From NCBI GenBank assembly GCA_964016885.1, contig OZ024741.1:397482001-397546000 (forward strand): a stretch of DNA of 64,000 bases. Reading direction: 5' to 3'. Origin of the DNA: Eledone cirrhosa. Its lineage: Eukaryota. Made by a program: the position numbers and the translations under genes. A model generated the notes under the pieces. The model was not told the DNA's origin. It did not search any database and worked only from the letters and a program-made list of their open reading frames with translations. This document shows positions 1 to 64,000 of this stretch, in pieces. Position 1 is the first letter of the stretch, and every line of letters begins with the position of its first letter.

Positions 1-17
1 TATGTACGTATACATAC

Positions 18-89
<72 letters not shown>

Positions 90-501
90 CATACTTATAT
101 ATATATATATATATAATATCAATAATATTAATAAATGGTAGCTATCTTTAGAAAACCATATTTATTTTATTATACATATTTCAAGGGTACCAATATTTTA
201 GTACGCTTTCGTCAGATAAAATACAATATTTGGTTTAAAGATAGTGACATATCTTCATGTGAACTTTATGTTATAAGTTTATTGAAGATAGTGATTACAT
301 TTTCAAAACCTAGGATCAATATTCTAATGAGGATAACGTTAAAACTCAAAAGGATCGTTAAGTTTAGATGCTAGATAGATTTTAAATAATTATCTAAATT
401 ATTTTTCTAGAAAAGGTTTGCTATTAAAATTGAAAATAATATTTCAAGTTAATTTAGGAATATTTATAGAAATATGCATATATACATCCAAATAACTCAT
501 T

Positions 502-541
<40 letters not shown>

Positions 542-545
<4 letters not shown>

Positions 546-702
546 GTTTAAATAGCTTGACAAATTGAACATTGTGGCAGGCAAAATCCCACACACAATA
601 CCAAAGTAACGAAAGAACTAACAGGTTGCTTTCGTTACTTTGGTATTGTGTGTGGGATTTTGCCTGCCACAATGTTCAATTTGTCAAGCTATTTAAACGT
701 AT
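542..702. repeat. Perfect ~74-bp inverted repeat (fold-back) with 13-nt loop, abutting (TA)n
   Basis: 542-615 (atacgtttaaatagc...taacgaaag) is the reverse complement of 629-702. Confidence 0.95.
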
Positions 703-807
703 GTTATTACTCTAAGGATCTACCTTGTCGAGTGCTTTGCTAACTCATTCATATAGTAGGCCAAATTTGCTTGCACACCGCCAGAGATTTGATTTTACTA
801 AGTATCC

Positions 808-845
<38 letters not shown>

Positions 846-1131
846 TATGTCCTTAGAATCATTTGATAAGATGTATACTCAATTTCCTCTCCCAATTACC
901 ATAATCAACCACACAAAAAAACAATTAAACCAGGCTATAAGATTAAAAGGCACCTGTGAAGAAACAATAGATAAATAAACGATACCCATTTATTCGCGAT
1001 CAACAGCCATAGAATATTTACCCATCATTTCAATAGCACGTGGAAATCGATTAAATATATCGTCAACCATACACAATTAGGTATAAAATTAAAGTTATAA
1101 GAAAAAATGCATATACACATACCAGGATTAC

Positions 1132-1212
1132 GTTTCTACCCTTAGGGTTTCGTTCCCTTTCGGAAATATCCTATCAAGGATAAATTCTCGAGCTTCGAAC
1201 TCATCAGGAAAC
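1132..1212 (-). ncRNA. Type I hammerhead ribozyme, canonical core, long stem II
   Basis: Minus strand: gtttc-CTGATGA-gttc...gaac-GAAA-ccc(taa)ggg-TA-gaaac; all three stems pair. Confidence 0.9.
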
Positions 1213-1538
1213 AAACTCACTTGGACACAGATTTTTCTTAAATGATCCCCGCCAGAAACGAATTCAAAATGGCTAAGAACTGTGACGTGGCAGTGATCAA
1301 GTCAGAAAGAATGTGATTGGTGCCTACGGCTAGTAGGCTGGTTGCTAGAAACCGCAGCCTAATATTGCCCTCAATTGCATCTCAACCTTATGGGAGATTA
1401 TATATATATATATATGCAGAGGTTATATTTAATTTGTTGGGATTCAACAAGCTTAAAAATTTTATAACTAATATAAAGCACTCAACAGATAAGTGGAGTA
1501 AATATTCAATATATTAAATATATTAACTTATTATTAAT

Positions 1539-1717
1539 TGGCAGTATCGGTAGAGAGTCGGACGCCATGCTTTCCAGCATAGATACGTTTCTTTACGGTC
1601 TGAGTTCAAATCCCGCCGAGGTTAACTTTGCCTTTCATCCTTACGGGGTCGATAAAATAAAGTACCAGTAATGTACTGGGTAATTGCTGGCCTTGTGCCA
1701 AAAGTAGAAACAATTAT
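1539..1717 (+). mobile_element. tRNA-derived SINE, family A
   Basis: A-box-like TGGCAGTATCGGTAGAG, B-box GAGTTCAAATCC, body gaggttaactttgcctttcatcc..., tail gaaacaattat; about 10 copies in the window. Confidence 0.85.
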
Positions 1718-2195
1718 AAATATTATCAATATATTAACTTATAATTATAAATATTATAATAGCATAATGAACGTTATATTTACGTTCTGAGTATTTATCC
1801 ATGTAAAACTTATTTCTTAGTTCGCTTCGCTTCTCTTCACTATCACTATGCATAATCTTGTCTTTCCTTCTTCTCTTTTTCTCTTTCCCTTTTCTTCTCT
1901 CTCCCTTTCACTATTCTTTCTTCCTCTCTTTCAATATTTTTTCTCTCTCTCCCTCTCAATATTTTTTCTCTCTCCCTCTCAATATTTTCCCCTCTCCCTT
2001 TTACATCTCCTTTCTTCCAACAGTTTAATTTAAATAAACCGTTGTTTTTTTCAATTTTTCTAACACCCATTTACATACTCACTCATAACTTTGTATCACC
2101 CTCAATAAAATATTATCTCCACTATCAAGGGAACTTCAGCCGTTAAGGTTGTCTTTTTTCCGGGTATGTCAATATTTATTTATAAAACAAATCTG

Positions 2196-2261
2196 TATTT
2201 TATCTGATGAAAGCGCACCATAATTTGCCTTGGTTGCCCTTGAAATATATATAATAAAATA
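2196..2261 (+). ncRNA. Type I hammerhead ribozyme, palindromic stem III
   Basis: tattttat-CTGATGA-aagcgcacca...tggttgccctt-GAAA-tatata-TA-ataaaata; perfect 8-bp stem I. Confidence 0.85.
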
Positions 2262-2302
2262 ATTATGGTTTTATAAATATAGTTTTATTGTTGTAAAAAG
2301 GG

Positions 2303-2356
2303 TCTATATATATTTCAATAACGTGGTTATGTAAGATCCTGGTGACATCATCAGGC
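2303..2356 (-). ncRNA. Degenerate hammerhead motif
   Basis: CTGATGA...GAAA-tatata-TA present on the minus strand, but stems I and II pair poorly. Confidence 0.35.
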
Positions 2357-2488
2357 GTGAATTACATCATAATTAGTTAATCAATAAAGGGAAGTTCGGC
2401 GAACCGAAGCAGAGAATAGAGAAAATATTTGATTCGGGGGGAGATGGCCTACGAGATCGGTGTTATTGTTTCGACAGATTAACTCTGG

Positions 2489-2546
<58 letters not shown>

Positions 2547-2659
2547 ATATACATATATATATATATATGTATGTAAAAGGTAAACAGAAATAACAACACA
2601 ATCGGTACAGTATATGGAAGGTATATATTAGGTTAACACTTGATATAGCAGGAAAAGGC

Positions 2660-2693
2660 CTTAACGTTTCGGACGCTAGTCCTTCATCAGAAG
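2660..2693 (-). ncRNA. Minimal PLE-type hammerhead ribozyme
   Basis: ctt-CTGATGA-a-ggac(tagc)gtcc-GAAA-cg-TT-aag, inside a ~190-bp repeat (2600-2792) that recurs at 3421-3612. Confidence 0.8.
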
Positions 2694-3360
2694 AAAGAAT
2701 GAGAAATAAAATAGATTGAGGGGGACGGGCAGGATGGAATTGGAAAAAATGTCTTTAGATAAAAATAACAGGTCCATTCATGTTGACATCTCTTGCAAAA
2801 CTGTTGATACATATATATTCGTAGGAAAATAGGAAAACTCGGCGTAAGGAAACTGTTAACACACCAAAATGCCACCGAAGCGGCGTTGGGTAAAACTTTA
2901 CCTCGAAGGATAGAAATCAGCGGTATTTTGCTGTTTTAATAGCTTCCTTACGCCGAGTTTTCCCATTTTCCCTTCGAATTCTAATATTTTCGCGATCAAA
3001 ACTCGATGCTCGAGTTAATTTTGTTTATATATATATTTATATATGTGTGTTTGTGTGTGAGTATGGATTCAGTTCGGAACTAGCTGTTGAAACGGCAGGA
3101 GCTCAGTCGTCGGGGTCCAATGATGTAGACCAGTTCTTCTTTTTGGGTAAATGCAGTCGATATTCAGAGCGTGGGATTGGGCCCGTGCAAGGCCTTTCCT
3201 CACTAAAAAAGCTTCAAGCACATGCCCCGTTTGATATGTGGCATTTTTGTGATGCACGGTGTTGCTGGCCATAGGCAAGTCCCTGGCAGAACTAAAAAGC
3301 CACGTTCGTGGTGCTCATGCTTAAGTATCAAGTGATGGCATTACTAGAGATCGAGTTGCA

Positions 3361-3423
<63 letters not shown>

Positions 3424-3481
3424 CGGTACAGTATATGGAAGGAATATATCAGGTTAACGCTTGAAATAGCAGGAAGAGGGC

Positions 3482-3514
3482 CTTAACGTTTCGGACGCTA
3501 GTCCTTCATCAGAC
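3482..3514 (-). ncRNA. Minimal PLE-type hammerhead ribozyme, second copy
   Basis: Same CTGATGA-aggactagcgtcc-GAAA-cgTT; a short inverted piece of it follows at 3615-3632 before (TA)n. Confidence 0.75.
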
Positions 3515-3726
3515 GAAAGAATGAGAAATAGGATAGATTGAAGGGACGGGCGGGGTGGAATTGGAAAAAATGTGTTTAGTTAGAAATGACAGGTCCATTC
3601 ATGTTGATATCTCACTAGCGTCCGAAACGTTATATATATATAATTGAGATAAGTGGAGCAAGTAAGAGTTAAACAATTTTTTAAAATAAATAAAAAAATA
3701 TAATTTAAATATTTACCTATTCTATT

Positions 3727-3808
3727 TGCTTTTACCGACGGTTTCGCCTCACTAAAGATTGGAAGTCCGATGGACTTCCAATGGAAATGTTCGGTTCCTC
3801 AGAAAGCA
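3727..3808 (-). ncRNA. Type I hammerhead ribozyme in non-coding element 3642-4050
   Basis: tgcttt-CTGAGGA-...attggaagtcc(atc)ggacttccaat...-GAAA-ccgtcgg-TA-aaagca; homologous to 50481-50557. Confidence 0.85.
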
Positions 3809-4183
3809 TTTTCCCCTACATAGGACGAAAGTTCCACGGACGGCAAAATATATTGCATTCTGCCAGCTAGTGCAGGATCGAATGAGGCCGTAAACTTGAC
3901 CTACACATTAACTAGCCCTTAGTATAAGCGGAAGTAAACATAGACGTGTTCTCTATCAGGCCACAAAAAATAGCAGCTAGGTAAAACAACGGGTTTTTTC
4001 TCTACACATAAAAGAATATATAAAAAGGAGATCGATATTGCCATAGGTACTTTGGTCGGTTTTCGCTTCTGTATCTTTTATATCTCCACAGTTAATTCAT
4101 TCGGTCCTCAATGTTTACCATTAACTGACCAACGGTAAAAAATACAGATATAATATAGATATAAACACATATATATAGTCTAA

Positions 4184-4221
4184 CAAAGTTCTTTCGTTGC
4201 ACATCTGCAACATCATCAGTG
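4184..4221 (-). ncRNA. Minimal hammerhead ribozyme
   Basis: ca-CTGATGA-t-gttgca(gatg)tgcaac-GAAA-gaac-TT-tg; flanked by inverted arms 4052-4100 / 4262-4310. Confidence 0.7.
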
Positions 4222-4457
4222 GTACTATTATGTTCCTCCTGTTGTATTGTATATCTACGCCATGAATTAACTGTGGAGATATAAAAGATGCAGAAGCGAA
4301 AACCAACCAAACAGTGAGTGTATTTTATTATTATTTCTGGCAATATTATTACAACAATATGACCTTCCCCAAGTATAACAATATTTGTTTCGACACACGA
4401 TTTCAGATCAAAAACCTCGCAAAACATATATATATATATATATATATATATAGATAT

Positions 4458-4527
<70 letters not shown>

Positions 4528-4667
4528 AAAGTTTATATCGAGTTAAAAAGTCACAATAGTCTACTATAATCTTTTAAACGGCTACCTTACGTTCAATTCG
4601 ATCCGACCGGCACACTGTAACCATGTGCTTCTCTCTTAAAACATGTGTTATTTAGTCTTCTAAGAAA

Positions 4668-4728
<61 letters not shown>

Positions 4729-4734
<6 letters not shown>

Positions 4735-5349
4735 AAAGCTCTTCCATACATCTCCACACACAACCCCCTCAACAATGAGGCCTTTGACACCACCCACCAG
4801 AATATCCCTGTGTTAAAAAAGGACCATAGAATGAACCAAATCCTTCGAACACACGATATCATAAAGAGCAAAAGACAATCTAAGTCAATGAAAAACATCC
4901 TAACACATGCCAAAATACTGCCAACCACAACAACGAAACCCACAGTAAAAAAATGCGATAGACCCAACTGTGGCATATGCATCAACCTAATAGAGGGTTC
5001 GGAATTCTATTTCAAAGGACAACGTTTTATAGTAAAACACAATTTCACATGCGCATCAGAAAATCTAATATATGTATTAACTTGCTCAAGTTGTCGAGAA
5101 CAATACATAGGCCAGACCAAAAACAGCCTCCGCCAACGCATGACTGTCCATAGATCCCAAATTAAAATACGGGAATACAGGAAAATACCACTGAGTGAAC
5201 ACATTGTTACCTGTGCCACCCAAAATCATCCCAACTTTAGAATCTTTCCCCTCTACAAATTTAAAGATAATGCCACCCACACCCAGCGCATCAGCAAGCA
5301 ATCTCACTTTATTAACAAATACGGACGCCGTCTAAACACTTCTCCCTAA
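4729..5349 (+). pseudogene. 5'-truncated Penelope-like element: Zn-finger linker + GIY-YIG endonuclease
   Basis: KCDRPNCGIC linker, LIYVLTCSSCREQYIGQT, LRQRMTVH; begins directly after (TA)n. Confidence 0.88.
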
Positions 5350-5922
5350 GACGAACCCACAACATATACACGTCAACATACATACCTACATCAGCATACA
5401 TCTCTATCCACATATAAACACAATGACATACATAAACACACATGTTCTATGGTGCAACACAAATATACACAAATTTGCATACCTTTTGATGTCTATAGAT
5501 ATAAACGTGCCGACACACACACATACATATACGCACATATGCATTGCGCACTGATGGGCACATACATATTTGTACACAAGTATTCCAATACGGCAGGGCC
5601 TAATAGATTCCCCTTGCAGTACGTACAATCTGGACACTCACACACACCTTGGTGTTATGACAATACTATACATCATTTCACCCCTTTTATTATTATTGTT
5701 TTTGATGTTCTTTTGAGAGAATCGTTTTTGCAAATTTCTGAAAATATCGAATAATGTACACCGTTTTTACCAGTATCCCAAAAATACTGGTCCACTCACA
5801 CACACACACACCTCCGTATAAGACAAGAGCTGAAAAATATCTTTCAACATGTTAAAATATCCCCCACACACGTACAGACACATTCCTACTGACCGAATCC
5901 CTCTACCACGAACCACTCTGCT

Positions 5923-5966
<44 letters not shown>

Positions 5967-5989
5967 TTGTCTTAATAGACACCTGAACT

Positions 5990-6061
5990 GTTGACCTTTC
6001 AACATGACTGCAATTCACACACATCCCTACTGACCATTATCACAACAATGAACCTCTTTAC

Positions 6062-6146
<85 letters not shown>

Positions 6147-6616
6147 ACACACACACATATTTGTCTTAAAAGAATTATTTTTCAGTGACTTCTCAATCAG
6201 GCGAAAAAGGACACTCTTCGACAAACCTACATTTGGCGCAAAATCAATTTTTAACATTCACGTGACCTCTACGGACCAATCAAAATTGTTTTGACTACAA
6301 GAATTTTTGCAACACGAATTGGCGCGAAACTTATAGTACTCATTCACGTGACATTCAACAACCAACCAAATCTTAATACCTCTGGAGCCACTTTTTTTAC
6401 ATAAAACAGGTAGAATTTCCAAAATTAATCAGATTAGAGCAAACAACACGGGCGCTCTATCTCAAAATTATTTTTGAAAAGCATTAGAAATGCGCAACCG
6501 GTAAAAACTTAAAACTAAAACTGGATACTAACCAATACTTATTACTAATTTATACTTTTTATTAATTAAAATATTTTTCACTAGAAAAAATTTGTCACCA
6601 TTTTCTTTTCCTTTTA

Positions 6617-6621
<5 letters not shown>
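5990..6621 (+). repeat. Interspersed non-coding repeat, likely PLE terminal segment
   Basis: Homologous to 30203-30627 (+) and 29727-30190 (-); ends in (TA)n. Confidence 0.75.
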
Positions 6622-6683
<62 letters not shown>

Positions 6684-6913
6684 TAACCCTACAAGTGAAC
6701 CTACAGTAACCCCAAGTTACACTCCAGGGAGTGTAACTTGGAGTTACTGCAGGTTCACTTCAGTGTCGAGTTGTAGAGCTATACAAAGTGTATTATAGTA
6801 AAATAAAATAACAAGGACGATTGGTTACTCCTTCATTACATTTATTGGTTGGTGACGCACGTTTCGTCACTGATCACCACTGATTTGCTATATATATATA
6901 TATATATATATAT

Positions 6914-7120
6914 ATAGGAACGAGTAGGACCCCGACGGCTGAGCTCAAGCCGTTTCGACGGCTAATTCTGGACTCAGAGAGTCCAGAATTAGCCGTCGAA
7001 ACGGCTTGAGCTCAGCCGTCGGTGTCCTACTCGTTCCTATTACCCACTCTACTACCCTAAGTATTGAGTACTTTGGTGCGTTATGGTCCACCTGGTTCCT
7101 TACCACATTTCCTTCGTTAT
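6914..7120 (+). mobile_element. Truncated copy of the U3-A8 HHR element family with ~62-bp fold-back (6914-6975 / 6979-7040)
   Basis: Near-perfect hairpin; right arm and tail match 43635-43772; (TA)n on both sides. Confidence 0.88.
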
Positions 7121-7213
7121 ATATATATATATATATATATTTCATCTGGGAAAGAAGTACACACACACACACACGCGCGCGCATATATATAAAATACAAA
7201 ATTCCACACTTTG

Positions 7214-7325
<112 letters not shown>

Positions 7326-7373
7326 ATGTATATATATATATATAAAGTGTGGAATTTTGCATTTTATATATAT

Positions 7374-7411
<38 letters not shown>

Positions 7412-8084
7412 TCCCAGATGAAAAATGTCTTTGAAGCTCTACAAGCTACATTGCATCCCTTGTGTGTATTTTTTTTATTGCTTATTTTTTCATGTTCTGA
7501 AATCCTAACACATAGTTTTCAGCACCCTACACTAGCTATCCGACCTCAAGGGGATATTACCATAGACTTTAAATCTAAAACATTAGCGCTGTGTCCCAGA
7601 ATACTTAACATGGCAAACAACGCAAAGCTTTTAGTTTTTATTCCAAACAAGCCAGTGTCTCTCTAGAAATTCAGAATTTTTCCTGGAAAATGGTTCATTG
7701 TTTGAACCCTCCTGGAATTTTTTGAGTAATGGGATGTCGCCATTAGCAACATAGTTTTATATTTCTACTTTTTTAAAGTGTATAGTTATTTTATATATAT
7801 ATATATAAGCAAAGGGATATTTAATTTGTTGGTAATTCAACAAATATATCTATTTATAACTGATTCGAAGCACTCGACAAGTTTTCTGGAGTATAATATC
7901 AATGATATTATTAAATGGAAACTATATTTATAAAACCATATTATTAGGATATACATACATATATATCCTAATAATTATTTAAATCTACCTAGCGTCTAAA
8001 AATAACGTTTTTTTTTTTTTTCAGCCCTATACCTCAACCTCATTTGCATCTTTATCCCCTTTTTCCTTTTACTATCCAGGAAAA

Positions 8085-8220
8085 ACTTGAACCGTTAAGA
8101 TCTCGTTCCTGGTTATGTCAATATTTATAAAACAAACTTTGTATTTTATCAGATAAAATACAAAGTTTGTTTTATATATTTATAAAACATAACCAGGAAC
8201 GAGATCTTAACGGTTCAAGT
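8085..8220. repeat. Fold-back inverted repeat centred at 8151
   Basis: 8085-8118 / 8187-8220 and 8126-8150 / 8152-8176 are reverse complements; left arm is homologous to 2132-2204. Confidence 0.9.
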
Positions 8221-8885
8221 CGGACGTGCTTTTCCTGACCGCGAGATTTGAAATTTAAATTGACAGGAATCTGGAAGATTTATTGTGTTAACTTCTTAAA
8301 ATGATCAAAAAAACCTTTGTAAAAGATAAGTATCTGTATTTCGACGCGATTATTTTTCGTGTTTTTGCGTTTTAAATGGGTTTATTTTCACTCTATTAGA
8401 TATTCTTCTCAGACGAGAAAAACGTGTTTTTGTTTGTCATACAGAATATAGCAAGCTAGTTAAGTAACGTAATTTTATTTTATTTTAAGTAACGTAATTT
8501 AATTTTTATTTTCAACTTAGTGAGCATATATATTTGTTATTGTTTTTGATATATTGATATTATAATAACTAAGATTCACTATATATACACGTTAACCGTT
8601 ATTTTAATTTGAAAGTATATTTGTAAACAAACCGATACCTACTGTTAAAATCATGAAATCATCATATCTTATATAAATCTTTCGCGATTATATATTTTTT
8701 TTTAACTTATTTGGATTTCATTAATTTAATTTATTTTAATCTATTTTGTCTCCTTTTATATTTCATGTGTTATCATTTGTTTACACTGTATTTTGGTGTT
8801 TTAATCGCGAAATATTAATTTCGAACGATATTAATATTTATAATTATCTTTGACCTGTTCAAGTCTGTCTCTCTCCTATCTCTCT

Positions 8886-8944
<59 letters not shown>

Positions 8945-8978
8945 CCTCTAAATCGCACCTTGAATTTCTCACTGGTCT

Positions 8979-9046
<68 letters not shown>

Positions 9047-9151
9047 CTTCTGTCTCTCCTATCTCTCTCCTTTCTTTTTCTTTTTCTCTAAATCGCACAA
9101 GCTCTCGCTCTTTCTCTCTCTTTCCCTCTAAATCGCTCCTTAAATTTCGCA

Positions 9152-9233
<82 letters not shown>

Positions 9234-9280
9234 TTTTCCCTACCCTTCCCGCTATCACTCTCTCTCCCCTCTACAGCGAA

Positions 9281-12200
9281 ATGGACTGCATGCAGGGAAG
9301 AAATGAAATTAAAAGTCAGCGAAACTGGTCAAAGACGGAACTAGAGGTTTTGATCAAGGGGTGGAGCCTGGCTGATGAGTCACCAAGCAAAAACATTGCG
9401 GAGACTCTGAAGAACCATGGCTTTCTGAGGACTTTGGCGCAGATAGACAGAAAAAGAAGAGAAATTGAGAGGGCCTATGTCCTCATAACGCCACACATGG
9501 CCATGCTAAGCCGTGTCCTCAAGGAAGAAAAACGGGGAGAAAGAAAAAGAAAAGGAAGAAAGCACAAGCACGGACCTGAAAGAAAATGAGATGCTCGCTG
9601 CCACAGTCAGGGAAGGCAGGCCGGGCAACCAACAGGCAAACGGTAAAGGTGAGAAGCGAAATCACCTTCCGAAGAAAAACCAAGCAGAGAGGGACCAGTG
9701 GACAACTGTCCAAAGGAAGAACAGAAGGCGCCGAGTAACTGGGAGCAAGAAGACCCAGGTAACGTGCAAGTTCTTCAGGAACGGGACCTATTGGCATGGA
9801 GAAACAGGGACAGGCTTTAGATTCGCTCACCCCAGGCCCCAAACGAACTATGCCCAACCTACTCTCACAACATGCCCCAGCCAAAACCAGAACCGATGCA
9901 AGCTGCCCCAGAAGTATGCTGATGTCGCGCGTGCCACTCCAACAAGGAGAAAGCGCGCATATGCCGACGAGATACAGATGGCGGCAGCAGAGCAAAAAAT
10001 AATGTTCGTGATGGCAGAGAAGATTGTGTGACAGCTGACCTGGCTGCATCGTTTTCAGAGCAAGGGTCACTCACACCACCACTCGAGATCACCTCAATTA
10101 AGAGACCCAGGGTGGCCGCCGCTGACACTAGGACAGGTGTCACACCGACAGCCATTGCTGACACCCCAAATGTCACACCAGTGCTGCTGCTGAATGTCAG
10201 AGGCCTGGTGAAACTCACTAACATGAGTAAAATTTCCTACCTGGGAGACTTAGCTATAAGCAATCAAGCATTATGCATGGCACTAACCGAAACGCACCTG
10301 ACAAGCAGTATAGCAGATGCGGAAATACATATACCAAAATATACTGTATTTCATTCGGACAGAAAGGAGACAACTCATGGTGGGGTTGTTCTGTATATCC
10401 GTGAAGATGTCACACCAATTGTACTGTTGACACATTCAAACTCAGTCTGTGACACACTGATAGTACATATGAAGCAACTAAAGACAGTAATATGTGTCAC
10501 ATATCGGCCACCCGAGGGTAAATTTGAGGATAGCCTCAGTAGGATAGAAGAGGTCCTTGACAAACTGGACCAGTGTCTCAACATTCTACTGCTGGGAGAC
10601 TTCAACCTGCCAAAGGTCAAATGGCCTGAGGGCCATCACCTCCCTGGAATGACATCACTAGAACAGAGACAGACGGAGTCCCTGCTGGCCCTCACACACA
10701 GGCTGTTCATGGAACAAGCAGTACTCCTCCAAACAAGAGGCGAGAATGTCCTATATCTCTGTTTTACAAACAACGAAGTGCTCATCCACAATGTAAAGGT
10801 GACACCAACAATTTTCTCGGATCCTAACTTTGTAGAACTAATGATTTGTGGTCCGAGAGAACAACAGAGACACAACCATCAAGAAGCACCTGGAACTTAT
10901 CCAGCCTTAACTTCTACAAGGCTAACTGGAAAAAGATCAAGAGAGAAATCCGGAAGCAAATATGGAGCGAAAACACTGCCACACAAGACACCAACACATA
11001 TTTTCAACACTTCATGACAACGATACACACTATATGCAAAAAGTTTGTCCCGGAGAAAAAGGCAAACAGACACAAAAATCTTATTCCCAGAGATAGGAAA
11101 ATCCTTATGAGACGAAGAACTAAGCTCTCAAACTAGTTGAATGCACAACAAGAAAACAAAAACAAGAAGGAATCCTATTTGGAACGTGCACTACTTGACA
11201 TCGAGATTGCACTCAAACTTTCCCATGAAAATGAAAGAGCAAAGAAAGAAAGCAGGGCCATAGAAAATATTAAAACAAACCTAAGGCATTCTTTAAATTT
11301 GCAAAAGAGACTGCCTCAGTACACTGCAAGATTGGGCCACTCTTCCATAAAGACGGTTCATTAACCGAGAATCCCCAAGAGATAAGTGAAATACTGAATG
11401 AACAGTACAAAAGTGTGTTCACATGTCCACTGAGCCACATGCAAATAACAAAGCCAGAGGATTTATTTGATGCCACAACACTCCATGAAAAAATGACGAC
11501 CATCAACCACATAGACATAACAGAGGAGGATGTGGTATACGCCATAGATGAAATTAGAACAGACTCAGCTGCTGGACCTGATGGATTCCCAGTAGTCCTC
11601 TTAAAAACGTGTAAGCGGGCCTTAGCAACTCCACTGACGACGCTGTTCAGAAGCTCCTTGGCCAGCGGTAGACTACCCAGGGAGCTGAAAGAAGGTACAA
11701 CAATATGCCCTATCCATAAAGGAGGTAGTAGAGCGGAGGCCAAAAACTATAGGCCAGTCTCCCTGACGTCACATATCAGTAAGGTCATGGAGCGAATCAT
11801 CAGAAAGAAACCGATCACTTTCCTCGAGGAAAATGACCGCCTGACTAGCACGCAGCATTGCTTTCGATCAGGAAGAAGCTACTTTACACAGTTGCTACAT
11901 CACTACGACTGGGTACTGAAACAACTGCTAGACAGCGCATATGTGGACGTGATATATCTTGACTTTGCGAAGGCCTTTGACAAGGTCGACTACGGAATGA
12001 TATGTCACAAACTACACAGACTCGGCATAACTGGAAAAGTAGGTGAGTGGCTGCATGACTTCTTAAAGGACAGAATCCAGACAGTTACAGCAAACGGAGC
12101 CCTCTCAAAGGAAACATCAATAACAAGTGGGGTGCCCCAAGGCACAGTCCTGGGACCACTACTGTTTTTGGTGGCTCTCTCAGACATGCCCTCTGTAGTA

Positions 12201-12736
12201 CATACAACATCCCTCACTAGCTATGCTGATGACACTAAGGTAGCACAGGCAATCAAAAACCCGGCTGATGCTGCCCTTTTACAATAAGATCTGGATGCCA
12301 TATACAAATGGGCGGTTTAATGCTGGCAAATTTCAAGCCCTACAATACAAACCTGCAAACACAAATACAGTACAACACAGTTACACTGGACCAGGAGGGA
12401 CCAAAATGCCCGTGTCGAAATCGATACGAGACCTGGGTATAGACATGAGCGACGATGCATATTTTTCCTTACACATCATGAAAGTGGCGACAATGTGCAG
12501 ACGACTCGTTGGCTGGCTCTTGAGGACTTTCCGGAGGAGAGACCGAGAGACCATGTTGACACTATGGAGGACATTTGTCCTAAACCGCCTGGACTATTGC
12601 TCACAGCTGTGGTGACACCATAGTGTCAAACTAACCACGGAGCTTGAGGCAATCCAGCGAAGCTACACCAAGAGGATTGCGACGATGAAGGAGATAAGCT
12701 ACTGGGAGAGGCTAAAAGAACTGAACCTCTACTCCT
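9281..12736 (+). mobile_element. CR1/L2-group LINE, degraded (ORF1 + APE-RT ORF2), 3' end interrupted
   Basis: APE motifs LLNVRGL, LTETHL, GGVVLYI, YRPP, GDFNLP; RT motifs GPDG, NYRPVSLTS, YLDFAKAFDKVD, GVPQGTVLGPLLF, YADD; several stops and frameshifts. Confidence 0.93.
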
Positions 12737-12737
12737 T

Positions 12738-13050
12738 GGTGGTCGTTTTTTGTCTATAATCAGTGCTTCTTTAATTCTAAGATTGCCGAGGTTTCTTTCC
12801 TTAGTTTCTATCCTAACTGTTATGTTTTTGTCGGTGTTTTTGCATTTCACTAGGTGTTTCTTAAATGAGGAAGTGTTGGTATTGAGGTGTTCTTTTATTC
12901 TTATGTGAAGTGGTCTGGTGGTGCTACCTATGTAGAAATTGCTGCATTTGTCGCACTTTAATCTGTATACGACGTAAGCCTGGTGGCATAGGTCTGTGTC
13001 GTTGATGGGGTAGTTGGCTAGCCTGCAGCGGCTGTGGTGTCTGGTGGAGT
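12738..13050 (-). pseudogene. Penelope GIY-YIG fragment joined to the LINE
   Basis: Reads KCDKCSNFYIGSTTRPLHIRIKEHL...LRIKEAL, close to the 40405-41313 ORF. Confidence 0.85.
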
Positions 13051-13802
13051 GTCTTTTGGTTAGCTGTCCGCGTAGAGAACGTCCTGAGTGGGCTAGTTGG
13101 ATATCTAGTCCCTCTCATCTGATAGCTCTACGGATGGCTGTTGTTGTTTCGTCACTGAAGTGTGGTAGCTCAGAAAGCAGGTATTAGTATCTCGGGTGTG
13201 GTGTCCTCTGTTCTTTCTGGCACGGTTTGCGGTGGACGTCGGGTATCTGTTCAGTTTAAGTACCTCCAGGAAATGTGTGGTGTGTGTGTCTCGGTCTCTT
13301 GCGTCGGTGCATTTGTTCCGGATACGTGTCAGTTCGTTCCTTATGTATACGAACTTAGTGCGTAAATAACATTACTAATATGTCGTTGATAAACACAAAT
13401 ATAATCACATATAACAAATACAACTATTGCTAGGAACCTCACAAAAACAGATGACCAGTGTGTGAGAAATAAAAAAGCGAAAAAGAAAAAAGGAAAAAAA
13501 ATAGAGAAGCATAAACAAATACAAAACCACCATCAATTCACCAGCAAGTGCGACAATCGGCCCCACAACACACCAGAAGGGTCACCGGAACACTTTGAGG
13601 CAAGAATTTATTTTACAAGCTGTTTATACAAAAACAAAACACACAACTAAAGGGAAAAAAAAGAGGGAGGGAATAATAAGAAGAAAAAGAAAAAAGAATT
13701 AAGCAACGAAAAAAGGGAGAAGGAAGAAAATTCATATAAAAATGATAATAAAGGTTCTAACCACTAAGCCACATGACCTCACCCTGTTTCCTAGCATTAG
13801 CT

Positions 13803-13985
13803 TTATAATTGTTTCTACTTAAGGCACAAGGCCAGCAATTACCCAGTACATTACTGGTACTTTATTTTATCGACCCCGTAAGGATGAAAGGCAAAGTTAA
13901 CCTCGGCGGGATTTGAACTCAGACCGTAAAGGGACGTAACTATGTTAGAAAGCATGGCATCCGACCCTCTACCGATACTGCCAAT
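13803..13985 (-). mobile_element. SINE family A
   Basis: Reverse-complement match to 1539-1717. Confidence 0.85.
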
Positions 13986-14039
13986 AATGACAATTATTGT
14001 GTACAGTGCTCAGGTGCACTACAACTCATCAAAAGTGCA

Positions 14040-14260
14040 TGTGTAGGGGGGGGGAGTCCTCCTCAAACACTCCTTCCAGCGAGTTTGTCAGAAACAAGCA
14101 TCTCCAACTGATCCAGCTGGATCCTAAAGCAAGACAGCCAAGCTCATGGATGTAATTCAACTATTTTGCCCGAGGTCTACCTCTGGGTCTCCTGCCGGTT
14201 GGTTTTGCCTGTAAAATCTGTCCAGCAATTCTTTCCTGAGACATTCTAGCCACATAATAT
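14040..14260 (-). mobile_element. RTE-like LINE 3' fragment
   Basis: ARMSQERIAGQILQAKPTGRRPRGRPR; related to 51948-52205. Confidence 0.7.
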
Positions 14261-14299
14261 ACACGGAGACACACACACAGACACACACACAGACACACA

Positions 14300-14354
<55 letters not shown>

Positions 14355-14389
14355 CACACACACACAAACATACACAGACATGTGTACAT

Positions 14390-15300
14390 GTGTATGGGGG
14401 GAATATTAGGTGTAGTGTTGGCGAATTTCAGGAAGCATGGAGGTTTTAAAGGATGCAGTGTCTGGACAGCTAACAACTGATGCAGGTAGTTTGTTCCATG
14501 GAGGTTTGTAAAGGATGCAGTGTCTCGACAGCTCACAACTGATGCAGGTAGTTTGTTCCATGGAGGTTTGTAAAGGATTTAGTGTCTCGACAGCTAACAA
14601 CTGATGCAGGTAGTTTGTTCCATGGAGGTTTTAAAGGATGCAGTGTCTCGACAGCTAACAACTGATGCAGGTAGTTTGTTCCATGGAGGTTTTAAAGGAT
14701 GCAGTGTCTCGACAGCTAACAGCTGATGCAGATAGTTTGTTCCATGGAGGTTTGTAAAGGATTTAGTGTCTCGACAGCTAACAACTGATGCAGGTAATTT
14801 GTTCCATGGTGGTTTGTAAAGGATTTAGTGTCTCGACAGCTAACAACTGATGCAGGTAATTTGTTCCATGGAGGTTTGTAAAGGATTTAGTGTCTCGACA
14901 GATAACAACTGATGCAGGTAGTTTGTTCCATGGTGGTTTTAAAGGATGCAGTGTCTCGGCAGCTAACAACTGATGCAGGTAGTTTGTTTCATGGAGGTTT
15001 TAAAGGATGCAGTGTTTCTGCAGCTAACAACTGATGCAGGTAGTTTGTTCCATAGAGGTTTTAAAGGATGCAGTATCTCGACAGCTAACAACTGATGCGG
15101 TTAGTTAGTTCCATGCTTCAGCAACTCTGGGCGTGAAAAAATGTTTCTGAAAGTCATGGGAGCTGTACTGTTTTCTGTTTTTGTAAGGATGTCCACGTGT
15201 GTTAGACACATGGAATTTAAAAAGGTGCTCAGGGTCGGTGTTGGAAAGATTTATATATGTAATATATCAAATGATAACATGTAATATTTCTCCCGCCAGA
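14390..15300 (-). mobile_element. CR1-clade LINE 3' fragment containing an internal tandem array
   Basis: Reads HLFKFHVSNTRGHPYK...FFTPRVAEAWN then ...ASFKTSMLPEIRQHYT, a typical CR1 C-terminus. Confidence 0.8.
14436..15115. repeat. Minisatellite, ~11 copies of 61-62 bp
   Basis: Unit catggaggttttaaaggatgcagtgtctcgacagctaacaactgatgcaggtagtttgttc (period 14621 to 14682). Confidence 0.95.
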
Positions 15301-15420
15301 AAAATTAGATGTGCTTCTTTTTCAACCTTACTTGGGACCGGATTTAGTGGGAAGGACAGGGAATTTTCTCCGCCACCCTCATCCGCTGGGGTCCCTCTTG
15401 ACCGGTATGTGTGTGTGTGT

Positions 15421-15912
15421 GTGTGACAGCTCACACCTATGCAGGTTAGCTGGCCTCCTCCAATGTATATCTCGTTGGAGGTGTCTTGGGTAACTTAATG
15501 ATAGGGACCCCCAGTCCTATCATCTCATTTCTACAGCTGAGTAAACTGGAGCAGCGTGAAATAAAATGTCTTCCTCAAGGAAACAACACATCACCCGGTC
15601 CGCGAATTGAACTCGCAACCTTTCGATTGCAAGCCCAAAGCTCTAACCACTAAGCCATGCGACTTCACATGGTAGGGTTAAAGTGTGTGACAGCTCACAC
15701 CTATGCAGGTTAGCTGGCCTCCTCCAAGGTATATCTCGTTGGAGGTGTCTTGGGTGATTTAATGATAGGGACCCCAGTCCTATCATCTCATTTCTACAGC
15801 TGAGTAAACTGGAGCAACGTGAAATAAAATGTCAACACATCACCCGGTCCGAGAATTGAACTCACAACCTCTCGATTGCAAGCCCAATGCTCTAACCACT
15901 AAGTCATGCGCC
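15421..15912 (-). mobile_element. Two tandem copies of tRNA-derived SINE family B
   Basis: 15421-15662 and 15686-15912; head gcatggcttagtggttagagc...gagttcaattc, body ttatttcacgttgctcc. Confidence 0.8.
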
Positions 15913-16489
15913 CGCGATGGGGCCTGGTGAGATAAATATGCTCTGGGACCCCCAAGTTTTAAATCTGGCCCTAACCTTACTGGGCACTGATTGGAGTCTA
16001 TGAGGAAATATTTCTCAATTAAATCCTTTAATGATTTGTAATATAAATATTTTGGGGCCAAATCACTATAACCAAGAAGAAGAAGAAGAAGAAGGAGGAG
16101 GAGGAGGAGGAGGAGGAGGAGGAGGAGGAGGAGGAGGAGGAGGAGAAGAAGCTTCCGCCGGAAAGAATATTTGTTGTCTTTTCTTCAGCCTTGCTTCCAT
16201 TTTTTGTTTTGTTTTTTCCTGTCCTTTCCGCCTTCATGATCTGTGAAGATATATTCTAAATAGTTGCTTTACAAAAACAACTTATCAAATTTGACCCTGA
16301 AAGACATGTTGAATATGTTCTGTATAATCTTGATGGCCTTCCTGGCTTCTATATCAATATTGAAACTTTTCTCTGAGTACAGCATCACCGAAATAGTCAT
16401 CCCATGAGACACGTTCTTGTCTGATTACCCTGTGACAAACAGGCGAAACTTTACAGTAACAAGATTCCCTTTTTAGCAGTAATAATGAA

Positions 16490-16559
<70 letters not shown>

Positions 16560-16560
<1 letters not shown>

Positions 16561-17323
16561 GGATACTATTTATGGTTATGTATATACTAAAACTTTTTAT
16601 AGTTATATATATTTTAAACCCTAAACAGTGAAAGACAGTAATTTATTACTACCTTATTACCAGTAAGATAAATAGCTCAATGTAATAACATCAGTTGTTC
16701 TACAGAGCAGTTATATATAGAAATCACATGAATCAAAGTTCTGTTCAAACCATTTATTAGCTTACAATTGTTTCGTCCAAACCGAGGTTTGGAGTCTTCG
16801 GACCAATTTTTCAATGATTGTTTACATACATGACCTCCTTTCCAACACAAGAGACATCCAGAAACATGTATATATCGATGCACAGTGGGGTGACATCCAT
16901 TATAATATTTTAGCATGGCAATTTACATTCAGAAATTAAAATCATATTAAAAGAAAATTAAAACAAAATTAAAGTTAAAATACAACATCGGCAGTTTACG
17001 AAGATAATGCAAGAGGATAGTTTGAAGTAGTTAGTGTATGCAATAGTTACACGTGGGACATGCACGTGTGTCTTATTTATATAAGATTAATGTGCGGCAA
17101 GGTGTTATATGCAATACAAGCACTTTAAGCGGGTAAACAAGAGTATTATGGGGGTTGTACTGGTAAAGTATTTTTTTATGTATGATAGATTATATGTCCT
17201 TCACATAATTAAAGAGGATTCAGTATTGGAAGCTTGATGTATTAGGTTAGATTATTACTAACCTAATACATCAAGCTTCCAATACTGAATCATCGTGAAT
17301 TATGTGAAGGAGATATAATCTAT
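16560..17323 (-). mobile_element. Solo pseudo-LTR relic related to the 31821-36948 PLE, with 5' fold-back 17185-17323
   Basis: Colinear similarity to 31830-32600; hairpin arms 17185-17250 / 17258-17323; 3' end at (TA)n. Confidence 0.8.
16758..16805 (-). ncRNA. Hammerhead ribozyme, U4C core (CCGAAGA)
   Basis: CCGAAGA-c-tccaaac(ctcg)gtttgga-c-GAAA-caattg-TA; palindromic stem III. Confidence 0.75.
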
Positions 17324-17518
17324 ATATTACGTTTCCTGGATTGTGAAAATGGTGGTGTATACGAAAACCATAACATTATTTTGCTTCTCATTTTTAATAT
17401 TTCTCTGCACACAAGCTTCTTTATCATACATAAAAAATACTTTACCAGTGCAACCCTTCTCCTCAGGAGCACAAAGAGTAGGTGCTTCCCTCGTCTCCTC
17501 TTTTTCCTCTTCTTTCAC

Positions 17519-20500
17519 TTACAGGCTGATATAGAGAGAAGACCCATTCACTCTGGCCATTCTCCTTACTTTCACCCACCTTTCATAAAACTTGCTGGGG
17601 TAGAGCACCTCTCTCTCCATTCTGATCCTTCTTTTAAAATGGTATTTGAAAAAGGGGACCAGTTGTTGGCCGGAGAGAAAGGTGTCTGACCTCAGCCCTT
17701 TCAGCCTCGTCCACCATACAACTTCTTTAGCCATGGCTATCACACAGAGAAAAACCGCCTCTCCTTCGTTTTTGAAAGGGGGAGGCGGTTTGATCGTGAC
17801 AATGGACTCGGTGGTCAACCGGATTGGTCCCACCCTCGACAGTAGTCGTTCCACATAGCCCCACAGGTCAGCAATGCCTGGGCAGTGTACGAATGCGTGC
17901 GCAACGGTTTCGTCGTCATGCACGCATCTCGGACAGATCTTATTCAAAGGATCCCTACCCAGGCTCCCATGCCTGTGGAGCTTGTCTCGAACGGGTAGAG
18001 CCCCTCGGTAGCACTGCCAAGCCAGGGACTTTTGGAAGTTGTCCATCGGTCCAGGGCCAAATGTCCTACCGAACAGACTGGCCAGTTCATCTTCCTCCAT
18101 GCCTAGAGCTTCTCCGAGAGTATCGTCGCACCTGCTGCGTACCAACCCTCTATAGAATGTCGAGGTGGAGTCTCCACTGATTGCCGGGTCCGCTTTCCAG
18201 AGGGCCGTGAGCGCCTGGGCACATTCAATGTGCCAGTCGCCCACTTTTCTCGGTCTTTGCTTGACCCAGGATTGCAGCTCGGTGAGCGAGACGAGTCTGG
18301 GAAAGGCTCGCCTCACAAACGAGGCCCACACCGGTTGACCAGTGAGGAATACCTGGAGGTGCCGTAGCCTTAATGCGTGTTTACGCATCTGTAGCCACGA
18401 CATCCCCAGCCCTCCTTTCGAAGGGTGTTGACAGCAGATGGATCTCCTCACCGAAGGGGTCCGCTTGTTCCAAAGAAATTGGAACAGCGCGCACTCCATT
18501 TTGGCGAGTCTTTTCACTGGGCAAGGCACGACGGTCAAGCGGTAGTAGATGACGGATGCTATATAAGCGTTCGCCACCTCCGCTCGACCTTTCAGGGATA
18601 GTTTGCACTGGGCCCACTTCTGGGCGAGTGCAAACACCCTGGCCGTTACCTCGTTCCAGTTTTACTCCACCTGGAGGTCTGGTCCGAACCAGACCCCAAG
18701 CAGCTTCACCGGGCCCTCCGTCCAGCGTCCGACGACGTCGTTGGGGGGTATCAGTTTGCCTCTCCATGTTCCGAGTTGCAAACCGACGGACTTGTCCGGG
18801 TTCAGCTTGGCTCCTGTAAACCTTTCATATTCCTCCAGTAAGGTGCCGATCTCACCGATTTGCGAGGTACTCGACACCATTACTGTCACGTCATCGGCGT
18901 AGGCCGACGCCGCTTTCTGCAATCCCGGTTCCAAAGGGATGCCCTGCAACCGCTCCAAATTCCGCAGTAGTGGCTCAAGGGCCAGCACATACAGAAGGGA
19001 GGAGTGAGGGCATCCCTGTCGGATGGATCGCATGATTTGGAACGGCTCCGAGAGGTGGCCGTTCACCTTGATCCTTGAGCAGACGTTGCTGCTGTGCATC
19101 GCAGCAATCCAACCCCTGAAAACGGGTCCGAAGCCTGCCGCCGCGAGCACCGCATCCAGGTAACGATGGTCAACCCTATCGAAAGCTTTAGATTGATCCA
19201 AGTTGATCAGGGCCCCACCAAAGCCGGGTTTATTCCCTACCCTCTCTATGATGTATCGCATAAGGTGGATATTGTCGTGAATGGACCTGGGCGGGATTGC
19301 GCATGTCTGCGCTTCTCCCACCAGGTTTCCGACAACAAGCGCCAACCTCTTCGCTAACACCTTGGCCAAAATCTTTAACTCTGCATTTAGCAGAGTTATG
19401 GGCCTGAAGTTACATATGTCATCCCCTTGTTCTCGTCCTTCCTCACCAGCGTAACTACGCCCTTGGCCACAGAACTGGGAATTCTCCCGTTCTGCTGCCA
19501 GTTGCAGTAGACCGCTTCGAGGATATCGGAGAACAAGTCCGGCATCGCTACATATAGCTCGTATGGTAGACCTTCGAGACCCGGGGATTTGCGTTTGCCG
19601 CATTGGCTCAGCGCCGCCCCTATCTCAGCAGCTGAAATCGGCCTTTCGCAGGACTTCGCCTCCCCGTCCGAGAGGCGCGGCAGACCGTCGAGGTATGGAT
19701 TAAAATTCATAGTCTCACCCGGCGCGCCGCCCTTCCCGAACAGTTGTGCAAAGTGCCGCTGAAAGGCCGCACACATCTGCCCAGGTTCAAGGATCACACG
19801 CCCATCCTGGTCCTTCAAAGACCAAATCGTGGACTTGTTCCCACTTTTTGCCTCTGTCACTCGGGCCCAGCTAACAGCTTTGGCTCCCTCATTACCCAGA
19901 GCACGTATTTTACTCCTGACAACGCAGCCCTCGTGCTTCACATCAAAGAACTGGTCTAAGGCCATTCTTGATGCCAGCACGCTGGCTACATTGCCACTCC
20001 TAATCGCCTCTTCTACTCTATCTACTAATTCCCTTTCCGTATTGTTCCTATCCCTTGCTAATTCCTGACTAAAACCTATCGATTCTATTCTAATTGCTCT
20101 CTTAAGAGAGCTCCCCCACCTGTTGTTGACAATTTTCCCTGTCAAACTCTGCTTAACTAACGTGCTAATCCGTTTACTGTAAGCTTTGCTTGTCGGTAAG
20201 GACAAGTTCAGCTTCCAGTAACCGGGTCCCTGTCTATGGGTTCTATCAAGGTTGACTATGCAGGTCACTAACTTGTGATCCGAATAGTCAACCATGAACA
20301 TTTTTGGACAGCTAAATGTGTCCCTATCCTTATCTCTAACTAGGACCCTATCTAGGTACGACCTAGATGTTCCGCTGAGATTGGTCCACATCCATAGTGG
20401 TACAGTCAGAAAATCTAGTTGATATCTATCGGCCAAGTCAAATCGGCCGATTAACCTTTTGAGGCTTTTACACCCCCTTCTATTGTCACATGCCCCTACA

Positions 20501-20954
20501 TAGTTCCAACGTGCATCCAGGATACCATTCCAGTCCCCCATTAAAGCAAGGAGCGGGACGTTCCCAGAAAAGTTTCCAGACGTTGGAAGTAGTCCGGCCG
20601 CGCTACCCAAAAAGGGGCGTACACAGCAATTAGTCTATGGGCTCCACTTTCACTACTGCCGACGTCTAAAACCACCAGTCGACCCTCCGGGTCCAGGTGC
20701 ACCTTCTGTATGGCGAGGCCCAGGTGTTTTCGCAGCAGAACGACAACTCCACCCCCACCCCCCGGTTGACAGAGAGATGCGAAGATCTCAAAGTCGTCGA
20801 AGAGGGGCGCTAGTTGGCGCTCGCTGCTGATCCTGGACTCGCAAATAGCCATTACATCCATTCTATGCGACCTGAGATCGTTTAAAAGTTTGCCTTGTTT
20901 CCAAGACAGTCCCAGGCCGCGTACATTCAGACACCCAACTCTTATATCAGCCAT
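17519..20954 (-). pseudogene. Tx1/L1 ORF2 (APE endonuclease + RT + Zn domain), frameshifted into four pieces
   Basis: CLNVRG, VYAP, GDWN, YLDR, SDH; RPITLLN, LDQSKAFDRV, RQGCP, AYADD; CPRC...ETVAHAFVHC. Confidence 0.92.
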
Positions 20955-21550
20955 GTTGGTTAAAAGAGGAAGGACCTACCTGTTCGGCTCCTGAGGAGCA
21001 GGTTGCACAATATCCATGGGCGTATTGGAGGGGTTGTTTGGTGGGGTGTTGTTCTGTGGTGGGGTGGGGGTGTTTGGTGAGGTGTGGGTGTCTTGGGTGT
21101 GGGTGGGGAAACGTTTCAAGAGGACGCGGTTATAGGGTCGAGTACATGTTTTCCCCACGTCCTCAGGAAAGTTCTCTCTTAGTTTTGCATAGGTGTCTAT
21201 TGGGAGTCTTATCATTTTTAAATGCGGTTTGTTGGCCGCGCTTGCAAAGAATTGGCCTTCAGTTTCCACCGAAGGGTCTTTGTGTTTTGTTTTTACTAGT
21301 TCTTTGTTATTTGTGTTAATGTATGTATACTGTTTTGTTTGTATTGTGTTTGTGTTTGTTTGTTGTTCTTGTGTGTGCTTGCGTTTTGTTGTATGTGTTA
21401 TGTTTTGGGGTGGGGTGGATTTTGTTTGTTCTGTTTGTTTTGTTTTTGTTGGTGGTTGTGTGTTTGTTTCGTTTATGTTCGTGTGGTGTTTTCTTTTTTT
21501 TCTTTTTACAGGTTGGAAAGGTTCCCCCCTCTTCGTCACTAGGTGCCGTT

Positions 21551-22747
21551 TCAGCTGGGTCCTCGTCCGTGCTGTCGGGTAGTGGTGTATTTTGGGGTTT
21601 TGTTGTGTTTCTGTGTGTTTTTGGAGTTGTTTTGGGTGGGACCGTGTCCTGTGTTATTTTTCCGTGTTGTTTTTGTTGTTGTTGTTGTTGTGGTGGTGGT
21701 AGTGGTGGTGGTGGTGGTGGTGTGTGGGGTGTAGGCAAAAGAGCCTTTTTTTGTCAATTGAGGACAGGCAGCCCTTAGATGACCCCTGCTTGAACAGTAG
21801 TAACATATGGGCCTCCTACCCTCGGCTGAAATGTATACAAATGTTTCTCCATCGAGGGACACCCTCTGTGGTATTCTAGCTATTCGTTCTGGTCTCATTT
21901 GGACCAGAACCTCCACGCTCAAACCGCCGAAAACGTCTGTGGTGACTTCTCCTACTGAGAGGATTCCGTCCTCGTCTTCTAAAAATCCTGTTAGTACCCA
22001 GGAAATGCATGCATTTGGCCGGATTCCGGAGACTCTTATTTTTTGCGTTCTTTTCCCCAAATATGTGGGGAAAAATGTGTGTAGCTTGGAAACAATTGAC
22101 GACACAGAGTATTTCCTGGCCGTCAATTGATCCTTCATTAGCACCGTTATATTCCCATAGAGTGGCCCTTTTTGTATGAACGATATATCACTCCACACAT
22201 TTTTTAGGACCAGCTCAATTTCTTTTTGGGATAATTGAGCTGGTTTCCTTATGTTGGAAATTGTTCTGAAAGATATCGTTCTTAGTGTCGTGTCTCTTTT
22301 GATTTCTTGTGGGGAGGTCATTGTGAAGTCTCCTCCTTCTTTGAAAGTTACATACTGTTTTGCTTCCTTCATCTTTTCTTTCAGAGTTGTAATGTCCAGT
22401 TGCTTGCAGATCTGTGTTTTTCGGACCGCCTGTGCAAAGGAGGCACCAGTAGTGGGTTCGCTTTGTTTGATGTTATCGTTATTTTTTTCATTTTTTTCTT
22501 GGTTGGTGTTGTGACTATTGCTGTTGTTGGTCGTGCTGTTATTGTCATTGTTGTTCTTGTCTGCGTTTATGTGACTTTCTGGGTTTTCACCCATTTTTAC
22601 AAATTTTTCTTTTAATTCCGTGTTCCATGTTTCTTTTGCAGAAGTGAGGAGGGAAGACTTAGAGCATTGTGCTTCTAGCTTCTCTGTATCACCTTTCTTA
22701 GGGGGCGTGGCTTTCTCGTTAGGATGAGATGTGAAAATTCCGTCCAT
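21551..22747 (-). CDS. Tx1/L1 ORF1, gag-like nucleic-acid-binding protein
   Basis: 398-aa ORF with CYYCSSRGHLRAAC zinc knuckle; low-complexity C-terminus probably continued by frameshift to 20976. Confidence 0.8.
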   Translation of the reverse strand: MDGIFTSHPNEKATPPKKGDTEKLEAQCSKSSLLTSAKETWNTELKEKFVKMGENPESHINADKNNNDNNSTTNNSNSHNTNQEKNEKNNDNIKQSEPTTGASFAQAVRKTQICKQLDITTLKEKMKEAKQYVTFKEGGDFTMTSPQEIKRDTTLRTISFRTISNIRKPAQLSQKEIELVLKNVWSDISFIQKGPLYGNITVLMKDQLTARKYSVSSIVSKLHTFFPTYLGKRTQKIRVSGIRPNACISWVLTGFLEDEDGILSVGEVTTDVFGGLSVEVLVQMRPERIARIPQRVSLDGETFVYISAEGRRPICYYCSSRGHLRAACPQLTKKGSFAYTPHTTTTTTTTTTTTTTTTKTTRKNNTGHGPTQNNSKNTQKHNKTPKYTTTRQHGRGPS

Positions 22748-22956
22748 TCTATCAGTTTGCCGTAATAAATTTTTAAATGTAAAATTCGCCCCAAAAAGGG
22801 GCGAAAATAAATAAACTCAAAGTCTGACGACCCAGGCAAGGGGTTAACGTATATTACAGTACAAAAACAATAAATCAAAACTCACTTTTGAGTAAGTAAA
22901 TCCAACTCGGTAGCCGAGCTTGTTCACACACGTCAACACACGTCTCTCGTATACGA

Positions 22957-23319
22957 AATGTTATGTGAGATATTATGTGAGGTAAAGCCTTTACTGTGAA
23001 AATATAATAGTATATATAGAGTAATGTAAATGTTATGTGAGATATTATGTGAGGCAAAGCTTTTACTGTGAAAATACAATAGTATATATAGAGTAATGTA
23101 AATGTTATGAGATATTATGTGAGGTAAAGCCTTTACTGTGAAAATACAATAGTATATATATAGAGTAATGTAAATGTTATGAGATATTATGTGAGGTAAA
23201 GCCTTTACTGTGAAAATACAATAGTATATATAGAGTAATGTAAATGCTATGAGATATTATGTGAGGTAAAGCCTTTACTGTGAAAATACAATAGTATATA
23301 TAGAGTAATGTAAATGCTA
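22957..23319. repeat. Minisatellite, 5 copies of 70-72 bp
   Basis: aatgttatgagatattatgtgaggtaaagcctttactgtgaaaatacaatag... starts at 22957, 23029, 23101, 23173, 23243. Confidence 0.95.
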
Positions 23320-23687
23320 AAGGGTTAAGTACCTGTCTACGTCACTATTATTTTAGAAAGTAATCAAATAAGCAAGCAGATAAACGGTGAAGCGTTTTCA
23401 CAATTATTTGCATTCTTTCCGTGTTCTACAGATTTGTCAGGCTCAGTTGACAAGGGGCTGTCACATTTGTTAATACATGGTTACAAACATTTGCATGCTG
23501 TGTTATTATTCTTCGTTATAAACGTCATGAACTGACTTCCCTAATCTGGGGCTCAAACTTATCAACCTACTCGTGCTGAGCCCTGGAAAATGATCACTGA
23601 TCTCTGATGTTGATCATGTGAATGAGAACAACCTGAGACCAACTTATACGTAAGAGAGAGAGGGAGGGCGAGAGAGAGGAAGAGAGA

Positions 23688-23759
<72 letters not shown>

Positions 23760-23807
23760 TAAGTGTGCGAGTTAGAGAGTTAAAGATATATAGAGGAGGG
23801 GGTGTAT

Positions 23808-24536
23808 TAGATAGTTAGATAGATAGATATCTTTCTTTATTTGCCACAGGGGCGTACAAAAATGGGACATTACAAGACGTGACGGCGGGGGTTTACATAA
23901 AATCTTTAACAATGATAAATAACAATAAACTTAGATAGTTAGATAGATATGTTTCTTTATCAGCCACAGGGGCACAAAAGAAGGGGACAAATACAAAGGG
24001 GGAAGTTTACATAAAATAAAAACGTGTAAAATATTATTACAAATGTAATTTAAAAGTTAATCGATTTTCCCCAATAGGGGGAGACATTTCATATGGGTAA
24101 CACATACCCCGAAAAAAATGTGCAACCCTCATCTCCAGGAGTACGAAGAGTTTGTACCCCTTTCCTCTCTTCCTCATTTTCCTCAACCTACAGGCTGATA
24201 TAGAGAGAAGGCCCATTCACTTGAGCCATTCTCGCCACTTTCACCCACCTTTCATAAAACTTGCTGGGGTACAGCACCTCTCTCTCCATCCTGATTCTTC
24301 TTCCAAAGTGGTATTTGAAAAAAAGAATCAGTTGTCGGCCGGAGAGAAAGGTGTCTGACCTCAGCCCTTTTAACCTCGTCCACCATACAACCTCTTTCGC
24401 CATAGCTATCACACAAAGGAAAACCACCTCTCCTTCGTTTTTGAAGGAGGGTGGCGATTTGATTATGACAATGGACTCGGTGGTCAACCGGATTGGTCCC
24501 ACCCGCGGCAATAGTCGTTCTACATAGCCCCACATG
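23808..24536 (-). mobile_element. 5'-truncated Tx1 copy with duplicated 3' terminus
   Basis: 24188-24535 encodes a near-identical C-terminus to 17519-17866; two 3' ends (a-taaagaaa...tatctatct) at about 23810-23845 and 23931-23962. Confidence 0.85.
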
Positions 24537-25330
24537 TCGTGTGTATATATATATGTATATGTATATCTGTGTGTATGTGTATGTGTGTATATCTATATGT
24601 GTATATGTGTATGTGTGTATGTATGTGTATGTCTATATGTACAACACCATCCCCATTGGCTTTCACCCTCCCCCTATCTGTGTACTACGCCACCCCCACC
24701 GATACTCCCCCCTCTCTCTATCTATCCACACGCGCGCATGCGCATATATATGTGTGTGTATATGTGCATATAGATATATGTACGCATGGATGTATGTGGG
24801 CGCGTGTATGTGTGTGTATATAGGTGTGTATGTATATATGTCAGTACATATGCGCATGTATATATATATACAACGTATTTGTCAGACTTAGACTGTCTAG
24901 ATATGTACCTCCCCATGGACTTGACACCTCCAACACATCCACCACACCACCACAAACGCCACTACCATAAACAACAAAACCACAACCACACCTCACACAA
25001 TAACCAGCCACAAATATACGCCAACCTGTCTACTGACAATCCACCACCCCACCTCACAAACCATCCCAGTCAGCGACCGTCACCACCATCTTATCATCAC
25101 ATCCACCCCACATACACTACAGGCGAAAGCCAATCCGCCACCCCCACACCACAGCCCATCGCAGCCAGCGACCGTCACCACCATCTGATCATCACATCCA
25201 CCCCCACATACACTACAAGTGAATACATCCCTATGATCTATTCCACCAATCAAAACAACTCATATTGACCACTTGTGAACTTCTGACTTTACCACATAGC
25301 ATGTATTCATTTTCTTATAGCATTTTAAAG

Positions 25331-25415
25331 GGTCCGTCGAGCTGCCGATTATTAAGTCGGGTAAGATCGATACAGATGGAAACTTGAGCTGATCAATGGC
25401 GAAACGCGCGTCACC
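25331..25415 (+). ncRNA. Hammerhead motif, variant or degenerate core CCGTCGA
   Basis: ggt-CCGTCGA-gctgccgat...atcaatggc-GAAA-cgcgcg-TC-acc; 3' halves of similar motifs at 6851-6880 (-) and 44905-44920. Confidence 0.6.
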
Positions 25416-25486
25416 TACCAATAAATGTAATGAAGGAGTAACCAATTGTCCTTGTTATACTTTCAATATATATATATATATATATA

Positions 25487-26368
25487 AGTATTAAAGTTTC
25501 CGTTGAAAATTGAAAAAGTCATAGGAGTGAAGAGTGCTCTATGTAAGTACCAGAGCTAAATTTAATGTATAATAAACAATACAATATAATTACCTCATTA
25601 CCAGAGGTTTCCCGAATAAGACGAATACGAAAAACGTCCTCATTCGTTCATCGGACAAGGCAATTTAAAACATAGTGAAATATTTGAAAAATCTCCTCAA
25701 GAAAGGCAAGAGTTTAACGGGCAAAAAATATATAAATAAAAGTAATGCAAGAGATATATAAAAAAATAAGGAAATAGAGTTAGGGTATGTGTATATGTAT
25801 GTATATACACTCACAGATGTACATATGTGTGTATGTACAAATGCATGTGTATGGTGAAAATGTGTGCGTAAGTACATATATGAGGGCAAGTATATTTGTG
25901 TATATGTGACCACAAATAGGTATATAATATGAGTTGAAAAAGAAATTGTAAGATAATATAGTTAACATACATCCAGATACAGGTATTAAATATATACACA
26001 TACGAGTATGAAAGCACACGTATAAACACACACACACGCGCGATCACTTATATGCGGAAGTTAAAGAGGGAAGGGAGTGTAATAGTAAAAAGAAGTGTCA
26101 TTCTCGATACATGTATAAAAATGAAACAATATATGAGAATGAAAAAAAAATTTTAAATCAAAGAGAAAGTAAGAGGGAGGGGTTATCAATTAACACTAGA
26201 GAAAAGAAAACAAACATAGGTACGCACGTACACACTCATATATATATATATATTTATACACACAAATACGTACAGACAAAAGCGCATGCATGCGTACATA
26301 CATACAGACGAGGCACGTATATATATATATATATCGCCACATGTATATCTAATCACACGTACGTACGC

Positions 26369-26443
<75 letters not shown>

Positions 26444-28308
26444 TATACATACACACCCATACATACGTATACATATACACACATATACATACACATACAC
26501 ATACATTCACCCACATACACACACACGTATAAATAAGTATGTAAAAAACCTAGATATAAAAAAACATAGATATAAAAACACACATACACACACATATATA
26601 TACGTACGCACGCACGCACACATACGGAGGCGTTCGTATACATATACAGAACGTATACACACATATGCACACTCACACGCATAGATAAAAATTATAAACC
26701 AGCCGTATGAATAAATGAGTACAAATATAAAATCGGCTGCGAAACAACAGAATATATCTGGAGTGGAAAACGCAAGTGACAGTGTTATTAGGTAGTGAAA
26801 GAAAATGGGAAAGTAAAATGTGGAATGTGAAGATATTAGGTAAGTGAATCGAAAAGTAGGGGGGAGGGTTTGCTGGTGGATGTGAAGTAAAAATAAAAAT
26901 AAAGTTAAAAATAAAGTTAAAAATGAAAGTAAATCAAAAAGAGAAGTCTGTAAAGAGGATAATTTAAGGAAAGTGAAGAACAAGAGTTTATGGAGGATAA
27001 GTATCTGAAAGTGAGTTAAGTTTATATGAGCTGGAAAGCAAGTGTGATTTCATGTGTGGGCAACTGGGTGAACATTTCTGTTTTTGTATTTAATCAGGTT
27101 TTTGGTGATTTAAGGTTCTGTAAAATCCAATATTTTTCACTTATGCAGAGTGTGCATCTTCTTGTTCTTCTTGCATATTCTTTAGATTGGTTCAAAATTG
27201 ACCAATCCAATTTATATTGGATACCTTGGTCTTTCAAATCACATATTATGCTAGCCAGAGCTGTTGTGAATTTTTTTTCTGGATGTCGGAAAGATGCGAC
27301 ATGTGAGTAATAACGCGTTTTGAATTTGTCTTGTGTCATACCCACATATCGTTCGCTGGTGGCTGGTAGGTTGTTGCTGATGGTTGTCACTTTAGCCGCA
27401 TATACAATGGCTTTGGTGTTGCATTTACCTTGTAATGGGCATTCACTTTTGACTCTACAGGAGCAATTTTGATGTTCTCTGGGTGATTTCTTATTGATGA
27501 TATAAGATTTAATAGGGGGACTGCAGGAGTAGCTAATTTTGACACAGTTTCTATTGAAGATCTTATAGTATCTATGTGTTCTAGGGAAATGTTTATCTAA
27601 GAGCTCTAGGAATTTTTTGCCTACATTAGTTTTAACTGCTAGAGAGTAGGGGTGTGTGAACCAGATTATTTTTCTTTTCCTATTAGTATGTTTAAAAGAG
27701 TTAGTATTGTTGGGTATGTACTTAATCGGTTCGCTAAATCCGCTATTTTGAAATGCTTTATTATAGTAGGGGGATGCCTTATTGAAAATAGCTTCTGAGG
27801 AAGAGAGGGTGGAGATCCTACGGCTAATATTAGGGATAAGGTTTTTAAAAACTATAGGAGGATGGCAAGAGCCCTTATTTATATATTTTAAATTTTCATT
27901 AGGTTTATGGTACGGTTTATAAGAAGCAGTAGGCAGATCTAGGTTTATATCTAGAAAATTAACATTGGAAAGGTTAGTGTCAATAGTAATTTTAAGATTA
28001 AAACTAGCGAAGGTTTTTATTAAGTCTTTCCTTAATCTATCTAAGTTATGGCCTATGGTGGTATGGGAAAGTATTAGACCATCGTCGCGTTAAAGCTCCC
28101 CAAAATGGGTTCTTTTGACAGTGCTGATGTTTACGATTTAGTCGGCCTATTCCTCCTACATACACTTAAAGAAAAATTCCCTAACCATATTTTTGGGCTT
28201 TATCGCAACGATGGTCTAATACTTTCCCATACCACCATAGGCCATAACTTAGATAGATTAAGGAAAGACTTAATAAAAACCTTCGCTAGTTTTAATCTTA
28301 AAATTACT
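25487..28308 (-). mobile_element. 5'-truncated YRDD-type (Naiad-like) PLE with inverted 5' piece 28093-28308
   Basis: Stop-free frame 28088-27097 (RDDGL...NVNFLD...CSCRVKSECPLQGKC...IVY...YVGMT...CTLCISEK); inverted piece encodes MGSFDSADVYDLVGL...LYRNDGL; HHR near 3' end. Confidence 0.9.
25588..25665 (-). ncRNA. Type I hammerhead ribozyme, U4C core (CCGATGA)
   Basis: aattgccttgt-CCGATGA-a-cgaatgaggacg...cgtcttattcg-g-GAAA-cc(tct)gg-TA-atgaggtaatt; 11-bp stem I including G-U pairs. Confidence 0.85.
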
Positions 28309-28403
28309 TAATATTTTCTTCATTCCGAGTTTTGTCATATCTTATTCACTGCCATGACTGAATCTTAACCATCTACTTAGTCAGGGTATGTCATGCATCA
28401 TCT

Positions 28404-28470
28404 TATTTTATCTGATGAGGACGTACTGTTGAAGATAGCTCAGTACCTCTGAAATATGTATAATAAAATA
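28404..28470 (+). ncRNA. Type I hammerhead ribozyme
   Basis: tattttat-CTGATGA-gg..gtactg...cagtac..ct-GAAA-tatgta-TA-ataaaata. Confidence 0.85.
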
Positions 28471-28626
28471 TACTTGATCACACGAATGTCTATTTTTGTT
28501 AATATTTTGAATTAATATTAATAACTCCGAAAAACCATATCTGTGGAGTGCTTCCAATCTATTGTAAAACTTTATTCTTTGATTTATTCATTGAACCTTG
28601 TTTAATCTTTATATATATATATATAT

Positions 28627-29183
28627 TGGGAGATTGTCGGTAGGGCTGCACCGTACAACTTCAAGAGGAAATGCGATCTTTGCCTCATGGAGCTCTACCA
28701 CATCATAACTGCACCCCACGAGCTCATCAACAGCAGAGCTGAAACAGCGATAAGTTGTACACATCGCTTAAAAATATCCTTCTTCAGATGGGTTAAGGAT
28801 GAGGAGTGAAACCGTACACCGGATCTCCCTGCAACAAGTCTTAACACCCCAGCGGGCAGGCGCTGCAAAATAACCAGACCCAGCCTCAGACAAACAGATG
28901 CGGCAAAAAGAAAAAAAAAAAAGAAAAAAAAAATTGTCCGGGAAAGACTGCCCTAACACCGGCCGGAGTTACCTCCCTTGACCTGCTGCAAAATCAACAC
29001 AAGCTATTTTTGCGAGTAATGAACCTTGATGTGGATTTAACCCCAAAAACTCTTTCTGAGCAATATACGGAACACTTTTCATTATTTATGCCCATGAGAA
29101 GCCCAACTGGGCGAAACGTACGTAGGTGCTGTTTTAAATAAACATGTTTTAACGGTCTATTCTCCGATTTTTTACTTTCCCAC

Positions 29184-29185
<2 letters not shown>
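28627..29185 (+). mobile_element. 3' fragment of another Naiad-like PLE, not in the ORF track
   Basis: Translates WEIVGRAAPYNFKRKCDLCLMELYHII...LINSRAE...CTHRLK, matching the C-terminus of the 819-aa ORF; bounded by (TA)n. Confidence 0.85.
29090..29129 (+). ncRNA. Hammerhead-like motif, core ATGAGAA (probably a decayed U3-A8 variant)
   Basis: cc-ATGAGAA-gccc(aact)gggc-GAAA-cgtacg-TA-gg. Confidence 0.55.
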
Positions 29186-29256
<71 letters not shown>

Positions 29257-29395
29257 AAGATTAAACAAGGTTCAATGAATAAATCAAAGAATAAAGTTTT
29301 ACAATAGATTGGAAGCACTCGACAAAGATGTTTTTCCGGAGTTATTAATATTAATTCAAAATATTAACAAAAATAGACATTCGTGTGATCAAGTA

Positions 29396-29462
29396 TATTT
29401 TATTATACATATTTCAGAGGTACTGAGCTATCTTCAACAGTACGTCCTCATCAGATAAAATA
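29396..29462 (-). ncRNA. Hammerhead ribozyme, inverted duplicate of 28404-28470
   Basis: Reverse-complement copy within arms 28287-28612 / 29252-29579. Confidence 0.85.
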
Positions 29463-29622
29463 AGATGATGCATGACATACCCTGACTAAGTAGATGGTTA
29501 AGATTCAGTCATAGCAGTGAATAAGATATGACAAAACTCGGGATGAAGAAAATATTAAGTAATTTTAAGATTAAAACTATTCCTTTTACCAATATATCAT
29601 AACTCGTGTGTTACACCTCTAT

Positions 29623-29695
<73 letters not shown>

Positions 29696-29726
29696 AAAGA
29701 ATAGAGGTGTAACACACGAGTTATGA

Positions 29727-30627
29727 TATATTGGAAAAAGGAAAAGAAAATGCTGACAAATTGTTCCCAGTGAAAATTAGTTTAATTAGGAATAAGTATT
29801 GGTTAGTATTCAGTTTTGGTTTTAAGTTTTACCGGTTGCGCATTTCTAATGCTTTTCAAAAATAATTTTGAGATAGAGCGCCCCTGATGTTTGCTCTAAT
29901 CTGATTAGTTTTGGAAATTCTACCTGTTTTATGTAAAAAAAAGTGACTCCAGATGTATGAAAAAATTCTTGTGGTCAAAACAATTTTGATTGGTCGGTAG
30001 AGGTCATGTGAATGTTAAAAATTGATTTTGCGCCAAATGTAGGTTTGTCTCGGCTGATTGAGAAGTCACTGAAAAATAAGTCTTTCAAGACAAATATGTG
30101 TGTGTGTGTAGTAGTAGTAGTAAAGAGGTTCGTTGTTGTGATAATGGTCAGCAGGGATATGTGTGCGAACCGCAGCCTGTTGACATGATAGAATGAACCA
30201 AATCCTCTTACTACTACTACTACTACTACACACACACACATATTTGTCTTGAAAGACTTATTTTTCAGTGACTTCTCAATCAGCCGAGACAAACCTACAT
30301 TTGGCGCAAAATCAATTTTTAACATTCACATGACCTCTACCGACCAATCAAAATTGTTTTGACCACAAGAATTTTTTCATACATCTGGAGCCACTTTTTT
30401 TTACATAAAACAGGTAGAATTTCCAAAACTAATCAGATTAGAGCAAACATCACGGGCGCTCTATCTCAAAATTATTTTTGAAAAGCATGAGAAATGCGCA
30501 ACCGGTAAAACTTAAAACCAAAACTGAATACTAACCAATACTATTACTAATTTTTACTTATTCCTAATTAAACTATTTTTCACTGGGAACAATTTGTCAG
30601 CATTTTCTTTTCCTTTTACCAATATAT
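29727..30627. repeat. ~400-bp inverted repeat with ~70-nt spacer
   Basis: 29727-30130 is a near-identical reverse complement of 30203-30627. Confidence 0.92.
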
Positions 30628-30642
30628 ATATATATATATATA

Positions 30643-31123
30643 TGAAAACATGGCGGGCTGCGTGGTTGCATATGAATAAATTTAGTCCTTCATCAGTGAT
30701 CTTCCAACCTTCATTGGTATTTCATCGCTTTAAAGACCTTATCGGATGGCCTTTATTTTCTCTCGTCTACAATTTCACAGAACTTATATTCATCGATTTC
30801 AGGGACTTGACTCCTTCCTTCCGTTAGACCTGTGCGAAATCCTTTCCTTACTCACATTTCGACCAGGTTTAATGGTCTTTATTCTCTCTCGTCCACGATT
30901 TCACAGAACTTATGTTCATCGATTTCAGGGACTTGACTCCTTCTTCCTCACTTTTCGTTGCATTACCATCTTTGATTGTTTACTGTCTCGCTCGTTCCCC
31001 TTATTTACGTGTCCCAACGACTTTCTTTAGCCGTTGCTCGCACCAACCGGAGGTATATGGTCTTTAAAGCGATGAAATACCAATGAAGGTTGGAAGATCT
31101 CTGATGAAGGACTAGATTTATTC

Positions 31124-31126
<3 letters not shown>
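30643..31126. mobile_element. Small element with ~68-bp inverted arms (30671-30738 / 31059-31126) in (TA)n
   Basis: Arms visible; family members at 37583-37690 and 49808-50030; internal ~130-bp tandem duplication. Confidence 0.7.
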
Positions 31127-31154
<28 letters not shown>

Positions 31155-31483
31155 CTTCTAGCCATGAGGCTTGGAGACATGAACCGAATGCTACCATTCT
31201 ATTTTATATCAATGTGAACTGCTATTTCTAATAGCCATCTTTTCACCCCTTGATAATTTGTCTGTGAGACACGTTGGCTGAGTGCCTCTGACAAGAATTA
31301 ATAGATTGATTCTTTTTAGCTTCCCGTCCCCACGTAAAATTTGTAAATCAGTGGCTAGTTGAGAGATAGAGTCCTATCGGTTGCCAGTTAATCGCTTTAC
31401 TGTGTCGGTTGTCACAAACAGACATGACCGGCACGGGCCGGTGTTTGGCTTATGTCGATCGATTGGTTATTGATTAGGCGATA

Positions 31484-31593
31484 CCCGCTGATGAAGCCGC
31501 ATAAGCCGATTGTGCATTGTTGCATAATATATGCAGACAGATGGTGCAGTGCACCTTACTGCTGCATTAGTGCTGCAGAAACTCGAGTCCGGG
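31484..31593 (+). ncRNA. Type I hammerhead ribozyme with ~83-nt stem II domain, GUC site
   Basis: cccg-CTGATGA-agccgca...tgctgca-GAAA-ctcgag-TC-cggg. Confidence 0.8.
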
Positions 31594-31738
31594 AACCTTA
31601 TAGGCACCCGTTTTACGTGTGTTGTGTTGAGGCAAATAACTATGTGTATACTCTGGTAATGTATCTTACATTGCCCATTGAGTGCGCTGAGATACAACCG
31701 GTACTGGCATTGATAAATATGCTGGGTCCGTCAACCCT

Positions 31739-31824
<86 letters not shown>

Positions 31825-32025
31825 TTAGTTATACTATTTATGGTTATGTAAATACAAAACCTTAAGCAATTGTAAGTATTTTACACACACCCTAAATAGT
31901 GGTAGGCAGTAATGTATTACTACCTTATTACCAGTAAGTTAAGTAGCTCAATGTAAAAACATCAGATGATTTACAGAGCAGTTATATGAGGTATAAGAAT
32001 CAAAGAACTGTTCAAAACATTATTG

Positions 32026-32072
32026 TGCTTACAGCTGTTTCCTCCAAACCGAGGTTTGGATTCTTCGGAGCA
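32026..32072 (-). ncRNA. pLTR hammerhead ribozyme, U4C core
   Basis: tgct-CCGAAGA-a-tccaaac(ctcg)gtttgga-g-GAAA-cagctg-TA-agca. Confidence 0.82.
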
Positions 32073-33500
32073 ATTTATTAATGCATGGACAGTTATATGA
32101 CCTCCTTTTCAGCCGAGAGACATACCAATACATATTCAAACATTGATACATATTCAAACATTGTGGGTCAACATTCATTACAGAATTTAGAGTGGCAGTA
32201 CACACTTCGAGATTACATTTATATTAATAGGTACAATCAAAAATCAAAAATATAGGTTAAAATACAACATGGAGATAAGCGGTTATATAGTGCAAATGTT
32301 ATATGTGTGGCACGCATGTGCGTCTTGTTTATATAGTGTGGCAGAGAGATATGTGTGGTAGAGGCACTTAGGTAGGTAAATAAGAGTGTTAGGTTGGTAG
32401 ATCTGGTGGCAAATTCTTTATATGATTGATATAGTCTGTGTGTGGAGAAATATTATAAGCATTAAAGATAGTGCAAGCCTTAAAAGTGTTATAAGTATTG
32501 GAGATGCACAGCGCAGGGATGTCAAGTATTTCATGTACTTCGGCATTTTCATGGTCAGGGGAGTGTATTTTTCGATTATATGCCCTTCACATAATCCACG
32601 ACAATCCAGTTAGAGATCGTAGTCTGGTGTTCTTTAGTTCGATACAGGAGGTTGTTACGTTTCGAGAGACGCCATTGAATACCGCCCGGAAGTGTGTGTG
32701 TGGCTAAGGGGAGTTAATGCATGCGGGGAGGTAACTCTGGGGTTTCTATATCTAGCCATTAAAGTGTGTCCCAATATAGACCCTAAATTCTATGGTGATG
32801 CGCATCTTCCAAGAGAAATTTTTAAAGCATATAGTGTATTAACTATAGAGTAGTTTAATTACGTTATGCTGAAGGTGATCATATTATTATGGTGGATTAA
32901 TCCATCTTAAGGTGCCACAAATGGAAATTATAGATGATGAGCGAGGATTCTAAATTAATGATCTCTGTGGTTGTAGTCTGCTCATATGACCAGGCGCGGT
33001 GATTGCAGGATTGCTTCAGGGCCCAATGATCTCTGGTAAGATCTGGGTCATCGCTTGCTACATTGGATGTCGAAAGATAATCATCCCCAGGCCGGTCAAA
33101 GGTCAATCCGCAGTCCTCGCGACCCCTCTCTGACCGTCAGATCATCCATATACGTACAACCCGCACGGCAGTTGCAATGCATTCACTCACTGCGCTCAGC
33201 AGCCCGGTCCTACTGGTCAACAGCGCTACTCGATTAAATCATTTTACATCTGTCTAAGGAAGGTGTTTCCTCTGCACTACACTATCCAACCGATCAATTC
33301 ATGCTCAAATTACCCCTAGAGCGGTGGGTGGATGTTGTCACACCTGCCGTAGGGGTATAAATGGGTCTTCTCCCTGCGAAGGGTTCCAGAGGGATGTCGT
33401 TGTTTGTGTTATAATGGATCAGTTAGTGTTGGGTATGTAGTATAAGGTGTGTCTCTGGTGTTTGATGCTAGATGTGGTGTTAGGTTCCAGTCCGACATTG

Positions 33501-35960
33501 CTATATATTGGGCTTAAAGTTTTGGAAGGAATGTCTGAGGCGGTGCTGGCAAGTTGCAAACACCTCAGATTTTTTGTTAAGTAGGTTACGGTTGGAGAAG
33601 ATAATATTGTGTGTCTCTAGTATACAGAGGTTACAGAATTTATTAGGTGGTTTGTACGAGGTCGCGCTGCCTATCACTTCCCATTTGAGTGTGTATGGTT
33701 TATTTTTAGATTTTAGATAGTGTATGTAGCTAGAAAGTGAGGTGGAGTTGGCTAGGCTGTGCTTTTTGAACGAGTGGATGTGCGAATTATATCTGATTTT
33801 GAAGCAGTTAGAAGTGGAGCCTACATAGGTTTCTGAAGAGTTATTAGTCGTGACGGTGCATGAGTATATGACATCCTTGGTTAGGCATTTTTTATCTAAA
33901 GGGCAGGTTCTATTAGCTCTACAGTTACAATTATCCTGTGCGTTAGTCCGCTGGTTATAATGCAATGCGGAAGTTTGTGTGGTAGATATAGGATTTTGGG
34001 TGTTCGGGTTGACAACCCTGGTGTTATTACTTATACTAGTGTTATTTCTATTGTTACTGCCGTTGCTATGGTTGCTTGCTACAGTGGTATTTAGAGGGTT
34101 TGCATCCCGTTGTGATTTTGTTTGTTGGAAGTAAGAACTAATTTTACTATTATTGCTGCTAGCTATGTGGTATGCTAAGTTAGGCGTCGTAGAGTATGAG
34201 ATTTTAATGGTGTTTTTGTTTAAGAGGTTGTGGTACTTGTGTCCTAGAGGGAAGTTTTTATCTAGTAGTGAGAAGAAAGCCCTAGGTATGTTGGTGGAGA
34301 CATTTAGGTTGAAAGGAGGGTTGAAACATGTATTATTTCTTCTTCTATTTTTGCTTTTAGTGTTTGGTGTGTTGCTTCCTCCTAAGGCCCCACAGTAGTT
34401 TCCATGGTAATGGTTACTTCCGGTGGCACCCTCCGCTTTGGTGTACTTGTGGTTGCTATTCCTATTATTAGATTTCCTCATGGACATGTTGTGCGAGATG
34501 ATGTTGTAGCTATGTGTTTTCTTAGGTAGGAACTCAATTTCTATATTATGGCCGGAGCTAGCTAATGCTTGATTGTAATATTGTGAGTTTTTGCTAAATA
34601 TGTTTGCGTCATAGGACAGACTAGAGATTCTATTGGACACCCCCTTAGAGATAGAGTTTAATATTGATCTAGGGTGATTAGACTTGGTATCTACGTAAAT
34701 AAGTTTCTCATTAGGCTTATGGAAAGGTGTATATATTTTTGAGTCTAGGTATAGTGTGGCATCTAGGAAGTTAACATTTTTAGTGTTTTTGTCCATGGTG
34801 ATACTAAGGTTAAAGTTTTTGAATGTCTTGTGCAGTTGTTTTCTAGTTCTTTCTATATTAAATTTTTTATATTCTATAAGTAGAAGTGCATCATCGCGGT
34901 ACAAACCACCGTTGAGGTAAGGGAGGTCCTTATGGATTTCATTGAGGAGGTATAGGCCGACCAAATCGGTGACCTGCGCCGAGTCACTAGATCCCATGGT
35001 TATGTCGAAGTTGTTGTGCGTATCCTTGCGTGTCCATAGTTGGTCCTCGAAGGTGATTATGGTTTTACGGGCCGCAAGGATGACATCAACCTGGGCTCTA
35101 GTCAGGTCGCTATTGGTCATGGCCATGATAAGTGCCTTATTTAATAGGATAGGGGAAATAGAGGTGTAGTATGAATTGATATCAAATTGAATAAATTTTT
35201 TGTTCTTATTATTCTTGATATCCTTGAACCATTCAATCACTTCACCCGTATTTCCCCATTGTTTAAGGTGTATCTTGTGTTTAATTTGTGGGATGATTTT
35301 ATCCAAAATCTTTTTGCTGATAATACCAATGTCGGACTTGGAAGGGCAGATAAGTCTTATCGAGGGGTTGCTGATGAAGTTCTCCTTATGGTCCTTCAGA
35401 GAGAATCTAGGGGGGTTCGGAGTGAAAGGTTGTGTATGCCTCTGTAGTCCTAGTTTAGACACTATATTATAACCCTCTACATTAATATCTTCTAAGTTTT
35501 TCAAGGTGGTTTTTTTGTAGCTTTTATGTAGTTCATTATATATAAACTTTCTATAAGTATTATAATCTAGGCTGTATATGTTATTAGTTTTATCTGCGTG
35601 TGCAATAATTTTATTACTAGTTTTGAATCCATTAATAGAAGTGTTAAGTTTGTTTAAGAAGGTGTTGCTTCTAATATGGTGCTTATTGTATTTAATGTTC
35701 TTAACTAGTTTAACTAGGTCATTTTCAAAGGAGTTAAGTAGAGTGTTATGAGGGGGGCTTTTAAAGGTTTTAAAGCCGAAGGAGTCAAAATTGTTAGTAT
35801 TATTCAAGTTGTTAGATTTGTTTCTATCATAATGGAATGTCCTCCATCTCACTCTATTGATAAATGAATTTACACTGTTGATCAGCAATTTCTCATATGT
35901 ATTCCTGGATGGTATAGGTATGTTCTTGGTTGACATGGGGAGTTGGTCTTTGATTAGCAT
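33501..35960 (-). CDS. Intact PLE reverse transcriptase + GIY-YIG endonuclease (819 aa)
   Basis: ADKT, FIQFDINSYY, MGSSDSAQV, GLYRDD, VNFLD, CNC...CPL..KC linker, VIY...YVGST, CNLC..E, LNKKSE...CQH; no stops. Confidence 0.95.
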   Translation of the reverse strand: MLIKDQLPMSTKNIPIPSRNTYEKLLINSVNSFINRVRWRTFHYDRNKSNNLNNTNNFDSFGFKTFKSPPHNTLLNSFENDLVKLVKNIKYNKHHIRSNTFLNKLNTSINGFKTSNKIIAHADKTNNIYSLDYNTYRKFIYNELHKSYKKTTLKNLEDINVEGYNIVSKLGLQRHTQPFTPNPPRFSLKDHKENFISNPSIRLICPSKSDIGIISKKILDKIIPQIKHKIHLKQWGNTGEVIEWFKDIKNNKNKKFIQFDINSYYTSISPILLNKALIMAMTNSDLTRAQVDVILAARKTIITFEDQLWTRKDTHNNFDITMGSSDSAQVTDLVGLYLLNEIHKDLPYLNGGLYRDDALLLIEYKKFNIERTRKQLHKTFKNFNLSITMDKNTKNVNFLDATLYLDSKIYTPFHKPNEKLIYVDTKSNHPRSILNSISKGVSNRISSLSYDANIFSKNSQYYNQALASSGHNIEIEFLPKKTHSYNIISHNMSMRKSNNRNSNHKYTKAEGATGSNHYHGNYCGALGGSNTPNTKSKNRRRNNTCFNPPFNLNVSTNIPRAFFSLLDKNFPLGHKYHNLLNKNTIKISYSTTPNLAYHIASSNNSKISSYFQQTKSQRDANPLNTTVASNHSNGSNNRNNTSISNNTRVVNPNTQNPISTTQTSALHYNQRTNAQDNCNCRANRTCPLDKKCLTKDVIYSCTVTTNNSSETYVGSTSNCFKIRYNSHIHSFKKHSLANSTSLSSYIHYLKSKNKPYTLKWEVIGSATSYKPPNKFCNLCILETHNIIFSNRNLLNKKSEVFATCQHRLRHSFQNFKPNI

Positions 35961-36860
35961 ATTGGCAATATTATATGTCAGCTCAACGATATGGAGCAGT
36001 TAATAGTATTAGTTATACTATTTATGGTTATGTAAATACAAAACCTTAAGCAGTTGTAAGTATTTTACACACACCCTAAATAGTGGTAGGCAGTAAGTTA
36101 AGTAGCTCAATGTAAAAACATCAGATGATTTACAGAGCAGTTATATGAGGTATAAGAATCATAGAACTGTTCAAAACATTGATATAGAAACCCCAGAGTT
36201 ACCTCCCCGCATGCATTAACTCCCCTTAGCCACACACACACTTCCGGGCGGTATTCAATGGCGTCTCTCGAAACGTAACAACCTCCTGTATCGAACTAAA
36301 GAACACCAGACTACGATCTCTAACTGGATTGTCGTGGATTATGTGAAGGGCATATAATCGAAAAATACACTCCCCTGACCATGAAAATGCCGAAGTACAT
36401 GAAATACTTGACATCCCTGCGCTGTGCATCTCCAATACTTATAACACTTTTAAGGCTTGCACTATCTTTAATGCTTATAATATTTCTCCACACACAGACT
36501 ATATCAATCATATAAAGAATTTGCCACCAGATCTACCAACCTAACACTCTTATTTACCTACCTAAGTGCCTCTACCACACATATCTCTCTGCCACACTAT
36601 ATAAACAAGACGCACATGCGTGCCACACATATAACATTTGCACTATATAACCGCTTATCTCCATGTTGTATTTTAACCTATATTTTTGATTTTTGATTGT
36701 ACCTATTAATATAAATGTAATCTCGAAGTGTGTACTGCCACTCTAAATTCTGTAATGAATGTTGACCCACAATGTTTGAATATGTATCAATGTTTGAATA
36801 TGTATTGGTATGTCTCTCGGCTGAAAAGGAGGTCATATAACTGTCCATGCATTAATAAAT

Positions 36861-36907
36861 TGCTCCGAAGAATCCAAACCTCGGTTTGGAGGAAACAGCT
36901 GTAAGCA
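36861..36907 (+). ncRNA. Hammerhead ribozyme in inverted pLTR
   Basis: Identical to 32026-32072 in the opposite orientation. Confidence 0.82.
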
Positions 36908-36942
36908 CAATAATGTTTTAAACAGTTCTTTGATTCTTATAC

Positions 36943-36984
<42 letters not shown>

Positions 36985-37205
36985 AATATAAATTCAACGA
37001 GAATCGCATTTCGGCGAGTAGAAAAAGCGAAGCGTAACGCAAATTCCTAGTCATGCTGGCAAGCGCTCCATGGGCTAAAGAGACCAGAACAATAAAGATA
37101 GGTTATAAAGGCCATACAAACTGAGAAGGCGGTCAAGAAGCCATTAACCATCTAAGCCAAAAAACAAGTCAAGCTAAACAAGTCAGACAAAATAAATGAC
37201 ATAAT

Positions 37206-37268
<63 letters not shown>

Positions 37269-37889
37269 CTGTTTCTAATTTTAGGCACAAGGCCAGCAAT
37301 TAACCAGTACATTACTGGTACTTTATTTTATCGACCCCGTAAGGATGAAAGGCAAAGTTAACCTCGATGGGATTTGTATATATAACAAATGTATATATAT
37401 ATATATATATATGATGATTTCTAAAGAATGAAACAGTTCTAGTCCTGTAGAATCTCATCTATATTAAAACTTTTATACTCTGCTATGTATTGAGTACCTT
37501 ACTTACTGTGGTTACCTCCGATTCAACCCGGAATAACGTATATATATATATATATATATTTGTTATATATATATATATATTAATGCGATGAAATACCAAT
37601 GATCGTTGGCAAATCACTGATGAGGGACTCATTTTATAACATGTAAATTCATGTGCCACCACGCAGTATTCTTCTCCCCATATTTTTCATATATATATAT
37701 ATATACACGCAGAGAGAGAGAAAGAGAGTGAAAGAAAAAGAAAAGAGAGAAAGAGGGGGGGGACAAGAGAACAGAGCCAGGTATTAACAACACTATAGCC
37801 CCACCCCAGCCCTAGAAATGCACTGGGGTCACCTACATACACAACTACAGGGAGACAGAATAACATTGATCTTACTGACCTGGTATACT

Positions 37890-38945
37890 AATTAATGTTT
37901 TAGGGTGGTGGTAGTATAGGGGAGAGGAGGGAGTAAGAGGGGAGATGGGTGTTGCGAGGGAGGTGGGAGGTGGGGGAGATGGGGAGGGGAGAGGTGGTAG
38001 TGTGAGGGGAGTGGCGGAGGGAGAGAGGAGGAGTAAGTGAGGGGGAGAAGTGGGATTGGGGATGTGGGGAGAGAGAGAGTGGCGAGATGGGAGAAAGGGA
38101 AAGGGAGGAAGAGAAGTGAGGGAAAGAAGGAGATAGAGTGAGAGACAGATAAGAAAAAAGAGAGAGGGGAAGAGAGAGAAAGGGAGAGAAAAAGAGAGAG
38201 AGGAGTGTATGAATGTGTGTGTGTATGTGATGTGTCTTTACGTGTGTTTTCTATGTGAATGTGTTTTTGTGAATCTATGTGTAAATGTGTGTGTGTTCTA
38301 TGTGTATGTATGTGTGTGGATGTGTATGAGGGTGTGTGTATGTCCGTATATGCATGTATGTGTGAACATATGTATGTGAATGTGTGTATGTGTTTGTATG
38401 AAGGTGTGAATATATGTGTGTGTGTGTGTGTATAAATATATATGTGTGTGTGTGTGTAAATATGTGTATGTGAATGTATGAACATATATGTATGTGAATG
38501 TATGAATATATGTGTATAAATGTGTGAATATATGTATGTGAATATATGTGGGTGTGTGTGTGTATTTGTAAATGTGCGTGTGTAAATATGTGTGTATGTG
38601 AATATGTGAATATATGTGTGTGTGGGTGTGTGTAAATGGGTGAATATGTGTGTGAATATATATATTATGTGTGTGTGTGTGTAAATGTGTTAGCGTGAAT
38701 ATGTGTATGTGTGTGTGAATATATGTGTGTGTAAATGTGTGTGTGTGTGAATATGTGTGTGTGTAAATGTGTGTGTGTGTAAATGTGTGTGTGTGTGTAA
38801 ATGTGTGTGTGTGTAAATGTGTGTGTTTAAATGTGTGTGTGTGTAAATCTGTGTCTGTGTAAATGTGTGTGTGTAAATGTGTGTGTGAATATGTGTGTGT
38901 GTGTGTGTAAATGTGTGTGTGTGAATGTGTATGTGTAAATGTAAA
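37890..38945. repeat. Purine-rich then degenerate (TG)n/(TGTAAA) low-complexity tract
   Basis: Visible composition; source of the HT-rich pseudo-ORFs. Confidence 0.85.
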
Positions 38946-39253
38946 GTAGAGCAGTGAAGTATATAAGTATAGACCAACCCTATGAGAAGTACAGAGATCA
39001 ACATTATAGAGATGAAGAGGAAACACTGAAGGTATTTCCTGGTTGGTGTCAGAGGTCATTGGAAGAGTTCATAGGAAAGTTTACCAGGAATATTTTAAAA
39101 TCTCCCCACACAACTTAACAAACAACTTACTACATGTGATTGTAAAATTATAATTTAAAATTAAATTAAATTGTTTAGAACTACAAGTAAGGTCATTCTT
39201 TTCCTTTTCTTTATATATATATATATATATATATATAAATGAAAATAGAGAAA

Positions 39254-39439
39254 TTAATTGTTTCTACTTTTGGCACAAGGCCATCAATTACTCAGTACAT
39301 TACTGGTACTTTATTTTATTTTATCGACCCCGTAAGGATGAAAGGCAAAGTTAACCTCGGCGGGATTTGAACTCAGACCGTAAAGGGACGTAACTATGCC
39401 GGAAAGCATGGCGTCCGACTCTCTATCGATACTGCCAAT
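39254..39439 (-). mobile_element. SINE family A
   Basis: Full-length match; partial copy also at 37265-37377. Confidence 0.85.
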
Positions 39440-39681
39440 CCAGAGAAATTAATGTGAGCAAGAAGCCAACAGTAATTCATACATATAAGTGACTATAACG
39501 TGAAGATGGAAAATATTTAACGCAAGATATGGGAAAATAATTCAATCCCAATTCAAAAAAAGTCAAGACAGGAATTTTATCCACAGATTTTGTGTAATCC
39601 AGGGAAAAAACCAATAGAATCTTAACTCTGAATAAAATTAAGAGTAAATACTTATCCTTCAATTTGGAAAAATCTACAAAT

Positions 39682-39762
39682 GCTCTATATAGTCTTAAAA
39701 AGACTATTTCACGAAACTTTTCAGTGGGGTTAGTCACGGTTGGAGCCGTTCATCAGTAGAGC
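39682..39762 (-). ncRNA. Type I hammerhead ribozyme with full-length stem III
   Basis: gctcta-CTGATGA-acg...cgt-GAAA-tagtct(tttta)agacta-TA-tagagc; 6-bp stems I and III. Confidence 0.9.
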
Positions 39763-39880
39763 TCAACACGATGACCAAAAATCCACTGCTAAAAGATGCC
39801 AAAAGGGAATTTAAAAGCAGGTTAGTTACACCTCGTGTGGAATTAAGATAATAAACACACATGGAGAACAGGGCTAGTGA

Positions 39881-39931
<51 letters not shown>

Positions 39932-39974
39932 TATATATATACATATATATATACATACATATATATATATATAC

Positions 39975-41313
39975 ATAGCCAGAATACTCAAACCCATCTT
40001 AGACTCCTTGCCGGGACACGTTAACAGCTCCGAGGGGGTGTTGGAGCGCTTGCATCAAATGGATCCCGACACTAGAAATGATAACAGATATGCCTTCAGC
40101 CTTGATGTAGTCGCTCTCTACACCTTGGTCCCGGCACTCCCGGCCATTAATATATTGATGGAACGCGTCCAATCCACCGACCTACACTGCTTCGGGCTCA
40201 CCACCACTGACATCCATCAACTCCTATCCATCGTCGTTGACAACACATACTTCGGATTCCTTGACCAAACATACCAGCAAACCTCGGGATTGCCCATGGG
40301 CTCAAGCCTGTCGGGTGTGCTAGCGATCTCATACATGGACAACCTCGAGCGCAAGGCACTCAACACCTGCGACCCCCAACGCCGTCGCCTTTTTCTCAAG
40401 GTACGTGGACGATATCCTCATCCTCACATCTTCCCAAGACATGGCGAACAGAATCTATGAGACGTTCAACAACACGGACGAGAACATTGATTTCACTGTT
40501 GAACACCCCAACGACGACGGGTCACTTGCCCTCCTCGACTTCCGAATCAACATCACGGAACAGGGAGGGATCCACTACAACTTCTATCGAAAGGCAGCCT
40601 GCAGGGACCTGTTCGTCCACTACAAGTCCGCCCTCCCCAACAGTGCTAAAAGAGGATACATCACGAACGAGATCACGCGAATTAAAAACAGATGCAGCGA
40701 TCCCGCGAGTGGTGTCACTCATACCAAGCGATTCCTCGAAGTGCTGGAGACGAACGGGTACCCTGTCTCACTCACAAACAGAATAAGAGACACCAGACGC
40801 AAGAGGCAGAGAAACACCCAAGGCAAGTGCTTCCCTAAAATATCACACCTGGGCGAGAATACCACCAACGCTATCCGCAAGGCTATACTGAGTGAGGGCC
40901 TCGACATCCACCTGGCCCACTCGGGCCCCTCCCTGCGAAGATGCCTCTCCAGGAAACCCGGGAAATCAACTGACGCCTGCTCCCTCAGAAACTGCCCGTT
41001 GCGCCATACGAACTGTTGCCTACGCACATACGTCGTGTATAAGATAGAATGTAACAAGTGCAACCACTACTATATAGGTAGCACAATCCGGCCGCTACAC
41101 ATCCGGATCAAGGAGCACATTAACACCAGGGCCTCGTCTTTCCGGAAACACATAACCAAATGCGGAAACAAAGACGGAAGGCCCATTGTCACAATTCTAG
41201 CGACGGAAAGAAACGTCGGCACATTCCGAATCAAGGAAGCACTTTGGATCAAACGCCTAGGGCCACAAATAAATAATAGATCCGAGAGAAGCGAAATGAG
41301 GTGGTTGGTTTAA
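39975..41313 (+). pseudogene. 5'-truncated Penelope/Poseidon-type PLE (RT + GIY-YIG), frameshift near YVDD
   Basis: SLDVVALYT, GLPMGSSLS, (RYV)DDIL, VVYKIECNKC...YIGST.RPLHIRIKEH, IKEAL; 3' UTR runs to about 41960. Confidence 0.92.
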
Positions 41314-41450
41314 GTAAACAAACGATGCAGCAACACACACACACACACACACAAGCGAGACAGCAACACACGCACACACACACACACACACAGTAGCATT
41401 CCACCATACGAACATACTACACTGCTAATACAGACGAACGAGGCAACAAC

Positions 41451-41499
<49 letters not shown>

Positions 41500-42349
41500 C
41501 ATTCACCAAACAGGCAGAGAATACTATCACAACCGCACACTATTCAACAGGGCAGATAATACAATGGACTGACAGCTAACGCCACCCCACTCCCACAATT
41601 GAAAGAACTATTTCGGCCGCCGACCTCTGCCTGACCGACCCCATTTCACGCGCACGCGCGCTCTGCTGAATACCTCAGATATTCAAAACAACGATCAGCT
41701 GAGGACACGTTTTGCACCTTTCCGACAGAACCCCCACAGACCCCCCTCACAGTTGATGGATGTGAGTCCGAAATATATAGGGACAATTAAATCTCTCCCA
41801 AGGTAACTCTATCTCGTGAAGCGTGTATGCAGCGATTCTTTGCTTAAACTTTAATCTGTTATTTTAATAAATATTTGTTATAGGGTTCTTATATATTTGA
41901 TATATATTTATCCTTATCGAGCCTCCCTTGGATTTTGTTCTTCAAATTTATTATTATATATAAATATATATATATATACTATATATATTTTTTTTTTTTT
42001 TTTTCCATATAAAACAAGTAACATTCAAAGACCAACCAGATGTGAGAAAAACCACAGACACTCCATCTCAACTCTACCTTTGAAAAACAGAAGAACTGCG
42101 AAACCGGTAAAGGAACCAAATAAATATATATATTTTTTTTAAAATAAGACTCCAGTTGCATTTTCGATTTCATCTTTTTTTCTTTATACTTTCACTCGTG
42201 TAGGACACCTCGGTTATTTTTCATTTTGTAAAAAAACCTCACTTTCTAATATATATATATATATATATAAATATATACATATATATATTTCATATAAGTA
42301 GGCCGAATTTGCTTGCAAACCGCCAGAGATTCGATTTTACTAAATTTCC

Positions 42350-42387
<38 letters not shown>

Positions 42388-42469
42388 TTAAGATATTAAA
42401 ACTTTTATACTCTGCTATGTATTGAGTACCTTACTTACTGTGGTTACCTCCGATTCAACCCGGAATAAC

Positions 42470-42507
<38 letters not shown>

Positions 42508-42517
42508 AAAAGTATGG

Positions 42518-42611
42518 CCCCGACGGCAGAGCTCAAGCCGTTTCGACGGCTATTTCAGCACTAAATTAGAATTTTTAGCCTGGTGCATAAATACCCGAAC
42601 TTGTCAAGGGG
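42518..42611 (-). ncRNA. Hammerhead ribozyme, U3-A8 core (TTGACAA), inverted copy
   Basis: cccc-TTGACAA-gttcgggtattt...aaatagccgtc-GAAA-cggc...gccg-TC-gggg. Confidence 0.72.
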
Positions 42612-43584
42612 GTACTTCCTTATATGGGAAGATTGTAGTTGTCAAGCGGATTGGTTAACATTTGTTGTAAACACAAATAAGTCTATCATGGCATTTGGTG
42701 GGAGGTAGGGGTGGCTGAACTTGCCTGTAGAACAATGGGGGGTGAGTGGAGCCGGTCAAGCTTTGAAAGTGATATGTATACAGCAGATTCTAAGGATAGT
42801 GTATGAAATGGAGGAGGTGGGTTATAGAATAGGTAATTCGAATGAGAGTAGGAGACAATAAAAGATACTAGAAAGAAATAAAAAAATATATAGAATTAGA
42901 TAGTGAGAAATGAATAAAAAAAATCACAATGCTATCTTACAATTACAGGTTAATAAGTTGAGAATAGAAAACAATTGTAGAAATGGAGTAGTACCAGAAC
43001 TGATACAAAATTAAAAGGGTTTAACACATCTGCTATAAGTAGTTAGTAAAACGTATTCGGTCAATTCTATCTTTAAATTACAGGGGTGGGGGAACTGATG
43101 TTACAAGGCCCGATGGGCTGCATCGGGGTAGGTGAAAGGGGAAAAGCAGACGAGGAAGAAAATAGGGGGTGGAAGGAAGTGATAGGATGAGACAGGGGGA
43201 AGAAGAAGACATAGAGGAAAAGAAGAGAGATACATCTACCTATGTAAGCTGGGGTTTCCCCTAACTTATTCGGCAAGTGGGGGGGTATCAGCCCTTGTCT
43301 ACCCACCCGGGTCGTTATGGGGTTTGAGGGCGAGGTAAGTTCTACGCAATCTGTGTTTGCATGCGGTTACCAGTTCGTCTTTCTTGTTTAGGAGTTGGTC
43401 CTTCAAAAACAGCATTTGTAACATCACTTTCAACGCTTGACCGGCTCCACTCACCCCCCATTGTTCTACAGGCAAGTTCAGCCACCCCTACCTCCCACCA
43501 AATGCCATGATAGACTTATTTGTGTTTACAACACATTTTAACCAATCCTCTTGACAACTAAAATCTTCCTATATAAGGAAGTAC

Positions 43585-43678
43585 CCCCTTGACAAGTTCG
43601 GCTATTTATTCACCAGGCTAAAAATTCTAATTTAGTCCAGAAATAGCTGTCGAAATGGCTTGAGCTCTGCCGTCGGGG
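43585..43678 (+). ncRNA. Hammerhead ribozyme, U3-A8 core (TTGACAA), GUC site
   Basis: cccc-TTGACAA-gttcggctattt...aaatagctgtc-GAAA-tggc(ttgagctct)gccg-TC-gggg. Confidence 0.75.
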
Positions 43679-43771
43679 TCATACTTTTTCCTATTTTCCA
43701 CTCTACTACCCTAAGTATTGAGTACTCTGGTGCGTTATGGTCCATCTGGTTCCTTACCACAATTCCTTTGT

Positions 43772-44340
<569 letters not shown>

Positions 44341-44744
44341 CAAGAGTTACGGTACCACACCATACCATACCATACATATATTCATACAAACATACATACA
44401 TTCATACATATATTCATACATACATACATTAATAGAACAGTAATAATATGTAAAACATTCTAAAAATTCTGCATCTAAAAACTGCATATACACATGTACA
44501 GATACAAAGCATATGCACATGCACACATACTACTCAAAACATCCACATCCACACATACATTAACAGCCATACTTGCACATGCATGCAAACATGCATACAA
44601 ATACCTAGTTGATGTTGTGTAAATTCCAATGAGAGAGTCTCGTATATATGTTAGAAACCGACTCTCTCTATTGGATTGGCAAAAATTTGTGAAATTATAA
44701 AACTAGAAGAACATACATACATACATACATACAATCAACAAAGT

Positions 44745-44905
44745 TGACATGGCCCGCAGAATGTGTTCCTGGACTCTCAGAACTTTCCAGACGAGAGATC
44801 TCCACACCATTAACCCTCTTTTTTCTACTTTTGCCCGACCCCACCTTGAAAACTGTTGTCCATTGTGGTCTCCCCACACGAAACAAAGTATTATGAAAAT
44901 CGAAG
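44745..44905 (+). pseudogene. CR1-like RT fragment
   Basis: LRTFQTRD...LFSTFARPHLENCCPLWSPH, homologous to 12510-12625. Confidence 0.75.
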
Positions 44906-44992
44906 CGAAACGCGCGTCACACCTCAATGAACGAACTGAAGTTCTAATACTTTGTCCCTTTTATTACTATAAATATATATACATACACACGT

Positions 44993-45058
<66 letters not shown>

Positions 45059-45146
45059 ATAATATAGAAATGGTTTCTACAGGACTAGTACTGTTTCATT
45101 CAAAGGAAATCATATATATGTACAACAGGAGGAAACATAAATGTAC

Positions 45147-45184
45147 CACTGATGATTTTGCAGATGTGTAACGAAAGAACTTTG
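45147..45184 (+). ncRNA. Minimal hammerhead, decayed copy of 4184-4221
   Basis: ca-CTGATGA-ttttgcagatgtgtaac-GAAA-gaac-TT-tg. Confidence 0.55.
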
Positions 45185-45379
45185 ATAGACTATATATATA
45201 TATTTATATCTGGATTTTTAACCGTTGGTTAATCAATGATAAACGTTGATTGCCAAATAAATTAACTATTGAAATATAAAAGATACAGAAGCGAAAACAG
45301 ACCAATCAGTGAGTGTGTTCTGTTATTATTTCTGGCAATATTATTACAACAATATACCTCTCCCCAAGTATATATATAT

Positions 45380-49375
<3,996 letters not shown>

Positions 49376-49535
49376 GGATTGATGATTCAAGAACCTTAGC
49401 GGTATGTCGCATATCCAATCTCTTATATATTTTATCTGAAACACCATTGTACCTTTGAAATATGTATAATAAAATATATACTTTCGTTATGATATTTCTC
49501 ATTTATTAATATTTTGAATAATATTATATATATAA

Positions 49536-49606
<71 letters not shown>

Positions 49607-50026
49607 TAACAGATTAAAGTTTTAATTAAATATTTGCTCTACGGTTCTTATATATCTGATATATATTTATCCTTATCGAGCCCTCTTTGGATTTTAGTCT
49701 TCAAATTTATTATTATTACTACAAACAAACCGAACATTATAATAAATGTTCGGTAAACCCATACGTACATATATATATATATGTGTGCATGTATGTATAT
49801 ATGTATAAACGTGCTGCGTGGTTGCTAATGAGTTACATATGAATAAAGTTAGTCCTTCATCAGTGATCTTCCAACCATCATTGGTATTTCATCGCTTTAA
49901 AGACCATATACCTCCGGTTGGTGCGAGCAACGGCTAAAAAAAGTCGTTGGGACACGTAAATAAAGGGGACACGAGAGTGTAAACAAACAAAGAAAAGTGA
50001 GGAAGAAGGAGTCAAGTCCCAAATTT

Positions 50027-50058
<32 letters not shown>

Positions 50059-50063
<5 letters not shown>

Positions 50064-50640
50064 GATCGGTAAGAGCAACTGAGTAAGTAAATATTTAAAT
50101 TATATTTTTTTATTTATTTTAAAAAATTGTTTGATTTTTGCTTGTTCTGCTTATCTCAATATTATAGTTCTGGTATGTCAAATTAATACCTTTGAACAAC
50201 CCTGTATCATAGACAACCTATATATTTCCAGGGGTACTTAGTATCCGTGGGCATATTAACTTCTTTTAATATTCTCCGTTATGTAGAGAACAAATCTGTT
50301 GTTCTATTTAGCTGCTATTTTTAGTAGTGTAGTAGACAACATGTCTATGTTTACTTCCGCTCTTGCTACGGACTGGTTCATGTACAGGTCAAATTTCGGC
50401 CTCACTCGATCTTGTGCTAGCTAGCAGATGGCAATATATTTTGCCGTTCCTGGGACTTTAGCCCTAGGAAAGGAAAATACTCTCTGATGAACTTTACTTT
50501 TCCATTGGAAATCCCATGGATTTCCAATGTTTTGTGAAGGGAAACCGATCGGTAAGAACAACTGAGTAAGTAAATATTTAAATTAGATTTTTTAATTTAT
50601 TTTAAAAAATTGTTTGATCTTTGCTTGTTCTGCTTATCTC

Positions 50641-50646
<6 letters not shown>
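50059..50646 (+). mobile_element. Non-autonomous retrozyme-like element: 483-bp unit + ~105-bp direct terminal repeat
   Basis: 50059-50165 repeats at 50542-50646; repeat starts inside the HHR 3' half; no ORF; (TA)n on both sides. Confidence 0.85.
50481..50557 (+). ncRNA. Type I hammerhead ribozyme
   Basis: tct-CTGATGA-...cattggaaatcc(cat)ggatttccaatg...-GAAA-ccgatcgg-TA-aga. Confidence 0.85.
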
Positions 50647-50723
<77 letters not shown>

Positions 50724-50928
50724 TGTGGGTGTATATGTGTCTATCTTTAACTTTAGTGCTAGATCGGATATGATGTTGTGGAACCGTGACACACACATAC
50801 ACGCACACACACACACAGTCCTACGTTGGAATCGTATGAGATTTGTCGAAAATCAGAACTGAAAAGTTTTCCCTGGATTGTGTAAAGCAGAGGCAGTTTT
50901 TGGTTTTTGTATTCATTATTACTCGGTG

Positions 50929-51045
50929 AGTTCAAATCCCGCCGAGGTTAACTTTGCCTTTCATCCTTACGGGGACGATAAAATAAAGTACCAGTAATGT
51001 ACTGAGTAATTGCTGGCCTTGTGCCAAAAGTAGAAACAATTATTA
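50929..51045 (+). mobile_element. SINE family A, 5'-truncated
   Basis: Match from the B-box to the tail. Confidence 0.8.
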
Positions 51046-51402
51046 CTATATGTCGTGTCAAAGACATCACAACTTCTCTAGTGTTGGGGACTTACACGAT
51101 AAACGCACCCAGTACACACTGTAAAATGGTTGGTGATAGGTAGAGCATCCAGTTGTAGAAATCTTGCGAAACAAAGGTTTGGGATGATCCTCAATTATGT
51201 CAAAAGCATAACAACCTCTCCTGACCAGTCAATGGATGGTGAAACCATACATAAGTGAGACAAAGATCCCTGGCTGGCTTGGAAGATCTTTGGCTCCGCT
51301 TCAGTATGGACTTCAAACCCTTGCTAGTAGGGAAAGCTGGCACTAAAACAAAAATGATGATGATCACACACACACACACACACATATATGTATTATATGA
51401 AG

Positions 51403-51620
51403 GCACGTGGCTGAGTGGTTAGAGAATTGGATTCACAATCTTGAGGTTGTGAGTTCGATTCCTGGACCGGATGATGCGATATATCCTTGAGCAAGACACT
51501 TTGTTTCACGTTGCTCCTTCTACCTGGAGTTGCGACCGATAGATAGTATTAGCAATTGGAAAGACCGATGGAAACATTGTTTCCTCGGTCCGATTTGACG
51601 AAAGTCAATCGACTGTCGAT
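51403..51620 (+). mobile_element. tRNA-derived SINE family B
   Basis: gtggctgagtggttagag (A box), gagttcgattcc (B box), ccttgagcaagacactt core; matches 62372-62587 (-). Confidence 0.85.
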
Positions 51621-51947
51621 ATATATTATTTATATACATATTGTAATAGTATATATTACTATATAAGATAAAACATATTCCATCAAAGTTTTATGTAGCA
51701 ATTTTGCTAAGGCCCCTACCATACACAAAACTGTATACCGGATAATTGCATATTTCGGTTTGTTAGCTACAAACTTTTAGAAAATTGATATGCAGATTAC
51801 ATATGCAAATAAAGTCAAAAGTTAATCGTGGTCAATTGCATTTTCTTTTTCGATTTTAAGAGGCAGGAATGGGTTAAATGTATCGTAAAATGGAACATTT
51901 AAAGGGGGAGGATTGTGTGAAATGTGTCATAAGATCGAACATTTTGA

Positions 51948-52205
51948 GTCTTCTTCTTCTTCTTCTTCTTCTTCTTCTTCTTCTTCCTGAGATGGTATTG
52001 GGACAGAGTCCTGAAACATTCCTTCCGGCGGGTCTTGTCAGAAGCAACCGTCTCCAACAGATCCAGCTGGATCTCCAAGCGAGATCAATGAAGATCATAG
52101 ATGTTATCCAACCATTTTGGTCGGGGTCTACCCCTGGGTCTGTTTCCAGTTGGTTTTGTCCTTAAAATCTGTCCAGCGAGTCTTTCCTGAGACATTCTAA
52201 CCACA
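51948..52205 (-). mobile_element. RTE-like LINE 3' end with (GAA)n tail
   Basis: VVRMSQERLAGQILRTKPTGNRPRGRPRPKWLDNI; (ctt)n at 51949-51986. Confidence 0.78.
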
Positions 52206-52624
52206 TTCTCATGAGGGGTGAAATATATAATAAAATTGAACATTAGTGGTGGGACAATGGCTGAAATATAACCACAAGACCCAAAGTTTTGAGTGTGTGT
52301 GTGTGTGTGTGGGGGGGGGTTTAAATGTATCATAAAATCGAATATTTTGATGGGGATGGGAAATGGAATCATAAGATTTATCATTTTGAGGCGGAGTGGG
52401 TAGTGAAATATACCATAAAATCGAACATTTTGAGGGAGGATGGGTGAAATGTATTTTATTTTTTTTAAATCAAACAATTTTTTTTGAGGGGATGAAATAC
52501 TAAAATCCTAAAATCGAACATTTGATGGGGGGGGGGGGGGGGTGAAATGTATTTTTTTTAAATCGAATATTTGAGGGGTGTGGTGAAATATATTATAAAA
52601 TTTAAATTTAAATCAAATTTCAAA

Positions 52625-52930
52625 GCGATAAAACCGAAACGTTTGCTTTGAGAGTTCCCCATACGTTGAAGAAGGGATTTTAAGTCTCGAAATATTGGGA
52701 CGAAAAAGGAAAATGGTGTGGACGTGGATGCTTTCAAGAAACATCTTAACACTCTGCTATCCAGGATCCCAAATGAACCCACAACACAGAATGAAGTTAA
52801 CCTAAAGGCAGCAACAATGAACTCTCTCCTACACCGATGGCCAGCCAATGCAGGCTGGATATAGAAAGTATAGCAACAAGGGCGGTGCCCTAGCATGGCC
52901 TCAGTCGGATGGCTGGAACAAGTAAAGGAG
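52625..52930 (+). mobile_element. CR1-like LINE 3' end
   Basis: Translates GVDVDAFKKHLNTLLSRIPNEPTTQ...KAATMNSLLH, followed by a short UTR. Confidence 0.7.
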
Positions 52931-53337
52931 TAAAAGAATAAATAAAATCGAATATTTTAAAGGGTATGGAATGGAATCATGTGATCGAATATTTTTATGG
53001 TGGATGGATGAAATCGATCATAGGATTGAATATTTGATTTGATATGAATCAATGGATTATGGAAGTCTATTTCCATGAATTCCAATGATGGCCGCCACAT
53101 CTATAGTATTTGCTAACAAACGACGTCAAAAATGACAGATATATTTTTACCATTCCAATGAAGTTCAGATTAGATTCAAAGATAAGTTTCTTATATTTAA
53201 TTGTGTACTTACGTTCATAAATAAATTTATTTTCCTTATAGATAAAATTTTGAAAAAAAAAAAGAAAAGAAAAGAGCAACAAAAATAGTTTTATATGGGC
53301 GCCATTTTGTAGCTTTCGTTAACATCACAAGGGTGGT

Positions 53338-54892
<1,555 letters not shown>

Positions 54893-55128
54893 CCACTGCT
54901 TCCTAATAAGCCAGTTATATTGTGAGAGAGTGTAATATAACCACAATACCAGACACCAGACAATATAGTGAAATATCTGTGAATTCAATTAATCACATAT
55001 TCCATTTAATTACACATTTTCTAATAACGAGACTATGTGATCTAATATATGCATATATCTGGCTTGTGTGTTGTGTTCCGGGGCAAAACACTTCATTGCT
55101 TCAGTATATTCAACTGGTATATATATAT

Positions 55129-55707
55129 ATAAGTTGAAATAAAATGAAAACGAAATTTCATTTCTCACTCTTAGTACGGCACTTACTTAAATGTAAGTAT
55201 GTATGTATACGTACATACATATATGTATACAGACGTACAGTAGCATGCATATATATATATATATATATACATACAGGTACACATACATATATGCACGTAT
55301 CAGTTTAGCGGACGCTTATTATAACGCCGCTTTGTTCGTTTGTAAACAAACTGAACAGCCTGAATTTATGCCGTACGGTGTTAAGGCAACCACGTCACCT
55401 TTTTGTTCAACACTGACACAGGAACGATGTACTAGTTTCAAGCTTGTTAGCTATCATCAGCACCGTATACCCTTCTGCCAGATAGTTGAACGTTCGAAAG
55501 TATATACTTTCCTTATGAAAATTAACGGCTGAGCAGCCTAATTTGCATATCGAGTGAGTTAAGTCGGTCAGGCATACCGAAAACGATAAGTTGAAATAAA
55601 ATGAAAACAAAATTTCATTTCTCACTCTTAGTACGGCACTTACTTAAATGTAAGTATGTATGTATACGTACATACATATATGTATACAGACGTACAGTAG
55701 CATGCAT
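55129..55707 (-). mobile_element. Non-coding HHR element: ~457-bp unit + ~120-bp direct repeat
   Basis: 55129-55250 repeats at 55586-55707; part recurs at 63920-63980. Confidence 0.72.
55424..55466 (-). ncRNA. Minimal hammerhead ribozyme
   Basis: acggtg-CTGATGA-t-agct(aaca)agct-t-GAAA-ctag-TA-catcgt. Confidence 0.8.
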
Positions 55708-56326
55708 TACACCCTACCTAATCATTTTTCTTAAGTAAATTAAATATCATCCAGCATGAATTACCTACCCCTGCATATTAACTCTCTAAAAAGGGAAATC
55801 ATATCAAACTCCTGTCCACCATTTGCCTCCATCATGGATCAACTAAGCACTCTTGCTATATTAACACATTTTGATCTGCTTATCTTCAAGAACTATGCCT
55901 GTAAATAACATTATTTTTTCTTTCACATTGACTTATTATGCTCCACATTTTTTTCTTTTTTCTTTTCACTTCATAAACCTTGTTTGTAAATTTGTAAATA
56001 ACATTATTCTTTCTGCACCATTTCTTTAACATGTCCAACACCACCATTCTACACCAATACATATTATCATTTGATAATGCATAAAAATGCTGAAACCGGT
56101 AATAGACAATTATTAAATATATAAATAAATAAATAAATGCCATTGTTAATTAATAAATAAGTCAACTAATACCTTAACACTTCACACAAAGTAAAATATT
56201 TCGTTTTAATCATTTTCTAACCCAGAAAAAAGAGAGAAAGATATAAAAAGGAAAAAAATATATTTTTCTTCCTAATAATCGTCTTTTTCTCCGTTTTCAT
56301 ATATATATCTGTGTATATATATATGT

Positions 56327-56390
<64 letters not shown>

Positions 56391-56693
56391 TGTGTGTGTG
56401 TGTACCTGTACGTGTGTGTGTGTGCCTCTGTGTGTATGTGTCTGTGTGTGCCTGTGTGTATATGTGTGTGTGTCTGTGTGTGTGTATGTGTGTGCGTGAG
56501 CGTGTGTGTATACATGTATGTGTGTACGTATGTGTGTGTGCCTGTGTGTGTGCGTGTGTGCCTCTGTGTGTTTGTGTGTGTAGGTGCCTCTGTGTGTGTG
56601 TGTATGTGTATATGTGCCTGTGTGTATGTGTATGTGTGTGCGTGTGTGTATATATGTCTGTATGTGTGTTTGTGTGTATGTGTGAGTGTTTTT

Positions 56694-56732
<39 letters not shown>

Positions 56733-56934
56733 TGTGAGTGTGAGTGTGTGTGTTAAACCTTGGCAATGAAAATAACAGCTGAGGTATATTGACTATTTGA
56801 TTAAAGATTTTCCATTCACAGTGAAAAACAGAAAGACCCTGTTTATTGTTATAATAGTACTGTGTTCTGATCATACATAGGGACATATATATATACATAT
56901 ATATATACATGTATATATATATATGTATATGTAT

Positions 56935-57426
56935 GACCCAGAAAAACCTGGGACGACTTGATAAATTTCGACCTCACACACTTACACCTCTCCAAGACAA
57001 TGTCACTGGACCGAGATATTTGGCGATACACAGTAATACAGAAGACCCGCCTTGCCTAAGTACAAAGCGAAACCTACAGTCAGTAGGCACCTCTAACAAA
57101 AATACAACCCTGTCCCACTACCCCCACCCCATCCACACCACCCCTTCCGATGTGAAGTTATGTTGGTCCCACAACATCCAGTCCGAAACTAATGAGGTCG
57201 TGTAGGTGTCACGACAAAAAAACACACAGTCCACGCTGTAATGTGGCCGTGTAGGTAACACGGTAAAAACCTCCCAGTCCACACTGTAAACGTGATTGGT
57301 GTTAGGAAGGGCATCCCGCTATAGAAAACCCGCCAGACAGTCCTATACGAGCAGGACAACCAATCTTGCCTCAAGTGGGAAAACTCCCGTCCAAACCCAT
57401 GCAAGCGTGGAAGATGGACGTTAAAC

Positions 57427-57462
<36 letters not shown>
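56935..57462 (+). mobile_element. RTE LINE 3' end with (GAT)n tail
   Basis: Reverse-complement homolog of 60418-60937. Confidence 0.85.
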
Positions 57463-57503
<41 letters not shown>

Positions 57504-57505
<2 letters not shown>

Positions 57506-57702
57506 ACAAAGGAATTGTGGTAAGGAACCAGATGGACCATAACGCACCAGAGTACTCAATACTTAGGGTAGTAGAGTGGGAAATAGGAAAAAGTGTGACC
57601 CCGACGGCAGAGCTCAAGCCGTTTCGACGGCTATTTCTAGAATAGCCGTCCAGAAATAGCCGTCCAAACGGCTTGAGCTCCGCCGTCGGGGTTGCACTTT
57701 TT

Positions 57703-57708
<6 letters not shown>
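57504..57708 (-). mobile_element. Truncated U3-A8 HHR family copy with fold-back
   Basis: 57583-57638 / 57652-57708 inverted; matches 43635-43772. Confidence 0.85.
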
Positions 57709-57769
<61 letters not shown>

Positions 57770-57777
<8 letters not shown>

Positions 57778-60254
57778 GGAAGATGGACATTGTTTAGTGT
57801 ACCGAACTTGCATGCTACACCGTTCATCCAATTTTCATGAAACCTCACACATATATAAAACTCAACGCGTAGAGTGGAATAGGCTACTTGAAATTTTCGA
57901 AAAATCGATAATCGGGCCCTATGACAGAATGTTTTTCGATTCCAATGAAATTTTATGTGAATTCGAACACAAGAACTCTTAGTTTACATCTGGCGCAATA
58001 AAAAATAAATTTCATATGCCCATATAAGGACGTGCGTTATTGATTGGACGGCCAGCTGCATGTCTTCCCAGCTGTCTCAGTAAAGAGTTTATCTTTTCAT
58101 ATTCCACCTTATTCAAGTGGAAATACAGTATTATCCCTATCTGAAAAGGGAACCAAATTTAATGGTGTCTTTTGTGAGTAAATTTTCAAACAGTCTTAAA
58201 TAATCATGCTTTTTGAAAAAAAAAATTACTAAATAATACGTTGGCCAAGTTGTGTTGTACACATACAATACAAGTAAAAAAAATTACGTCGTACCAATGT
58301 TTTCCTTTTTTAAACAAAAGATTCTAAAAAATTACTTAATTTATAATACAGTCTTTTGCACAGGAAGTGAGTAACTTTTCGGGTGTTTAAACGTAAGTTC
58401 ACCAGGGTTTGTGTCTTCATTATTAGCCCACCTCTAATGGCATTTTTTGTTCTGCTTACGACTAAATGTTATGAGCGTATTTGCAATTAATTGCGCACAC
58501 GTGCACACCTGCATGCCGATAGACACTGACAGCCAATAAAAAATCGATAACTTGCTTATTAAGATATTGGTCAAAAAGAGAGATTGAATGTACTTTAGAA
58601 CATTTTTTTAATATATTGTTCTTTTTGGCATGATATGTCAGAAATATAGCTACTATACACTTTGGTTATTTTTTTGTAACTAAAAAACGGTTCTTTTTGG
58701 GTGGATACTTAACGAGAAAAATCCTAGGGTTTTGGACAAGTTTTTTTCAGGCGCTGTATAGACGCCTATTTTGTCACACCTTGGTCATGAATTCGTATTC
58801 TTTTCCAATAGATATTTTCCGCTCTATAAGGCTCACCAGGATATAAGGCGTATCATTTAAAATCACGTCTGCGCAACGGCGTGTAAGGCCAACCAGAAAA
58901 TGCTATCTTCTTTACTTTTAGTCTAGATCTATTACTTCTGTTAGAGCCGTGATTGATTACCATTGTATTATTTATACATAAGGCTCACCGGAGTATAAAG
59001 CGCAGAGCTGTTTTTTGATTAAATTTAATTATTTTAAGTGCAATTTATAGACGGGAAAATTCGGTAAGTTATTGTAATCATATTTCCAAACCTTCCCATT
59101 CACCAGTAACCATGCTAACGAATCTGGTGTCATCTCTCTCTCTATTTAATCACCTCTCTCTAACCTAACAGCTTCGTTACACGTCGTTATGCCCACACGG
59201 AAACGTTCAAGACTTACCTCCAAAAAAGGTACAGCTACTGCTTTGAGACAACGAATTAGGCGTTCTCAGGTATGAGTTCATTCACAATTGATTAATCCTT
59301 TATGCAATATTCTCCCTTAATGTTAGCAAGTACTGCGTTTATCCTAACTGTCACCACTTTTAAGCAACTACAACATTCTAATCGTAGTTATATTAAATGT
59401 ATTGTCTTACCTTGATTCCCTTTTGTTCATGTTAGACTTTTCTCATTTACTATTGACACTGCCATTGGCTTAGCTAACCAGTAGAATTAATTAATTTTCT
59501 CTAGGAAACACCTGCTGAGCGCGAATCTCGACTCGCTGATAGACGTCTTTCCCGGCTGGTTGAGTCACCAACATCACGTACGACAAGGCTTGCTGATGTT
59601 CGCCTTCGTCGCCAACAAGCGCTGACGGAGGAATCACCAACATCCCGTCAGACGAGGCTTGAGGCTGTGGCAAAGGGCAATAACCCTAGATACAATTTTG
59701 ATCAACTTTTTTTCACCTATAGCAAATTTACCGGGACAGGTTTTTAGCTACTCAAATCTACTTCAGAGATCACGAATTGATGTAAAAAATCAATAAAACT
59801 GAAGCGGGGCTCGACTTTGCGCAAAAAAACAAGGCAAAGTTACACATGGGAAAACGTTTTACAGGAACGTCCTATATTCTTGAAAACTGTCACAAAAGAC
59901 TCGCCATTATGCCGCGGTTAAGATAAAGGCCCTTTTAATTCTTCTTCTGCACATGTGAGCGCAAAAATTGTAAAAATAAAAAAAACCTGAAAGTAATCGA
60001 CATTTTCACCCTGCTTTAAATTAACTGAACATTCAATATCAAGCGATTTTGACTTCCGTCAGTCGTGCAGAGAACAATTTCAACGATACACTGTGTAACT
60101 ACAATTAATAAATTACACACCTGTGTCTACTAACCTATTTTTTTCCATTGAAGTTCGAAGTTTTGAACCTGTGATGCGCGGGAAGTAACTTTCACACATT
60201 CTAACAGACCAAAGGTCGACTTACACCCGGGCAACGCCGGGTACTTCTGCTAGT
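57770..60254 (+). mobile_element. Non-autonomous Helitron
   Basis: 3' hairpin acccgg-gcaacg-ccgggt (60225-60242) followed 7 nt later by CTAG|T; 5' end merges into (TA)n and is inferred; no Rep-helicase ORF. Confidence 0.72.
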
Positions 60255-60368
60255 ATATATATATATATATATATATAACCCATGCTAGCGTGGAAGATGG
60301 ACGTTAAACGAAGATATCATGATGATGATATATATATACATGTATATATATATATATATATATACATG

Positions 60369-60401
<33 letters not shown>

Positions 60402-60417
60402 ATATATACATACATGT

Positions 60418-61435
60418 ATCATCATCATCATCATCATCATCATCATTGTTTAACGTCCATCTTCCACGCTAGCATGGGTTTGGACGGAAATTTTCCCACT
60501 TGAGGCAAGATTGGTTGTCTTGCTCGTATAGGACTGTCTGGCGGGTTTTCTACAGATGGATGCCCTTACTAACACCAACCACGTTTACAGTGTGGACTGG
60601 GAGGTTTTTACCGTGTTACCTACACGGCCACATTACAGCGTGGACTGTGTTTTTTTGTCGTGACACCTACACGACCTCATTTGTTTCGGACTGGATGTTG
60701 TGGTACCAACATAACATTACATTGGAAGGGGTGGTGTGGATGGGGTGGGGGGGTAGTAGAACGGGGGTGTATTTTTGTTAGAGGTGCCTACTGACTGTAG
60801 GTTTCGCTTTGTACTTACGCAAGGCGGGTCTTCTGTATTACTGTGTAGCGCCAAAGATCTCGGTCCAGTGACATTGTCTTGGAGAGGTGTAAGTGTGTGA
60901 GGTCGGAATTTATCAAGTCGTCCCAGGTTTTTCTGGGTCTGCCTACTCCGTGACTACCGTCTATTTTTATCGCCCTGCACTTTTTTATACAGCTGTCGTC
61001 TTTCATGCGCATCACGTGACCGTACCAACGTAGTCTTCTCTCGAGTAAACAGCATCTGATCCCTTTTATTCCTAAATTCTCCCTTAGTTCGTTTATGCTT
61101 TGCCATTCTCGTATATTGCTATTACACATCCAGCGGAGCATGCAAGCTTCGTTCCTCTCCAGTCTGCGTATATCCTCTGCACACAATGCCCAGGTCTCAC
61201 TGCCATGCAACATTGCTGTTCGTATGCAGGCATCATACAGCCTGCCTTTCATTTTTAGAGAGAACCCTTTAGCGGCCAATAGTGGTATAAGCTCTCCGAA
61301 CTTTTCCCATCCCGTTCTGACTCTAGCTACTGTACTTTCAGAGCACCCTCCACCACTGCTGATTTTGTCACCCAGGTAACGGAAGGTGTCCACTATTTCT
61401 ATAGAACCATCTGTGCAATGGAATGAGCTAGTATT
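60418..61435 (-). mobile_element. 5'-truncated RTE-clade LINE (RT C-terminus, 3' UTR, (GAT)n tail)
   Basis: [34 protein letters not shown]; stop at 60815. Confidence 0.92.
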
Positions 61436-61438
61436 CTT

Positions 61439-61491
<53 letters not shown>

Positions 61492-62277
61492 ATGCATACA
61501 TGTATGTATATATATATATATATATATACATACATACATGTATATATATATATATTTTTACATACATGTATATATATATATATTTTTTACATACATGTAT
61601 ATATATACGTACGTTATTCCGGGTTGAATCGGAGGTAACCACAGTAAGTAAGGTACTCAATACATTGCAGAGTATAAAAGTTTTAATATAGATGAGTTCT
61701 ACAGGACTAGAACTGCTTCATTCTTTAGAAATCATCAGGAATCTGGGTATCAAAAAATAAGTATGGTATTTATACAAGTGGGGAGTGGGATGGGTGTAGG
61801 TCATTGGTTGATAGAAAAGGGAATTCATTAAAAGCTAATTCTACAAAGCTATAGTTTATTTTTATTTATTTTTGTTTTTAGAGTAACAAAGGCAGACAGA
61901 ATTCTATAAACAGGTTCAGGATGGCATGCCACTCCTTATTATTAAGTTTCTCTTAAGCTAACAGGTGTCTATAAGATCAGTGGGGGGGTCAGTCATGGTA
62001 GATAGATTTAAAGGAAAGGGAGATTCTTTAAAAGCTAAATTCATTAAGGTTCTACTAAGTGACAAAGGTTTAGAGAATTCTGTAGACAAATTCAAAATAT
62101 TGAGTGCATATCATACAATTATCCTCAAATTTCTCTTAAACTGTTCAACTATATGCCAAAAATCAACAGACACATTCACAAAACACACTCACTCACACAC
62201 TCGCACCCATAAACACACATACACACACACATACACATATACACACATATACACACATATACACAGATAAATATATT

Positions 62278-62309
<32 letters not shown>

Positions 62310-62371
62310 TACACATACATACACACACATACATACACACATATATATATATGTATATATATATATATAAG

Positions 62372-62587
62372 AACGATCGACTTTTTTGTCAAATCGGACC
62401 GAGGGAACAATGTTTCCGTTGGTCTTTCCAATTGCTAATACTATCTATCGGACGCAACTCCAGGTAGAAGGAGCAACGTGAAATAAAGTGTCTTGCTCAA
62501 GGACATAACGCATCGCCTGGTCCAGGAATCGAACTCACAACCTTACGATTGCGAATACAATTCTCTAACCACTCAGCCACACGGCTT
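62372..62587 (-). mobile_element. SINE family B
   Basis: Reverse-complement match to 51403-51620. Confidence 0.85.
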
Positions 62588-62590
62588 CAC

Positions 62591-62597
62591 TATATAT

Positions 62598-62641
<44 letters not shown>

Positions 62642-62679
62642 TATATATATATATATATTATATATATTATATATATATA

Positions 62680-62722
<43 letters not shown>

Positions 62723-62745
62723 ATATTATATATATATATATATAT

Positions 62746-62835
<90 letters not shown>

Positions 62836-62849
62836 TATATATATATATT

Positions 62850-62884
<35 letters not shown>

Positions 62885-62944
62885 TATATATATATATTTA
62901 TATATATTATATATATATATTTATATATATTATATATATATATT

Positions 62945-62979
<35 letters not shown>

Positions 62980-62980
62980 T

Positions 62981-63013
<33 letters not shown>

Positions 63014-63014
63014 T

Positions 63015-63045
<31 letters not shown>

Positions 63046-63127
63046 TATATATATATATTTATATATATATATTTATATATATATATATATTATATTTATA
63101 TATATATATATATTATATATATATATT

Positions 63128-63162
<35 letters not shown>

Positions 63163-63180
63163 ATATTATATATATATATT

Positions 63181-63217
<37 letters not shown>

Positions 63218-63297
63218 ATATTATATATATATATTTATATATATATTTATATATATATATATATTATATATATATATTTATATATATATTATATATT

Positions 63298-63383
<86 letters not shown>
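62591..63383. repeat. ~790-bp imperfect (TA)n tract containing only A/T
   Basis: Directly visible. Confidence 0.97.
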
Positions 63384-63502
63384 GCACCCCATTTGCAACG
63401 CGCAGCCATCATTATTATCATATTTACACATAATTTTTCTTCTGCTGCTACCCGTCTGTTTCGTTCTTTGTATCATTATTATATATATATATATATGGTG
63501 AA

Positions 63503-63684
63503 TTGGCAGTATCGGTAGAGGGTTGGACGCCATGCTTTGACGCACAGAGTTACGGCCCTTGCCATTCTGAGTTCAAATCCCGCCGAGGTTAACTTTGCCT
63601 TTCATCCTTACGGGGTCGATAAAATAAAGTACAAGTAATGTACTGGGTAATTGCTGGCCTTGTGCCAAAAGTAGAAACAATTAT

Positions 63685-63686
<2 letters not shown>
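63503..63686 (+). mobile_element. SINE family A
   Basis: Full-length match to 1539-1717. Confidence 0.85.
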
Positions 63687-63722
<36 letters not shown>

Positions 63723-63827
63723 TATACACATATATAAGGAAAAATTGAACGGGAACAAAACAGAGGGGCAGAACAAACAAATGTTTATTGATTTCACGCT
63801 CTTGAGAGTGGGGTCACACATACACAC

Positions 63828-63858
<31 letters not shown>

Positions 63859-64000
63859 TACACCATACATACATATATTTATACATATATATACATATAC
63901 ATATATATATATATATATATGTAAGTATGTATGTATACGTACATACATATATGTATACAGACGTACAGTAGCATGCATATATATATATACATATATACAT

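Follow-up and report, generated by a model that had tools for sequence, protein, structure and literature searches.

A fold-back Penelope-like fragment of Eledone cirrhosa carries a hammerhead-type motif whose 3-8 pair varies among subfamilies

The insertion described here lies within a 64,000-nt stretch of the Eledone cirrhosa genome (the window), and we consider it reasonably probable, if well short of assured, that it is a dead fold-back fragment of a Penelope-like retrotransposon whose end repeat carries a type I hammerhead, likely slow or protein-assisted, with a 3-8 core pair that has drifted through C-G, U·G, U-A and C·A. Judged by its letters, the motif is of the hammerhead type and of type I, with self-cleavage predicted, and is likely a slow or conditional self-cutter. 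What the analysis adds is the clan around this copy, in which a single structural frame accommodates the 3-8 pair in four natural states, together with the copy numbers of these states and the order in which they descend.

On sequence grounds the insertion at 42502-43775 is a 5'-truncated, inverted and folded-back fragment of a Penelope-like retrotransposon with protein motifs of the Hydra clade. The inverted 3' end stands head to head with a direct end repeat, which terminates 20 nt past the predicted cut site and is followed by a tail (Table 1). An earlier note on this DNA had delimited the element as 42518..43678; these letters were confirmed, but the bounds had to be corrected to 42502-43775, including the 81-nt tail. 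The same note had given the core for both arms; these are one insertion event and do not count as independent observations of it. The left-arm motif carries five private changes, one of which disrupts a stem II pair, and when the copy is folded as a single RNA, 92/96 and 89/96 motif bases pair with the opposite arm. Since both arms come from a single insertion and would pair with each other, the window copy is probably inert.

Table 1. Features of the insertion and of related motifs in the window
Feature	Position	Strand	Basis or remark
Inverted 5'-truncated 3' end of element, ~920 nt (ORF end, 3' UTR and end repeat)	42502..43421	-	92% identity over 930 columns to unit 3' end in locus L032; same match in L031, L033, L034, L036 and L038
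End of the RT/GIY-YIG ORF, final ~41 codons (bounds approximate)	43299..43421	-	tblastn, residues 111-151 of endonuclease-region query, 93% identity in L001
Hammerhead motif, left arm	42518..42611	-	core 42601-42607; predicted cut after 42522
Direct end repeat (part of pseudo-LTR)	43423..43694	+	inverted repeat with 42502-42773, 272 nt, 95%; 96% to L032
Hammerhead motif, right arm	43585..43678	+	core U3-U4-G5-A6-C7-A8-A9 43589-95; two private C-to-T changes
Initiator-like TTAGTC, A at 43634 = 40 nt before predicted cut	43631..43638	+	5'-end pile-up of short family copies
81-nt tail = beginning of next unit, one arm only	43695..43775	+	comparison with fetched loci
(TA)n target, left junction	42472..42503	.	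sequence; (TA)n/(TG)n also after 43772
Short fold-back copy, sister subfamily; both arms begin at -40, without hammerhead 5' half	6914..7114	+	repeat comparison
Short fold-back copy with tail, without hammerhead 5' half	57507..57707	-	repeat comparison
Motif 3' half, older sister subfamily, begins at -40	3067..3117	+	repeat comparison
Minimal hammerhead with palindromic stem III, from another Penelope family of Hydra type	29090..29129	+	endonuclease motifs, family alignment

The core TTGACAA is present in both arms (43589-43595 on the plus strand, 42601-42607 on the minus strand), as the note had stated. This 7-mer occurs 14 times in the window against 13.1 expected, showing no excess over chance, so that the case depends on the context of the core. 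In the right arm, this context consists of a 4-bp stem I (CCCC/GGGG, 43585-88 / 43675-78), a stem II of 56 nt (43596-43651) that runs from G10.1-C11.1 through a 2x1 U loop into nine pairs and a long irregular extension, the GAAA at 43652-55 (GAA 43652-54), a stem III of 5 bp with a 9-nt loop (43655-73) and a GUC at 43672-74 that places C17, and the predicted cut after it, at 43674. The elements thus follow the type I order of stem I, core, stem II, GAA, stem III, NUH and stem I, with a stem I of 4-5 bp. All three stems and the GUC are there as had been claimed, although the stem I next to the core reaches merely 4 bp in the window subfamily, and stem III is a true hairpin with the palindrome GAGCTC in its loop. 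The Rfam hammerhead models gave no match to the window motif at gathering score or at E values up to 10, which the long stem II and the variant core may explain. The 5-bp helix III at 43655-43673 also sets the motif apart from the minimal, dimer-only hammerheads of Penelope-like elements, which have a helix III of 0-2 bp and a palindrome; by folding energy, a dimer duplex of the window motif is also possible.

In an alignment of 39 best matches, in which the window arms are included twice, 34 rows of the window subfamily carry TTGACAAG, confirming TTGACAA as the consensus. The wider family was surveyed using anchors outside the core, which returned 7,151 matches (21 in the control). Among these, C3·A8 was found in 1,657 and G8 in 76, the latter divided by hand count into 61 U·G, 14 C-G and 1 A·G, and a hand count of the first 100 matches gave 63 U-A, 20 C·A, 1 U·G and no C-G, the other 16 having a different change or being due to chance. 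The U·G state is the norm in small subfamilies, where 31/33 copies have G8 and none A8. Majority sequences were built for 13 subfamilies from 142 copies (5 unassigned), with 2-31 copies each; eight have U-A, as in the window subfamily, two the mismatch C·A (A3 and B) and three the wobble U·G (E, G and H), and because some of these copies were fetched by a core pattern, the class calls lean on the counts of anchor matches. The core 3-8 pair is not strictly covariant in the clan: the 1,657 C·A matches and the U·G subfamilies contradict strict covariance. The double change does not by itself establish selection on catalysis, a claim only partly supported in view of the same C3·A8 share (1,657/7,151), the U3·G8 subfamily norms and the existence of copies that read through the predicted cut.

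A C3-G8 state was found in an older relative, a family diverged by ~20% with the core CTGAAGA in the same frame (L216-L245). With the same stem III and tail, the canonical core is present in 15/23 rows (14/21 distinct) and TTGANAA in none, in a search that used a canonical query; TCAGTT lies 40 nt from C17, and only short copies were found. An endonuclease beside this relative in L264 was considered as its ORF and rejected, as it belongs to another insertion; as no ORF is linked to the relative, only the end repeat informs the root state. A sister subfamily with a canonical core and the same stem II was likewise considered and rejected, the C3-G8 matches being mostly sporadic changes in C·A subfamilies; those outside this group are a minority of the old subfamily G.

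The order of these states was addressed using two trees of the 3' part of the ORF, with 19 copies in one and 25 in the other; the root is a midpoint root. The U·G subfamilies lie near the base, followed by U-A (A4, A) and then by a C·A grade (A3, B), within which the U-A subfamily D is nested with support 100/98. Monophyly of the U-A groups (A, A4, D), which were named after the first tree had been seen, is rejected (p-AU 7e-6). The tree suggests that the 3-8 pair was lost and then regained, and in the simplest reading single transitions would lead from C-G to U·G, U-A, C·A and again U-A, the U-A state having also been reached in F. Recombination between ORF and end repeat could blur the order in the tree. 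Subfamily D (L116, L117, L134, L246-L249) consists of abundant, very similar copies in which U3 has apparently been regained and stem II is closed at its base; here the strict hammerhead fold coincides with the fold of lowest energy (P 0.47), making the subfamily the strongest candidate for a cleavage assay.

Outside the 3-8 pair, the core bears signs of constraint. Across the 13 majorities U4, G5, A6, A9, G10.1, C11.1, G12, A13, A14, U16.1 and C17 are invariant, all four bases occur at N7, and variation is restricted to U or C at position 3 and to A or G at position 8. Majority H, built from two copies, has T at 15.1, yet 3/4 distinct H copies have A. In loop II, 10/35 columns are invariant. 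When 20 real copies were tested for pairing, 91% of cells paired compared to 31-51% in slid structures, and three stem II pairs changed on both sides, with none doing so in stems I or III; these copies are related, and the stem II changes trace to few events (F/F2/G vs the rest). In folding predictions, 6/13 majorities have the three-way junction as their fold of lowest energy, and in three more it comes within 1 kcal/mol of the minimum. The strict fold lies 2.9 kcal/mol above the minimum in the right arm and 1.2 kcal/mol in the left, and the predicted occupancy of the strict active fold is 0.0004-0.08, with D alone reaching 0.47. The z-scores for folding are weak (-0.3 to -2.2), GAAA can be hidden by a competing hairpin with a probability of 0.01 in subfamily A and 0.5-0.7 in B, C and the left arm, and G10.1-C11.1 is isolated by the 2x1 loop from the remainder of stem II. 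The fixed remaining core, the free N7 and the covariation in stem II would fit a ribozyme that is retained but slow.

The arm is multicopy in the 3.0-Gb genome, with 1,960 candidates (40 scored), in line with the family status that had been proposed. The autonomous parent, whose identification the note had called for, was found as an RT/GIY-YIG element of ~3.1 kb: ten fetched loci contain units of this size in direct and inverted arrangements, and the majority sequence of the aligned copies contains a single open stretch, 767 codons long. Single copies contain RWR, DKT, QFDI, YRDDG, a CxCx5C linker, VIY..YIG without CCHH, and CxxC..E..N..CxH, and the ORF motifs were found in L031-L034, L036 and L038. 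They match what is listed for Penelope-like elements of the Hydra clade (PMC8557442), including DKT, CxCx5C, the absence of CCHH, CxxC/CxH flanking E and N, and the (TA)n target; the first motif is RWR and not RWK. [quoted passage not shown] Pfam yielded no match at a useful score for 12 protein pieces and none for four parent pieces. A homologue search returned 416 proteins; among the 120 matches listed identity was 31-49%, and most were unnamed.

Endonuclease motifs at L034:6089-6542, L105:1867-2320, L077:2616-3069 and in L264 reveal at least two further Hydra-type Penelope families, indicating that the clade is diverse in this genome. In the window itself, another repeat ending in (TA)n is found at 42400-42470, 37468-37577 and 61569-61682; it shares AGTATTGAGTAC-like letters with the tail of the insertion analysed here and is perhaps the tail of another Penelope family. 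The window also contains LINE-type fragments at 9923-12287 (+) and 17519-22816 (-), with an endonuclease, RVT_1 (E 3e-22), zf-RVT and a weak zinc knuckle.

A survey of 80 evenly spaced 10-kb stretches (800 kb) recovered 27 element ends, which by extrapolation (27 in 0.8 Mb) corresponds to ~100,000 ends in the genome. The 3' end lies at about +20 from C17 in 15 cases, at +100/101 in 11 and at the locus edge in one. The predicted cut is spanned by 23/27 ends and none starts there; the whole motif is present in only three. Similarly, of 119 tail-bearing copies from all loci, 101 span the cut and four begin within -2 to +4, one per position and with no peak. That copies span the predicted cut indicates that their templates were uncut or rejoined there.

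The 5' ends cluster elsewhere, with 16/27 between -43 and -30, and 24 of the 93 ends within -60 to -23 sit on -40 or -39. Joints in the contigs of one public run also favour 43634, these contigs reflecting nothing beyond how the repeat is truncated. Among the public runs listed, no RNA run contained the element, which counts neither for nor against its expression. The base at -40 is the A of TTAGTY or TCAGTT, a motif that we take to be initiator-like, and it lies 40 nt before C17 in 14/14 majorities, the older relative included. Penelope elements are described as carrying a promoter in the end repeat (PMC2377424, PMC3846280). The A at 43634 is likely a transcription start within stem II. Stalling of the reverse transcriptase is an alternative cause of the peak, but the peak is located inside the arm of the hairpin, away from its base. 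A permuted hammerhead cutting at -40 was rejected on inspection, as the flanks are unable to form stem I or stem III. The 3' halves that the note had reported elsewhere in the window were found, with extents of 3067-3117, 6914-7114 and 57507-57707, and a start site at -40 would account for these short copies. More generally, the peak offers a simple account of the very numerous short fold-back copies.

In the reading that we favour, the element protein would nick (TA)n and reverse transcription would start downstream of the cut site, at a distance of 20 or 101 nt, transcription having begun at the initiator-like A within stem II. Priming in the upstream repeat would then run off the end of the RNA, which would generate the many short fold-backs. 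Copies would be made only from RNA that is uncut or rejoined at the cut site, which would favour a ribozyme that folds but is slow, with selection on the 3-8 pair relaxed and the other core positions kept. For one Penelope hammerhead that has been tested, the element protein is reported as required for cutting, and the hammerhead as dispensable for insertion in vitro (PMC11167929). A mutational scan of one hammerhead, as reported in part of PMC9901934, found the 3-8 pair to be rescued only by a G-C swap, with low activity for other single and double changes, suggesting slow cutting as a possibility for U-A, U·G and C·A alike. The 1,657 matches of the C·A subfamilies speak against a slow cutter in so far as they are equally compatible with a dead motif, and we consider it possible, though unlikely, that the motif derives from a hammerhead, no longer cuts and is kept as a core promoter and as a binding structure for the element protein. 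Its promoter parts would be a TATA-like element at about -31, the initiator at +1, a conserved G at +24 and GAGCTC at +29 to +34. The spread of C3·A8 and U3·G8 subfamilies, the low activity of changes other than G-C in that one hammerhead (PMC9901934), the lack of a peak of 5' ends at the cut (0/27 sampled ends), the rarity of whole motifs (3/27) and the exact 40-nt spacing in 14/14 majorities, even in the older relative with its different stem II, all agree with such a loss of cutting. It accounts poorly, however, for the 5' half of the core, which, situated upstream of the predicted start by ~40 nt, still has U4, G5, A6 and A9 fixed and N7 free while neighbouring loop positions vary (10/35 loop II columns invariant), and for positions 3 and 8 changing by transitions only, with U3 regained in subfamily D.

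The view taken in the earlier note, that of an efficient ribozyme with a strictly compensated U3-A8 pair held by selection on catalysis, seems to us quite improbable. Of all the states U-A is the most frequent (63 of the first 100 matches, 8/13 majorities), it has here arisen in two or more families that are unrelated, it was apparently regained in D, where the strict fold is the one of lowest energy, and U3-A8 hammerheads are stated to be active in vitro (PMC3088659). Against this stand the 1,657 C3·A8 matches and whole U3·G8 subfamilies (31/33 G8, no A8), the changes by single steps without a double jump, and the expectation that efficient cutting in the 3' repeat would destroy the template for the copies that we observe. 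A chance likeness in the terminal inverted repeat of a DNA transposon or MITE has next to no probability left: the 272-nt inverted ends, the TA target, the chance frequency of the 7-mer and the failure of Rfam to match would agree with it, but the arms correspond to the 3' end of an element encoding RT and GIY-YIG, occur in direct and inverted arrangements and have a one-sided tail, and an older relative has the canonical CTGAAGA in the same frame. The parent ORF and this relative refute it, and arm lengths that differ between copies, together with an RT-encoding parent, rule out membership in such a transposon family.

Returning to the slow, possibly protein-assisted hammerhead, we put forward only tentatively, as somewhat doubtful in its entirety, a fuller version in which the clan would represent a natural walk from C-G through U·G, U-A and C·A back to U-A, and in which a ribozyme tuned to be slow would be overlaid by a core promoter that splits it at the 5' end of the RNA and leaves it whole at the 3' end. 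If true, mismatched 3-8 states exceed a thousand copies and the subfamilies constitute a ready-made allelic series for the function of Penelope hammerheads. Cleavage rates across the subfamilies would directly test whether activity tracks spread.

For the most part this is an ordinary find: a known core variant in a known kind of element. The natural covariation to U3-A8 was described as active in vitro in 2011 (Perreault et al., PMC3088659), and in 2014 U3-A8 was reported in end repeats of Penelope-like elements of Schistosoma mansoni, with ~1,300 matches (PMC4209133), the supplement of which includes two U3-A8 rows; neither the core nor the presence of hammerheads in Penelope elements is therefore new. 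With those Cercyon elements (Cervera and De la Pena 2014, PMC4209133) the present family has in common, as far as the consulted part of that paper goes, a type I motif in the end repeat with a U3-A8 core, copies often paired on opposite strands and palindromic letters in helix III; low activity is given there for the metazoan motifs tested. It differs from them in its full 5-bp helix III hairpin, its 54-59-nt stem II, in which a 2x1 loop follows G10.1-C11.1, and its sister subfamilies with U·G and C·A at 3-8. The high-copy mismatched states also set it apart from the natural U3-A8 hammerheads, which share the covariant pair and for which the consulted part of PMC3088659 describes no such states. 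The literature searched yielded no account of subfamilies that carry C·A or U·G in high copy, nor of a start site within stem II.

With the Hydra clade, as presented in part of Craig et al. 2021 (PMC8557442), the shared features are RW[RK], DKT, CxCx5C, the missing CCHH, CxxC/CxH around E and N and the C-terminal GIY-YIG, as well as (TA)n targets, inverted 5'-truncated copies, a tail and a sense-strand hammerhead near the 3' end. In its file S2, however, 26/26 rows have CTGANGA (C3-G8) with short stems II, obtained with a general descriptor that perhaps missed variants. The unit is ~3.1 kb here, whereas Hydra elements are generally <3 kb, and the tail is 81 nt compared to 30-40 nt for Penelope-like elements (PMC8557442). 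The same source calls the role of hammerheads in these elements unclear. In the Poseidon element PAc of Anolis carolinensis (Frangieh et al. 2024, PMC11167929, consulted in part), two RT start sites define the tail, as proposed here, and uncut RNA is the main template, with no reads at the cut site, just as copies here span the predicted site. PAc differs in its canonical C3-G8 core, its clade and a hammerhead overlapping the start codon, and it is in PAc that protein-assisted cleavage has been demonstrated.

Several other hammerhead motifs are found in the window. The one at 29090 fits the minimal dimer type of Penelope-like elements and, as the note had suspected, represents a second, unrelated A8 lineage, with TTGAGAA (U3-A8) in 25/26 rows of its family; ATGAGAA, which had been taken for the core of that lineage, is private to the window copy (1/26 rows). 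The motifs at 55460 (-) and 2690 (-) are canonical minimal hammerheads (CTGANGA, palindromic stem III) from two other multicopy families, whose relatives in the fetched loci mostly retain the canonical core. At 50484 (+) and 1207 (-), hammerheads of low-copy families combine a canonical core with long, branched stems II, meaning that a long stem II is not unique to the family described here. A third U3-A8 candidate, at 56071 (+), has TTGATAA, a 4-bp stem II, a palindromic ACCGGT and a weak stem I, with one near-identical relative, in L151.
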